DNA from: Gammaproteobacteria bacterium
Lineage (GTDB): Bacteria; Pseudomonadota; Gammaproteobacteria; JBCCGL01
NCBI GenBank assembly: GCA_965277715.1
Contig: OZ255836.1
Span: forward strand, 3,392,001-3,456,000
Length of the DNA stretch: 64,000 bases
Direction: 5' to 3'
The position numbers were made by a program, and so were the translations under genes. The notes under the pieces were generated by a model. It was given only the letters and a program-made list of their open reading frames with translations. It was not told the DNA's origin and did no database searches. Shown piece after piece: positions 1 through 64,000 of this stretch. Every line of letters begins with the position of its first letter. Within the stretch, counting starts at the first letter, position 1.

Positions 1-433
1 GGTTGGCAATATCCATTCCCGCACGCGCCAGCGCTTTGGAGACCGGGCCGGGTGGGTTGCGAAACCGGTATTTTTTTTCTACCAGCAGTTCATCGCTGGT
101 CGTCAGCGAGGTTTCTATATTGCCGATAAAAACATCGGCGTCAATCAATAGCTTGCGCACATTGGCAAACGCATAGTCGTAGTTATCTCGGTGGTAAAAC
201 TCGGTGCCGGTGCCACCGAGCATCATATCGCCGGTGGCGGTGATGGTCAGCGTTTTTGGCGCTGCATTGATTGTTGCGGGCTTATCGACGGCTACCGCCC
301 GGGTTGTTATCGCAGGCTCAGAGGGGAGGTCGCCTGCCTCAATGGGTGTCTGTGTTTCAACCACTGGGGTAGGCGAACAGGCGCTCAATAATAAGGCAAA
401 ACCTGCGCATACCAGAACAGGTGATTGTTGCAT
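1..433 (-). CDS. CapA/PgsA-family metallophosphatase-like lipoprotein, partial (runs off the window start)
   Basis: Manual translation from ATG at 433: MQQSPVLVCAGFALLLSAC (lipobox) ... TATGDMMLG ... FIGNIETSLT ... ALARAGMDIAN, matching the CapA motifs GDxML and NLE. Confidence 0.7.
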   Translation of the reverse strand, partial: MQQSPVLVCAGFALLLSACSPTPVVETQTPIEAGDLPSEPAITTRAVAVDKPATINAAPKTLTITATGDMMLGGTGTEFYHRDNYDYAFANVRKLLIDADVFIGNIETSLTTSDELLVEKKYRFRNPPGPVSKALARAGMDIAN

Positions 434-609
434 GTGTGTCGCCTGGTCGATAGGGGGAGGGAGTTTAACCTAACAACCAGTGAAATTAGACTTTTTTGCT
501 ATAATTCAACTGACTGTCAGGTTGAATTCGCAGCACTTTTAACGACAGCCTCACGCGACCGTCGTTTGGCTAACACCGGGTTTTTATTCCATTTAGACGC
601 CCTCGCTAC

Positions 610-632
610 GATTCAACTGCGGAATTTAGGTT
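610..632. repeat. REP/MITE-like repeat arm GATTCAACTGCGGAATTTAGGTT
   Basis: Identical 23-mer recurs in the loop and right arm of the hairpin at 47887-47933. A degenerate inverted pair of similar sequence lies at ~467-522. Confidence 0.6.
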
Positions 633-951
633 GAACCAGGTTTTTATCAACCTGGTTCAAAATGCTATTCATGCTGTAGAGCATCGGGAACAGGGAGAGG
701 TCTGTATTACTACTGAGTTGATAGGCGATGAGGTGAGTATTTGCATCCGGGATAACGGGTGTGGCATTGCCGAGGATAAGCTAAGCGATATTTTTAACCT
801 CTTTTTTACCACCAAAACAGTGGGGAAGGGGGCAGGTCTGGGGCTATCGTTGAGCCACGGCATTGTCGAAAAACACAGAGATCGTATTCAGGTGGATACC
901 TGTGTGGGGGAGTTTACCGCTGCTGAAAGCTGCTGCCTAATCAGAAGTTAG
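631..951 (+). pseudogene. Histidine kinase HATPase_c fragment
   Basis: N box (NQVFINLVQNA), G1 (DNGCGI), F (FFTTK) and G2 (GAGLGL) boxes present, but no H-box or sensor. Begins right at the repeat. Confidence 0.75.
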
Positions 952-1522
952 GTAACGCGTTACGTGCTTGTGTACGAAATGATTTTGACATCTTTGCATC
1001 CGGTATTGAGTTGGCAATCTGGTCGATTGTTTCGCTGATAGTCAGTTGCTGGCTGAGTATATCCTGCACCACGATATCGGCGACCATACCGATATACTCC
1101 CGCGCTATATTGCTAAGGACCCGCAACAAATCCGGGTCTATTCCATCAGGCGTTTGTGCCGGTATGGGTTTCGGTGCCAGTTTCGGTGACGCATCCGGCG
1201 CTACGGGTGTTTCACTCCACGCATTGATCGATTGGCCAATGGCCTGGAGAAATGTGCCGATGGGGATAATTTCCGGCAGATCTTCGGCGGGTGCCGCAGC
1301 ATAGTTAAATTTGAGCGTGGTGGATTCAAGTAATACCTGAATTGCATCCATTATATCTTTACTTCTGCAGCGTGACTGAATCAACCGGCCACCCGAGAAA
1401 CGCAGTAAAACCGAGCGCTGAGTATTGGTCAAGATGGTCAGAAAACCGTCTTCACGCTGTTGTGCGATACGTTTGATGCGTTCAATTAATTGTTGCTTGG
1501 GTACGAATTCACCGGCAGCCAT
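941..1522 (-). CDS. Hypothetical protein: N-terminal DUF4388/PATAN-like domain, Pro-rich linker, C-terminal helical domain
   Basis: 193-aa ORF with a 'DGFLTI...VLLRFSGGRL' pattern, PAPKPIPA linker and 'EYIGMVADIVV...IANSIPD' tail. Confidence 0.5.
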   Translation of the reverse strand: MAAGEFVPKQQLIERIKRIAQQREDGFLTILTNTQRSVLLRFSGGRLIQSRCRSKDIMDAIQVLLESTTLKFNYAAAPAEDLPEIIPIGTFLQAIGQSINAWSETPVAPDASPKLAPKPIPAQTPDGIDPDLLRVLSNIAREYIGMVADIVVQDILSQQLTISETIDQIANSIPDAKMSKSFRTQARNALPNF

Positions 1523-1834
1523 GATGCTATAACTCTTTGAATTGACAGGCTAAATTTTGACGGCCTATCAAGTGAAGGCGTTTTTTCACCGCCATTTGTA
1601 ATTAAGTTTGCCAAATTGCCAGCAGGCGGTACAAGCGCCGCCTGGGTAGGTAGCGCAGTGTTGTGCTGTCTCAATAGGGCGTATACAGATACTACATAGT
1701 AGGATGCAAGAAGCATAGAGGTGCTTGCTAAAACAGGCACAAATTAGTCATCCAGGCCTTGTACAATGGCATAAACACTCCCTACTGTAGTACAGTAGTA
1801 CATTATCCGGGAATATGCCACCGGGACATTAAAA

Positions 1835-2917
1835 TTGGGGGTGTGTGTGTTATTTATTCGTTTTTTTATTGCGTTATTGTTAGTCAGCCTGGTGCCCGTA
1901 TCAGTGAACATTTATCAGCTTTGGCAATCCCAGTTTACCACCAAGGAAAAAGTGGATAGGGCGCTGATCTCGGCGGCGGAGCTTATTGTCGCTGATGTTA
2001 ATAACTGGGTGGAACTCAATCTAAGGTCTTCAACGCTTATTGCTAAGACCAAAGAAATACAGTCGATGGATCCTGCGCTGCAGGTGCCCATTCTCAAGGC
2101 CACAGATGATACGTTTGAATGGTCGTACACCGCATTTACAACTGACCTGGATGGTAATGCGGTTGCCAGAAGCGACGGTAAACCATTGAAGTTTTACGGT
2201 GACAGGGAATATGTCCGCGCTATTTTAGGCGGCGGCAAGGTAGGGCAGCAGGTATTGATCAGCCGTGTCAACGGCAAACCGGCCCTGTGCTTATCGGTGC
2301 CAATAACCCGACGGTCTCAGCTTGTGGGTACGCTGGTTCAATGTTCAAAACTGGTGAATATTGCAGAGAATGTGGCGGCGGTGCGTATTGGTAAAACCGG
2401 GCTGGCTCGCTTGACAGACAGCAAAAATCGCTTGATTGCACACGGTGACGCCAGCCAGCTTACAGAGAACCTGAAGGACCTGACCACTGACCCTATCACG
2501 GTGCTAGGTGTCGGCCCGGTTCCGGTTTTTTCAACAGTGGATGGCAGGCAGGTGGTGAGTTACAGCATTGTCACTACATTGGGTTGGCGACTGACCGTGA
2601 CGCAAGACTATGATGACGCCTATGCGGCGCTGGCGGCCTTAAAGCGGGATGCGTTGATTGCGGGCGGGGTTTTGATTTTAGGTATTTTTCTGTTGGCGTA
2701 TCTGTTGGGCAATAATATTAGTAAGCCCATTAGAAAATTGTCTTCTGTTGCAGAGGCCTACAGTAAAGGTAAGCTGGATCTCGATATTCCCGGCACCCGG
2801 CGGCGTGATGAAATTGGGGATTTGGCCCGGTCAATTGAGCGTTTGGGGCTGGGTTTGAAGGTTATTGTCAGGCGTTATAATGATGTTGCCAAGAAGGCTA
2901 AGAGTCAGGCGCGGTAG
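1835..2917 (+). CDS. Membrane sensor with Cache and HAMP domains and no cytoplasmic output domain
   Basis: Two TM segments, Cache motif (YGDREYVR), HAMP (PIRKL...DEIGDLARSIERL); ends ~20 aa after the HAMP. Confidence 0.75.
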   Translation: MGVCVLFIRFFIALLLVSLVPVSVNIYQLWQSQFTTKEKVDRALISAAELIVADVNNWVELNLRSSTLIAKTKEIQSMDPALQVPILKATDDTFEWSYTAFTTDLDGNAVARSDGKPLKFYGDREYVRAILGGGKVGQQVLISRVNGKPALCLSVPITRRSQLVGTLVQCSKLVNIAENVAAVRIGKTGLARLTDSKNRLIAHGDASQLTENLKDLTTDPITVLGVGPVPVFSTVDGRQVVSYSIVTTLGWRLTVTQDYDDAYAALAALKRDALIAGGVLILGIFLLAYLLGNNISKPIRKLSSVAEAYSKGKLDLDIPGTRRRDEIGDLARSIERLGLGLKVIVRRYNDVAKKAKSQAR

Positions 2918-3134
2918 CATAGCAGAGGTGGTTGGAGGTGCGATTTATCGCATCTCTACATTCGTGATGTTTAAACCCAGTGCGCTTTAGATGAATGTTT
3001 TTATCAGCATTTTCTATGCGCACTGCAAGTGACACTTAACCAGGCTCAAATATCACCTTGACTAGGAGCCTGGGCTTCTTTAGGTCTGCAAATAAGTGTG
3101 GTATAGGCGTTCAGAGTACCTTGCTAATCAATAT

Positions 3135-3198
3135 AGTCGTCGGCAACTGCTCCTGCGTTGCTCTATCTCCAATGTATCCATACAGTCGTCGGCAACTG
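3135..3198 (+). repeat. ~47-49 bp dispersed tandem repeat (AGTCGTCGGCAACTGCTCCTGCGTTGCTCTA...TGTATCCATAC), ~1.3 units
   Basis: Near-identical reverse-complement copies at 59300-59384. Confidence 0.85.
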
Positions 3199-3285
3199 TT
3201 TCTGTGGAAAACAGGCCGACGCTAATTACTGATAGCTGATGCATGAGATTGTGCCCCGGATGTATTGTCTGCTCTATTGTCCTTT

Positions 3286-5646
3286 TCAGGATCGTACCCG
3301 GGTTTTTTCAGGGTCATAAAACGGGAACGCAATAACCTTTGCCGGTAAACGCTTCTGGTGGCCATCGAGTTTGCCCACCTCTACCTCGGTGCCAATCGCT
3401 GCGTATTCAACGGCCATGCGGCACAGGGCAATGTTCTTTTTCAAAACAGGCGAGCGCACACCACTGGTTACTATGCCCACTTGATTGCGCCCGACATGCA
3501 CACAGTCACCGTGGGCAGCCAGTTCTTCACCGTTTAGCTGTAAGCCCACCAATACCCGCTGTGGGTGGGCTTTGCGCTTTAACAGTGCCTCGCGACCAAT
3601 AAAATCCTCTTCTTTGGTTTTCAACGGCACAGTAAAGGGAATGCCTGCCTCAAACGGATCGGTCTGGTCATCGAACTCGTAACCGGCAAAGATTAACCCG
3701 GCTTCGATGCGCAGCATGTCGAGCGCTTCCAGGCCCAGCGGGGTCAGTCCGTACGGCTGACCTGCCCGCCAGATAGTGTCCCATACGGCGGGGGCATCTT
3801 TGGGGTGGCAGAATACTTCATAGCCCAGTTCACCCGTGTAACCCGTGCGTGAAACGATCAGTGGAATGCCGTGTTCGTCACCGATGCGGGCAATCGAAAA
3901 ACGAAACCACTGTAGCTCTTCTACCGTTGCCTGATCGGGGCGTGTCCAGATAATGTCTTTTAAGATGGCACGGCTGTTCGGCCCCTGGATTTGTAGATTG
4001 TGCAGTTGGTCAGTCGAGTTGCGTACCCATACCTGTAGGCCCAGCGCTTTGGCCTGTTCGCGTAGCCAGATACCGCTCTCGTCGCAGCCGCCGATCCAGC
4101 GAAAGTTATCCTGCCCCAAACGAAACACAGTGCCGTCATCGATCATGCCGCCCGTGTCATAGCACATGGCGGTGTACACCACCTGGCCAACGGCCAGTCG
4201 GCGGATATTGCGCGTTACGCAGGTCTGCATCAGCGTTTCTGCATCGGGGCCGAGCACTTCGTATTTACGCAACGGGGATAAATCAATTGCCACGGCCTTT
4301 TCGCGGCAGGCCCAGTATTCATCGATGGCACCGTGCTGGGTGTAGCTGTTGGCCAGCCAATAGCCCGCGTATTCGGTAAAATTGCGGGTGTGCCCGGCGG
4401 TGCGTGCGTGGAATCCCGTTTGTTTGGTCATTTGTGTGTCTGCATCAGTGGTCATTCTGTAGGCTACCGCTCTTTTAAAGGTTTCTTTTGCTGGGTAAAT
4501 GCGCAAGTGAATATCGGTTGGGTTCCAGCCGTTGGCCGGGTCTATATCACACGCGCAGGCCGAGGAGACGCATACCATGTCCTTCAGTGCGCGGAATAAA
4601 ACATAGTCGCCTGGCCGTGACCACGGTTGATCAAAAAGCAGTTGGTTGCTGGCGTCGATGGCGGTGTTAAAAAATAGATTAATCGCCATCCACCCCGGCC
4701 GGGCAGCGACACCAAAGGGCGCCAGTGCGGCGTTAAAATTATCCGAACAGTTGGCGTGCCCAGGGTAGCCGAGGTTGTCGTAATACTTGGATGTACAGGC
4801 GGGGCCGTAGCTGTCGTGACGACCGCAGGTATCCTGAATCACCTCGACCACTGGCTCGAAGTCCTGGTCGTAAAACTTGGCGTGCAGGCCGGGTGTTGGG
4901 TAGGCGGCGCCGACCATGTGGCGGGTGCTGGTGGCATCCAGGCTGCGCTCGATGCCGCATTCGAGTTTACGGGTATCAAAGCATTGAAAGTCAGAACATT
5001 CGCGGCCCTGCACGTCGATTATCTGGATGTATTCCCCCGCTTTGACTTCGTAGGCAAAGGCGGTGCTTGCCGCGATGCGTACATCGACGCGTGGATCTGC
5101 TAGTGGCTCTGGCAGCACAATCAATTCACCGGCTTTATCGGGGTTGGCGCGGTGTATAAATAAGGTCAAATCACTTGGGGTGTTTTGTGCGTCAACCTGC
5201 ATAGGGCCGCCTGGCGCGGCGACAATGCAGGTGCCATCGTATTCTGCGGTAAATGATTCGCTGGCACCGGCGACGGCCTGTTCATCAAAAAAGCGCAGGC
5301 CCTTTGCTGAGGTGACATCGATACCGTACCGCTGTAGTTTGGCGTTGACGCCGAGCGTATCGCTATCACTTGCAGACAGTGCCTGAACAATACCCTGGCT
5401 GATACTCTGGGTGCGGCCAATGGTGGGGTTACCCAGCATACCGGGGTGGTTAACACCCTCTGCCGAGAATGTGGCGATCTCACAAGGTTGCAAGCCCTCT
5501 GGGTTGACGACGGTTATTTGGTCGTCTGCCTGCAATGACACAATGGTCACGCCACCAGCGCGCACCACATAGCGCTCCACGCCGGGCGGCAGGCTGCCAA
5601 GCCCCGGCTCAAGGACGCGGTTTGTTGTAATTTGGGAAGCGATCAT
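3286..5646 (-). CDS. tdm: DUF1989 + GcvT aminomethyltransferase fusion, probable TMAO demethylase
   Basis: 786 aa. Cys-rich DUF1989 region (DTCGRHD...AC...NCSDNF...SSAC), GcvT motifs (SRTGYTGELGYE, LRIEAG), and adjacent to gmaS-mgs. Confidence 0.75.
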   Translation of the reverse strand: MIASQITTNRVLEPGLGSLPPGVERYVVRAGGVTIVSLQADDQITVVNPEGLQPCEIATFSAEGVNHPGMLGNPTIGRTQSISQGIVQALSASDSDTLGVNAKLQRYGIDVTSAKGLRFFDEQAVAGASESFTAEYDGTCIVAAPGGPMQVDAQNTPSDLTLFIHRANPDKAGELIVLPEPLADPRVDVRIAASTAFAYEVKAGEYIQIIDVQGRECSDFQCFDTRKLECGIERSLDATSTRHMVGAAYPTPGLHAKFYDQDFEPVVEVIQDTCGRHDSYGPACTSKYYDNLGYPGHANCSDNFNAALAPFGVAARPGWMAINLFFNTAIDASNQLLFDQPWSRPGDYVLFRALKDMVCVSSACACDIDPANGWNPTDIHLRIYPAKETFKRAVAYRMTTDADTQMTKQTGFHARTAGHTRNFTEYAGYWLANSYTQHGAIDEYWACREKAVAIDLSPLRKYEVLGPDAETLMQTCVTRNIRRLAVGQVVYTAMCYDTGGMIDDGTVFRLGQDNFRWIGGCDESGIWLREQAKALGLQVWVRNSTDQLHNLQIQGPNSRAILKDIIWTRPDQATVEELQWFRFSIARIGDEHGIPLIVSRTGYTGELGYEVFCHPKDAPAVWDTIWRAGQPYGLTPLGLEALDMLRIEAGLIFAGYEFDDQTDPFEAGIPFTVPLKTKEEDFIGREALLKRKAHPQRVLVGLQLNGEELAAHGDCVHVGRNQVGIVTSGVRSPVLKKNIALCRMAVEYAAIGTEVEVGKLDGHQKRLPAKVIAFPFYDPEKTRVRS

Positions 5647-5727
5647 TGGATTGTTTAAGCCCTGGACAGATAGATGGAGGTGACTGGTTTGGGTTTCACG
5701 CAGGCATTGGCGGCTATACCTCTTCGC

Positions 5728-6453
5728 TTATTGTGCCTCAGCACCAAGCAAATGTGCCCGTGCCTTTTCCAGGTGGGCGTTGATCGAGGCCAGCGCCGCT
5801 TCCATATCGCGTGATTTGATTGCCTCAAACAGATCCCGGTGTTGCCTATTGTAACGTTCAATGCGCGGGTGGTTGAGCACTTTGTCCTTGACCGTTGACC
5901 ACTGGCTGTGATTGCGAATGTCGTTGAGCTGTTGATACAACCATTTCATTAAGGGGTTTTGTGTGCAATCGGCCAGCGCCAGGTGGAAGGCGCTATCGGC
6001 CTCGCCAAATGACTGTGGGTCGTCGCTGGTGTCTTCTACGCGCCGCAGTGCGGCTTCTAGCCTGTCCAGATCATGGGCATTGGCATTGCTGACCGCCAGG
6101 CGCACAATTTGTGACTCTATCCCCAGGCGTACATCGATCAGCTCTACCGGGCTGGTCGCCCGGGCGATATTGCTCTCGACACTATCACCCTGAAAACTGA
6201 CAAAAGTACCACTGCCAACCTTGCGGTTTACCAAACCGAGGGCTTCCAGGTGCTTAAGTGCCTCGCGCACGGTACCGCGGGATGTGTTGTATTGCCCAGC
6301 GAGGTTGCGCTCCGCCGGCAATCGCTCGTGCAAACGATAGACGCCGCTGTGAATAGCGTTGTGCAGTTCACTGATGAGACGTGCTGCGCTACCAGAGCCG
6401 ACAGGCTGGTAGCTGCGTCTGGTGTCTTGTAGTACTGCACCGGCAAGGGCCAT
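5728..6453 (-). CDS. GntR/FadR-family transcriptional regulator
   Basis: wHTH (LPAERNLA...SRGTVREAL...GSGTFV) plus FCD domain (DSAFHLALA). Confidence 0.9.
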   Translation of the reverse strand: MALAGAVLQDTRRSYQPVGSGSAARLISELHNAIHSGVYRLHERLPAERNLAGQYNTSRGTVREALKHLEALGLVNRKVGSGTFVSFQGDSVESNIARATSPVELIDVRLGIESQIVRLAVSNANAHDLDRLEAALRRVEDTSDDPQSFGEADSAFHLALADCTQNPLMKWLYQQLNDIRNHSQWSTVKDKVLNHPRIERYNRQHRDLFEAIKSRDMEAALASINAHLEKARAHLLGAEAQ

Positions 6454-6468
6454 AACATTATTTCAATT

Positions 6469-6665
6469 TGGTATAAATTGGTTTTAAATATACACTGCAA
6501 CTTTTTTCCTGTCCAATTTTTTTACGCGTACATTTTTTGCAAATTTAGATAACTAACTGATTGTTATATTAAATAATTAAAAATTTAATTGATATCTGCT
6601 ATTGATAGTGTAAGGGTTGTGGCCAATTTTATTGGTCTATATGGTTTTTTTTGGTTTACTGTGGT
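6469..6665. promoter_or_regulatory. Divergent control region with phased TGGT repeats (putative GntR operators)
   Basis: TGGT at 6469 and 6479, and at 6633, 6642, 6652 and 6662, within an AT-rich intergenic region. Confidence 0.45.
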
Positions 6666-6742
6666 ACAAAGCATGGGTATGGAGGCAGTGCGCTGTCGCC
6701 ACCCTATTCAAAAGCAAGAATTATACTCCTGGAGGTTTATAT

Positions 6743-8212
6743 ATGACTGATTTACAAGCTCACGTCGAGGCGCCTGGTCGTGCCGACCTGGTTAAACAGG
6801 TCGCTGAAAAGATAAAAGAAACCGGTGTCGATTATATCTATTACCAGTTTGTCTCGGTCACTGGCCGTATCGTCGGTAAGGGTATCCCCGCCGCACACTG
6901 GGAGCGCCTGGCGGAGAAAGGGTTTCAGCTGGTTTACGGCTCAACCGCAAACCTGTTTATCGACCGCCACGGCGATTACATTGGCTATGGCCCTGAGGCG
7001 TCTGAACTGGTCGGTATCCCAGATCCGGAAACCTTTGTCCAGTTGCCCTGGGACAAACGCATTGGCCGTGTATTCTGTACCCTGTTTCGCAACCGTGAAG
7101 AGCGTGAAAACCCAGGTGGTGCGCTGACCTCCGACTGCCGGGGTAACCTGCGCCGTATTCACAACGATTTTCAGGCCAAGCATGGTCTCGATATGCGTTG
7201 TGGTACCGAACCGGAAATGATGTGGCTGAAACGTGGCGCCGATGGCAAACCCGACGGTGGTGTCACCAAGCCAAACTGCTACCACATCGATCAGTTTGAA
7301 GAGTTGCGCCCCACCTTTATGAAAGTGATCGAATATTCCCAGCAAATGGGCCTCGATATTATTCAAGGCGACCACGAAGACGCCCCCGGTCAGCTTGAGC
7401 TGAACACCCAGTTTGATGATGTGCTGCGCAACGCAGACAGACTCACCACCTACCGCCAGATTTGTGCACAAGTGGCGCGTGAAGACGGCCTGATTGCCTG
7501 CTTTATGTCCAAGCCATTTATGGGTGTCTCGGCCTCTGGCTGTCACCACAACATGTCTTTGTGGCGTGGCGGTGAGGATGTGGTGAATAGATTGGGCATG
7601 GATTCTCTGCCGGGTATGGACGGTGCATTCAGCTACCGGGTAGGGGGTGAAAACACCTTTATGCCTGATCCCGCCATCGACGCCCGTGCGCCAGGCCCCA
7701 TTGGTCTGCAATCGATTGGTGGCGTTATCAAACACCTGGGTGCACTCACCTCGATTGGTTCATCCACGGTTAACTCCTATCGCCGACTGTGGGACACCGG
7801 TTTCTGGGCGCCGATTTTTGCCGACTGGGGCTACCAGAACCGCACGTGTGCGCTGCGCGTTTCGGCACCGGGGCGTTTTGAGTACCGCTCGGTGGATTCA
7901 ATGGTCAACCCCTACCTGATGGGCGCTGCGCTATTGAAATCGTTTGACGATGGTATCGACAACAACCTCGACCCCGGTGAGGCGGAGGAGCGCAACATCT
8001 ACGCGGCGATGGATGCGGGCAAGCAGGTGAAAAAACTGCCGATGTCCCTGGGTGAGGCGCTTGAAGAGCTGCGTAACGATGAAGTGGTTAAATCCTCAAT
8101 GCCGGGTGAGATGTACAAAGTGTACGAACACTACAAACGGGATGAGTGGGAGAAATACAACGCCACCGTCACCGATTGGGATATGGAAATGTACATGGAT
8201 TGCCTGCCATAG
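6743..8212 (+). CDS. gmaS: Glutamine synthetase-like gamma-glutamylmethylamide synthetase
   Basis: GS motifs (GTEPEM, DHEDAPGQLE, FMSKP...SGCHHN, NRTCALR, FEYR). GGAGG RBS before ATG 6743. Directly upstream of mgsABC. Confidence 0.75.
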   Translation: MTDLQAHVEAPGRADLVKQVAEKIKETGVDYIYYQFVSVTGRIVGKGIPAAHWERLAEKGFQLVYGSTANLFIDRHGDYIGYGPEASELVGIPDPETFVQLPWDKRIGRVFCTLFRNREERENPGGALTSDCRGNLRRIHNDFQAKHGLDMRCGTEPEMMWLKRGADGKPDGGVTKPNCYHIDQFEELRPTFMKVIEYSQQMGLDIIQGDHEDAPGQLELNTQFDDVLRNADRLTTYRQICAQVAREDGLIACFMSKPFMGVSASGCHHNMSLWRGGEDVVNRLGMDSLPGMDGAFSYRVGGENTFMPDPAIDARAPGPIGLQSIGGVIKHLGALTSIGSSTVNSYRRLWDTGFWAPIFADWGYQNRTCALRVSAPGRFEYRSVDSMVNPYLMGAALLKSFDDGIDNNLDPGEAEERNIYAAMDAGKQVKKLPMSLGEALEELRNDEVVKSSMPGEMYKVYEHYKRDEWEKYNATVTDWDMEMYMDCLP

Positions 8213-8298
8213 GTGGTTCATAGGTAACAGAGCAGGAGCGCACCCACGTGTGCACTCTGGTCAGGGTAGACGCCAATAAAATTAAGTGTAAAAAACGT

Positions 8299-8321
8299 AG
8301 GGCAGGTAGAAAGCCTGCCCT
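8299..8321 (+). terminator. Intercistronic hairpin AGGGCAGG-N7-CCTGCCCT
   Basis: Perfect 8-bp stem without a clear U-tract; may stabilise the mRNA rather than terminate. Confidence 0.35.
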
Positions 8322-8384
8322 CGCTGGTGTGCCGGTGCGTTATACACCGGCTAACTCCATTTTCTTTGAGTAAGGGGAAATATT

Positions 8385-9329
8385 ATGTGTGGTATTGCTG
8401 GACTTATCTGGAAAGGTGGGAGCAGCAGCAACATCGGTGGTGAAATGACCCAAATGCTTCAGGCACTGAAGCACCGTGGGCCGGATTCGACCGGTTTTGC
8501 GCTCTATGGAAAACCCGACGCAGACGCAGACGTTCACGTTATGCGTTTTAAAGTCGCCGAGCAGGAAGACCTGCGCACCGGCTTTGATATTCATCAACAA
8601 ATCAAAGACCGCAAAGGTGTCGTCGATGCACGCCTGGCCGATATGGGCGCTGAGGTCACGCAACGTGAAGAAGCCACCGAATACGCCTATCGCTACCATT
8701 TTAAATTTGGTGGTGATTTGAAACGGCTGATCGATTTTATCGAAGACATTGACGGTGCGGAAATTCTGTCTGTTGGTAAAGGTCTGGAACTGGTCAAAGA
8801 CCTTGGCGACGCCGCTGTGGTGTCTGAACAGTATGGGCTGGGTAACTTCGAGGGCACGCACGCCATTGGGCACACCCGTATGGCCACCGAGTCGGATGTC
8901 GATATCCGCTCGGCGCATCCCTACTGGGCCTACCCATTTAACGACGTATCTGTTGTGCACAACGGCCAGTTGACCAACTACTGGAGCTTCCGCCGCGACC
9001 TCGAACGCCGGGGGCATCGCTTCATGTCTAATTGCGACTCTGAGCTGATCGCCGTGTATATCGCTGACCGCATGGACCGTGGTGAAGACCTCGAGGAATC
9101 GATGCGCCGCTCGGTGGAAGAGCTGGACGGTGTTTTCACCTATCTGGTCGCCACCAGTGACAAGCTCGGCATGGCCAAAGACGTTATGTCTGCCAAGCCG
9201 ATGGTGTTGTACGAAAGTGATGAATTTGTTGGCCTGGCTTCTGAAGAAGTGGCTATCCGTAGTATTTTCCCGCGTGAAATCGATACGTGGGACCCGTATC
9301 AAGGGGAGGTAAAAGTATGGGCAGCGTAA
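8385..9329 (+). CDS. mgsA: N-methylglutamate synthase subunit A (class II glutamine amidotransferase)
   Basis: MCGIAG N-terminus, HRGPDS, GHTRMAT, HNGQLTN, DSE. Confidence 0.85.
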   Translation: MCGIAGLIWKGGSSSNIGGEMTQMLQALKHRGPDSTGFALYGKPDADADVHVMRFKVAEQEDLRTGFDIHQQIKDRKGVVDARLADMGAEVTQREEATEYAYRYHFKFGGDLKRLIDFIEDIDGAEILSVGKGLELVKDLGDAAVVSEQYGLGNFEGTHAIGHTRMATESDVDIRSAHPYWAYPFNDVSVVHNGQLTNYWSFRRDLERRGHRFMSNCDSELIAVYIADRMDRGEDLEESMRRSVEELDGVFTYLVATSDKLGMAKDVMSAKPMVLYESDEFVGLASEEVAIRSIFPREIDTWDPYQGEVKVWAA

Positions 9330-10153
9330 GTAAATCGCACGATCTGGGGCTGCACGAAGAACAACTCGCCGGGCGTACCCAGCAGCGTTTTTTCTCGGCC
9401 TCAGAAGAGGAAAACTTCACCTATCCGTGGTCGTATGAAGTCGACTATGCCAAACAGGCGGCATTTGACGCGGCGGATATGAAAATTGACGACATCAACC
9501 TGAAAATCCGCGACCTGATGAAAGCGGGCCACGGCACCATTACCGTGCAGAACCCGCGTGCCAAACACTCCCTGGGGGTCGGCATTCTCAACCGCCTCGA
9601 CCTGCGCTTTGAAGGCAGCCTGGGCTATTTTGGCTGTGGCCTTGTCGATGGCCCGAACATCAGCATCTCTGGCCGGGTCGGTTGGTCTTGTGCAGAAAAC
9701 ATGATGGCTGGCACCGTCGTCATCGAAAAAAATGCCGGTTCTCTATTTGGCGCGGCGATTCGCGGCGGTGATCTGGTGTGTAAAGGCCAGGCGGGTGCGC
9801 GTGTCGGCATCGACCAGAAGGGCGGTACGATTATCGTCGGGGGCAGTGTCGGCGCCTTCACCGGCTTTATGATGCAGCGCGGGCGCATGATCATCCTCGG
9901 CGACGCGGGTGACAACCTCGGTGACTCGATGTACGACGGCACCATCTACGTGGCAGGTAAAATCGCCAGTTTGGGCGTTGACTGTGTCGAGGCCGAATTG
10001 ACCGACCTCGACAAAAAATACATCGCGGCGAAGCTTGAGCAATACGGTATGCAGGCACCCAACGGTATCGACAATATCGTCAAGCACGTTTCCGGCAAAC
10101 AGCTGTGGAACTACGACAACCTCGAACCCAATGAAAAGAAACTGGTGCTTTAG
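9317..10153 (+). CDS. mgsB: N-methylglutamate synthase subunit B (GXGXG domain)
   Basis: GXGXG beta-helix repeats (GARVGIDQKGG, GDSMYDG). GGAGG RBS before ATG 9317. Confidence 0.85.
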   Translation: MGSVSKSHDLGLHEEQLAGRTQQRFFSASEEENFTYPWSYEVDYAKQAAFDAADMKIDDINLKIRDLMKAGHGTITVQNPRAKHSLGVGILNRLDLRFEGSLGYFGCGLVDGPNISISGRVGWSCAENMMAGTVVIEKNAGSLFGAAIRGGDLVCKGQAGARVGIDQKGGTIIVGGSVGAFTGFMMQRGRMIILGDAGDNLGDSMYDGTIYVAGKIASLGVDCVEAELTDLDKKYIAAKLEQYGMQAPNGIDNIVKHVSGKQLWNYDNLEPNEKKLVL

Positions 10154-10168
10154 TTTCCGGAGAATGAC

Positions 10169-11515
10169 ATGTCTGTAAATACACCAAAACGCGATACCAA
10201 CCGGCTTGGCAACAGCTTTATCTTCCCGCCGGAGGTAATGGACGATATCCACGTTAAGGCCGAGCTGGGCCGCTACCGTATGCGTGGTTTTTCACTGTTC
10301 AAAAAAATCCCCACCTGGGACGACCTGACCTTTATGCCAGGCACCCTGACCCGCTTCGTGATTGAGGGTTACCGGGAAAAGTGCCTAACCAAAACGGTCA
10401 TTGGCCCCAATGCCAAACAACCGCTCGAACTGGATATCCCCGTCTACATCACCGGCATGAGCTTCGGTGCGCTGAGCTATGAAGCGAAAACCGCGCTGGC
10501 GCGTGGTGCGACAATGGCCGGTACCGCCACCTGCTCGGGTGAGGGCGGGATGATCCCCGATGAGCGTCGCTACTCATCGAAATGGTTCTACCAGTGTATC
10601 CAGTCCCGCTATGGCTTTAATCCCAACCACCTGCGTTTGGCTGATGCGGTTGAATTCTTTATCGGCCAGGGGTGTAAAGTCGGCCTCGGTGGCCACCTGA
10701 TGGGTCAAAAAGTCACCGACCAGGTAGCCGAAATGCGCTCTCTGCCTGCGGGTATCGACCAACGCTCACCGGCACGCCACCCAGACTGGATGGGGCCAGA
10801 TGACCTGGCACTGAAAATCCAGGAAATCCGCCAGGCGACCGATGGGCAAATCCCGATTCAGCTAAAGCTGGGTGCGGCGCGTGTCTACGATGACGTGCGT
10901 ATGGCCGCCAAAACCGGCCCCGATTCCATCTATATCGATGGCATGGAAGGCGGCACCGGTGCTGGCCCTCACCTGGCGACAGAAGATACCGGCGTACCCG
11001 GCATTGCGGCGATTCGCCAGGCGCGTCAGGCGCTGGACGATGTCGGCATGTCCGGTGAAATCACGCTGATCTATGCGGGCGGCATCCGCAACGGTGCCGA
11101 CGTGGCCAAGGCCATTGCCCTGGGCGCAGACGCGGTGGCCATTGGTCACTCGGCACTGATCGCGCTAAACTGCAACAAAGCCATCCCCGAAGCGGATTTT
11201 GAAAAAGAAATGGGTGTTGAAGCGGGCTATTGCTACCACTGCCACACAGGCCGTTGCCCGGTTGGCGTTGCCACCCAGGATGTCGAATTGCGCAAGCGCC
11301 TCGACCCGGATGCCGCCGCTGAGCGGGTGTACAACTTCCTGCACACGCTGACCATGGAGGCGCAACTATTTGCTCGCGCCTGTGGTAAAACCAACATCCA
11401 CTCGCTGGAACCTGAAGACCTGGCCGCACTGACCATGGAAGCCTCGGCTTGCGCGCAAGTGCCCATGGCGGGTTCTCAACACACCGTCGGTCGCCCCGAC
11501 ATGACACGTTTCTGA
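10169..11515 (+). CDS. mgsC: N-methylglutamate synthase subunit C (FMN-binding glutamate synthase domain)
   Basis: GMSFGALS, SGEGG, GQGCKVGLGG, CYHCHTGRCPVGVATQD. Confidence 0.88.
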   Translation: MSVNTPKRDTNRLGNSFIFPPEVMDDIHVKAELGRYRMRGFSLFKKIPTWDDLTFMPGTLTRFVIEGYREKCLTKTVIGPNAKQPLELDIPVYITGMSFGALSYEAKTALARGATMAGTATCSGEGGMIPDERRYSSKWFYQCIQSRYGFNPNHLRLADAVEFFIGQGCKVGLGGHLMGQKVTDQVAEMRSLPAGIDQRSPARHPDWMGPDDLALKIQEIRQATDGQIPIQLKLGAARVYDDVRMAAKTGPDSIYIDGMEGGTGAGPHLATEDTGVPGIAAIRQARQALDDVGMSGEITLIYAGGIRNGADVAKAIALGADAVAIGHSALIALNCNKAIPEADFEKEMGVEAGYCYHCHTGRCPVGVATQDVELRKRLDPDAAAERVYNFLHTLTMEAQLFARACGKTNIHSLEPEDLAALTMEASACAQVPMAGSQHTVGRPDMTRF

Positions 11516-11527
11516 GGAGGCATTGAA

Positions 11528-11917
11528 ATGAGCGAACAAAACATCGATCACTTCATCAAAACCGAAGGTCTGGACAGCACCCGCGAACAGGAAATCGGCC
11601 AGCACATTGGCTACCGTTACGACGTTAATCTAGTGCCGGATATGGATCGCTGCCCACCCTTTCTGAAAAAATACATGGAGATTATGGGTTGGCGTGATTT
11701 GAACTGGCTGGAAGATGTACACATGGGGTACGAAGAAGGTAACGCCGCCGTTTTCGACCGCAACATCAACGGCTGGGTCACCATCCCCGACGACATCGAA
11801 CTGCCGGACAACCAACAGGATCGCGATATGATTGCGCGTGAACTGCTGATTAAGTTTCAAATGTCCAGCAACCACCCGATGGTCGATTTGCGCAAAGCTT
11901 ACGAAAAGTTTGCCTGA
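11528..11917 (+). CDS. Hypothetical acidic protein in the mgs operon
   Basis: GAGGAGG RBS, 12 nt after the mgsC stop, similar codon style. Confidence 0.8.
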   Translation: MSEQNIDHFIKTEGLDSTREQEIGQHIGYRYDVNLVPDMDRCPPFLKKYMEIMGWRDLNWLEDVHMGYEEGNAAVFDRNINGWVTIPDDIELPDNQQDRDMIARELLIKFQMSSNHPMVDLRKAYEKFA

Positions 11918-11952
11918 CCAGTTGATCGGCATATCAAAACAATAAAGCCCTG

Positions 11953-11973
11953 GGCCGGATAAACTATCCGGCC
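11953..11973 (+). terminator. Hairpin GGCCGGATA-AAC-TATCCGGCC
   Basis: Perfect 9-bp stem after the operon. Confidence 0.55.
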
Positions 11974-12009
11974 TATTCAATTTAAGCTGAACCTGACAAC
12001 GCCCTTCTC

Positions 12010-12537
12010 ATGGCTGAAACACCCACCCCTATAGAGCAGTTTATGTACTGGCAGTGCCGTATCCGCCAGGAATCGGTACGCAAACTTGATGGCCGCCCAA
12101 CGGCGGGTATGCGCCCAACCGTATTGCGGGTTGATACCCGTGAATCGCTCGGTACGATTAATGTATTGATTACCAAACGTGAACCCGCCGACTACACCAG
12201 CCAATTTCGCCATACGGTTAAAAAGACACAAGACCCAACTGAACGTATAAAAAGCGGTTTGCAGTTATTGGCAGAAGCTTACTACCAGCAACCTAAAGGG
12301 TTTTCCACCGAGCTGGTGGCGCTGTTTGCATTGGACTCTGAACTGGCGGGTAATTTACTGAGCACCGGTGAATGTAACCTGGCCTTTGCACAAGACACCC
12401 AAAAACACCGCCTGCACTGCACCGTGCGTGAAGTGCCTGAGGATGACCCGGCCCACCAGGCCATCTACTGGCACAACCATTTATTTAATCCGCGTATGCC
12501 GGGACGTGTGCAGGTGTTGGGGTTTACGCCGCAATAG
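12010..12537 (+). CDS. Hypothetical protein, possibly FMN-binding split-barrel (PNPOx-like)
   Basis: 175-aa ORF; the fold is guessed from the pattern only. Confidence 0.5.
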   Translation: MAETPTPIEQFMYWQCRIRQESVRKLDGRPTAGMRPTVLRVDTRESLGTINVLITKREPADYTSQFRHTVKKTQDPTERIKSGLQLLAEAYYQQPKGFSTELVALFALDSELAGNLLSTGECNLAFAQDTQKHRLHCTVREVPEDDPAHQAIYWHNHLFNPRMPGRVQVLGFTPQ

Positions 12538-12669
12538 AATGCATGTAAAGCGTGACCTCTGGTGAAAGTAGGTTCAGCACTTAGTCTGATTCAGCTAATG
12601 CTTTTCAAGCCGGTTAGCCTGAGCGATTTCGACATAAGTATCCAATCGGGTTTCCAGCTTAATAACTCA

Positions 12670-12687
12670 TTAAAGGGGTCAGTACCC
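12670..12687 (+). repeat. RAYT-associated motif TTAAAGGGGTCAGTACCC
   Basis: Exact 18-bp direct copy at 13331-13348. Confidence 0.85.
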
Positions 12688-13320
12688 AATGGCACTAAGT
12701 TAAGCCGCTTTAGCTTGCCAATATTCAGTTTTTAAAACGTTCCGTGGTCGAGTCATTAATGCCCGTGGTTTAGGTCGCCTTTTTACCACTCTTGGTTCAA
12801 ATCTAAAAGGTCGATGAAGCACACGATCATCCGCAATCGCTGCATATAAATAATCAAGATATTGCCGTCTTTTTTGTGCTGGACTCTGCCCACTACCAAG
12901 TGATGAAGTGCTTTGTCGGAGTGTTTGCAAAACACCTTTAAGACTTAGCCGATCAACCGGTGTGTCATGTCGGTTCGTACAATGCTGACGTGTATTTGTC
13001 GTAAAGTTAAGGTCTTTGGAAGTTCGTTATGCTGCTCTTTTGTGTAACGGGTCGCTTTTGTGTGTTTAGGTTTTTGCCATTCGATATGAAGGTCATTATC
13101 GGCTATCTTCTTTTTGGCCTGGGAGGCAGTGCTGGGCGTTCTCCGCGCCAATGTAACGACACTGTCCTGTCAACCGTTCGTCGAGAGAGGCAGTCAATAT
13201 CGTAGAAGCTGCAAAAACCTTTATCACCTAAGAAAATGTCACTTTCATTGAAGGTATCCCATTGTTCTTCTAAAAGTCTTAGCTCATAACTTTTTTTATT
13301 TCCCAGTGCATAGCTCAGAA
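12687..13320 (-). mobile_element. IS4-family remnant, heavily deleted and frameshifted
   Basis: Terminal CAATGGCACTAAG; fragments RFEPRVVKRRPK, LPKTLTLRQI and LGDKGFCSF lie in different frames. Confidence 0.7.
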
Positions 13321-13330
13321 TTAAACTACC

Positions 13331-13353
13331 TTAAAGGGGTCAGTACCCTTTAT
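13331..13353 (+). repeat. RAYT-flanking imperfect palindrome AAAGGGGTCAGTACCCTTT
   Basis: Overlaps the RAYT stop codon; inverted partner at 14102-14120. Confidence 0.8.
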
Positions 13354-14048
13354 TTATTATCTTGTTTAATATAGGGCCTCCCTCTCTTCGAATGCCCCAC
13401 TTTCAGACTTAAAAGGCTCTCTATCTCATGCTTAAACCGATCACTGCCCAGGGGAACACCTGTTTGAGTACATTGACGAATTTTCTCAACTAGGCTCTCA
13501 TCCATCACTTCCGTAAAGAGAGACCTGTAAGCCAGCTGCCTCTCTGCTTTTTTATTGTCTAACGCCAAGTAGAGAGGGTGAGGAGTGACCAGTGGATCAT
13601 CATGCCCGAGTCCATTGGCATGATAACTTGACCATCGGTAATCCTGGCAGCGCTCGACCATTAGTGCTCTAACCGGGTTCGTTTCTATATATCGACAGCA
13701 AGCCAATAAATACGGCTCTGTATCAACACTACTGGCCTTAAAACGCCCTTCCCACAAAGTGCCACTCCTCCCATATTTATGATTAAAGTAGGGGACATAA
13801 CGCCGCCCCACTGTCTGAGATAGTTTCGATAAGTGGCTGGTATCACTCGCACTCACCAACAAGTGCAAATGATTCGACATTAAGACATAGCTATGAATTC
13901 GGCACGCTAGCTGTTCTGCCGCCTCCTGTAGCCAGCGCTTATAGATAAAGAAATCCTCATCTTCAGCAAAGACGACCTGGCGACTGTTCCCTCTAAGGAT
14001 CATATGGATTGGTACATCGGGGATAAAAAAGCGCGGTTTTCTTGGCAT
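13350..14048 (-). CDS. REP/TIR-associated HUH (Y1) tyrosine transposase, RAYT/TIRYT type
   Basis: MPRKPR start, RGNSRQ, MSNHLHLL (HUH), LWEGRF, YIETNPVRA, WSSY. Confidence 0.9.
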   Translation of the reverse strand: MPRKPRFFIPDVPIHMILRGNSRQVVFAEDEDFFIYKRWLQEAAEQLACRIHSYVLMSNHLHLLVSASDTSHLSKLSQTVGRRYVPYFNHKYGRSGTLWEGRFKASSVDTEPYLLACCRYIETNPVRALMVERCQDYRWSSYHANGLGHDDPLVTPHPLYLALDNKKAERQLAYRSLFTEVMDESLVEKIRQCTQTGVPLGSDRFKHEIESLLSLKVGHSKRGRPYIKQDNK

Positions 14049-14101
14049 TGTGTTGAGGCTTCAAGAGCGAATGAAAACAGAATTTTATACAAAAATCCTA
14101 T

Positions 14102-14120
14102 AAAAGGGTACGACCCCTTT
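14102..14120 (-). repeat. RAYT-flanking palindrome AAAAGGGTACGACCCCTTT
   Basis: Reverse complement of the 13331 motif with a 1-nt indel. Confidence 0.75.
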
Positions 14121-14219
14121 ATTTTTCAAAAAACAGAAATAGGTCATTTACAATGAAAGTACTTCCATATTTTTCATGTACTTAGAGCTTAAGGAAGTGC
14201 CATTCACCTGAGACCCCTT

Positions 14220-14927
14220 TTACTCTTTAGCTCCTTGCATCGCCCATTCGACAATTTTGTTCCGTACCCCCGCCTTAATCTTATCAACCTCCGGGATATA
14301 ACGGCCGGTAAACGAAAGATCAGCATCCCCATACTCGAAGGAAACGTTTGTACTGCAACGCACATTGGACATATCCTCTGCTTTAGGTTCATGAAACCCA
14401 ACACTGCATCCTGCTACCCATTTTGGTTGTAACGTCGCCGTATCAGAGGGAGGTGCCTCAAAATACTCCCAGAATCTAGACCCCTGCCGCCAATATATCC
14501 TGTAAAGCCCCACCTTATCGTCGTATTCGATGAAACGCGCACGACGATAATTCCCCAGTCCCATCCAGGCATCATACGCGCCTGGGTTCAAGTTATATTC
14601 GTTCGCATCGGTGAAAGCCTTCGGTCCATACAACAGCATATGGACTTCCATGGCCTTTCCAGTTGGTATGGTGTGCGGCAACGGGGTGATCCCCATATCC
14701 AGCAAAGAAATGTCCAGATTAATGCCCGTGTCTTCATCCATCTCTGGGCCGCGCGGGACCATCGCCGATGGCAGATCCGGTAACATGTACCGGGTTGGAA
14801 TCTGATAACGCTGCCCACTGATGATGACCGTCTTGTTCACTGCTACCGCCTCCCCTTCATTGCTGCAACCTGCCACGGCAACAAGAAGGCCCATGGCCGT
14901 GAAAACACGCTTCATTACTTTTTTCAT
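14220..14927 (-). CDS. Lipoprotein, probable cognate immunity protein of the upstream Rhs-CT
   Basis: Lipobox VAGC, GAGG RBS, 14 nt downstream of the toxin stop. Confidence 0.7.
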   Translation of the reverse strand: MKKVMKRVFTAMGLLVAVAGCSNEGEAVAVNKTVIISGQRYQIPTRYMLPDLPSAMVPRGPEMDEDTGINLDISLLDMGITPLPHTIPTGKAMEVHMLLYGPKAFTDANEYNLNPGAYDAWMGLGNYRRARFIEYDDKVGLYRIYWRQGSRFWEYFEAPPSDTATLQPKWVAGCSVGFHEPKAEDMSNVRCSTNVSFEYGDADLSFTGRYIPEVDKIKAGVRNKIVEWAMQGAKE

Positions 14928-14941
14928 TTGATACCTCTTGC

Positions 14942-16412
14942 TTACGGCCTGGTGTCACAGCCACCACACCACGCCCCACTGTAGGCGTTGGGCGCATTAC
15001 CAAATCGGGTACCGCCGAAGTAAGACTTTGGGATCCCATAATCATGAAATACATCGTGATGGTAGTCGGAAATCTGTTTCGGACTCAGTAAGTGGTTGAC
15101 GCTTGTTCTATCTTTCGTAACAAAGTTAATGTGGGCCTCCACAAGCTTGAGACCTATTTGCTCCATCGTCACCGTTAAGCCATTATCACTGATATAGGAC
15201 TCCAATCGGCTCCAGGTATAGCTTGCCGAAGCTCGCTCCCACCAACTGGCATCGACAAAGTCGCCATATCCCCAACCTATCAGTGCAGTACGCGCGACCG
15301 GATCACTGCTGTCAGAATACCGGGACTTCCAAAAACCAATAATGTCGCCGTCTTCAGCCAGCGTTTTTTGTGCGTCCGTTATAGGTGAACCTCCCTTCCC
15401 AGCACCCGACTCCGCATTATGCCAATGAGTAAACGCTGCACTAGCCGCCCCATTTGCAAACTTCCCCCCCACCAAGCTTAGATGCCGTCCCCCCAATCAC
15501 CGCAGCAGTAACCGTCCGATGAATTTTATAATTAGCGGACTTCCCCCAAATATCAAAATTCAACGACTTTGCCCCTGCAGCAAAGGCCGACGAAACAAAC
15601 CCATAACCAAACTTTCCGCCTTGCGCAACCGCCAAAGTACCACCAACCACACCATTAGCAGCCGCGTTCAAGGCATGCTGACCTGCACCAGCATTAATGT
15701 CAAAGGTTGAACCAACCCAACTACTGGCTCGTTGCCCAAGATAATACGTTACCCCCGCTACAGCGGCACCTCTAGCGGCTTCCGAGGGCGAAGCCCCATA
15801 CGCTCTGGCTATGTCGTATTGCGCCGCCGCATAACACAGCGCCGCAAAAGGGCCACAAAATGCTGAGCCAATGGTCGCCGCGAGATTGGCAATTTTTGGA
15901 CCTACAGCCCGAATAACGGCTCTTGTAGCTTTCTTCACAAGTCGCTGCAAAGCCGCCGCCGGCCCTAATACAAGACCCGCAAGTCCCCCGATTGCTTTTT
16001 TAAGCAATCCCTTTAAAAAATACCCACTAGGATCCGTATACTTCATCGGATTATTCTGCACATAGCTATAGCGACTATAGCTCTGGCTCATGCCCGTCAA
16101 TCGATTCGTGGTCGGTATAAGCTCGGGTGGTAAACAGTAAACGCATGCTGTACAGCGACCCCGCACCTTGCCAGTCAAAATGGCGTTGTTTGCCCCAGGC
16201 ATCGTAACTGCGCCGATCAACCACTTGACCGTCAGCATCCGTCATCGTGTCGATACTGCCGAGCGCGTCTTTGTGCAGATAGTGGGTTTTAACACCTTCC
16301 TTGCTGGAAACACTGTGGCTGGCGACCCGATTGCCCGCAGCGTAGATGTAGTGTTGATGCCGGGTGTGTTGACCGTTGTCAGTGACCTGTTTCTCGTACA
16401 ATCCCCCTACGT
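14942..16412 (-). pseudogene. Orphan Rhs C-terminal module (core end, Gly/Ala-rich pre-toxin region, toxin domain); 5'-truncated and frameshifted
   Basis: YLHKDALGS...YDAWGK...TTRAYTDHE, then YSYVQNNPMKYTDPSG, then GGKF repeats. The NGRxYDP segment is missing, and there is a +1 shift at the G7 run (15464-15470). Confidence 0.85.
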
Positions 16413-17574
16413 ACCAGGAAGCGTATGCGACGTCCAGTTATTGGTCGCAGGTTTTCACACGCTACGGCCATACCGTCAAACTCATTAATCCAGCATACGT
16501 ACGCCCTTACGTTAAAACAAACAAGAACGATGCAGCGGATGTAGAGGCCCTGTGTGAAGCAGCCTCACGTCCGAATATGCGATTTGTTCAGCCCAAAACA
16601 CCCGACCAACAAGACAGCCAATTACTCCACCGGGTGCGCAGTCGGTTAGTGTCAAAACGGACGAGTTTAAGTAATCAAATAAGAGGGTTACTGGGTGAGT
16701 ATGGGCTGATTATTCCGGTAGGTATTCGCCACGTCCGCCAGCACTTGCCTGCGCTTTTAGAGGATGCTGAAAATGCCTTGTCAGCCACAGCACGTGAAGT
16801 GTTCAGTGCTTTGTATGATGAACTAGTGGAGATTGATAAACGCGTAACACACTACACAAAACGGTTAACCCAGTTGAGCAACCAGCATGAGCGCTGTCAG
16901 CAATTAAAAACACTGCCGGGTGTAGGGCCTCTGGTCGCCACTGCCTTGTTTACAGCAATGGGCGATCCGGGTTTCTATAAAAACGGGCGTGAGTTTTCCG
17001 CCTTTTTGGGTCTCGTTCCTCGTCAATATAGTTCGGGGGGCAAAACACAACTCAAAGGTATCAGTAAACGCGGGGACGAACACGTGCGCACTTTGTTGAT
17101 ACAGGGGGCGCAAGCGGCATTAAGTCGAATGCCTAAACACGATGATGGGCTAAGTCGTTGGGCCTGTCGTGTCAAAGCACGTCGGGGCCATTGTGTGGCG
17201 GCGGTGGCATTGGCCAATAAGCTCGCCAGAATTAGCTGGGCGGTAGCGGCTAATAATACAACTTACGTGCATAAAACAGTTTAATAACATCGTTGAAGAT
17301 TTCTTACCACGAGGTAGCGAAAGAGCAGTAAAGGGTATAACAGGTTAAACCGGCTCAGACAGAACCTGGAGGGGGTCATGGTCTTCACAGACCGATTGCT
17401 TGATGAGGTGTCTGAGCACGGTTCCCATTATGGCTCTGGACGGATAAACAAATACAATCCGTCCTATCGAGAAGCCGGATATATGACTGCTAACCTTATT
17501 TACTGTGTCTGCTCTGAACGCTAAAAATTGAATGAACGATTAAAAAATTGTTGAATTTAACTGCGGGTCCATAT
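16413..17574 (+). mobile_element. IS110-family (IS1111 group) element, 5'-truncated, with a complete-looking downstream non-coding end
   Basis: KNDAADVEA, LPGVGP, GLVPRQYSSGG and ALANKLAR motifs; ORF stop at 17284; ~290-nt non-coding region ending GGGTCCATAT. Confidence 0.85.
17285..17574 (+). ncRNA. Putative IS1111 seekRNA/bridge-RNA-encoding region
   Basis: Stem GCTCAGACA/TGTCTGAGC (17353-17361/17409-17417) encloses GGGGTCAT; GAAGCCGGATATATG segment matches the element end. Confidence 0.6.
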
Positions 17575-17707
17575 ATGACCCCTTAACTTTGGGCGCTATT
17601 TCCAATTTCTCGGGATATCCTTGTATATTTCTATATAATGCCTGTCCTATTTTCCTTCTTGATAAATAGTTTGGGAATTTATACGGCCAGAAAGTGGCAC
17701 ATTACAA

Positions 17708-18322
17708 TTATGGATGATCTCTATCTATTTTCTGTTGCCGCCCAATGGATAAAGATTTATTCATCTCATACCTAGACAGCAGCAGAATTTTAGCCCTTTC
17801 ATATTTATCACGGTTATACGTAGGAGAATTTAAGTGAGGGGCTCTTCCTATAGTTAATAACGCTATTACTTTTTCTACATTTAACTCTCTCAAATCCAAA
17901 CCATAATAATGACTAGATGCATTGGAAAGACCCCGACCTTCTTCATATGGCAAATAGTAACCATATAACGATAAAATTTTATCATCCGATAAGCTGACAA
18001 GCATAGCAAAGCGAACAAGCCAAAATTTTATGGGCCAACTACTAATTTTTTTCTGCTCGCTATTGTAATACCTCATCCCTACTACTTTAGCTACATAGGT
18101 CTTGACACTGTTAGGTAAAATACCTGCATCCTTATTTGATCTTTCTACCCATATAATTGTTTGCTTTATTTCATTCGTTAGCGCTTTCTCGGACTCAGAT
18201 AAATTCTGATACTCATTTTGAATAAATTCATTAATTCCACTTAGGTATACATAGCATATACAAAATATGAAAATTACGAAGCCTACTAAAACAAAAGAAG
18301 TTCTTCTGCACACTAAACTCAT
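17708..18322 (-). CDS. Membrane-anchored protein with a degenerate GT51 transglycosylase-like motif, putative immunity protein
   Basis: N-terminal TM; GLSNASSHYYGLDLRELN...RAPHLNSP resembles the GT51 GxxAAxxYF..L..P motif; AT-rich; 5 nt after the toxin stop. Confidence 0.55.
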   Translation of the reverse strand: MSLVCRRTSFVLVGFVIFIFCICYVYLSGINEFIQNEYQNLSESEKALTNEIKQTIIWVERSNKDAGILPNSVKTYVAKVVGMRYYNSEQKKISSWPIKFWLVRFAMLVSLSDDKILSLYGYYLPYEEGRGLSNASSHYYGLDLRELNVEKVIALLTIGRAPHLNSPTYNRDKYERAKILLLSRYEMNKSLSIGRQQKIDRDHP

Positions 18323-18327
18323 TTCAA

Positions 18328-18790
18328 TTACCTAAGTCGTTCATTCACAGCATCTAGTAGTCGACGTGGTGTTACTATACTGGTGAAAGAAATACTGGAT
18401 TGTTGGTTAATTCCATTGAATGCTGGAATAGTTTCTATTGCATTTGTAATAGTACATGCACAATACAGTGGACTACGCCATCCTAATCTATCAATTGTCG
18501 TCAATAAATCTGTCACGTCGGCTGGTGAAATATTCAAATCTCTAATAACAACTGTTGAACCTGTTCCATGATGATAAGTTATATAATCTTGAACACTTAC
18601 ATTATATAAAACGTCTCCAGATCCTCTTGTCCCTGTTTGGAAACTTCCACCTGGATCATATAAAAAGCTCTCTCCATTCTGCTGAATCAATAAAGCTGAA
18701 TGCATATCAGCCAAACCCTCATCTAAAACGCTTACTAGCTTTGCAGTACTCTTTTCCGCCTTCTGTGCAGCAAGCTCTTGTTCAACGGTG
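18328..18790 (-). pseudogene. Orphan toxin C-terminal fragment, permuted papain/NlpC-like (His...Cys), cut by IS3
   Basis: HSALLI...LYDPGGSF...LYCAC; the 5' end runs into the IS3 inverted repeat. Confidence 0.5.
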
Positions 18791-18792
18791 TT

Positions 18793-20457
18793 TGTCAAGG
18801 TAGTTGTCCGTTTTACTATGCTACTTGCTTTTCAATTCCATTGTGCTTTTGTCTCATGGCCAAGCCTTCCTTTTCCGGGTTTAACCACACCCCCGATACC
18901 GGTTCGAGGTGTTTAATATCCTGGCTCCAGCGTTCAGGGTGTTTGGCCTTTGCTTGTTCATAAACTGCTTTTCTGGCTGCCAGTATCGCGTGATCTTCGC
19001 CTTTATGACGCGAGGCTGGTGTCACAAACCCAATGCCGCTATGGCAATGAGAGCCGTTGTACCATTGCACAAATCCATGCACCCAGTTTCGCGCAGAGGC
19101 TAAACTATCAAATGGCTTTGACGGATAGGCAGGCGTGTATTTTAAGGTTCTAAACAGACTTTCTGAATAAGGATTATCATCGCTTACCGATGGCCTACTA
19201 AACGAAGGTATCACACCCAACCATTGCAGTTTTGCTAACATGGTAGCACCTTTCATCGGGCCACCATTATCCGCGTGTAATACCAATTGACTCTGGCTGC
19301 ACCCCTCCGCTAAACAGGCACGCTGGATCAGCGCCGCTGCCAGATCAGCCGATTCACTGTCATGCACTTCCCAGGCAACAATTTTACGACTGTAAATATC
19401 CATCATCATGTAAAGCCGGTAAAACCACCCGGTTATGTTCGATTTCAAAAAGGTAATATCCCAAGACCACACCTCGTTTGGCCTTGATGCCAGGTAGCTG
19501 TTAGGTTTGTGCCGTTTTTTAGGCGTCGCCGCCTTACCTTGCCGCTGCAGTTGGTTTTCCGACTTTAACACCCGATAGAAGCTTGACTCTGACCCAATAT
19601 ACACACCTTCATCCGCCAATTTGGGCACAATTTGCGAGGGGGGTAGCGCTTGGTAGTTCGCTTCATTACAGGTGGTGACAATCAATGCCCGCTCTTCTGC
19701 TGTGAACTTATTACCAGGCGCCTGTCGATGAGCGCTGGGTCTGCCATCAGCACGGACAGTACCCGCGTTTGCCCAGCGTCGGTACGTCTTAGGGTGTCAC
19801 TCAAGCACTTTGCACGCTTTGCTTAATGTAGCGCCAGCGACAACGGCCTCTTTGATTAAACGGATACTATTTTGGCGATCTGAATGGCAGGTCATTCGTC
19901 CTCTCCCTCCCCCCAGATCGCTTGGGCCTTTTTTCTAAGCACCAGCAAAGCGGCTGTTTCGGCTAACGCTTTCTCCTTTCGGTGCAGGTCTTGTTCGAGA
20001 CGTTTAATACGTTTATCCGCTTCTCTACGACTGGTTTGTAAACGTTTCGTTTGGGCGCGATCCCAGTCATTGGCTTGTTCACAAGCCATTCGCCATGCCT
20101 TAATCTGATCAGGGTACAAACCACGATGACGGCAATAAGCTGAAAGGTCTGTTTCGCTTAATGACGCACTTTCCAGAACCGCTGAAAACTTATCCGAAGA
20201 ACCCCAACCTGCTGGTGTCAAATCGCCATCTGGCATGAGTTCGCCTTTCGCTCTTGCTGGGGCTCGCCAACTATAAAGCGTACCTTGTGCAATGCCTTCT
20301 TCTTTGGCTAACCGGGAAATTGTCTGATTGTTCGGCGGCAGCATCTTCTTTAAAACAGCGGCCTTTCTTTCTATTGGATAACGCATACCACTCTCTCTTT
20401 GCCTCCTGTAATAACTTATTGAATCCCAATTTAGGGAGGGGGACAACTACCCTGACA
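18793..20457 (-). mobile_element. IS3-family element (orfA 19892-20386; orfB 18816-19895 with an in-frame TGA at 19797-19799)
   Basis: IRs TGTCAAGGTAGTTGTCC / GGACAACTACCCTGACA; DDE motifs WSWDIT, HADNG, YSESLF; ATGA overlap between orfA and orfB. Exact ends are approximate. Confidence 0.88.
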
Positions 20458-20475
20458 CAGGGGGGGAGAAGGCAC

Positions 20476-20919
20476 ATGCCAAAATATGCACCAAAAGACC
20501 CCGCTCGTTTAGGTAGGCTGTTTCGCGATTTGATCTTTGCACGACAAATCGTGGTTGAAGGCCGAAGTAAGGTTGTCGAAGAGATAACGCACTCTAGCTT
20601 AAAGCGTGAGGTAGAGCAGGCATTACTAACCTTAATGGATAAACCAGATCTGCTTGAGCAATTCCACGCATTTGTACACGACCCAAAGTGCCGAAAAGAA
20701 ATATTAGCCGAGCATACTGCTAAACGTCTGATAGGTAGTGGCTATGACAATGATGTTCAGGATCTTGATAACGAGGATATGAAAACTTTTAATGTGGTAC
20801 TCGATAGCCCACATACTTTCCACATCGCGTTGCCTGATACATTGATGAGTATTGAACAATATGTTGATCCAAATTGGATAGAAACCATGGGCGCCTACAT
20901 TTTACGCAAGTGCCGTTAA
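20476..20919 (+). CDS. Hypothetical protein (147 aa)
   Basis: GGAG RBS and ATG 20476; followed by a hairpin at ~20938-20975. Confidence 0.6.
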   Translation: MPKYAPKDPARLGRLFRDLIFARQIVVEGRSKVVEEITHSSLKREVEQALLTLMDKPDLLEQFHAFVHDPKCRKEILAEHTAKRLIGSGYDNDVQDLDNEDMKTFNVVLDSPHTFHIALPDTLMSIEQYVDPNWIETMGAYILRKCR

Positions 20920-21065
20920 GCTGATAAGTACTGATCTCCTCACTCAGGACACCCGATCTGGCGTTCTGGGTGAGGAAATAACAAGCTGGACTGATCAGTT
21001 TCGCGAAAATGAATGCGTTTTATGTTATGCATTAAAATTTCTAACTATTTGAGAAAAATAAGAAA

Positions 21066-21443
21066 ATGGCGAGAGAAATTAAAAAAACAGATCAATTTAA
21101 AGAGCGACTGCTAAAGTTAATTCCAAGCGAAATAATTGCTGCATACGCTGTAATCCAAGGGCTGGTAGCCGATCAAGAGTCTATTTTGATATATATTGTT
21201 ATTGGGGTACTTACGTTGATAGCATTTATATATATGCATAAATTGGAAAAGGTGACAAACACTTGGCATAAAGTAGTTGTGGCACTCGCTTTTCCAATAT
21301 GGGCTTTTACTGTTACTCCGGAAGCTATTCCAGAGAGCGTGCCATACAACCGCCAACTTGCCCCTATTCTCCTGGTTGTGTGGACATTATTAATTCCGTT
21401 AGTAATAAAAAATCAGGGTGATAAGGACAACCCAACACCTTAA
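21066..21443 (+). CDS. Small multi-pass membrane protein
   Basis: 125 aa, about four hydrophobic segments, LLKLIPSEIIAAY, AT-rich. Confidence 0.7.
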   Translation: MAREIKKTDQFKERLLKLIPSEIIAAYAVIQGLVADQESILIYIVIGVLTLIAFIYMHKLEKVTNTWHKVVVALAFPIWAFTVTPEAIPESVPYNRQLAPILLVVWTLLIPLVIKNQGDKDNPTP

Positions 21444-21596
21444 TTTAGCGCTTATGGCAATAGACGTTTTTTCGTGAGTGTAAGGTATACGGTGTGCTAG
21501 ACCCCAGTATTAACGTGCACAGCCGATCATGGCTGGCTTTATATTTGTGCCTTAAGTTTTATATACTGAGGGCCTCAAGGCCTGGAAAATCTACCG

Positions 21597-22457
21597 ATGA
21601 ACACCGATATATTACGCACCATTAAACCGGATGAGGTTGCACGCTACCATCGTGATGGTGTTGTCCTGTTACCGGCAATGTTTGATGATGACTGGATCGC
21701 GTTGTTGAACCAGGGGCTGGTGACCAATTGTCAGAATCCCTCGAATCGCTCGCGTGTGTGGGATCGGGATGCAGCGGGGCGCACGATGTTTTACGACAGC
21801 CAGGCGTGGCAAAACATAGAGGAATACCAGCAGTTTATTTTTCATTCCCCGGCGGCCCAGATTGCTGGGCAGTTGATGAAGTCAGCCTGTGTGAATTTCT
21901 ATTTTGATGCGGTATTTGTTCGCTCGCACGGCAGCCAGTTTGCCACGCCCTGGCATCAGGATGAACCCTACTGGTCGGTAGAGGGGTATGACACCTGCAC
22001 TATCTGGATGCCGCTGGTGCCGGTTAATCGGGAGAATGCGTTGGCTTATGTGCCGGGTTCGCACCGCCTTGATTCTGTGTTTTATCAATATAATTTCGGT
22101 AACCTGAATCCCGATGGCAAGCCGGGTGTCGATCAGGTGGACTTTTCCAGTGTCTCCGATTTAACGTTTCCCGATATCAATGCAGACCCAGAAGGTTTCG
22201 GTGTGGTGAGTTGGGATATGCAGCCAGGTGACTGCGTTGCTTTTAATAGCCGGATTATGCACGGCGGATCGGGTAAGCTGGACGATGATTTTGAGTTGCG
22301 GGTTTTCACCACTAAGTGGTTGGGTGATGATGTGCGTATTAAATTCCGTGCGTGTGGGATGGACCCTGATCATAGCGCTATTATGACGGCGTATGGTCTC
22401 GGGCCGGGTGACCGGCCGGGGACGGATTTATATCCGCAGGTTTGGTCGCGGGGTTAG
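21597..22457 (+). CDS. Phytanoyl-CoA dioxygenase family Fe(II)/2OG oxygenase
   Basis: TPWHQD, VPGSH, GDCVAF...HG. Confidence 0.85.
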   Translation: MNTDILRTIKPDEVARYHRDGVVLLPAMFDDDWIALLNQGLVTNCQNPSNRSRVWDRDAAGRTMFYDSQAWQNIEEYQQFIFHSPAAQIAGQLMKSACVNFYFDAVFVRSHGSQFATPWHQDEPYWSVEGYDTCTIWMPLVPVNRENALAYVPGSHRLDSVFYQYNFGNLNPDGKPGVDQVDFSSVSDLTFPDINADPEGFGVVSWDMQPGDCVAFNSRIMHGGSGKLDDDFELRVFTTKWLGDDVRIKFRACGMDPDHSAIMTAYGLGPGDRPGTDLYPQVWSRG

Positions 22458-22546
22458 GTTTTGTGGGGTTTCGCTCGCTGTGACTCTGACACTATAATTG
22501 TTCGATCCACGGTTTAACGCCACGATTTACCCACTGAGTAAAATTC

Positions 22547-24886
22547 ATGACCAGCAAACAAGACCTGCAAGCGCGTGAAGCGGAATGCAATAACCCGGCG
22601 AGTTACGCAGCACTGGCGCGTGAGGCATTGGCCGGGCCTGCCGATAACGCGTACGCGCTGCACTTGCTCCAAGAGGGTGAGATGATGTGCCAGATGCCCA
22701 TCGATTATTGTCAGGTCGCCGAGGTGGCTTTGCTCGCAGGGGTTGCGGATATGGCTGATGAGTTATACCAACAGGCCGAAGATTTTTGTATGGAGGGCAG
22801 GGAGTTTGCCGATGTAGCCACTAGCCTTGCAGCACACACTGAACAACGCGAACGGGCGCAGGGACTGTTACAAAAAGCCGTCGATGCCGCCTCTCAGGCA
22901 GAGGAGTATCTGTATTACGCGACCGTCGCCAGAGAGACATTTAATGACAACGCGCTGTCTGAATCATTATTTACCAGGGTACGTGAGAAGTGCAGCACGC
23001 TGGACGACTATAAAGCACTCGCCAGTAAGCTGATTAACCAGCAAAACGATAGCCAGACTGCCCGGGCGTTATACCAGTCGGCTGCCGACCAGGGAAATGA
23101 ATTTGAGCATATCAGCGCTTATGCCGAGGGTATGGTCACGCTGTTTGACGACCGCGAGTGGGCCGCCAGTACGCTGGCTGAAAAGGAGGGTGATTGTATG
23201 TTTCCCGCACAGTTTGTGGCATTGGCGGGTGGTTATAAAAGCTTATTTGACGATACCGACAAGGTGGGTGAACTGCTCGACAGTGGCAAGGAGTTTGCGA
23301 TGAGCGGTGAAGAGCAACTCGATCTCGCCAATGGCTACACGGATCTACTTGGCGATCAACAAACCGCCACCGGGCTCTACCAGGCGGCACTGGGTGATTT
23401 TTCAACAAAAGATGATTTATTGAAACTGGCAGAACACATCAGCGCCAGGCTTGACGATAAATCGCTGGCCAAATCGGCCTATGCAAAGGCCGAGCAGAAA
23501 ATTACCGACAACAAAGAATTTGCACTGCTCGCCAAAGCGGTGCTCGATAATCTCAACGACCAGACATTTGCCGGGGAGATCTATCAGCGTAGCATTGAAA
23601 AATTCAACACACCGGCTGATCTGATTCGGCTGGCAGGTGAAATTCGCACCGCACTGGGTGATGCGGCACTCACCAGCAGCGCTTACCGCAAAGCCCTGCA
23701 ATCAACCGATGATTTTTCCGCACTGCAAAAAATTCTCACTGCCCTGACAGAGGGGCACGATGATGCCGGGTTAGCACGGGAAACTCTCAATCTGGCGCAA
23801 CAAACCGCGCAGGGCAGCACTCATTTTCTGGTTATCGCCAACGCCGCCAGTGCGTTGTTGAATGATGCCGGGATGGTCAATACAGCGCTGGATTCGGCTG
23901 AGTCATCGGTCAACAGCTTCGATGATATTAAGGCCGTGGTGGCCGCTGCGCAGTCGCTGGTGGCCGACGACGCTACAAGGCTGGCGCGGTTGCAGGAAAA
24001 ACAGGAAAAACGTGAAGCGGGACAGGCACGTTATGTGGAATTTCAGCAGCGCGAGCAACGTATTGATAAACCTGACGGCTTTATTGCGCTCGCTACAGAG
24101 GTGGTCGCTGAAATTGACGATAAGTTTTATGCGGCAAAATTGCTTGGTTCAGCAGAAGAGCTGTTACAGGCGGGAACGTTTGATTTGAATGGTTACCTGT
24201 CACTGGCACTTGCCGTTGACCGCAGTGTAGATGATCGCGAATGGCTGCAACGGGTGCTCGATATCTGCACACAACATACTGCGACCTTTGTGCAGTGTAA
24301 TACGCTGGGTAAAACCGCTGTCCGTCACCTCAGTGATACGACATTTTCCCGGCAGTGGACACACAGCCTGTACCAGCAGTGGGAAGCGCGCATTGCGGAT
24401 ACACTCGGCGGCGCCAGCCCGGAGTACACCAAGCTGGCCATTGCAGTGCGCGACGAGCTGGGGGATAGGGCATGGTCAGAACAGTTATTGGCCCGTGCGC
24501 GTGAACGGGCCGATGATGCCTTTCACCTTTTGCGGCTTGCTGTTGTGGCGGCCAATTGGGATGATAAACCCCTGAGCGAAACGCTGTTTGCCGAGGCGGC
24601 CAATCGGTGTGTCAGTGCCGACTGTTTCATACAGATGGTGGGCTGGATGAAGAAAAACCGTATTGATACCGCAGCGCAGCGCACACTTTACGCCGTTGGC
24701 GAACAGGTGTTATCTGAGCCTCGTATGCAGTTGCGCTGGGCTGAAGGGCTTATCAGCCTGTTTGCGGATCGGGAGTGGGCCACCCGCGTTTACGACAAGC
24801 TAAAAGACGTTTTAACCACGGGTGTCGATAGCCAAGTTTACCAGCTCAGTCGTCGCAACCGGTTGGAGGGGCATGGGTTTTTTTAG
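22547..24886 (+). CDS. Alpha-helical repeat (TPR-like) protein, 779 aa
   Basis: Recurrent ~36-aa A..LY..A...LA periodicity; no catalytic motif seen. Confidence 0.65.
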
Positions 24887-26184
24887 CCGGGGGTTGATTG
24901 GCCGGGTACTGATTGGCCAAGTATTGATTGACAATAATCTTTCATAAACTTAACGCGGATAGTATAAGCGGCGTCGGCAATGTCGCCGCTGTTGCTCCTG
25001 GCGTATTCACCGATCCCGGCCTGTGCTTTTTTCAATGCCTGTAGCGCGCCCCGCAGAAAGTCCGCCTGCGGGTAGGCGGTATCCTCAAAACCGGTGCGCC
25101 CGCGTGCATCGGCTTCACACGCTAACAGAAAATGCTCAAAGCGTTCGGGTTTGCGCAATCCATCCAGTGCCATCAATGTTTTTACCAACGTTGTCGGTTT
25201 TAGCGTAAGGGCGCGATGGCAGTGTGTGTGGTAGCGCGCTGTATGCACGGCAATATCCCTAAAGGCAGTGGGTACGGTGAGGCGTCTGCAAAGCGCCTTG
25301 ACCAGTTTTGCGCCACTCTCCTCGTGCCCGTGGTGTGCGGGCAGTATATTGTCTGGCGTTATACCCTTGCCCAAATCGTGGCATAGCACGGCGAACCGGA
25401 CGTGTGGGTCTGGCGATAGCCTGCTCGCCTGCTGTAGTGCCATCTCGTTATGCACACCCGTATCAATTTCAGGGTGCCATTGCGCCGTTTGTGGCACGCC
25501 GTACAAACGATCCAGCTCGGGAAACAGCGTCGCCAATGCACCGCAGGCGCGCAATACCCGAAAATATTCAACCGGGTGGGATTCACCCAGCGCCCGCACC
25601 GTTTCCCGCCACACGCGCTCCGCCGCCAATGCATTCAATTCATGGCGGGTGCTTATCCTGCGCATCAGTGCCAGCGTGTCGTCGGCGATGCGAAACCCCA
25701 ATGCATGGTAGCGCGCAGCGAAACGCGCCACGCGCAATACCCTCAGCGGGTCTTCACTAAAGGCAGGGGATACATGGCGCAACACACGGTTTTCGAGGTC
25801 TGCCAGACCATTGTAAGGGTCGATGAGCGCACCATCGGCGGCGCGGGCGATGGCATTGATGGTGAGATCGCGGCGCAATAAATCCTGTTCCAGGGTGACA
25901 CTTGGGTCGGCGTGCACAGCAAAGCCATAGTAGCCGGGCGCGGTTTTGCGCTCAGTGCGCGCAAGGGCGTACTCGTCATGGGTGTCCGGGTGTAGAAAGA
26001 CAGGAAAATCTTTACCCACTGCTTTGAATCGGTGGGCCAGCATTAACGCGGGTGTCGCCCCGACGACAACCCAGTCGTACTCGTGCACTTCGCGCCCAAG
26101 CAACTGATCGCGCACGGCACCGCCAACAAGGTAAGTATTTGCCCCCTCCAATGAAATAAATGGTTTGTTCATCTGTCTGAGCAT
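24883..26184 (-). CDS. cca: Multifunctional CCA-adding enzyme with HD domain
   Basis: [38 protein letters not shown]. Confidence 0.95.
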
Positions 26185-26208
26185 TGCGCAATGAGGTAAG
26201 TCAATAAT

Positions 26209-27258
26209 ATGAACAGAATAGCAGGCAGTGTGCTCGTGTCGCTAGCTGCAATAGTAATGGGTGGTTGTTCCACGCTGGGTTACTACGCAGAAATTGTCGA
26301 TGGACACCTCAGCCTGCAGTCGGCGCGAACCCCAATAAGTGAGTTGCTGGATGATGCCAGGGTCGATCCGGTATTGAAAAAACGGCTGCGCACAGCACAA
26401 CAGATTCGCGACTATGCCAGTGAAGTTTTGCAGTTACCCGATAACGACAGTTACCGCAGCTACGCAGACATCGAGCGCGATTTCGTTACCTGGAATGTCG
26501 TGGCGACACCAAGATTTTCGTTAAAAGCGGAAACCTGGTGTTTCTGGGTGGCAGGCTGTGTCGCCTACCGGGGTTTTTACAGCAAGGCATCGGCGCAGGC
26601 ATTTGCCGGGTCACTGCGTGAACAGGGCTACGACGTGGCTATCAGCGGTGCACGGGCGTACTCGACGCTCGGCTGGTTTGATGATCCGGTACTCAATACC
26701 ATGATTACGGGTGAGGACTTTACCCTGGCGGGCCTATTGTTTCACGAACTGGCACATCAGAAACTGTATATAGAGGATAGCTCGGCATTCAACGAGGCGT
26801 TTGCCACTTTTGTCGAGCGTGAAGGTGTGCGGCGTTGGCTGGATAGCCGTAATGCAGACGCTGAAAAATTGCGGCATAAACAAAAAATTCAACGACAAGC
26901 TGACTTTATCTCGTTGTTAAAACGAGCGCGGGATAACTTAAGTCAATTGTATAAGCAGGAACAACCACAAAATACGCTGCAATTGGGCAAAAAAGCGGTA
27001 TTTACCCAATTGCAAACGGACTACCGTGAATTAAAAAAAACCTGGGGCGGTTATAACGGTTACGACCGCTGGTTTGCCCGGCCATTGAATAACGCACACC
27101 TGGCTACTTTATCCACTTACCATCGCTGGGTGCCTGGCTTTGCGCGTTTATACCAGCAGTCGGGTGATTTGGTGACGTTTTACCTGTCAGCGGCAGAAAT
27201 AGGCGAATTACCGGCTGCGCAACGCCGTGAAAAACTGGACGCGCTCTCTAATGATTAA
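26209..27258 (+). CDS. Zn aminopeptidase-family lipoprotein (DUF2265-like)
   Basis: [22 protein letters not shown]; signal ending MGGC. Confidence 0.85.
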
Positions 27259-27329
27259 GCATGATCGACTTCTTTTAGAAGCGCGTGCACAGAACACCCG
27301 TTAAATAGTAAATCTATAAACATTCCTTA

Positions 27330-27366
27330 TTGACGCAGGCTGTGTAGCTGATAGATAATTGCGCGC
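27330..27366 (+). promoter_or_regulatory. Sigma70 promoter with a GC-rich discriminator for the tRNA-tuf operon
   Basis: TTGACG-18nt-GATAAT-T-GCGCGC. Confidence 0.7.
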
Positions 27367-27375
27367 TTTGTTTTC

Positions 27376-27460
27376 GGAGGGGTTCCCGAGTGGCCAAAGG
27401 GGGCAGACTGTAAATCTGCTGGCTCCGCCTTCGGAGGTTCGAATCCTCCCCCCTCCACCA
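27376..27460 (+). tRNA. tRNA-Tyr(GTA)
   Basis: Cloverleaf with long variable arm, anticodon loop CTGTAAA, CCA end. Confidence 0.95.
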
Positions 27461-27549
27461 AATTCCTATAAGGATGTAGAGAATGCGCGATAGCAGGATG
27501 CCGTAGCGCTAACTAAAAGGTACACGCCTTTGGTTAGTAATATGAACAG

Positions 27550-27623
<74 letters not shown>

Positions 27624-27776
27624 ACTACAGGCCCGCGCCAACCGACGGGATGTAGGTAAAGGCTAACCGCAAAACGCGATAGTGCTTTAAAGACACCGCC
27701 TGAATCGGTAGGTCTTATACGAGTGGTTGGATTGTGCATTACACGGCACCCTCTGAGGGTGGCAGGTTTGGTTTGT

Positions 27777-27852
<76 letters not shown>

Positions 27853-27917
27853 TTAAAATAGACAGTTACATTATTTGTAAGCGACATTGTAGGGCAATAG
27901 ATTAAGGGGTTATAGCG

Positions 27918-29108
27918 GTGTCCAAAGAGAAATTTGAAAGAAACAAGCCACACGTAAACGTGGGCACAATAGGCCATGTAGACCATGGTAAGACGACGTT
28001 GACAGCGGCGTTGACGAAGGTTCAGGCAGAGGCGATGGGGGGTGAGTTTAAAGCTTACGACCAGATAGACAATGCCCCGGAAGAACGCGCCCGAGGTATA
28101 ACGATTGCCACGGCGCACGTAGAGTACGAATCTGCAAATCGTCACTACGCCCACGTTGATTGCCCTGGACACGCGGACTATGTGAAAAACATGATAACCG
28201 GTGCTGCGCAGATGGACGGAGCTATTTTGGTGTGTTCAGCGGCCGATGGTCCAATGCCACAAACCCGAGAGCACATTCTGTTGGCGCGTCAGGTGGGCGT
28301 TCCCTACATTATCGTCTACCTGAACAAGGCCGATATGGTTGACGACGAAGAACTGTTGGAACTGGTTGAAATGGAAGTGCGAGAACTGTTGGATGCGTAT
28401 AACTTTCCGGGTGATGATACCCCGGTCATAATAGGTTCGGCACTTAAAGCGCTGGAAGGTGATACCAGCGAAATTGGTGTGCCTTCAATTAGCCGACTGG
28501 TTGAAGCGTTGGATAGTTACATTCTGCAGCCGGAACGTCCAATTGATCAACCGTTCCTGTTGCCGATTGAAGATGTGTTTTCGATTTCGGGTCGTGGCAC
28601 AGTGGTAACGGGTCGTATTGAACGCGGTGTTATCAAAGTGGGTAACGAGATAGAGATAGTTGGTATCCGCGAAACAGCGAAGACCACTGTTACGGGTGTT
28701 GAAATGTTCCGCAAGCTGCTGGACAGTGGTGAAGCGGGCGATAACGTTGGCGTACTGTTGCGTGGTACGAAGCGTGAAGAGGTTGAACGTGGTCAGGTGT
28801 TGTGTATCCCTGGCAGTATTAACCCGCATACAGTGTTTGAGGCGGAAGTGTATATTTTGGGTAAAGATGAAGGGGGTCGTCATACGCCGTTCTTCAATGG
28901 TTATCGTCCTCAGTTTTACTTTCGCACGACGGATGTGACGGGTGCGTGTGATCTACCGGAAGGTATTGAGATGGTGATGCCGGGTGACAACGTTAAGATG
29001 AGTGTAAAACTGATTGCACCGATAGCGATGGAAGAGGGTTTGCGTTTTGCGATTCGTGAAGGTGGCCGTACCGTGGGTGCGGGCGTCGTATCGAAAATTA
29101 TTGAGTAA
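27918..29108 (+). CDS. tuf: Elongation factor Tu
   Basis: [21 protein letters not shown]; GTG start. Confidence 0.99.
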
Positions 29109-29225
29109 CTATTTATTGAGTAGCCCCGGCGTATCTAATGTGCCTGGGCGTTTAACCTACATCAGGGTGCACTCAATTTTAAAGGGTGCGAAAGGCCGTA
29201 GCGCCTTTCGCTTTTTGCGTTTTAC

Positions 29226-29301
<76 letters not shown>

Positions 29302-29350
29302 CTTTTGGCATTTTGCCTGAGTGTGCAGTTGGCTATAGCAGGTAATATAA

Positions 29351-29731
29351 ATGGTCTCAAAGGCCGAAGTACAAGATTCTCGCGGTGACGTGGTAAAACA
29401 TGCCCTGGCAATGCTGGTTGTTGCCGGTGCGCTTACGGCGTTCTACGTTTACGCTGAGGAATCATTACTGTTTCGTGTGCTCGGGCTGTTATTGGCCTCT
29501 GCTGTAGCTGTGGCTATTTTTTATCAGACTCAATCGGGTCGGCAATTGTGGGTGTTCTTTCAATTGTCCAGAACAGAAGTGCGCAAAGTGGTGTGGCCCA
29601 CCCGTGCTGAAACATTGCAGACAACGCTGATTGTCTTTGTACTGGTGTTACTGGTTGGTTTGTTTCTCTGGTTGCTCGATCTGGGTCTCGGCGCTGGATT
29701 TCGATGGGTTACCGGACTTGCAGGAGGCTAG
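29351..29731 (+). CDS. secE: Preprotein translocase subunit SecE
   Basis: EVRKVVWPT motif, three TMs. Confidence 0.95.
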
Positions 29732-29732
29732 T

Positions 29733-30266
29733 ATGGCGATGCGCTGGTATGTATTGCAGGCGTTTTCCGGGTTTGAAAACCTGGTAAAACGCTCTTTGGA
29801 AGAGCGTATCGGGCGTGCCGATATGCAGGAATCCTTTGGGGATATCCTGGTGCCAACCGAAGAGGTATTGGAAATTCGCGGCGGGCAAAAACGTCGCTCT
29901 GAGCGTAAGTTTTTCCCCGGTTACGTACTGGTGCGCATGGAAATGAACGATGAAACCTGGCACCTGGTTAAAGATGTACCCAAAGTGTTGGGGTTTATTG
30001 GTGGCACAGCGGATAAACCTGCACCGATCACGGATAAAGAGGCAGAGGCTATTTTGCAGAGCGTACAGGAAGGGGTCGAGAAGCCAAAACCCAAGGTACT
30101 GTTCGAGGCGGGCGAAGTTGTGCGTGTTACCGATGGCCCCTTTAACGATTTTAACGGTGTTGTCGAAGAAGTTAATTTTGACAAAAACCGCCTACTGGTT
30201 GCAGTGCAGATATTTGGCCGCTCGACACCCGTAGAACTGGAATTTGGTCAGGTCGAAAAAGCCTGA
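29733..30266 (+). CDS. nusG: Transcription factor NusG
   Basis: [15 protein letters not shown] motif. Confidence 0.97.
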
Positions 30267-30370
30267 CCGACAAGGGTCGACAATACGTTGACCCGTTAAC
30301 CGCCTGTTAATCCAGGCTATCAACATACACCGGGGAGCTGATAAAGCGTCCGTACCCGTGGAGATTGAAC

Positions 30371-30802
30371 ATGGCTAAAAAAGTCAGCGCCTATATCAAG
30401 CTGCAAGTGTCTGCTGGCCAGGCAAACCCCAGCCCACCGGTTGGCCCCGCACTGGGTCAACACGGGGTTAATATCATGGAGTTTTGCAAGGCGTTTAATG
30501 CCGCTACGCAAAACCTTGAGCAGGGTCTACCCACACCGGTGGTGATCACTGTCTACTCTGATCGCAGCTTTACCTTCATCACCAAAACACCGCCAGCGGC
30601 TGTTTTGTTGAAAAAAATTGCCGGTATCCCAAAAGGCAGCGGTACACCTAATACCAAGAAAGTGGGTAAAGTCACCCGCGAGCAACTGGAAGAAGTTGCC
30701 ACCACCAAACAACCCGATTTAACCGCCGCTGATATGGACGCCGCCGTGCGCACTATCGCGGGTAGCGCCCGCAGTATGGGCCTTGAAGTGGAGGGCGTGT
30801 AA
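30371..30802 (+). CDS. rplK: 50S ribosomal protein L11
   Basis: [13 protein letters not shown]. Confidence 0.98.
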
Positions 30803-31500
30803 TGGCGACTCTAAGCAAACGGGCGAAAGCCATTCGCGAAAAAGTTGACGCTAATAAAGCCTACCCTGCCGAGCAGGCATTTGGTTTATTGAAAGAATTG
30901 TCCTCGGTTAAATTCGTCGAATCGGTTGATGTCGCCGTCAGGCTGGGCGTCGATCCACGTAAATCAGACCAGGTTGTGCGCAGCTCAACCGTGTTGCCGC
31001 ATGGCACAGGTAAAGTGGTGCGTGTCGCTGTGTTTGCCCAGGGCGAACAGGCCGAAAAAGCCAAAGCGGCCGGTGCCGATCAGGTGGGCATGGAAGATTT
31101 GGCCGAGTCGGTACAGGCGGGCAATCTCGATTTTGACGTGGTGATTGCCACCCCGGACGCCATGCGTGTCGTTGGGAAATTAGGCACGATTCTCGGCCCG
31201 CGTGGCCTGATGCCAAACCCCAAAGTGGGTACTGTCAGCGCCGATGCAGAAACCGCAGTAAAAAATGCCAAGGCTGGGCAAGTGCGCTACCGCACCGATA
31301 AAGTCGGCATTATTCACTGCATTATCGGTAAAGTCGATTTTGACCCCAGCGCCTTAAAAGAAAACCTCGAAGCGTTGCTGAACGACCTGATTAAAGTTAA
31401 ACCGTCTGCGGCCAAAGGCGTTTACATGCGGGGTATTTCAGTGTCCTCGACGATGGGTCCCGGTCTTACCGTTGATCAAAGTAGCTTAGCCGTTAAGTAA
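30802..31500 (+). CDS. rplA: 50S ribosomal protein L1
   Basis: [15 protein letters not shown]. Confidence 0.98.
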
Positions 31501-31544
31501 CAAATCGATTTATACCGGTTGGTCTCAATGGCCAGCCGATAACA

Positions 31545-31645
31545 GACTTTGTGTATTTCAACCGTTTTGGCTGAGTACATCAAAGACCGCAGGTGTTGCC
31601 TGAGAACGTGACGGGCCACTTAATTGCCTGCGTAGATGGATGAGC
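31545..31645 (+). promoter_or_regulatory. L10 leader (rplJ autoregulatory RNA), approximate extent
   Basis: AAGACCGCAGG...CTTAA...CCTGCGTAGA upstream of rplJ. Confidence 0.6.
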
Positions 31646-31775
31646 CGGACACTACATCGATTACTTACCTATCGATGGCATGGCAGGCTCACCAAAATGG
31701 GGTGATGCACTCGTTGCATCACTGTTCTTAAAACCCTGTTGGACCCGTTATTGGGCCAACAAAGTGAGGTGCTCT

Positions 31776-32303
31776 ATGGCGCTGAATCTCGAAGAGAAAA
31801 AAGCGGTTGTCGCCGAAGTTGCCGAAGTGGCAGCGAGTGCGCATTCCGCCGTGGCAGTCGAGTACAGGGGTTTGACCGTCGACCAGTTGACCGGTTTACG
31901 GGTACAGGCACGCAATGAAAATGTTTATCTGCGTGTCGTCAAAAACAGCCTGGCCCGACGTGCTATCGAGGGAACTGCGTTTGAGTGTATGGGGGAAAAC
32001 CTGAGTGGGCCGTTGATGTTGGCCTTTTCAAGGGAAGATCCCGGTGCAGCAGCCCGTATTCTGCGTGAATTTGCCAAGCAGAACAATAAGCTGATTATGC
32101 ACAGTGCGGCGGTTGGCGGGCAACTGCTGAGTGCGGCGGAAGTGGATAGGCTGGCTGATATGCCAACCCACGATCAGGCTATCTCTATGTTGATGTCTGT
32201 TATGCAGGCCCCGGTTACAAAACTGGCGCGCACACTTAATGAAGTTCCTGGCAAGCTGGTTCGCACTGTGGAAGCTGTCCGCATAGCGAAGCAAGCGGCT
32301 TGA
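31776..32303 (+). CDS. rplJ: 50S ribosomal protein L10
   Basis: MALNLEEKKAVV, YRGLTV, VVKNSL; GAGGT RBS. Confidence 0.96.
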   Translation: MALNLEEKKAVVAEVAEVAASAHSAVAVEYRGLTVDQLTGLRVQARNENVYLRVVKNSLARRAIEGTAFECMGENLSGPLMLAFSREDPGAAARILREFAKQNNKLIMHSAAVGGQLLSAAEVDRLADMPTHDQAISMLMSVMQAPVTKLARTLNEVPGKLVRTVEAVRIAKQAA

Positions 32304-32378
32304 TTTTGCTATTAATTTAACCCGCTTTATGCAAGATGGTTTAATTCTTGCTTTAGCACTGATAACCTGGAGCCTATG

Positions 32379-32753
32379 ATGGCTGTTTCTAAAGAAGATA
32401 TTCTCGAAAGTATTTCCAACATGACGGTGATCGAAGTCGTCGATCTCATCTCTGCTATGGAAGAAAAATTTGGTGTAAGCGCTGCCGCTGCTGTCGCTGC
32501 CCCTGCCGCTGTTGCGGCTGATGCAGCCCCTGCAGAAGAGCAAACCGAGTTTGACGTTATGCTCACCAGCTTTGGTGAAAACAAAGTGGCCGTTATTAAG
32601 GCGGTACGTGCAATCACCGGTCTTGGCTTGAAAGAAGCGAAAGGCCTGGTTGAAAGCGCACCGGCTGCGGTTAAAGAAGCCGCCAGCCAGGGTGAAGCTG
32701 ACGACATCAAAAAACAGCTTGAGGAAGCTGGCGCAAGCGTTGAACTTAAGTAA
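32379..32753 (+). CDS. rplL: 50S ribosomal protein L7/L12
   Basis: [16 protein letters not shown]. Confidence 0.97.
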
Positions 32754-32800
32754 ACAAGTGCAAATACCCGGGCTGCCGGTTTACGGCTAGCCCGAATGAT

Positions 32801-32828
32801 GGCCGGTAGTTTTGCTGCCGGCCTTTTC
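32801..32828 (+). terminator. rplL-rpoB attenuator/terminator
   Basis: GGCCGGTAG-TTTTG-CTGCCGGCC followed by TTTT. Confidence 0.7.
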
Positions 32829-32929
32829 TTGCTGGTCAGGTTGTTGTTTTAATCTGCCGCAGGGAATGAATGATTTTACGTCGCATTCGGCGGTGCGGCG
32901 TGTACAGGGTTGAATAAAGAGGTACACCA

Positions 32930-35900
32930 ATGGCTTACTCCTTTACAGAGAAAAAACGCATTCGCAAGGACTTTGGCAAACGTACATCGATTCTGGATGC
33001 ACCATTTTTGCTGCAAACGCAGCTCGATTCGTACCGCACTTTTTTACAGGCCGATAAAACGGCCGAAGAGCGAGTCGATATCGGTTTACAGGGTGCTTTC
33101 AATTCTGTTTTGCCCATCATTAGTTATTCGGGCAATGTCGAGCTTCAGTATGTGAGCTACAAGCTGGGTAAACCGGCGTTTGAAGAGGTCGAGTGTAAAA
33201 TTCGCAGCCTTACCTACTCGGCACCGCTACGCGTGTTGGTACGCCTGGTGATTTTTGACAAAAACGCCCCGGCCAGCAGTAAAGTCGTCAAAGACATCAA
33301 GGAGCAGGAAGTGTTCATGGGTGAACTGCCGCTGATGACCCAAACCGGCACATTTATTATCAATGGTACCGAGCGTGTTATCGTCTCACAGCTACACCGT
33401 TCTCCGGGCGTATTTTTTGACCACGATAAGGGCAAAACGCACTCCTCTGGAAAACTGCTGTTCTCTGCGCGGGTGATTCCCTATCGCGGTTCCTGGCTGG
33501 ATTTTGAATTCGACCCTAAAGATTGCATTTTTACGCGTATCGACCGCCGTCGAAAACTGCCCGCCACTATATTGCTGCGGGCGCTGGGCTATACCACCCA
33601 GGAAATACTCGATACCTTTTTTGAAACGCACAACCTGACGTTTGGGCAAGACAAGATCGAGCTCGATTTGGTCCCCGAGCGTTTGCGCGGTGACACGGCC
33701 GCATTTGATATTAAGGTCAAAAAGAAAGTCATCGTTGAAGCGGGGCGCCGTATCACCATGAAGCACATCCGCGATCTGACCAAAGCGGGTGTCGAAAAAC
33801 TGGAAGTGACCCAGGAATACCTGATGGGTAAGGTGTTGGCGCACGATATTATCGATGAGTCGACTGGCGAAGTGGTATTCAACGCCAATGATGAAATCAC
33901 GGAAGAAGTGCTGCAAAAGATTATTGATTTGGGCGTGGCAAGCTGCCGGGTGCTGTATACCAATGACCTCGATCGTGGCGCTTATATCTCAAATACATTG
34001 CGCATTGACGCGAGCCGTACCGACATTGAGGCACAGGTTGAAATTTACCGCATGATGCGCCCCGGTGAACCACCGACCAAAGACGCCACCCAGGCACTGT
34101 TTAAAAACCTGTTTTTCTCTGAAGACCGCTACGACCTGTCTGCGGTTGGGCGAATGAAATTTAACCGCCGCTTGGGCCGGGAGGAAATTGTCGGCCCCGG
34201 TGTGCTGGATAAGGAAGACATTCTCGCCGTACTCAGTGAGCTGATTAATATCCGTAACGGCAAGGGCGTGGTCGACGATATCGACCACCTGGGCAATCGC
34301 CGCATTCGCTGTGTGGGCGAAATGGCTGAGAACGTATTTCGCATTGGCCTGGTGCGTGTCGAGCGTGCGGTGCGCGAGCGCCTGAGCATGGTCGAGAGCG
34401 AAGGCCTGATGCCGCAGGACATTATTAATGCCAAGCCGGTTGCCGCTGCGGTACGTGAATTCTTTGGCTCCAGCCAGCTCTCGCAGTTTATGGATCAAAA
34501 TAACCCACTGTCAGAAGTGACACACAAACGGCGTGTTTCGGCGCTTGGCCCCGGCGGTCTAACGCGTGAACGAGCAGGCTTTGAAGTGCGCGATGTCCAT
34601 CCAACGCACTACGGTCGGGTGTGCCCGATTGAAACCCCGGAAGGGCCAAACATCGGCCTTATCAACTCGCTGTCGGTGTATGCACGCACGAACACGTATG
34701 GCTTTCTGGAAACCCCGTACCGCAAAGTGGTCGACGGAAAAGTCACCGAAGAAGTCGAATACCTCTCTGCGATTGAAGAGGGCAACTACATCATCGCCCA
34801 GGCAAACGCCACACTGAATACCAAAGGCAGCCTGACCGATGGGTTGGTGTCCTGTCGCCACATGAATGAATTTTCTATGGCGACCCCGGACAAGGTGCAG
34901 TATATGGATGTTTCGCCCAAGCAGATCGTCTCGGTGGCGGCATCGATGATCCCCTTCCTGGAGCACGATGATGCCAACCGCGCATTGATGGGGTCAAACA
35001 TGCAACGCCAGGCAGTGCCTACACTGCGCGCTGAAAAGCCCCTGGTCGGCACGGGTATGGAGCGTACCGTCGCGGTCGATTCGGGTGCCACCGTTACCGC
35101 CCGCCGTGGTGGTGTGGTCGATTCGGTCGATGCGGCGCGCATCGTTGTGCGCGTTAGCGATGAAGAGGCCGGAGACGACAACGTCGGGGTCGATATTTAC
35201 ACACTGACCAAATACACCCGTTCCAACCAGAACACCTGCATCAACCAAAAGCCACTGGTATCGCCTGGCGATATTATTGCGCGTGGTGATGTGCTCGCCG
35301 ATGGCCCCTCTACCGATATGGGCGAACTGGCGCTGGGGCAAAACATGCTGGTCGCGTTTATGCCGTGGAATGGCTACAACTTTGAAGATTCGATTCTGAT
35401 CTCCGAGCGCGTTGTGCAGGAAGACCGTTTCACCACTATCCACATCGAAGAATTAAGCTGTGTGGCGCGTGATACCAAGCTGGGGCCGGAGGAAATTACA
35501 GCGGATATTCCCAATGTCAATGAAGGCCTGCTGTCAAAGCTGGACGAGTCGGGCATTGTCTATGTGGGCGCAGAGGTTAAGCCGGGCGATATACTGGTCG
35601 GTAAAGTCACTCCTAAAGGTGAAACCCAGCTAACCCCGGAAGAAAAACTGCTGCGCGCCATTTTTGGTGAGAAAGCCTCCGATGTTAAAGACACCTCACA
35701 ACGTGTGCCCTCCGGTATGGACGGTACAGTCATCGATGTGCGCGTATTCACCCGCGATGGTGTCGATAAAGACACGCGTGCGCTGGACATTGAAAAAGAC
35801 GAACTCAAGCAGGTGCGCAAAGACCTCGACGATCAACTGCGCATTATCGAAGATGATATCTTTGCCCGTGTGGAAAAATTAATTGTCGGCGGTATTGTCG

Positions 35901-37012
35901 CCAAAGCGCCGGGTGGTTTGGGCAAGGGTGACACCGTTAATAAAGCCTACCTCGACGAGTTGGAGCGCGAGCAGTGGTTTGATATCGGCATGAAAGACGA
36001 AGAGGTCAATCTGCAACTGGAAAAATCGCTGGTGCAGATCAAAGATCAGCGCGAACTGTTTGACCGGAAATTCCTTGAACAGAAAGAAAAAATCACCTCG
36101 GGTGATGATCTGGCGCCCGGCGTGTTGAAGATGGTCAAGGTGTATCTGGCGGTAAAACGCCGCCTGCAACCCGGTGATAAAATGGCGGGTCGTCACGGTA
36201 ACAAAGGAGTTATCTCGATGATCGTGCCGCGTGAAGATATGCCGTATATGGCAGACGGCACGTCGGTCGATGTGGCGCTCAACCCGCTGGGTGTTCCCTC
36301 GCGTATGAACGTTGGCCAGGTGCTGGAAACACACCTGGGCTGGGCGGCCAAAGGGCTGGGTAAAAAGATTGGCCAGCTACTCGATGCGCAAAAGAAAGTC
36401 AACGAAGTGCGCTCGTTCCTCGACAAAATATACAACCACAAACAATCGGTTAACAAGGTCGACCTGAAAAGCCTGAGTGACGTGGAAATTATGACGATGG
36501 CGCGCAACCTACGGGCAGGTGTGCCGATGGCAACCCCGGTATTTGACGGCGCCAGCGAGGCGGAAATCCACGAAATGCTGGCGCTGGCCGGTTTGCCTGA
36601 AAGTGGTCAGGCCGAGCTGATCGACGGGCGCACGGGCGATGGGTTTGGTCGGCCAGTAACGGTTGGCTACATGCATATGCTCAAGCTCAACCACCTGGTC
36701 GATGACAAAATGCACGCCCGTTCAACCGGGCCGTACAGCCTGGTTACCCAGCAGCCCCTGGGCGGTAAAGCGCAGTTTGGTGGCCAGCGTTTTGGGGAAA
36801 TGGAGGTATGGGCGCTGGAAGCGTATGGCGCTGCATACACCCTCCAGGAAATGCTTACTGTGAAGTCTGATGATGTCAATGGCCGTAACAAGATGTACAA
36901 AAACATCGTCGATGGCGACCACCGGATGGAAGCGGGTATGCCGGAATCCTTCAATGTACTGTTGAAAGAAATCCGCTCGCTGGGCATCAATATTGAGCTC
37001 GACCAAGATTAA
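32930..37012 (+). CDS. rpoB: RNA polymerase beta subunit
   Basis: 1360 aa; [21 protein letters not shown]. Confidence 0.99.
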
Positions 37013-37088
37013 GTCCAGCGCCGTCAGCCAATAGGCAGATGACCGCTACATACAGAATACGCTGATACATTTAGCGACCGGAGATACC

Positions 37089-40000
37089 ATGAAAGATTTA
37101 CTTAATCTCTACAAAGTACAGGGACAAGTAGAAGACTTTGATTCAATTCGAATCGGTCTCGCCTCGCCCGATATGATCCGTTCCTGGTCATACGGTGAAG
37201 TGCGCAAGCCGGAAACCATCAACTACCGCACCTTTAAGCCGGAGCGCGATGGGCTGTTCTGCGCCAAGATCTTTGGCCCGGTAAAAGACTATGAGTGCCT
37301 GTGTGGTAAATACAAACGCCTCAAACACCGGGGAGTTGTCTGCGAAAAATGCGGGGTTGAAGTCACCCAAATCAAAGTGCGCCGCGAACGCATGGGGCAT
37401 ATCGACCTCGCCAGCCCCTGCGCGCACATCTGGTTTTTGAAATCGCTGCCCTCGCGCATTGGCCTGCTATTGGATATGACGCTGCGTGAAATCGAACGCA
37501 TTTTGTACTTTGAAGCCTACGTAGTGATCGACCCGGGCCTGACGACACTGGAAAAAGGCCAGTTGCTCTCTGATGAACAATACCTGGAGGCGATAGAGGA
37601 ACACGGCGATGAGTTCGACGCCCGCATGGGTGCTGAAGCCGTGCGCGATCTGCTCAAAGTCGTCGACCTGGAAAGAGAAGACCGCCGCCTGCGTGAGGAA
37701 ATGAGCGAAACCAAATCGGAAACCAAAATCAAACGCTACTCCAAGCGGTTGAAACTGATCGAATCGTTTGTCGACTCTGGTAACAAGCCGGAGTGGATGG
37801 TAATGACCGTACTGCCGGTATTGCCACCGGATCTGCGCCCGCTGGTGCCACTGGATGGTGGGCGATTCGCCACCTCCGATTTGAACGATTTATACCGCCG
37901 TGTGATCAACCGCAACAACCGCCTGCGCCGCCTGCTGGAACTGAATGCACCGGACATTATCGTGCGCAACGAAAAGCGCATGTTGCAGGAATCGGTCGAT
38001 GCACTGCTGGATAATGGCCGCCGTGGCCGTGCGATCACAGGCAGCAACAAACGCCCGCTAAAATCACTGGCAGATATGATTAAAGGTAAGCAGGGGCGTT
38101 TCCGCCAAAACCTGCTGGGCAAACGCGTCGACTACTCGGGGCGCTCCGTTATCGTGGTTGGCCCTACCCTAAAGCTCCACCAGTGCGGTCTGCCAAAAAA
38201 GATGGCGCTGGAACTGTTTAAGCCCTTTATCTTCAGCAAACTGCACTTGCGCGGCCAGGCCACCACCATCAAGGCGGCAAAGAAAATGGTCGAGCGCGAA
38301 GGTGGAGAGGTCTGGGATATTCTCGAAGAAGTGATTCGCGAACACCCGGTCATGCTGAACCGGGCGCCCACCTTGCACCGGCTGGGCATCCAGGCATTTG
38401 AGCCGGTGTTGGTTGAAGGTAAAGCCATCCAGCTACACCCATTGGTGTGCGCCGCGTTTAACGCCGACTTTGACGGCGACCAAATGGCCGTGCACGTACC
38501 GCTGGGCATTGAGGCACAACTGGAAGCGCGTGCACTAATGATGTCCAGCAATAACGTGCTCTCTCCTGCCAACGGTGAGCCGATTATTGTTCCCTCGCAG
38601 GACATCGTACTGGGTCTGTACTATATGACCCGCGAAAAAATCAACGCCAAAGGTGAGGGCATGGTATTTGCCGATATCATCGAATGCCGACGGGCGTTTG
38701 ACCTCGGTTTAGTCGATTTACAGGCAATTGTTCAAGTCCGTGTTAAAGATCTACTGGAAAATCAGGACGGTGACAGCACGATGGGCATTCGCCGTGCAAA
38801 AACCACCGTGGGCCGGGCCATCGTATCTGAATTGTTGCCCGATGGCCTGCCGTTTAAACTGGTCGATCGCGACTTGTCGAAAAAGGCCATCTCCAACTTG
38901 ATCAATGTGTGTTACCGCCAGATTGGTTTAAAAGAGACCGTCGTTTTCGCCGATCAACTGATGTACACCGGCTTTAGATACGCCACCTTCTCCGGCGTGT
39001 CGATTGGTGTGGAAGACATGGTTATCCCCCAGGAGAAATACGACATCATCGATGGGGCTGAGAGCGAAGTAAAAGAAATCGAAAACCAGTACTCATCCGG
39101 CCTGGTTACCTTTGGTGAGCGCTACAACAAAGTAGTCGATATCTGGTCACACGCCAACGAACAAGTGGCCACCGCTATGATGGGCAAGCTGGGCACCGAA
39201 CAGGTTGAAAATGCGGCGGGCGAAACCGTCGAGCAGAAATCATTCAACTCTATTTACATGATGGCCGACTCGGGTGCGCGTGGTTCTGCGGCGCAAATCA
39301 GGCAACTGGCCGGGATGCGCGGCCTGATGGCCAAGCCGGATGGGTCGATTATTGAAACGCCCATCACCGCCAACTTCCGCGAGGGCTTGAACGTACTGCA
39401 ATACTTTATCTCCACACACGGTGCGCGCAAGGGCCTGGCTGATACCGCCTTGAAAACGGCGAACTCCGGTTACCTGACCCGCCGCCTGGTTGACGTTGGC
39501 CAGGACATGGTCGTCACCGAAGTCGACTGCGGTGTTGAAGAAGGCTTGACAATGACGCCAGTGATTGAGGGGGGGGATGTTGTCGAGCCTTTGAGCGAGC
39601 GCGTCCTGGGGCGTGTTGTCGTGCATGACATCTGCCGTCCGGGCACCGATGAAGTCATTATCGAAAAAGGTACATTAATCGATGAAGCCTGTGTCGATAT
39701 CTTTGAAGCGGCGAGTGTCGACCAGATTATCGTGCGCACATCGATTAGCTGTAAGGCTAAATTTGGTGTGTGTGCCAAATGCTACGGTCGCGATCTGGCG
39801 CGTGGCAACCTAATCGACCAGGGCGAAGCGGTGGGCGTTATGGCGGCACAATCCATCGGTGAGCCGGGCACCCAGTTGACCATGCGCACCTTCCACATCG
39901 GCGGCGCGGCCAGTCGTTCTGCCGCAGCCAACAACGTAGAAATAAAATACGGTGGCAGCGTCCGTTTCCACAACCTCAAACACGTCAGCAACAAAAACGA

Positions 40001-41330
40001 CAACGTCGTCGCGGTTTCGCGCTCGGGCGAATTGGGTGTTGTCGATGAAAATGGCCGTGAGCGCGAACGCTACAAAATCCCTTATGGTGCCGTTATCACA
40101 GTGGCCGACAAGGGTGCCGTTGAGGCGGGGCAGGTCGTGGCTACCTGGGACCCGCACACCCACCCAATCATCACCGAAGTGGCCGGTGTGTTGCAGTTTA
40201 GCGACTTCCTTGAAGGCGCCAGCGTTAACACCGAGACAGATGAAATCACCGGCTTGTCATCGAGTGTGGTCATCGACCCGAAACAGCGCCGCAGCAGTGG
40301 TAAAGACCTGCGCCCAATGATCAAACTGGTCGACGCTGAAGGCAATGACCTGTGTTACATCAGTACAGATATCCCCGCGCATTACTTCCTGCCCACCGGA
40401 GCCATCGTCAACCTTGAAGACGGTGCCCACGTGGAAGTGGGTGACGTGGTTGCCCGTATCCCACAAGAGTCTTCAAAAACCCGCGACATTACCGGTGGCC
40501 TGCCGCGTGTGGCCGACTTGTTTGAAGCGCGCAAACCGAAAGAGCCTGCGATCCTGGCTGAAATTACCGGCACCATCAGCTTTGGTAAAGAGACCAAAGG
40601 TAAGCAGCGCCTGGTTATCACCGGCGACCACGACGAGCGCTACGAAGAGCTGATTCCAAAATGGCGTCACGTCAATGTGTTTGAAGGTGAGCGCGTCGAG
40701 CGCGGTGAAATGATCGCCGATGGCGAACCTAACCCGCAGGACATCCTGCGCCTGCTGGGCGTTGCCGAGCTGGCTGCCTACCTGGTCAAGGAAATTCAGG
40801 ATGTTTACCGCCTGCAAGGCGTGAAAATCAACGACAAACACATCGAAGTGATCGTCCGGCAGATGTTGCGCAAAGCTGAGATCCTGGAATCGGGTGACTC
40901 AACCTACCTGCGCAGTGAACAGGCAGACTATGCCCGCGTAAAAGAAGCCAACGAACAGCTCGTTGCCGAGGGCAAAGAACCGGCCAAATTTGAGCGTATT
41001 TTATTGGGTATCACCAAGGCATCACTGGTTACCGATTCGTTTATTTCGGCGGCCTCTTTCCAGGAAACCACGCGGGTACTCACCGAAGCCGCCGTGCGCG
41101 GTGCCAAAGACGAACTGCGCGGCCTGAAAGAAAACGTCATTGTGGGTCGACTGATCCCGGCGGGCACAGGCCTGGCGTTCCACGAAGAGCGGCGTCAACG
41201 CCGTGAATCGTTATCATTTGAGGCGTTTGCAGCGTCTGATATGGCCACGGGCGGAGAGACCAGTGTCGTAGAAGGCGTCGAAGCCGCTGGTGATGTTGTT
41301 GCAGAGGAAACGCAGGAAACAAACATTTGA
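37089..41330 (+). CDS. rpoC: RNA polymerase beta' subunit
   Basis: NADFDGD, N-terminal Zn finger. Confidence 0.99.
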
Positions 41331-41354
41331 GCTAACCGCGCTCATTCGGTTTAT

Positions 41355-41386
41355 AACGTGCCTCGCTATTTGACGAGGCACGTTTT
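41355..41386 (+). terminator. Rho-independent terminator after rpoC
   Basis: AACGTGCCTCG...CGAGGCACGTT with trailing Ts. Confidence 0.75.
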
Positions 41387-41610
41387 GGCATAACGTTAGA
41401 GGAAAAAAGATCAGGCGAGTTATTTGCTATTCAACTGATTTTCAATTTGATGCATCACCTCTTTAGGCTCTTCTTGTCTAGACCCCATGTATCAGCTTGC
41501 GTGCAAGTTAATTTATATCAGAAGCCTGTCGAGTCTATACTAAATAACTGGCCTGACCCCCTCTGTTTCCCTCTGTTACTCTGTCGCCCTCTGTCTTTCG
41601 TGATACCCGA

Positions 41611-42324
41611 TTAGCTCAACTCAAATATATCCTTCAAATCCTGGGATGGTCTGTTTTTGGTAAACGAGAGATCCCGCTCGATTTCGTCGAGGTGATCGGT
41701 GGTCAATTGCAGCGCGAGTGCTTCATCCCGCATGGCAATGGCGGCGGTGATTTTTTCGTGCTCATCGTAAGAGCACATAACGTGCTCGGACTTTCCGTAA
41801 AGCCCAATAATGAGCGAGGTGCGGGTAATAAGCTCTTCGAGAATGGTTGCGAGCACACTATTACCGCTCTTTTTGCCCAATAGAATATGAAATTCCCCCG
41901 AGAACTGAATAGCGCTGTGCTCTTCATGTTTGCTTTGTGCTTCGCGGTCTTTGTCGATAAGCGCACGAAAATCATCGATATCTGATTCGGTACAGTTCTC
42001 GATCACTTTGTGAACAATCGTGGTTTCAATGGATCGTCGTGCCTCAAATATATTCTGTGCCTCGTGGGCACTGGGCGTTGCAACGAATGCGCCACGGTTG
42101 GGTTTAAGCTCGACGATGTTCTTATTGGCAAGGCGTTGTAATGCGCTTCGCACCCGGCCCCGCGTCGTTGAAAAAACCTCACAAAGCGATTCTTCCCCCA
42201 ATTTGGTGCCTGCCCGTAGCCGATGACTGAGAATGGCACGGTAGATTTCGTCGACAATCAGTGTATCTGTAAGGGGACGGTTCAAGGGTGATTCCTTGGG
42301 ATAGGGTGGTTTTGAAGGTGTCAT
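41611..42324 (-). CDS. GntR-family regulator (wHTH + FCD)
   Basis: GTKLGEE...RVRSALQRL...PNRGAFV; FHILL. Confidence 0.9.
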   Translation of the reverse strand: MTPSKPPYPKESPLNRPLTDTLIVDEIYRAILSHRLRAGTKLGEESLCEVFSTTRGRVRSALQRLANKNIVELKPNRGAFVATPSAHEAQNIFEARRSIETTIVHKVIENCTESDIDDFRALIDKDREAQSKHEEHSAIQFSGEFHILLGKKSGNSVLATILEELITRTSLIIGLYGKSEHVMCSYDEHEKITAAIAMRDEALALQLTTDHLDEIERDLSFTKNRPSQDLKDIFELS

Positions 42325-42394
42325 GTAGCGTATCCACTTTAGCGGAATAGTAGCCGGTCTGGTTTGCAGAGATCTACTATAATTATCGCTAACA

Positions 42395-42455
42395 ATATTG
42401 TGCACAATATAAATATCCATTAGCATGACGTGGATTACATATTGTTTACAATATG
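42395..42455. promoter_or_regulatory. Two palindromic operators: ATATTGTGCACAATAT (42395-42410) and CATATTGTTTACAATATG (42438-42455)
   Basis: Related palindromes in the divergent gap between the GntR gene and the transporter operon. Confidence 0.75.
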
Positions 42456-42517
42456 AATATAGCAGTGCGGTACAACTACATTAACGACGACAAGGTTTTC
42501 CACTTGGAGGATAAACA

Positions 42518-43708
42518 ATGAACCAACGAAGAAGATTTTTACAATCCCTCGCTGTAACAACAGTGCTTGGCATGGGTGTTTTAACCGGTGCCCAAGCGGA
42601 TAACAAAGTACTGAACATCGGCTTTGTGGGGGTTACCAGCGGCCCTGCCGCCGCCTGGGGTATTTCTAACAAACGCTCAATGGAAGTGCGCGCCGCGTGG
42701 ATCAACGAAACCGGCGGCTGGAAGATAGGCGATACAACATACGATATTAATATTGTCTCGTTCGACGACCAAAAAGACCCTAAACGTGCGATTGCAGGGA
42801 TGGAAAAAATGGCACAGGAAGGCATTCACTACGTGGTTGGTCCCAATGTTGACGATGGCGCTGCCGCCGTTCGCCCAGTGGCCGAGAAGAGCGGGATTAT
42901 GTACTTCCCCTACGCATTTCCTAAATCGCTGTATCAAAAGCCAGCGTCTAACGCCGTGCTGGGCATGATCGCCAACTACCAGTCCGGCCCGGCTATCTAT
43001 AAATACCTGCGTGACAACAAAGGGGTTAAAACCGTCGCGTTTATCGCGGCTAACGAATCTGACCCCCTGAGCCAGCGTGATGGCGGTGTGGCTGCCGCCA
43101 AAGCCTTGGGCCTGGAAGTTGTCTCGGACAATGTTACCTACCAGGTCGATACGACTGATTTCACCCCGGTAATAACCCCCGTATTGCGCAAGCGACCGGA
43201 TTTGCTGGTGTTGTCTGGGGTAGCCCCCGCGAATGCGCCACAGATTATCCGCTCTGCGCGTGAGCTGGGTTTTCAAGGCTTAATGTCGACTGAAACGGCG
43301 CAGGATGCACAGGTACTGGCAGAAGGTGCAGGTGATTTGGCCAACGGCTTTATTTCTGTGGGTGGTGCATCAACACCTGCGATTCGCTCGGCTGAAATGG
43401 AAGAGTTTATTGCCCGGTACACCGCGATGTTTGGCGAATACAACGATGAGTCCAACACCAAGGTATACGCACTCGAATACATCCTTGAAACCTTGAAAAC
43501 CAATCCGGCGGCGATTCAGGATGTCAGCCAGTTTCAGAAAACCATGGATACATTTGAGGTGAAAAATATCTATATGAAAGGCGATGCCAAGCTCAAATAT
43601 GTGGGTACAACGTCGTTCGGCCAAAAGCGTCAAGTGTCTGTACCTATGGTGGTCAATGAGTATCGCGATGGTGAATTCAAAACACTGTTTATCGCTGAAG
43701 TCGATTAA
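42518..43708 (+). CDS. HAAT (Liv-type) ABC transporter substrate-binding protein with a Tat-like signal
   Basis: RRRFL signal, SGPAAAWG, DFTPVI. Confidence 0.88.
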   Translation: MNQRRRFLQSLAVTTVLGMGVLTGAQADNKVLNIGFVGVTSGPAAAWGISNKRSMEVRAAWINETGGWKIGDTTYDINIVSFDDQKDPKRAIAGMEKMAQEGIHYVVGPNVDDGAAAVRPVAEKSGIMYFPYAFPKSLYQKPASNAVLGMIANYQSGPAIYKYLRDNKGVKTVAFIAANESDPLSQRDGGVAAAKALGLEVVSDNVTYQVDTTDFTPVITPVLRKRPDLLVLSGVAPANAPQIIRSARELGFQGLMSTETAQDAQVLAEGAGDLANGFISVGGASTPAIRSAEMEEFIARYTAMFGEYNDESNTKVYALEYILETLKTNPAAIQDVSQFQKTMDTFEVKNIYMKGDAKLKYVGTTSFGQKRQVSVPMVVNEYRDGEFKTLFIAEVD

Positions 43709-43806
43709 TTTTTTGTCAATGGGGTAACGACTCTCTCCTACCTCACTTTGGTAATTTGAGGGCTTTGCTTTAAAGCCCTCATTTTTTTGGTTTTTCTGGT
43801 TTTTTT

Positions 43807-44676
43807 ATGGAACAAGTGATCGCCAACGGGCTATACCTGGGCGCGCAATACGCGCTGATTGCACTCGGCCTAACGCTCATATTCGCGCTGATGAATGTGC
43901 TTAATTTTGCACACGGACAAATGTACGTCGTCGGCGGCTTTGTTACCTACACCTTTTACGGGCAGCTTGGCCTGCCGTTTCCTATTGCACTGTGTGCCTC
44001 TGGCATTACCCTGGCGGTGCTGGGTGCATTAATTGAAAAATACCTGTTTCGCACCGTTATCAGGCGCAGTGTGCGCGAAGAGAGCACGATGCTATTGGCG
44101 GCCGCGATTGCCTTTTTTCTCGATGCGCTCATTCTGCTGATATTCGGTGAGAAACAACGCGGTGTGCCCAAAATAGTGGATGGCGTACTCAACTGGGATT
44201 TTCGAATCATCATGCCGTACGACCGCATTTTTATCGGATTTCTGGCCGTTTTTATTATCGCCGGTTTCGTACTTTATATGCAGTACAGCAAAACCGGTAG
44301 AGCGATGCGCGCACTGGCGCAGGATCGCATCGCGGCCCAGTTGATGGGCGTGCGTGTTGACCGCTATTCAATGATTGGCTTTGCATTGGGCGCGATGCTC
44401 GCCGGTGTTGTTGGTGGTTTATTGGTCACCATTACGGGCGTTAACTCCGGCATTGGCGGGCCGATCTCTATCAAGGCATTTATGATGGTGATGATCGGTG
44501 GGGCGGGGGTTATCTCCGGCGCGATTATCGGTGGATTTATCCTGGGTATGATGGAATCTGTCGGGCTGACCGTACTGTCCCAGTACGGTGATATTACCTA
44601 CCTGGTGATTTTTGCATCGCTGATGATTTTTCTGGCCATTCGCCCGCAAGGGTTGATGGGCAAACCGTGGGGCTGA
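43807..44676 (+). CDS. HAAT ABC permease (LivH-like)
   Basis: NFAHGQ, GRAMRA, RPQGLMG. Confidence 0.9.
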   Translation: MEQVIANGLYLGAQYALIALGLTLIFALMNVLNFAHGQMYVVGGFVTYTFYGQLGLPFPIALCASGITLAVLGALIEKYLFRTVIRRSVREESTMLLAAAIAFFLDALILLIFGEKQRGVPKIVDGVLNWDFRIIMPYDRIFIGFLAVFIIAGFVLYMQYSKTGRAMRALAQDRIAAQLMGVRVDRYSMIGFALGAMLAGVVGGLLVTITGVNSGIGGPISIKAFMMVMIGGAGVISGAIIGGFILGMMESVGLTVLSQYGDITYLVIFASLMIFLAIRPQGLMGKPWG

Positions 44677-44680
44677 TGCA

Positions 44681-45673
44681 ATGAGTCGCATTAGCCCTAA
44701 AAAAGCCATCGGTGTCGGCCTTTTTTTGCTGATTGTATTGGTTGCCATTCCCGCTTTAATAAACGCCACCGGGCGGTGGGATCTTTATTACACACTCACC
44801 TCTGTGGCGCTGTTGAGTATTGCCAGCGCCGGTGTGTGGCTGACATTTTATATCGGTCGTATCAACATCGGGCAGGGTGCTTTTGCGTTAACCGGCGGCT
44901 ACGTCTCTGCGGTGTTGGTGGTCAATTACGGCGTGTCGTTCTGGTGGACGATACCGTTGTCAGGCTTGTTTTGTGCACTGGTTAGCGTGTTGATTGGTTT
45001 GCCTATTTTGCGCTTGCGTGGCGTTTATTTTGCGATGATCACACTGGTGCTGACCGAAGTGGCAAAGTTGACCGCGCTGGCACTGCCAATCACCAACGGC
45101 GCCAGTGGCATGGTCAATATTCCGCTGCCCGGCGCAGTAACACTGTTTGGTTTTACCTTAATTCCTGATTTCGCTACCTTGGAAAATGTTAAGCCAGCCT
45201 TTTATTACCTGTCGGTTGTGCTGATGCTGCTGTGTTTCGCAGGTATGTACCGGCTGGTGCATTCGCGCATTGGCCAACTGTGCCAGTCCCTGCAACAAAA
45301 CGAAGAGCTGGCGTCGTCGATAGGGGTCAACATTACCTGGCTGCGCGTCATCGCCTATGCAATTTCATCGTTTCTTGGTGGCGTTGGCGGTGCGATTTTT
45401 GTCGCGATTTCCCAGTCGGTATACCCGTCAAGCTTTGCGGTGACCGACTCGATCAATTTTATGTTGAACTGTTTCCTCGGTGGCCTGGGGTATGTTTTGG
45501 GGCCAATGTTGGGCACCTTTGTTTTGTATTTCGGTTGGGACTGGCTATTTCTTACCGGTAAATGGCAGCTACTTATTTTCTCCACTGTACTTATCGTGTT
45601 AATGCTGTTATTGCCAAATGGTTTGTTAAGTATTCGCCCATCCCTGTTTAAGCGGGGTCACCGCGATGAGTGA
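44681..45673 (+). CDS. HAAT ABC permease (LivM-like)
   Basis: LRLRGVYFA, PNGL. Confidence 0.9.
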   Translation: MSRISPKKAIGVGLFLLIVLVAIPALINATGRWDLYYTLTSVALLSIASAGVWLTFYIGRINIGQGAFALTGGYVSAVLVVNYGVSFWWTIPLSGLFCALVSVLIGLPILRLRGVYFAMITLVLTEVAKLTALALPITNGASGMVNIPLPGAVTLFGFTLIPDFATLENVKPAFYYLSVVLMLLCFAGMYRLVHSRIGQLCQSLQQNEELASSIGVNITWLRVIAYAISSFLGGVGGAIFVAISQSVYPSSFAVTDSINFMLNCFLGGLGYVLGPMLGTFVLYFGWDWLFLTGKWQLLIFSTVLIVLMLLLPNGLLSIRPSLFKRGHRDE

Positions 45674-46445
45674 CCTGCTACAGATTAACAGTATAACCAA
45701 ACGCTTTGGTGGCTTAACGGCCAACAGTGATATTTCGTTTTCGGTCAAACAAAACGAAATCGTTTCTGTGATTGGCCCAAACGGCGCGGGCAAATCGACG
45801 CTATTTAAATTAATCGCATCATTTTTAAAACCGACAAGTGGCGAGGTTATTTTTAAGGGTGAGCGTATTTCCAACCTGGCCCCGCATATTGTGGCGCGTA
45901 AAGGTGTAGTGCGCACATTTCAGGAAACCACCATTTTTAAAGGGATGAGCGTTCGGCAAAATATTGTTATCGCGCACCACTTGCGCTCAAAGGCGAACTT
46001 ACTGGGTTATTTCCTCGGTACGCCCATCGCCCGCCGCGATGAACAACAGTTTGGTGAATCGGCAGACGAGATTCTTGCAAGCCTTGATCTGGCGGGCTAT
46101 CGCGATGAAGTCGCCAGCAACCTCCCCCACGGGCATTTGCGTGCCCTGGGTATTGCTATTGGCCTGGCCACGAATCCGCAAGTCATTTTGCTCGATGAAC
46201 CCTTTGCCGGTATGAACCACGACGAAACCATGCGTGCGGTACAAATGGTGCGCGGGGTGCGTGACAGAGGGGTGACCGTGCTACTGGTTGAGCACGATAT
46301 GAAAGCGGTGATGAGCATATCGGATCGCATTATTGTGCTGAATTTTGGTGAGAGGATTGCCGAGGGCACGCCCGCCGCTATTCAGGGTAATGAACAAGTA
46401 ATTGAAGCGTATCTAGGTGTAGAAGACGAAACGATTGGGATGTAG
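45666..46445 (+). CDS. ABC ATPase (LivG-like)
   Basis: GPNGAGKS, LLDEP, VEHDM. Confidence 0.92.
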   Translation: MSDLLQINSITKRFGGLTANSDISFSVKQNEIVSVIGPNGAGKSTLFKLIASFLKPTSGEVIFKGERISNLAPHIVARKGVVRTFQETTIFKGMSVRQNIVIAHHLRSKANLLGYFLGTPIARRDEQQFGESADEILASLDLAGYRDEVASNLPHGHLRALGIAIGLATNPQVILLDEPFAGMNHDETMRAVQMVRGVRDRGVTVLLVEHDMKAVMSISDRIIVLNFGERIAEGTPAAIQGNEQVIEAYLGVEDETIGM

Positions 46446-46448
46446 ATA

Positions 46449-47171
46449 ATGGGTCAATTGCTAAATTTTTCTAACGTCGAACTCTATTACGATCACGTCT
46501 ATGCACTACGCGGCGTATCACTGCAGGTAAACGAAGGTGAGACCGTCGCATTAATCGGTGCCAACGGTGCGGGCAAGTCATCTATTTTGCGGGCCATCAC
46601 CGGATTACACCCGATCAGCAAAGGTGAAATCAGCTACCAGGGCAATCGTATCGATAATAGCAATGCCGCAGAGCTGGTTAATAAGGGCATTTCAATGGTG
46701 CCGGAGGGGCGTCGCGTTTTCCCGTTTATGTCGGTAAAAGATAACCTTTTAATGGGGGCGTTTACGCGCAGTGACAAAAAAGAAATCGCCCATTCTCTGG
46801 CGCGTGTGCTGGAGCGGTTTCCACGCTTAAAAGAGCGGTTCTCGCAGGCGGCAGGCACCCTCAGCGGCGGCGAACAACAGATGATGGTGATCGGTCGGGC
46901 GCTGATGTCCAGGCCGCGCCTGTTGCTGCTGGATGAGCCATCCTTAGGCATTGCGCCCAAACTAGTGCAGGACATTGCGCGTTCTATCGTTGCGATTAAT
47001 CGCGATGAAAAAGTCAGCGTATTGTTGGTTGAACAAAATTCCCGTATGGCGCTGCGAATCTCGCACCGCGCTTATGCCATCAGCACCGGCGAGATTGCTA
47101 TTGAAGGCAACTCGGCTGAATTGCGTGACGATGAACGCATTCAAAAAATGTACCTCGGCGCAGAAATTTAG
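46449..47171 (+). CDS. ABC ATPase (LivF-like)
   Basis: GANGAGKS, LSGGEQQ, LLDEPS. Confidence 0.92.
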   Translation: MGQLLNFSNVELYYDHVYALRGVSLQVNEGETVALIGANGAGKSSILRAITGLHPISKGEISYQGNRIDNSNAAELVNKGISMVPEGRRVFPFMSVKDNLLMGAFTRSDKKEIAHSLARVLERFPRLKERFSQAAGTLSGGEQQMMVIGRALMSRPRLLLLDEPSLGIAPKLVQDIARSIVAINRDEKVSVLLVEQNSRMALRISHRAYAISTGEIAIEGNSAELRDDERIQKMYLGAEI

Positions 47172-47183
47172 GGTGGCAAACAG

Positions 47184-47882
47184 ATGAAAATAGCGCTGAT
47201 TAACCCTAATTCCACTGCATCAATGACCGAAAAGGCACGGATCAGCGCACAACAGGTCGCCTCTGTAGGCACAACCATTATCGCCAGTAACCCTGGCAAT
47301 ACCCCAAAGAGCATTGAAGGGCATTATGACGAGGCAATGTGCCTGAGCGGTTTGCTGGGTGAAGTGGTAATGGCTAAAAAAAATGGCTGTGATGGGTTGG
47401 TCATCGCCTGCTTTGATGATCCGGGGCTAGGCGCCTGCCGTGAAGTACTCGACGGCCCAGTGATGGGGATTTGCGAGGCGGCGATGCACGCAGCGAGCAT
47501 TATCTCGACCAGCTTTTCAGTCGTGACGACATTACCGCGCTCTACACCCATTATCGAATCACTCGCGCATCGATACGGTATGTCACATTTTTGCCGTCGT
47601 GTGCGTGCAGCAGACTTGCCGGTGCTGGCGTTGGAAGAAGCGGGGAGTAGCGCACGGGAAAAAATACGCGATGAGATAATTCGCGCAGTGAAAGAAGATG
47701 GCAGCGAATCGGTAATTCTCGGTTGCGCGGGCATGGCAGACTTAACCGAGTGGCTATCGGAGCAGGCGGGCGTGCCCGTTATCGATGGCGTGGTAGTGGC
47801 CACCAAGATGGTCGAAGCGTTGATCGGCGCGAAACTCAGCACCAGTAAAATCGGTGCATATGCAGCGCCGCGTGTAAAATAA
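47184..47882 (+). CDS. Asp/Glu/hydantoin racemase family, probable allantoin racemase
   Basis: INPNST, IACFDDPG, LGCAGM; adjacent to puuE. Confidence 0.85.
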   Translation: MKIALINPNSTASMTEKARISAQQVASVGTTIIASNPGNTPKSIEGHYDEAMCLSGLLGEVVMAKKNGCDGLVIACFDDPGLGACREVLDGPVMGICEAAMHAASIISTSFSVVTTLPRSTPIIESLAHRYGMSHFCRRVRAADLPVLALEEAGSSAREKIRDEIIRAVKEDGSESVILGCAGMADLTEWLSEQAGVPVIDGVVVATKMVEALIGAKLSTSKIGAYAAPRVK

Positions 47883-47886
47883 ACGC

Positions 47887-47933
47887 TTTAACCTAAATTC
47901 CGCAGTAGATTCAACTGCGGAATTTAGGTTAAA
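47887..47933. repeat. Perfect 20-bp inverted repeat (REP-like)
   Basis: TTTAACCTAAATTCCGCAGT-N7-ACTGCGGAATTTAGGTTAAA. Confidence 0.85.
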
Positions 47934-47950
47934 CAATACTGGAATTAAAA

Positions 47951-48862
47951 ATGTCAGCGTCTGATAACTACCCACGCGATATGGTGGGCTACGGCGAAAC
48001 AGTGCCCCATGCAAAATGGCCAGAGAAAGCGCGTATCGCCGTGCAGTTTGTAATTAACTACGAAGAAGGTGGTGAGAACTGTGTGTTGCACGGTGATGCT
48101 GCCTCGGAGCGGTTTCTCTCTGAAATTGTGGGTGCAGAATCGTATGAAAATATGCGTCATATCAATATGGAATCGATTTACGAATACGGTAGTCGTGCGG
48201 GTTTTTGGCGCCTGCACCGATTGTTTACCGAGCGGCAGATACCCGTAACGGTTTATGGCGTGGCGATGGCACTTGCGCGCAACCCGGAAGCCGTTTCCGC
48301 GATGCAAAAGGCCGGGTGGGAAATTGCCAGCCACGGTTATCGGTGGATCGACTATCAGCACATCCCTGAAGTGGTCGAACGCGAACACTTGCAAAAAGCC
48401 ATTGATATTCACACACGCGTAACCGGCGAACGGCCCCTAGGTTTCTATCTCGGTCGCGCCAGCCCCAATACCAATAAAATTGTCGCCGAAGAAGGTGGGT
48501 TTATTTATCACGCGGATAGTTACGCGGACGACTTGCCGTATTGGTCACGGGCGTTTGCCAAGCCACAATTGATCGTGCCCTATACACTCGATGCCAACGA
48601 TATGCGCTTTGCAACCCCGCAGGGTTTTAATAGCGGCGATCAGTTTTTTGCCTATTTAAAAGACACCTTCGATATGCTTTATGAAGAAGGGGAGGCTGCG
48701 CCAAAAATGATGTCGGTTGGTTTGCATTGCCGCCTGGTTGGCAGGCCGGGAAGGGCGGCGGCGCTAAAACGATTCTTGGATTATGTGCAAAGTAAAGAGC
48801 GTGTCTGGTTGGCGCGGCGGGTTGAGATTGCTAAGCATTGGATTGCAGCACATCCTGTGTGA
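47951..48862 (+). CDS. puuE: Allantoinase PuuE (polysaccharide deacetylase fold)
   Basis: YPRDMVGYG, NYEEGGE, YEYGSRAGFWR, HGYRW, GLHCRLVGRPGR. Confidence 0.92.
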   Translation: MSASDNYPRDMVGYGETVPHAKWPEKARIAVQFVINYEEGGENCVLHGDAASERFLSEIVGAESYENMRHINMESIYEYGSRAGFWRLHRLFTERQIPVTVYGVAMALARNPEAVSAMQKAGWEIASHGYRWIDYQHIPEVVEREHLQKAIDIHTRVTGERPLGFYLGRASPNTNKIVAEEGGFIYHADSYADDLPYWSRAFAKPQLIVPYTLDANDMRFATPQGFNSGDQFFAYLKDTFDMLYEEGEAAPKMMSVGLHCRLVGRPGRAAALKRFLDYVQSKERVWLARRVEIAKHWIAAHPV

Positions 48863-48892
48863 GTGTTTTTTGGTGCATGTAATGCCGGAAGG

Positions 48893-50481
48893 TGTCAACC
48901 TGTTTCAAGCCACAGTTACTCAAGTTACCATATATTTAGCCCGATTTAGTGTTGGGAAGTTGACGGGTGCATCGTGATCTATATTACCCAGTTCATCGCG
49001 CACGGGATTAATGTAGACCTTCGCAGGCGGCATCCTGACAACAGGCCGCTGATTGACAAATCGCTCTGCATGTTGGACATACTTTTCATTGAGTGCCTGC
49101 TGACGAACCTCACTGAGTGGTATGTACTGCCCAGTAAACACCTGACAAGGTGTGAAGCCCTCCAACGCACTGTGACAGTGCTGATGGTTATACCAATCAA
49201 TATACTCAGTGCACCATCCATTGGCATGGCTATAGCTATCAAAGCGACGCGGGTAGTCAGGCTGATACTTCAGTGTTCGAAATTGGCTTTCACTATGAGG
49301 ATTGTCATTACTCACGCGGGGTCTGCTGTGGCTAGCGGTGACCGCCAACTCGCCCAGTAAGTCAAGGTAGCAATGTGCGGTCATCGGTGCCCCTCGATCC
49401 TGATGCAGCGTCAGCTGGTCGGGTCTAATCGCGTAACGTGTACTGGCCTCCTGAATGAGCTGCTGTGCCAGTGCACTGTTTTCTTTATGGGAAAGCATCC
49501 AGGCCACGATGTAGCGACTGAATAAATCCATCACCACATAGAGCGATAAATAAACGCCGCGCTTAACGGTGGCCAATTTTGTAATATCCCATGTCCAGAC
49601 CTCATTAGGCTGACTGGCCGAAAGCCTTGGCACTGCGTTGGTTTGCCCAGGACGCTGTTTTCGGCGTTCCCCCGACTGATCGGACTGACGCAGCAGGCGG
49701 TGCATGGTGCTGATGGAGCAGAGGTAAATACGGCGACTCAGCAAGGTATGGTAAACCTGCGCCGGTGGTTGATCATAGAACGCTTCACTATTGAGCGTAT
49801 TCAATACCACAGAGCATTCTTCTTCACTCAGTTGGCGTGGCTGATGGCAAGTGATTCGCACGGTTCCTGCTGGTTTGGGAGGGCCACAGAAATGGCGGCG
49901 GCTTTGCTTGGCCCGGACGTGTGACCGTGACAATGCCAATACCTTACAAGCCAGACGTTGGGACACTGAGGGTGGGCGGTCAGTCAACGCGGTATTCACT
50001 GCTCGATCCCGCTGTTCAATCGGTCGAGCATCGCCAAGGCTTTTTTTTGGAGTTCCAGACAGTCATCCTTAAGGGCGATTTGTTTTTCCAGACGGTTTAC
50101 TTGTTTTTCAAGCTGCGCTATCCGGCGCTGCTCAGACGTCATTTGCGGTGCAGGGCCGGGCGCGCTTTTTGATAGCCCTGACAAACCGCCTTCGGCCAGT
50201 TCTCTTCGCCACTGAGACAATTGATTGGAGTAAAGCTTCTCACGGCGTAGCAAAGCGCCAAGCTGTCCATGCTGGCAAGCATCAGCTTGATTGATCATCT
50301 TTAGCTTATAGGCTGCTGTAAAAGTGCGGCGAGTCTTTTTCTCAAGTGTCCGATCAGGCTTGATCTCACATGACTCAGGTTGTGGTTTATCTAACATTGG
50401 TTTTGGCATTGTTCTCACTCTCGATAGCTGCCCTGATTTAGATGTTAACTTAAATCATAGTGGCTTGAGGTGAGGTTGACA
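48893..50481 (-). mobile_element. IS3-family element, apparently intact (orfA 49996-50409, orfB 48920-49999)
   Basis: IRs TGTCAACCTGTTTCAAGCCAC / GTGGCTTGAGGTGAGGTTGACA; WTWDIT, HQDRG, HSESQF. Exact ends are approximate. Confidence 0.88.
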
Positions 50482-50612
50482 CACAGGGATGCACCTCTGA
50501 AATCATAAGTGAGAGAGGGCAGTTATTATATAAAGAGGCGTAAAAGCAATCTAAAAATTAAAAATAATATTTAGATTAACCGATCCTGGCTTTTTTATGC
50601 AGTCACCAAAAT

Positions 50613-50876
50613 CTATTGTTTAGCGCAAGATCCACCAAGTTCTTTTTTAAGGCTACTACACGAAGAGCGTGCATATCCACAACGACTTGTACCATTGAGT
50701 ATATGACAGTAGGTGTTTTTGGATATGTTGTTCTTTGGCTTATGACAGTGATAGTTGCTTGTTTTCCGGTTGGTATGGCACCCAGAGTCATTGGTTCTAC
50801 CGGAGTGGCCATAGCTTGAAACAGAAAAACTGACAAATAGCAGAAGAGATAGAACCAGGATAGTTTTTCCGAACAT
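50613..50876 (-). CDS. Small secreted YHYH-type protein
   Basis: Signal peptide, then HSGRTNDSGCH...YHCH, and a Cys-rich tail. Confidence 0.7.
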   Translation of the reverse strand: MFGKTILVLSLLLFVSFSVSSYGHSGRTNDSGCHTNRKTSNYHCHKPKNNISKNTYCHILNGTSRCGYARSSCSSLKKELGGSCAKQ

Positions 50877-51070
50877 AGGAACCTAAAATAGTCAAAAGAA
50901 GTTACAAAGCTCTCTATTTCAGCAGCTCTGCGTTTATCGCCCGCGTCGCTGTCGATAAACGATTATTATGACGACGAGCACCCGGCAGGCGAGCGCCATC
51001 GTATGTTCCACTGGATAGCAATGCACCCAGTCTGTTAGCTTGGGGTATTCTATTTTTTAAACTTGAACTA

Positions 51071-51832
51071 TCAATTGTAGTGCAATTGTCCTGATACCAG
51101 GAGCGTAATGAAATTCACGTCCCAGAAACTTTGTTGGTAGCGTTTCATTACCAATTGCATATTGTTGTTAACATTAAATCCATGTGCATGTTTGACACTT
51201 GATAACTTTGCACCGGTATTGGTTTTTTCTGCCAGAATGGCTCCCGATCGGTCGGTGATGGCGATTGAATATTGCTCTAACATACTGCTGGGTAAAGCAT
51301 TCTCCAATAAGCGTTGGCAGGAATAAGCGCCTGCAAACAGGCCATCAAAGGCACCGTTGTCGTACACGGGCGCCCACACTTGAAATGAACAATCGCCCTG
51401 GATGGCTTCAAATGCGTTCGTATATTGAGGCGTTTTTGTTTTTTCTGCCAGCTTGGAAACGCGAGTGGGTTCAGGAAGGTCGAGATACAAACCAATAGCC
51501 TGGCTGTTTCCCCGCAGCGGAGAAACACCGCGAATATAACGCGCTGCATCAACCCAGGTAAAATTGATAAGTTCCGGGTGTTGCTGCAAATAGGGCAGGG
51601 ATTGGTCTTCAAAGTCCGCTGTTGAAATTTCCTTGCGAACCCGCATCTGGCTGAGTAGTTGAATATAGTCTTCGTTTCCGGACAGACGGTTCTCGATGTT
51701 TAGTACAGATTCCTTGACGGCCGTTTCTAATGCCAGTTTTTGCTCAGCCTGGATAGTCATCCAAAGATAAGATGGTAAACCGAAAAACGCTATAAGAAAT
51801 AACGCAAGAACTACACGAAGGTGCCTAAACAT
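51071..51832 (-). pseudogene. CHASE-type sensor N-terminal fragment, truncated at the second TM
   Basis: TM, VSPLRGNSQAIG...IQG...PVY; no signalling domain follows. Confidence 0.6.
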
Positions 51833-52141
51833 TAGTTGCCTACCTGTTTAAAGGTTTTTTTTCAGTTTCATTACAGCTTCATTAAAAGGGTTTTAGTTTT
51901 TCCAAAAATGCCTAATTAAAATCATCAATAAGAAGTGTAGTTCACCAAAGAAGATATTTCTGAGAATAGAGCGTAATCTTTGGTGATATTTTTCACGATA
52001 GTATTAAAGCATTAGCAAATGTAATGCCAGGAAAATACATTTTTTATCAGAATCGAGTGGTGAAATGACTTAAATCAGTCTTTCCCTCGCTACGAGTGTC
52101 TAAACCCGACAGGCTCCTGGTTTTTTTGGTGGTCAATGCAA

Positions 52142-52915
52142 TTAAAATAAAACCGCTGCCTTTTCCCCTACCAGCACCCGTTCCCACAGGGGTGTCCAAT
52201 AAATCCACTTATGCTCCCCGGCATTGGTAAATACCTGATTTTCCGGTAATTGCGCCGCCAACTGCCCGGCGGGCGCGGCTATCCTGTCCTGTTTTCCATA
52301 AGCCAGAATAATAGGGTGTTTATATTTGCCGGGGGTGAGAAATGCATCAATCCAAAACCACGGTTGTTGATCGATATCCGGCTTGCCATCAAATGTTTCA
52401 ACCCAGCCGCGAATCCCCCCGTGGTGGCGAATTTCCTCTATTGCATCGGCGTCTCCCAGATACGGGGCAAACAGCACTACGGTATCGATATATTCAGATA
52501 ACTGGTAGGTGGCCCACAAGGCACCGTAGCCGCCCAATGAAACCCCGACTATCGTTATTTTTTTATAACCACGCGCTACCGCCGGGGCAATCACATCCTG
52601 ATAAAGACGCTCGACCAGTATTTGTTTTTTAAAATAACCAATATGCGAACCGACTGCCACGCTGTCCACCTGTGGGTGGTGTTGGTTGAGCAAACGGATA
52701 AACCCGCGCTGCTCAAATTCTTCCGGGCCATCGTAGTACCCAGGCAAAAACACAATCAGCGATTCCCCCGTACTGTCCGGGCCAGGGTAGTGGATTGTCG
52801 GGATCGGTGTGCTGGTGGTACGCAACAGACCACAACCACTTATCAACAGCACGCCAAGTACCAAAAATACTGTGCGCTGCACGCTGTCAATCACTGTATT
52901 TCGTTTATTTCGCAC
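52142..52915 (-). CDS. Alpha/beta hydrolase lipoprotein
   Basis: ISGC lipobox, GVSLGG nucleophile elbow, D and H downstream. Confidence 0.8.
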   Translation of the reverse strand: MRNKRNTVIDSVQRTVFLVLGVLLISGCGLLRTTSTPIPTIHYPGPDSTGESLIVFLPGYYDGPEEFEQRGFIRLLNQHHPQVDSVAVGSHIGYFKKQILVERLYQDVIAPAVARGYKKITIVGVSLGGYGALWATYQLSEYIDTVVLFAPYLGDADAIEEIRHHGGIRGWVETFDGKPDIDQQPWFWIDAFLTPGKYKHPIILAYGKQDRIAAPAGQLAAQLPENQVFTNAGEHKWIYWTPLWERVLVGEKAAVLF

Positions 52916-52955
52916 AACGGATTATCCTGTGTCTCGTTTCTGGGAGTGTGTCGCT

Positions 52956-53393
52956 TTACGCTAAATTAATCAGGCGGTTGAGGCAGTCGAGATAGGCCGC
53001 ATCATCCGGCTGGGCTTTATCGCGCTGCGCCCGCCACAATACCTCACCGAGGCATTCAAACATTTTGTGTTCAACCTGATGACCATCCTGGTATTTTAGT
53101 AGCAGGGAGCGGGTTATGTCGGCGATCCCCGCTGGCCGGTCAGTGCCGACCTGTTCGCGCAGCGCGACGTGCATGCTCATATGCAGCCAGGGGTTGATTT
53201 GCCCGTCTTCAGGGGTGAAGTCATCGTCCAGCCCGCTTTCACCATTGGTAAACAGGTAGTGGTATTCCGGATGTTCTTTGATTACGTCAGCAATCAAGAC
53301 CTCCAGCGGTTCCAGTAGTTCACCCGCCAGGGCTTTCCGGTAGGTTTCAGCGTAGAAGTTACGCAGGCGAATACGGTCTTGGGTAAAAAACAC
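52956..53393 (-). CDS. DUF1841-family protein
   Basis: HPEYH, NPWLHMSMH..LREQV..DRP.GI; GTG start inferred. Confidence 0.8.
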   Translation of the reverse strand: MFFTQDRIRLRNFYAETYRKALAGELLEPLEVLIADVIKEHPEYHYLFTNGESGLDDDFTPEDGQINPWLHMSMHVALREQVGTDRPAGIADITRSLLLKYQDGHQVEHKMFECLGEVLWRAQRDKAQPDDAAYLDCLNRLINLA

Positions 53394-53407
53394 AGGGGTT
53401 GTCCGCG

Positions 53408-54103
53408 CTAGGCGCTCAATGGGTTGTTGGGTGAATGCATTGTATTGGCCGTTTGCAGGCGGCGCTGGGTACATTTTGCATCAATCAGGTTTTTTACCAC
53501 CAATAGCAGACCCAAGGCAAAAAAAGCCCCCGGCGGTAAGATGGCCAGTAGAAACCCCCGGTAGTCATCGACCACGACCAGTGTCATGGCGTAACCGGCC
53601 TCACCCAGCATCAGGTGGGCGTTGGCAAATAAAGTGCCCTGGCCAATGATTTCCCGCAGGCCACCGAGCACTACCAGTAACAGGGTAAAGCCCATGCCCA
53701 TCGCCAGTGCGTCGATCATCGCCAGGCCGACGGTGTTGCGCGAGGCAAAGGCTTCAGCACGGCCGATAATGGCGCAGTTGGTGACGATAAGCGGGATAAA
53801 AATGCCGAGTACGCTGTACAGTTCGTGAAACCAGGCATTCATCGCCAGCTCGATGGTGGTAACGCTGGCGGCGATGATGACGACAAATACCGGAATGCGC
53901 ACTTCCGGGCGCAGCCAGTGGCGAATCGCAGAGACCAGGGTGTTCGATGCCAGCAGGGTCAGCAGGGTCGCCAGCCCCAGCCCCAGGCCGTTGACAACGC
54001 TGCCGGATACCGCCAGTAGGGGGCATAAACCCAGCAGTTGCACCAGCCCGGCGTTGTTGGTCCACAGGCCCTCTTTAATCAGTTGTGTGGTGGTACTACT
54101 CAC
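53408..54103 (-). CDS. rnfE: Rnf/Rsx complex subunit E
   Basis: [23 protein letters not shown]. Confidence 0.93.
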
Positions 54104-54773
54104 TGTGTTGTTCCCCCGCCTTGTCTGCCTGCCCGGCAAACAGTGCCTGCCGATGTCTCTGATAGTACTGCAATGCTTTGTGTACTGCCGTGACGACAGC
54201 ACGCGGGGTGATGGTCGCACCGGTAAACTGGTCAAATTCGCCACCGTCTTTTTTTACCCGCCAGGCGGGTGCCGCCGGGTTTTCCAGTGATTTCCCCGCA
54301 AATGTGGTGATCCAGGTAGAGCGGCTTATTTCGATGGCATCACCCAGGCCAGGGGTTTCGCGGTGGGCGGTCACCCGCACACCGGCAATACGGCCATCGT
54401 GATTGATACCGACCAGTAACTTGATCGCGCCACTGTAGCCATCAGGCGCCACCGGGGTGATGAGTACTGCTACGGGCAGTCCGTTTTTGCGCGCCCGGTA
54501 CACGGTGACCGGCGCTTGTGTTCCCAGCAGCGCGCTGTCGGTGACGGTAATGGTGTCGCTGTCCAGCGCATTGTCGTAGCGCGACGGGTCGACCAGTTCA
54601 CTGAGGGCTTTGAGTCGCTGTGCTTTTTCATTGGCGACAATGCGCTCAGCGGTTTGCTGGTGGGTGAAAGCGACCAGGCCGGTGCCGATTAAGGCAAATC
54701 CGCCCAGCACCCACGCGCTGATGATGATCGAGCGCAAGACTGGGTTGGCGGCTGACAAGGTCGGGGGCGACAT
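54096..54773 (-). CDS. rnfG: Rnf/Rsx complex subunit G
   Basis: ETPGLG, TGAT FMN site. Confidence 0.93.
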
Positions 54774-54776
54774 GGA

Positions 54777-55826
54777 TCAGGACGTGTGCCCAAAGGCTCT
54801 GGGGCGAAAGTAATAGTCAATTGTCGGTGCGCACATATTCGCCAATAACACGGCAAACGCGATGCCGTCCGGGTAGCCTCCCCAGGTGCGGATAATGTAG
54901 GTGAGCGCGCCGATCCCCACTGCATACACAAACCGTCCCGCGTTACTGCTGGCGGCGGTTACCGGGTCGGTAGCGATAAAGAACGCGCCGAGTAGTGCCG
55001 CGCCGCTGAACAGGTGAAACACCGGGCTGGTGTAGCGATCACTGTCGATAAGGTAGAAGAGGCTGGCAAAAGCCGCCAGCGATAGCAACACGCCCACGGG
55101 GATGTGCCAGCTAATTACACGCCGGTACAGCAGCCATATACCACCCACCAACCAGGCCAGACCAATCCATTCCCAGCCGCGCCCAGCGATGTGACCAAAC
55201 AGTGGGGCACGCAGTATTTCCTCAACGCGCTGCCCCTGGCCCAGCCCGGTTTTTACTGTATCAAGTGCCGTTGCCTGGGTCAGGGCATCCCAGGAGAGGG
55301 CTTCCGGTAGTGTCCCGCCAAACACCACGCCAAGTGTTTGTGCCAGGTCAAGCGATAGTGTCGCCGATGGGCCAATAAGGGTTTGCGCAGGTAGCCATAG
55401 TGTCATTTCACGGGGAAACGAGATGAGCAATACAACATAGCCGACCATCGCCGGGTTGAAGGGGTTGTAACCCAGCCCGCCGTAAACGTGCTTCGCCACT
55501 AAAATGGCAAAGCCGATGCCGAGCGCGATCAACCACCAGGCACTCATCGGTGGCAGTGCTAGGGCAAACAGCCACGCTGTGACTATGGCACTAAGGTCAG
55601 ACAGGCCGCCGATGACCGGGCGCTTGCGCAAGTGCAGCGCCAGCCCCTCAAAGGCGATGGCGAAGCCGATTGCCAGCAGTACATTGCTTATCACGCCCCA
55701 GCCAAAAAACCCCGCGTAGAGCAGTGTGCCTGGCAATAGACCCAGCATCACATCGCGCATCACGATACCGACACCAGTGGCGGCGAAGGTGTATGGCGCG
55801 GCGCGGCCGCTAATATTAAATTGCAC
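54777..55826 (-). CDS. rnfD: Rnf/Rsx complex subunit D
   Basis: GGLGYNPFNPA, TQAT, FIATDP, GGYPDG. Confidence 0.93.
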   Translation of the reverse strand: MQFNISGRAAPYTFAATGVGIVMRDVMLGLLPGTLLYAGFFGWGVISNVLLAIGFAIAFEGLALHLRKRPVIGGLSDLSAIVTAWLFALALPPMSAWWLIALGIGFAILVAKHVYGGLGYNPFNPAMVGYVVLLISFPREMTLWLPAQTLIGPSATLSLDLAQTLGVVFGGTLPEALSWDALTQATALDTVKTGLGQGQRVEEILRAPLFGHIAGRGWEWIGLAWLVGGIWLLYRRVISWHIPVGVLLSLAAFASLFYLIDSDRYTSPVFHLFSGAALLGAFFIATDPVTAASSNAGRFVYAVGIGALTYIIRTWGGYPDGIAFAVLLANMCAPTIDYYFRPRAFGHTS

Positions 55827-57570
55827 GGTTAGCTTCTCTGGCTGATTGGGCGCTTGTGCCCAGGTCGCCCTGTCGGTGTCGTGTACGGCGCGCATCGGCT
55901 GCGGTAATCTGTGCCTGCTGTGCCGCGTTTAGGTCATGGGTGTTTTTTGACGCTCTCGCCGATGCCGCTTTCTTTGCCTGCACGCGTGCCAATGCGGCGG
56001 CGATAACATCCTGTTTATCGGTTTGCGCGTGGCCCGCTGTGTTTGGTTTGCCGCTATCCGTTGGTTTGTTATCGGCCTGTTTATCAGTCTGCCTGGCTTT
56101 GGCCGCCTGCTTGGAGGCTTCCAGGGCGGCGCGTTTTTTTGCCATGCGGGCTTCTTTGTCACGCGCAATGGCGGCCAACCGCGCTTCACGCGCCTCGAAG
56201 CGCAGCCGGGATGCTTCTGATTGTTCCCGGTTTCGGTCTTGTTCGCGTATTTCTGACTTGGCGTAACGGTAGTACGCCACCAGGGGGATATGGCTGGGAC
56301 AGACATAAGCGCAGGCACCACACTCGATGCAATCGCCGAGCCGGTATTGTTCGAGCTTGGGCAGGTCGCGGGCCTTGGCGTACCAGTGCAACTGCTGGGG
56401 GAGTAGCTGTGCTGGGCACGCCTGCACGCAGGCACCACAGCGTATACAGGGTTGCTCCGGTTTGGCCGCTGGCAACGCCTGCCCGGTGCTGGCTATCAGG
56501 CAGTTGGTGGCTTTGATCACCGGCAGGGCATCGTCCGGCAGGGCAAAGCCCATCATCGGGCCACCCATGATCAATTGGGTAACCCCTTCGACATAACCGC
56601 CGCACTGGGCAATCACATCGGCTATCGGTGTGCCGATCAATACCTCGGTATTGGCCGGGTGCTGCACGCCATCGCCACTCACGGTGACGATGCGGGAAAT
56701 CAGGGGTTCGCCCAAACACACCGCACGGTATATCGCATACGCGGTGGCGATATTAACCACCCGCAGGCCAATATCGGCGGGCAGGCCCCCGGTAGGTACT
56801 TCTTTGCCGGTTAACACTTTGAGCAATTGCCGTTCGCCACCAATGGGGTAGCGTGTGGGCACTATCCGCAATGCGCTCTCTTGCAGAGAGGACTGACGAA
56901 GGGCGGCGCGCAGGGCGTCGATGGCGGCGGGTTTGTTGTCTTCGATGCCAATCAATACGTGTTTTGCCTGCAAGGCATAGTGTGTTATTTCAATGCCGCT
57001 GACAATCGCGGCAGCGCGCCCGGTCATCAGCGCCTGGTCGCAACTGATATATGGCTCGCACTCGGCGGCGTTGATAATCAGAGTATCGACAGCGGTGGTG
57101 TCGGCAGCCAGCTTGACAGCGGTGGGGAACAGCGCGCCACCCAGGCCAACCACACCGCTATCGCGCACGATAGCGCCGATGGCCTGGGGGCTAAGTGCGC
57201 GAAAATCCGTGTGTGCTGTGCGCTCAATCCATTGGTCTTTACCGTCGGTTTCAATTTCCACACAATGGGCGGATAAGCCCGAGGCATGCGGCACCGGCAT
57301 AAGGCCAACGCGGGTGACCGTGCCGGAAGTGGGGGCGTGTACCGGCGCGCTAATGGTGCCATGCGCCACGGCCAGTACCTGCCCTTTAAGTACTGACTGG
57401 CCAGGCTGTATCTGTGATTTGTTGTCCGCACCGATGTGCTGGCGCAATGGTACTTGCAGCCGTGGGGGGACACGCAGTGGCTGAATGGGGGTTTGCAGCG
57501 ATTCGGCTTTGTGCGCATCCGGCTGCACACCGCCGTTAAAACGCCATAGCCTGTTTAATAGTGCACCCAT
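55816..57570 (-). CDS. rnfC: Rnf/Rsx complex subunit C
   Basis: GLGGALFP, ECEPY, two CxxCxxCxxxCP clusters. Confidence 0.95.
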   Translation of the reverse strand: MGALLNRLWRFNGGVQPDAHKAESLQTPIQPLRVPPRLQVPLRQHIGADNKSQIQPGQSVLKGQVLAVAHGTISAPVHAPTSGTVTRVGLMPVPHASGLSAHCVEIETDGKDQWIERTAHTDFRALSPQAIGAIVRDSGVVGLGGALFPTAVKLAADTTAVDTLIINAAECEPYISCDQALMTGRAAAIVSGIEITHYALQAKHVLIGIEDNKPAAIDALRAALRQSSLQESALRIVPTRYPIGGERQLLKVLTGKEVPTGGLPADIGLRVVNIATAYAIYRAVCLGEPLISRIVTVSGDGVQHPANTEVLIGTPIADVIAQCGGYVEGVTQLIMGGPMMGFALPDDALPVIKATNCLIASTGQALPAAKPEQPCIRCGACVQACPAQLLPQQLHWYAKARDLPKLEQYRLGDCIECGACAYVCPSHIPLVAYYRYAKSEIREQDRNREQSEASRLRFEAREARLAAIARDKEARMAKKRAALEASKQAAKARQTDKQADNKPTDSGKPNTAGHAQTDKQDVIAAALARVQAKKAASARASKNTHDLNAAQQAQITAADARRTRHRQGDLGTSAQSAREANRAI

Positions 57571-57582
57571 CGCCGATCCCTG

Positions 57583-58185
57583 TTACTGGCCAGACGAAAG
57601 AGTGGATGGTGCGAGTGGCACAATCGGTATTACCGGAATAGTGCCGATTGCGCCCGTGCCTGGCCTCGGCACTTTCCAGTTTTCCAGCGTGGTTTTCACC
57701 GGCAGCATATCAATGCAATCCACCGGGCACGGCTCGACGCACAACACACAGCCGGTACACTCCGATTCAATCACCGTGTGCATATGCTTGGCGGCGCCGA
57801 GAATGGCATCCACTGGGCAGGCCTGGATGCACAGTGTGCAGCCGATGCAAATATCTTCACGAATTACCGCCACCGATTTGGGCTTCTCTATCCCGTTTTC
57901 GGCATTCAGCGGTATCACCTCGCGATCCAGCAAGGTCGCCAACGCCTGAATCCCGGCCTCACCTCCAGGTGGGCACTGGTTGATGGGGGCATCGCCTGCG
58001 GCAATCGCCTCGGCATAGGGACGGCAGCCGGGGTAATTGCATTGACCACACTGGGTTTGCGGTAGCACGGCGTCAATCTGATCGACCAGCGGATCCCCTT
58101 CGACTTTGAATTTTATCGCCGCGAAGCCAAGCAGCAGGCCAAACCCTATGGATAGACCGGTAATCACGGCAATGGCGGCGATCAT
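57583..58185 (-). CDS. rnfB: Rnf/Rsx complex subunit B
   Basis: LPQTQCGQC, ferredoxin motifs. Confidence 0.95.
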
Positions 58186-58763
58186 GCGGGCACCAGCCCG
58201 GAAAAACCCATAAATGCCAGCGACATCAACCCGGCAGTAATCAACGCGACTGCGTTACCTTTTAGTGGCGCGGGCACATCGGCGACATCGATACGCTCGC
58301 GCATCGCGGCGAACAACACCAGTACCAGCGTAAACCCAATCGCCGCCCCAAAGCCGTACAGGGCTGAATCGATAAAATGGTGGGTCTGCTGCACATTGAG
58401 CAGCGCGACCCCAAGCACCGCACAGTTGGTGGTAATCAACGGCAGGAAAATGCCCAGCACGTTGTACAGCAGGGGGCTGCTTTTATGCACCACCATCTCG
58501 GTGAACTGCACCACGGCGGCGATAATCAGAATAAACGCAATCGTGCGCAGGTATTCGATATCGAAAGGCGCCAGCAGAAATGTATTTGCCAGGTAGCTGC
58601 ACACCGAGGCCAGTGTGAGCACAAACGTCGTCGCCAAACCCATGCCGATGGCCGTTTCCAGCTTGCGTGATACCCCCATAAACGGGCACAGGCCGAGAAA
58701 CTTCACCAGCACAAAGTTGTTCACCAAAATGGTGCCAACCAGGATAAGCGCGTAATCAGACAC
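58182..58763 (-). CDS. rnfA: Rnf/Rsx complex subunit A
   Basis: [19 protein letters not shown]. Confidence 0.95.
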
Positions 58764-58979
58764 GAATAACTCAGTAATTTAGTCAGGTATAGCCAAATGG
58801 GCGCGAATTCTAACAATTCATTACCTGTTGTGACAGGTCGAATGTGTTATATGTATATTCGCGACTAAACAGCCCTTCCCAGCTAACGGCCTATTCAGTG
58901 CAGGCGGTTGAGCAGTTGGATATTACCGAGGTGTTTTACCTTTTCATAAGGTCGACGGTCAGCGGTAATAAACAACGCG

Positions 58980-59299
58980 TTGCCAACCATGCGATCAATT
59001 GCCCATGCCCTGCTTGAGTGTTGCCAATCACTTTGGTTTTGGCTTTCTCAACGCCAATATCGCGTAGCCACAACACATCAAGTTTTGCTTTGCTTACATC
59101 GATACCAATGATGTTCATAATTCTCTTACCCCACCTTGTTTATGCAGTCTCAAAGGACTCGGATACCATTCAGATTGTTGAGAAATTTGACGTGTGAGAC
59201 CTTATCTACTTAACAGACTCAATAGTCTAAGGATACAGTCAGGTTCTTCACACGCCCTGATGCAATATCAGCTAAACATTACATCGAGAGAGATACAAG
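58980..59299 (-). mobile_element. IS110-family (IS621/IS492-like) remnant: left non-coding end plus the first ~46 codons of the recombinase
   Basis: MNIIGIDVSKAKLDV; on the minus strand the end begins CT-TGTAT. Confidence 0.85.
59119..59290 (-). ncRNA. Putative bridge RNA region
   Basis: Stem CGTGTGA/TCACACG encloses CTGTATCCTT-hairpin-GTAG; a second loop contains ATGGTATCC...ACAAG. Confidence 0.65.
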
Positions 59300-59384
59300 G
59301 GATACAGGAGCTAGAGCAACGCAGGAGTAGTTGCCGACGACTGTATGGATACAGGAGCTAGAGCAACGCAGGAGTAGTTGCCGA
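59300..59384 (-). repeat. 47-bp-period tandem repeat (GGATACAGGAGCTAGAGCAACGCAGGAGTAGTTGCCGA, two copies)
   Basis: Direct copies start at 59300 and 59347; same family as 3135-3198. Confidence 0.9.
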
Positions 59385-59560
59385 GGAGCGGTAGCTTCGC
59401 ACTGTATACAGTGGAGAAAGACACTTACGTCTCGCGAACGAAAACCCTATAGCAGCACAGACAACTCAGCTATAAGGCGAATCGGTGCATTGACGAATCC
59501 CGGAATTTATTTCATGCACGTTCCTAACAGGTCAAACCACCCATGGGTATCTACCCCGGT

Positions 59561-59979
59561 CTATTCGGTAATCCCGGCAATAGACTCAGCGAGTTTCTTA
59601 GTGATAAAACGCAGCTTTCCAATCGACATTTTTTTTGTGGTCGACATAATAAGAACGGATTGCTGCAACAAAAAACGCGTTTTTAAAAAAAGAATATTGC
59701 CCGCATCGGTTTCAATGATGCCAAGCTGCAATGCACCACCGGTCATTGCCCGGGCTGAAGCACCACCTAATGAGTAAAGTGTGCTCGATATAGCGGAAAT
59801 TTTTTCCTCTTCAGCCCGTTCAGGTGTGCGGGCCAACGAATGAAGAGTGAAACCATCTACCGACGACAGGCTAATAAGCTGTATTTCTATATTATTGGCA
59901 AAAAAAAACCGACGAGCTTTGCCAGCTTTTTTTGTGCATTGGTGGGTTGGTTATTATCAGGGGGGTTTTTCTGGTTCAT
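59561..59979 (-). CDS. Roadblock/LC7 (MglB-like) protein, split by a -1 frameshift near codon 18-27
   Basis: ATG overlaps the GTPase stop. The second frame reads [10 protein letters not shown]...[14 protein letters not shown]...IIETDAG. A7 and T9 runs lie at the break. Confidence 0.65.
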
Positions 59980-60509
59980 AAATGTTTATTCATTGCGTTG
60001 AGCGTGTAGAGCAACGTGACGGATGAATGCTTTTCTCTACCGTCAATTTTTAAAATAGGCGCGTTTATACCCTGCTGTTCGAAAATGCAATGAACCTCCA
60101 GTTTAAGCGTCTCAAGGATATCCTGCGATGCATTCTCAGCGTGAGTGATAACTGCAACGCACGGTGTGTTGTTACGTTTTGGATCAAAGAACTTTAGCAG
60201 CCCAGCGATCTCTTCATAGTCGTTTTTCTCCTGGTACTTGATCATGACAACCAGACCCCATAACGAGGTGTTAACAATCTCCCACAAAAAGGAGTACCGG
60301 CTTTGTCCCGGTACACCGTATAGGCCCAGCACGGTATCGTCCGCCAGTGTGATCCGGCCATAATCGATACCGACGGTAGTGTGCGATTTGCCGATGTCGA
60401 TTGTCGACTCCACGTCAGTTTTAACCGTATCGATTTCGCTTAAAGTGCGGATGATACAGGTTTTGCCTGTACCGACCCCACCTATAAAAGCCAGCTTCCT
60501 ATACTCCAT
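59976..60509 (-). CDS. MglA/CvnD-like small GTPase
   Basis: [30 protein letters not shown]. Confidence 0.85.
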
Positions 60510-60513
60510 GGTG

Positions 60514-61281
60514 TTACATTAACCGCCGCAGATATATTTTCACCTTGTGGTAAAAATTTTCTGAGAGTGAAGATTTCAGTGACGCGCTATGCAGGCTTTG
60601 TGCTTGGATGCGCATATCCTTTTTAGTATCTAAAATGCCTAAAGCAAACAGAATCTTTAATGTTCTGTCCAGTTCTTTGCGTTGATTGTTGTACATAGAC
60701 ATTGCTTGCAGTTGGCTGTAAGAGTACGGCCCATTGATCAGCAATGAGCAGAGCTCGATCGTCTCTGGCGTGAGTTCAATTTCATCGAAATCAGGCCATC
60801 GCAATAACGTCATACGCGACTGTGTTATATCTGACTCACGTCGGGTGGGCGTATGCTTGTTTTGCAGGGTGGCGGAAAATTGGGTAAGTTGGTACAGAAG
60901 TGCTTTTTTCTTGTTGTCTAACCGGTATAGGTCATTTTGATGTCGTTGAAAAAAATGTTTGAAGTGCAGGTTTTTATCAACTTCATTAATCAATTTAATT
61001 GGGGTTTCTGGGAGAAAACGCTTTTCCAGGTACGCCTCAATTAGCAGGTCGACGTTATTGTGACGCGAGTCCTGGGAAATTGTTTCCAGCAGTGTGTCTA
61101 CTGATTCCACTGGTCCTTCAAGCAGGTGTAAATAATACCCATTGGTATAGCCGAGAATACTGGTAATGCGATTGCGTATATTTTTTTGCCGCGATACCTT
61201 TAGTATTTTTGACAGGCCGAGAGGAACGACATAGCTACCCACCTGGCCAGTCGCCTGGCTAATATAAAAAACCTCTTTCAC
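60514..61281 (-). CDS. BLUF-domain protein with a C-terminal WPDF/winged-helix-like domain
   Basis: YISQA...ILKVSRQKN...IT...LEGP...I.QDSRH; C-terminal LLRWPDF. Confidence 0.75.
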
Positions 61282-61297
61282 GTCTTGAAGCGGAAAC

Positions 61298-61329
61298 TTA
61301 CCCCTTGAACCAAAAGGCTCAAGGGGTAA
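61298..61329 (-). terminator. Intercistronic hairpin TTACCCCTTGA...TCAAGGGGTAA
   Basis: 11-bp perfect stem between the first two genes of the module. Confidence 0.6.
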
Positions 61330-61336
61330 ATAGTAT

Positions 61337-61696
61337 TTAAACGCTTAAATCTTCTTCTATGCTTTTAGCTTTGCGCCGTGCCAGCGCGAGATTGGATTTA
61401 CTTTTGTCCAGTACCATATAAATATACAAACCTTCATGCTCCTTGGATGGCCGTATGATGTGTATTTGATGGGTTAGGGTAATCAGTATGTCTTCTATTT
61501 CGCCTTTAATATTTAAGCTTCTCATGGTATCCATTTTGGCTTTTACCACCTCTGAATTTCCTGCGGCAGCCAATTCCAGATCGACACCGCCGCCGACTTT
61601 TCCAAGTGCCATTCCTGATGTATAGTCGGCAATACAGCAGCCCATAATTCCGTCACACTTCATCAATTCGTTTAAGCTATTGGTTATATTTGCCAT
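61337..61696 (-). CDS. Roadblock/LC7-like protein
   Basis: DGIMGCCIADYTSGMALG...LAAAGNSEVVKAK...IEDILITL...NLALAR; GAGGA RBS. Confidence 0.8.
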   Translation of the reverse strand: MANITNSLNELMKCDGIMGCCIADYTSGMALGKVGGGVDLELAAAGNSEVVKAKMDTMRSLNIKGEIEDILITLTHQIHIIRPSKEHEGLYIYMVLDKSKSNLALARRKAKSIEEDLSV

Positions 61697-62119
61697 GATT
61701 TTCCTCTAGGGGTTTTTTGGTGGTTAGTCATAAAAAAGGGTGTTGCTTATATCACGTTGAAGTCTATTTTAGGGAATCGCTAAAAATACATGTCGTCAGT
61801 GATCACTGATAGACAAGATGGGAAATCCTACAGCGTCCTCATATAGACTTAATATATTGCTCCACTCGTAAGTTGCCGGAGTGCATGGTGCTATTGGTAT
61901 CCAAGAAAAAGTTTATTTGTATAAATGCTTTTCTCGTGCTACTAGATCTGTAATATCCAGGCGATGCACTGTCAATTTAATGGCGCTTCATCAGTTTGAC
62001 AAAATACCCAGGCATTTTTGCTGCTTTTTCTTAGACGTTAGAAAAACCATAGTTAACCGGCTACAAAACTTGCCGAAGTATAGGCATATATTTCATATGT
62101 ATCAAGTATCAATCAGAAT

Positions 62120-62149
62120 CAAAAATCAATGGGGTCAGATTCGATTGAT
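62120..62149 (+). repeat. Left terminal inverted repeat of RAYT #2
   Basis: AAAATCAATGGGGTCAGATTCGATTGAT is the reverse complement of the right-hand units with one mismatch. Confidence 0.9.
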
Positions 62150-62203
62150 ATTTGATAATCAATCGATTAACCTACCGCCCGTTTCCGCTAAGCGTTATAA
62201 ACA

Positions 62204-62929
62204 ATGGCCCGCCTTCCCCGCTTTGTTATTCCCGGTCACCCGCAGCACGTTATTATTCGTGGCAATAACCGGCAGTCGATTTTTTATTCAGACGACGACT
62301 ATCGATTTTATCTGGCGAAGTTGAAAGCAGCCTGCGACAAACACCATTGTGATCTGCACGCTTATGTTTTGATGACGAATCATGTGCATTTATTGATTAC
62401 GCCTTATGCAACGGACGGTATCGGTAAGGCCGTGCAGATGCTGGGGCGTTACTATGTCCGGTATTTTAATGACACCCATCAGCGCAGTGGCACGCTCTGG
62501 GAAGGGCGCTATAAAGCGACGCTGATTGATTCAGAGCGTTATCTGTTGACGTGTTACCGCTACATAGAATTGAACCCGGTGCGGGCGCAGTTTATGGTGG
62601 ATCACCCGGCGGACTATCCCTGGTCGAGTTACCGCTATAACGCACAGGGGCAGGCAGATGAAAACATTGTCCCCCACGCTGAATACCAACGGCTTGGCCG
62701 TGATCCACAAGCGAGGCAGGTGGCGTATCGCGCGTTGTTTAAAGCGCATATTTCGGAAAAAGTACAGGCGTCAATTCGCGAGTCGACGAATAAAGCCTGG
62801 GTGCTGGGTGGCAGTGATTTCAAAGCGCGCATTGAAAAGCAAGTAAACCGCCGGGTGTCACCACAAGCGAGAGGTGGTGATCGAAAATCTGCTGGGTATC
62901 TGTCTCAATCAACGATCAATCGAGTCTGA
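62204..62929 (+). CDS. REP/TIR-associated HUH tyrosine transposase, RAYT/TIRYT type
   Basis: MARLPR, RGNNRQ, MTNHVHLL, LWEGRY, YIELNPVRA, WSSY. Confidence 0.92.
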   Translation: MARLPRFVIPGHPQHVIIRGNNRQSIFYSDDDYRFYLAKLKAACDKHHCDLHAYVLMTNHVHLLITPYATDGIGKAVQMLGRYYVRYFNDTHQRSGTLWEGRYKATLIDSERYLLTCYRYIELNPVRAQFMVDHPADYPWSSYRYNAQGQADENIVPHAEYQRLGRDPQARQVAYRALFKAHISEKVQASIRESTNKAWVLGGSDFKARIEKQVNRRVSPQARGGDRKSAGYLSQSTINRV

Positions 62930-62972
62930 CCCCATTGATTTTGATCAATCGAGTCTGACCCCATTGATTTTG
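62915..62972 (-). repeat. Two tandem 29-bp right repeats ATCAATCGAGTCTGACCCCATTGATTTTG
   Basis: Exact duplicates; the first contains the RAYT stop codon. Confidence 0.92.
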
Positions 62973-64000
62973 CGGAGGAGGATTAGCCAGTGCTTTGGGC
63001 CTGACCGGGGGGGCTTGCACCGTGCGCTGGGTAAACTGTGGAAGGGTAACGGGCAGCCGGAGCCTGCCCGTTTGTCTGCGTTTCAGGCGTTGCTCGATGC
63101 CTCTGTTGCGCGGGTGGAACAGCGGCGTCTGTCTCTTCCCAAGCCGCTTTATCCCGCTGAATTGCCGGTTGTTGAAGCCCGCTCAGAAATTCTCTCGACG
63201 ATTAAAAATCATCAGGTCACGGTTATCTGTGGTGAAACCGGCTCGGGTAAAACTACGCAGTTACCCAAGATGTGTATGGAGTTGGGGCGTGGTGTCCACG
63301 GTTTTATTGGCCATACACAACCCCGCCGTATCGCGGCGCGCAGTGTCGCCGCAAGAATCGCCGGCGAGCTGGGGTCGACGGTGGGGGGCGCGGTCGGTTT
63401 TAAAGTGCGCTTTTCTGATCAGGTGAGCACTGACAGTTACCTGAAATTGATGACCGATGGCATTCTGCTCAGTGAGATTCAGCATGATCGTTGGCTGAAT
63501 CAATACGATACGTTGATTATTGATGAGGCACATGAACGCAGTTTAAATATTGATTTTCTCCTCGGTGTTTTAAAACAGTTACTGGTTAAACGGCCTGATC
63601 TGAAGTTGATTATTACCTCGGCCACTATCGACCCGGAACGCTTTTCGACACACTTTGATAACGCCCCGATTATCCGTGTCGAGGGGCGTACCTGGCCGGT
63701 GGAAACCCGTTATCAGCCCTTGCTGAGTAGCCTGGAGGGCAGCGGTGAAGAACCGGATCTGGTCGATGCGCTGGTAACAGGCTGTGAGATCCTGATTGCC
63801 GAATGCCGGGGGCAGCGTGGCGATGTATTGGTGTTTTTGCCTGGCGAGCGGCATATCCGCGAGTGCAGTGAAGCCCTGCAGAAACATCAGGCACACAGTA
63901 AGCATTTGGCCGGTGTTGAGGTGTTGCCACTGTTTGCCCGCCTGACTCCGGCAGAGCAGGGGCGTATCTTTGCTCAACACAGTAAGCGCCGTATTGTGCT
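62970..64000 (+). CDS. hrpA: ATP-dependent RNA helicase HrpA, partial; start uncertain
   Basis: ELPV, GETGSGKTTQLPK, TQPRRIAARSV, DEAHERSLN, TSAT, VFLPGE. Confidence 0.92.
   Translation, partial: MRRRISQCFGPDRGGLHRALGKLWKGNGQPEPARLSAFQALLDASVARVEQRRLSLPKPLYPAELPVVEARSEILSTIKNHQVTVICGETGSGKTTQLPKMCMELGRGVHGFIGHTQPRRIAARSVAARIAGELGSTVGGAVGFKVRFSDQVSTDSYLKLMTDGILLSEIQHDRWLNQYDTLIIDEAHERSLNIDFLLGVLKQLLVKRPDLKLIITSATIDPERFSTHFDNAPIIRVEGRTWPVETRYQPLLSSLEGSGEEPDLVDALVTGCEILIAECRGQRGDVLVFLPGERHIRECSEALQKHQAHSKHLAGVEVLPLFARLTPAEQGRIFAQHSKRRIV

Follow-up and report, generated by a model that had tools for sequence, protein, structure and literature searches.

A BLUF domain on the adaptor of a putative Group 3 MglA-type GTPase module in a gammaproteobacterium

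Can a flavin photoreceptor domain feed directly into the cycle of a prokaryotic small GTPase? This question is raised by four co-oriented reading frames on the minus strand (59561-61696) of the window, by which we mean the whole 64,000-nt stretch of DNA that was analysed. A first-pass annotation, made from the letters alone, had read them as a roadblock - BLUF - MglA-like GTPase - roadblock operon and as a candidate light- or flavin-gated switch. Here, we follow up this proposal by domain and profile analysis, by comparison with related loci and by evaluation of strain differences.

Operon layout and genomic setting

The common orientation and the spacings given in the first pass agree with the sequence. 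Genes 1 and 2 are separated by 55 nt and genes 2 and 3 by 4 nt, whereas genes 3 and 4 share an ATGA overlap, the ATG at 59979-59977 lying over the TGA at 59978-59976. Gene 1 (RoblA; 61337..61696, minus strand) is an open reading frame for a divergent roadblock-like protein of 119 aa. Gene 2 (BLUF-X; 60514..61281, minus strand) has a GTG start and encodes 255 aa comprising a BLUF domain, a helical linker and a C-terminal Trp-Pro domain. It is followed by gene 3 (59976..60509, minus strand), encoding a small GTPase of 177 aa that is assigned to the MglA Group 3 type via the Pfam Ras family and its motifs, and by gene 4 (RoblB; 59561..59979, minus strand), a frameshifted roadblock gene of the CvnB/MglB type, identified from two frames and profile matches. 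The reading frames of the operon include neither a kinase nor a membrane receptor, as had been noted before, and no sensor histidine kinase (CvnA) is present among the flanking genes. Folding of the 55-nt spacer between genes 1 and 2 yields a 16-bp hairpin (61296..61331, minus strand) with a centroid energy of -26.7 kcal/mol and a minimum free energy of -30 kcal/mol (z-score -4.8), equalled by none of 200 shuffles. A scan for promoters and terminators returned sites no more numerous than in shuffles, an Rfam scan of 58700-63000 gave no matches, and models of anti-phage defence gave no meaningful match.

The operon is located inside a low-GC patch (58600..62200, no strand assigned) that was delimited by GC content and Pfam and carries transposase remnants at its borders. 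An IS110-type transposase fragment (58936-59118, Pfam) and rnfA are found on one side, an IS200-like Y1 transposase (62204-62929, Pfam) and a helicase gene on the other; the best RnfA match among the relatives searched is 85% identical. GC content of the operon is 0.438 compared with a window mean of 0.514, a value at or below that of all but 5% of the 2136-nt windows along the 64 kb. Further low-GC patches are present elsewhere in the 64-kb window and, since its GC content is uneven, composition alone is weak evidence of transfer. The patch was probably acquired from a lineage with a genome of lower GC content. DNA of the window is also present in sequencing runs labelled sponge metagenome.

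Domains of the four gene products

The central claim of the first-pass annotation was an N-terminal BLUF domain in gene 2, and both Pfam and alignment to solved BLUF proteins confirm it. Residues 1-89 (61015..61281, minus strand) match Pfam BLUF (PF04940) at E 2.3e-18 with 66.5 bits (cut-off 25), and phmmer aligns the protein with 22 solved BLUF chains, including the bPAC BLUF domain 5m27 at E 2.9e-8. In BLUF domains, the conserved tyrosine of the first strand is the electron donor, and a Trp/Met pair of the last strand relays the signal. A conserved glutamine adjacent to the flavin is central to the light response, according to PMC4780082 and PMC10278134. We mapped these positions by alignment to 5m27. 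Tyr6 is kept and corresponds to the tyrosine of bPAC, a column in which the variant entry 5mbk has Phe, and in the window copy the Gln, Trp and Met sites are occupied by His52, Thr93 and Ile95, respectively. Within the BLUF-X family, the Gln site is occupied by Gln in 67/75 sequences, by His in 4/75 (the window copy and three others) and by Gly or Leu in three more; Tyr is found in 62/75, Asn in 72/75, Trp in 53/75 and Met in 30/75, and one sub-clade has Cys at the Tyr site.

The change of Gln to His, together with the altered Trp and Met sites, makes canonical light gating doubtful in this copy, and judging from these residues its canonical photocycle is probably lost, with Tyr kept but His in place of Gln. 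Met in only 30 of the 75 sequences and the sub-clade with Cys for Tyr further indicate that light sensing is not uniform even within the BLUF-X family. The light or flavin input postulated earlier hence stands as far as the presence of a BLUF domain goes, and is doubtful for a copy lacking Gln, Trp and Met. Database queries with the whole BLUF-X protein were of narrow yield: a word-based search returned one 97% identical protein as its sole match, and a query with a homologue returned only clusters named ‘BLUF domain-containing protein’. A scan of genome contigs pointed at a single locus, which is a ribosomal-protein operon and was rejected as a false positive.

Alignments and profiles delimit the C-terminal domain of gene 2 (approximately residues 150-255; 60517..60834, minus strand), which comprises the W162-P163 motif and a stretch resembling a winged helix, together with a spacer of low complexity and an amphipathic tail of basic character. 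Pfam recognises no domain in this region. The Trp-Pro motif is invariant in two family alignments, one of them containing 49 sequences. Local hhalign comparison of the domain with the adaptors (X proteins) of non-BLUF operons yields a probability of 99.4%, and in non-BLUF operons from many Proteobacteria this domain is encoded by the gene immediately upstream of the GTPase. By profile comparison, this is the partner domain common to non-BLUF Group 3 adaptors, and the ‘WPDF’ domain of the first-pass annotation accordingly emerges as a conserved partner domain of these GTPases with a distant likeness to DUF742. The latter likeness derives from an hhalign match at 91.7% probability (E 7.9e-7, 77 columns), a score reached by 0/100 column shuffles, from which we infer a distant DUF742 relative. 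A C-terminal profile restricted to BLUF proteins did not match DUF742 (probability 1.3%), and the Pfam DUF742 model matched none of the X proteins scanned. Compared with the PDB, the C-terminal profile gave weak matches to winged-helix regulators (AdcR 0.008, Rrf2-family 0.0081, SmtB 0.09), all below significance, and weak HTH matches were obtained with Pfam among the X proteins. A general winged-helix likeness could contribute to the DUF742 profile score.

BLUF is found by Pfam in only 3/41 adaptors scanned. As to other sensors that might take its place on the C-terminal domain, a point raised in the first pass, the search gave no lead: the best 120 of 182 matches are adaptors of 319-329 aa without a Pfam domain, and the few of these 120 listed adaptors with a named source are all from Acinetobacter. 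The N-terminus of Group 3 adaptors is reported as receiver (REC)-like in passages of PMC4316618, and this likeness was not reproduced by sequence, a profile of non-BLUF adaptors giving no match in the PDB.

Gene 3 matches the Pfam Ras family with 25.3 bits (cut-off 21.6). Its P-loop is intact, G2 is represented by Thr44-Thr45, and G3 reads G-V-P-G-Q, with Val at a position that is Thr in most relatives; G4 reads T-H-A-E and contains no Lys, and a D156-G-R158 motif is located near the end. The features given in passages of PMC4316618 for MglA Groups 2-5 and 2-3 are those of gene 3; in the Group 3 type described there, Thr replaces the arginine finger of Group 1, G3 is of the GTPGQ type, G4 has no Lys and G5 is of the DAR type. 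Calling gene 3 an MglA-like GTPase was thus correct, with motifs of MglA Groups 2-5. A total of 220 relatives were found, and the window GTPase forms a long branch in trees.

RoblA is the most conserved member of the module, being 69% identical to the first gene of two other loci (L002 and L011), and RoblA-related loci number 80, distributed over Proteobacteria, Myxococcota and Streptomyces. Its roadblock signals are all sub-threshold (LAMTOR5 at E 0.048 in Pfam; PDB 7yh1_D at E 0.011); relatives likewise show weak matches, 13/37 to LAMTOR5 and 7/37 to Robl_LC7, and the RoblA profile does not match that of RoblB (probability 1%). For gene 4, the frame starting from the ATG at 59979 ends after 30 codons and the roadblock-like part is encoded in a different frame (59950..59561); gene 4 is therefore frameshifted and not intact. 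The frame switches at a run of nine T (59900..59908, minus strand), which is long enough for slippage during transcription to bring some transcripts back into frame. Contigs from four sequencing studies (runs X1, X2, X3 and X6) share the frameshift and show no indels at this place. In its second frame, gene 4 scores 20.7 bits against Robl_LC7 (E 3.4e-4), below the cut-off of 23, and aligns with intact homologues of 130-150 aa, keeping the conserved D-G-F, E, G and R. A profile of gene 4 relatives matches the solved roadblock proteins 9jue_D (3.2e-8) and CvnB5 (3leq; 2.1e-7). Of the two roadblock genes initially proposed, RoblB is hence clearly a roadblock by profile, although frameshifted, and the signals of RoblA stay below threshold.

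Recurrence, proposed mechanism and alternatives

The BLUF arrangement recurs in dozens of marine bacteria. Metagenome loci were counted as close when their GTPase is at least 38% identical (n=49), and in 38 of these 49 a BLUF ORF is located directly upstream of the GTPase. BLUF-X occupies this position in 37 of the 43 close loci with at least 760 nt of upstream room, and all four genes are visible at 30 loci; BLUF was found in 0/31 more distant metagenome loci. In one gammaproteobacterial order, 11/121 genomes carry the BLUF form, harboring 16 full-length BLUF-X genes, 11 of which are part of a complete operon and 4 of which occur on their own with no GTPase. A cultured Arenicella species seems to possess two such operons. 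Because the same four-gene set is found in many unrelated contigs, the arrangement is more than chance, and a BLUF gene adjoining MglA-like and roadblock genes is not the one-off that the first pass had considered possible. BLUF-linked GTPases form one side of a branch with support of 97/88, 98% of bootstrap trees need no more than one change, and a second GTPase tree agrees with the BLUF-linked clade. On this phylogenetic evidence the BLUF linkage is of single origin and has been co-inherited since. Among the genes flanking BLUF loci, none is conserved beyond close relatives, pointing at neither a target gene nor a link to motility.

Collectively, we consider it reasonably probable that the locus is a BLUF-bearing variant of a Group 3 MglA-type module with a BLUF-gated adaptor, of which the present copy is light-blind and partly eroded. 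In such a module, the BLUF flavin sensor would replace the usual N-terminal domain of adaptor X and, at the level of the family, blue light sensed by BLUF would change the nucleotide state of the GTPase. The C-terminal domain of the adaptor may be an exchange factor like MfpC, or at least a GTPase-binding adaptor, and RoblA and RoblB would act as GAP. For the Mfp system, passages of PMC11343762 describe that the DUF742 protein MfpC binds MfpB and is its GEF, and that the roadblock protein MfpD is its GAP. The low-GC patch, His52, the T9 frameshift and the maintained GTPase and RoblA, taken together, are best read as signs of a copy that is light-blind and partly eroded, not dead. A more specific version, which we put forward tentatively, holds that BLUF-X is a natural blue-light-gated exchange factor or adaptor of a Ras-like GTPase, with the His52 form being light-blind or constitutively signalling and T9 slippage tuning the dose of the GAP-like protein.

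Erosion could also have gone further, in which case the operon of this genome would no longer function and would be the decaying remains of a module gained by horizontal transfer. The frameshift of gene 4, the lost Gln, Trp and Met sites of BLUF, the position of the low-GC patch between the IS110 fragment and the Y1 transposase, the long branch of the window GTPase and the strain differences in BLUF-X (8 non-synonymous versus 6 synonymous) are in line with decay. Strain differences in the GTPase (4 synonymous, 0 non-synonymous) and in RoblA (1 synonymous, 0 non-synonymous), however, are synonymous in all five cases, and by this measure both genes look still maintained by selection. Moreover, only one of the four genes has a broken frame, and in that gene, gene 4, the second frame has stayed open over 116 codons with conserved positions kept and shows 2 synonymous versus 1 non-synonymous differences; the same state is found in contigs of four studies, and the T9 run is long enough for slippage to restore the frame partly. 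Decay to a remnant is a possibility that we take seriously, but we doubt it. It appears rather improbable that the BLUF domain of the family, or of this copy, is a flavin redox sensor or a fixed structural module instead of a light sensor. Substitutions at the Gln site here and in the six other sequences with His, Gly or Leu, a whole sub-clade with Cys at the Tyr site and the occurrence of window DNA in sponge metagenome runs, a setting that may be dim, fit such a role, yet the prevalence of Gln, Tyr and Asn across the 75 sequences is the pattern expected of working photoreceptors.

With respect to output, the adaptor might be a light-regulated winged-helix transcription factor, with GTPase and roadblocks modulating or relaying and without any role in exchange. 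Transcription regulation via a winged-helix-like adaptor C-terminus has indeed been proposed for Group 3 in passages of PMC4316618, and the weak profile matches to AdcR, Rrf2-family and SmtB proteins as well as the weak HTH matches in Pfam fit this view. All of these matches are below significance, though, and DUF742 also has a helix-turn-helix, yet MfpC is a GEF (PMC11343762, in the passages mentioned). In addition, the Trp-Pro motif and the basic tail are foreign to DNA-binding winged helices, and no conserved target gene is found beside the operons; we regard a transcription factor as unlikely here. A BLUF gene placed beside the GTPase operon by chance, with no functional link, is a very remote prospect: among the 16 BLUF-X genes in genomes, 4 are orphans, but non-BLUF operons throughout the Proteobacteria encode this C-terminal domain in the gene immediately preceding the GTPase, BLUF-X is in that position at the large majority of informative loci (37/43), genes are spaced by 4 nt or overlap, and the linkage appears to be of single origin and inherited together since.

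Group 3 MglA systems occur widely among Proteobacteria, and to our knowledge neither an input signal nor an output has been described for them, nor a function for the adaptor. Should BLUF-X prove to be a blue-light-gated exchange factor or adaptor, as put forward tentatively above, it would be the first case of a photoreceptor coupled directly to the cycle of a prokaryotic small G protein, and Group 3 MglA systems would have their first known input signal. An adaptor with a recognisable light sensor provides an experimental handle: the system could be switched by illumination to reveal the processes under GTPase control. For photobiology, a small-GTPase cycle would be a new class of BLUF output, and the module, being natural and compact, could serve as a template for putting nucleotide exchange under the control of light. 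Through the profile match of the adaptor to DUF742, proteobacterial and actinobacterial G-protein systems would further fall into one scheme, in which sensing is assigned to a separate kinase, to a receiver-like domain, to BLUF or to no part at all.

Comparison with known G-protein modules and BLUF receptors

A literature search yielded no paper linking BLUF to such GTPase systems, the neighbourhood supplement of PMC4316618 being outside its reach. The first-pass suggestion that a switch of this kind had not been described accordingly holds, within the papers searched, for the BLUF link, but not for the BLUF-less module, which is the Group 3 system in passages of PMC4316618. There, a “conserved unknown protein” accompanies the GTPase (Wuichet and Sogaard-Andersen 2014, PMC4316618), and an example of a Group 3 MglA system is found in Snodgrassella (PMC11112851). 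The window locus shares with Group 3 the gene set, i.e., an adaptor, an MglA-like GTPase and one or two MglB/roadblock homologues without a kinase, and the GTPase motifs (Thr-Thr G2, GxPGQ G3, G4 without Lys, D-x-R). It also shares the adaptor C-terminal domain and, Group 3 being found in beta- and gamma-Proteobacteria, a gammaproteobacterial host. It differs in carrying BLUF at the adaptor N-terminus, where published adaptors are receiver-like, and gene order is RoblA-X-GTPase-RoblB in most BLUF loci, whereas many non-BLUF loci are ordered X-GTPase-RoblB-RoblA.

Actinobacterial conservons (CvnA-D; MfpB-E) likewise combine a GTPase, a roadblock GAP and a small helix-turn-helix DUF742 GEF in an operon, and two of these parts give matches in profile comparison, CvnB5 with the RoblB profile and DUF742 with the adaptor C-terminus (at the 91.7% given above). 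Conservons employ a histidine kinase, whereas the sensor domain here is fused to the DUF742-like protein; the adaptor is not recognised by the Pfam DUF742 model, two roadblock genes are present instead of one, and the GTPase belongs to another group. With the MglA/MglB polarity switch of Myxococcus and Thermus (Group 1), the locus has in common a Ras-superfamily GTPase and a roadblock-fold regulator. Group 1 GTPases contain an intrinsic arginine finger beside the G2 Thr and a TVPGQ G3, in contrast to Thr and G-V-P-G-Q here; the adaptor gene is an addition in our locus, and the flanks of BLUF loci show no link to motility genes.

BLUF photoreceptors are known as enzyme fusions (bPAC, BlrP1, AppA) and as short proteins acting on partners (PixD, BlsA, PapB). 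The N-terminal domain of BLUF-X aligns with solved members of this class, and its family keeps Tyr, Asn and Gln. What sets it apart is the output, which in known receptors is a cyclase, an EAL domain or an anti-repressor and here would be the adaptor domain of a small GTPase.

Composition and genomic setting of the operon

The module proposed in the first-pass annotation as a candidate light- or flavin-gated switch comprises four co-oriented genes on the minus strand, and their spacings of 55 nt, 4 nt and an ATGA overlap were confirmed on the window sequence. They are RoblA (61696..61337, a reading frame of 119 aa), the BLUF-bearing adaptor BLUF-X (61281..60514, 255 aa, GTG start), an MglA-like GTPase (60509..59976, 177 aa) and RoblB (ATG 59979, with the roadblock-like part extending down to 59561). 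A strong 16-bp hairpin (61296-61331, minus strand; z-score -4.8) lies directly 3' of the RoblA stop codon and could act in attenuation, stabilise the transcript or represent a repeat unit.

The fourth gene proved not to be intact. RoblB occupies two frames: the one opened by the ATG at 59979 stops after 30 codons, and the roadblock-like part lies in the other, with the switch located in a T9 run (59908-59900). From about this run onward, the second frame aligns with intact homologues of 130-150 aa and retains the conserved Asp-Gly-Phe, Glu, Gly and Arg positions. The site is covered by contigs from four sequencing runs of four studies (X1, X2, X3 and X6), with 0 to 19 single-letter differences and no listed inserted or deleted letters; X1, X2 and X3 carry a sponge metagenome label, and X6 is identical to the window and may be its source. 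The frameshift is not an artefact of a single assembly.

The BLUF domain predicted at the N-terminus of the accessory protein was borne out by Pfam (residues 1-89; E 2.3e-18, 66.5 bits, cut-off 25) and by phmmer, which aligned residues 1-100 with BLUF domains of known structure (bPAC, AppA, BlrB, PixD and BlsA). The GTPase scores above the Pfam Ras-family cut-off, and a profile of this protein and its relatives matches Sec4/Rab structures (3e-13). RoblB is sub-threshold for Robl_LC7 in Pfam (E 3.4e-4), and its family profile matches solved roadblock proteins, including 9jue_D (3.2e-8) and CvnB5 (2.1e-7). Roadblock-superfamily signals of RoblA are weak but consistent and its profile does not match that of RoblB, so that we call it roadblock-like with reserve.

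Operon GC content is 0.438 versus a window mean of 0.514, the fifth percentile of equal-size windows; BLUF-type operons elsewhere average 0.434. Since the low-GC patch is bordered by transposase remnants, an IS110-type fragment on one side and an IS200-like Y1 transposase on the other, horizontal acquisition is plausible, although the window has further low-GC patches. Those with GC of at most 0.46 appear in 2136-nt windows starting at 12101-12801, 16001-18201, 19301-20301 and 49801-50801. The IS110-family remnant, a 60-aa transposase N-terminus (58936-59118, minus strand; Pfam E 0.0048, sub-threshold), is located between rnfA and the operon. Inverted repeats of 28-35 nt (62122-62156 versus 62908-62971) flank the Y1 transposase gene (62204-62929), and two perfect tandem 29-nt copies occupy 62914-62971, a layout (62122-62971) typical of REP-associated tyrosine transposases. 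Two 41-nt direct repeats were found at 59300-59340 and 59347-59387. The stretch 59400-59530 represents a short repeat dispersed in the host genome: in all four runs its contig depth is 5- to 13-fold that of the operon, with numerous loose ends.

Distribution and descent of BLUF-bearing adaptors

A search for BLUF genes beside MglA-like and roadblock genes, as the first-pass annotation had suggested, revealed a recurrent arrangement. Searching 1.84 billion proteins with the C-terminal 163 residues of BLUF-X (E up to 1e-3) matched 35 representative proteins, nearly all of 230-290 aa and matching in the same place, with BLUF preceding the matched region in their alignment; one representative (P0151, 713 aa), matched in eight short stretches, was discounted. 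Scanning metagenome contigs with aligned close GTPases yielded 80 loci. Where the GTPase was at least 38% identical, a BLUF ORF lay directly upstream in 38 of 49 loci, or in 37 of 43 when 760 nt or more of upstream room was required; at more distant loci the count was 0 of 31. All four genes are present at 30 loci, and two gene orders occur: that of the window, and BLUF-X, GTPase, RoblB, RoblA.

Full-length BLUF-X was found in 2 of 399 scored genomes from a 400-genome sample of the class, and in 11 of 121 genomes of the order of the Arenicella genome. The 16 genomic genes comprise 11 in complete operons, four standing alone and one in an operon without GTPase beside a complete operon. A careful tree was built from 56 GTPases, drawn from 139 rows by taking the unique BLUF-linked ones and 21 more. 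BLUF-linked GTPases form one side of a branch (97/88), a single change is enough in 98% of bootstrap trees, and the BLUF form has a single origin. Because the architecture recurs in proteins, contigs and genomes and is coherent in the tree, it is no isolated case, and chance does not account for the adjacency.

Variants of the module include two in tandem on one contig of genome G443 (loci L278 and L284), the first without a GTPase gene, and an extra BLUF-only ORF of 206 aa (L285:3073-3690) adjoining one of two operons in genome G436. By eye, the flanks of the BLUF-type operons at loci L104 and L113 encode proteins resembling a plasmid replication protein and a small protein for mobilisation, a hint that mobile DNA carries some of the modules.

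Sensor residues and constraint in the window copy

Aligned to solved BLUF domains, the window copy retains Tyr6 and has His52, Thr93 and Ile95 at the sites of the glutamine, tryptophan and methionine, respectively. Among 75 distinct family sequences, these sites hold Tyr in 62 (Cys in 8), Gln in 67 (His in 4), Trp in 53 and Met in 30. As His52 replaces the glutamine described as central to the BLUF light response in PMC4780082 and PMC10278134, a canonical photocycle in the window copy is unlikely. A sub-clade (L124, L125, L129-L131, L138, L139) with Cys at the tyrosine site and the order BLUF-X, GTPase, RoblB, RoblA keeps Trp and Gln, except for Leu at the Gln site in L138.

Strain differences across the four runs are synonymous only in the GTPase (4) and RoblA (1), with two synonymous and one non-synonymous in the second frame of RoblB, and six and eight, respectively, in BLUF-X. 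These small numbers suggest a maintained GTPase core and relaxed constraint on the sensor-adaptor.

The adaptor and its relation to known G-protein modules

Scanning with RoblA yielded 80 loci, spread over beta-, gamma- and alpha-Proteobacteria, Myxococcota and Streptomyces, the prevailing proteobacterial order being adaptor, GTPase, RoblB, RoblA. Adaptors vary in their N-terminal part and share a C-terminal part that combines a Trp-Pro motif with a helix-turn-helix-like stretch, a spacer of low complexity and a basic tail. Domain scanning of the window adaptor and 40 of 63 upstream ORFs (near-duplicates and four evident wrong-frame ORFs omitted) identified BLUF in 3 of 41 proteins (window, L002 and L011), and no Pfam family covering their C-terminal part. 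In a Marinicella genome (L033:2721-3059), the adaptor is the Trp-Pro domain alone (112 aa), without an N-terminal domain.

Compared as profiles, 49 adaptor C-termini (A8) matched 15 Streptomyces DUF742 domains (A9) with a probability of 91.7% (E 7.9e-7, 77 columns), taking in the helix-turn-helix part and the C-terminal tail; neither any of 100 column-shuffled DUF742 alignments nor the reversed alignment came near this score (best shuffle 14.9 versus 37.1). An earlier local comparison with slightly different sets gave 81.9%, and the BLUF-type C-termini alone did not match DUF742 (1.3%). Because the Pfam DUF742 model finds no matches in the adaptor proteins and a general resemblance to winged helices may add to the score, distant kinship with DUF742 is likely but unproven. 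This kinship matters, as in the conservon described in PMC11343762 the DUF742 protein MfpC binds the GTPase MfpB as its exchange factor and the roadblock protein MfpD is its GAP.

The four parts recur and are inherited jointly. Judging from homology and gene context, the Trp-Pro domain would bind the GTPase and promote nucleotide exchange, the two roadblock proteins would stimulate GTP hydrolysis, and BLUF, replacing the usual N-terminal domain, would put adaptor activity under the control of blue light. This modular picture fits an adaptor range from the C-terminal domain alone (L033) to receiver-like N-terminal regions and BLUF; the receiver likeness, a term applied to some adaptors in the 2014 paper (PMC4316618), was not reproduced by sequence in non-BLUF adaptors.

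The first-pass annotation knew of no description of direct sensory input into a prokaryotic small-GTPase cycle. For the BLUF linkage this appears to stand: in mostly open literature, no paper among those listed connected BLUF with roadblock/GTPase, MglA, MglB, winged helix/small GTPase or conservon/DUF742/CvnC, although supplementary table S2 of PMC4316618 could list a BLUF-bearing adaptor, and public names of BLUF-X proteins read only 'BLUF domain-containing protein' or 'hypothetical'. Without BLUF, the module has already been described by Wuichet and Sogaard-Andersen (PMC4316618) as the Group 3 MglA system of beta- and gamma-Proteobacteria, in which a conserved unknown protein accompanies a homologue of MglA and either one or two of MglB. 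The window GTPase shares motifs given there for Groups 2-5 and 2-3, with Thr-Thr in G2 and no arginine finger, G-x-P-G-Q as G3, a G4 without Lys, and the D-x-R motif. The window module differs from this known system in that BLUF replaces the usual N-terminal domain of the adaptor.
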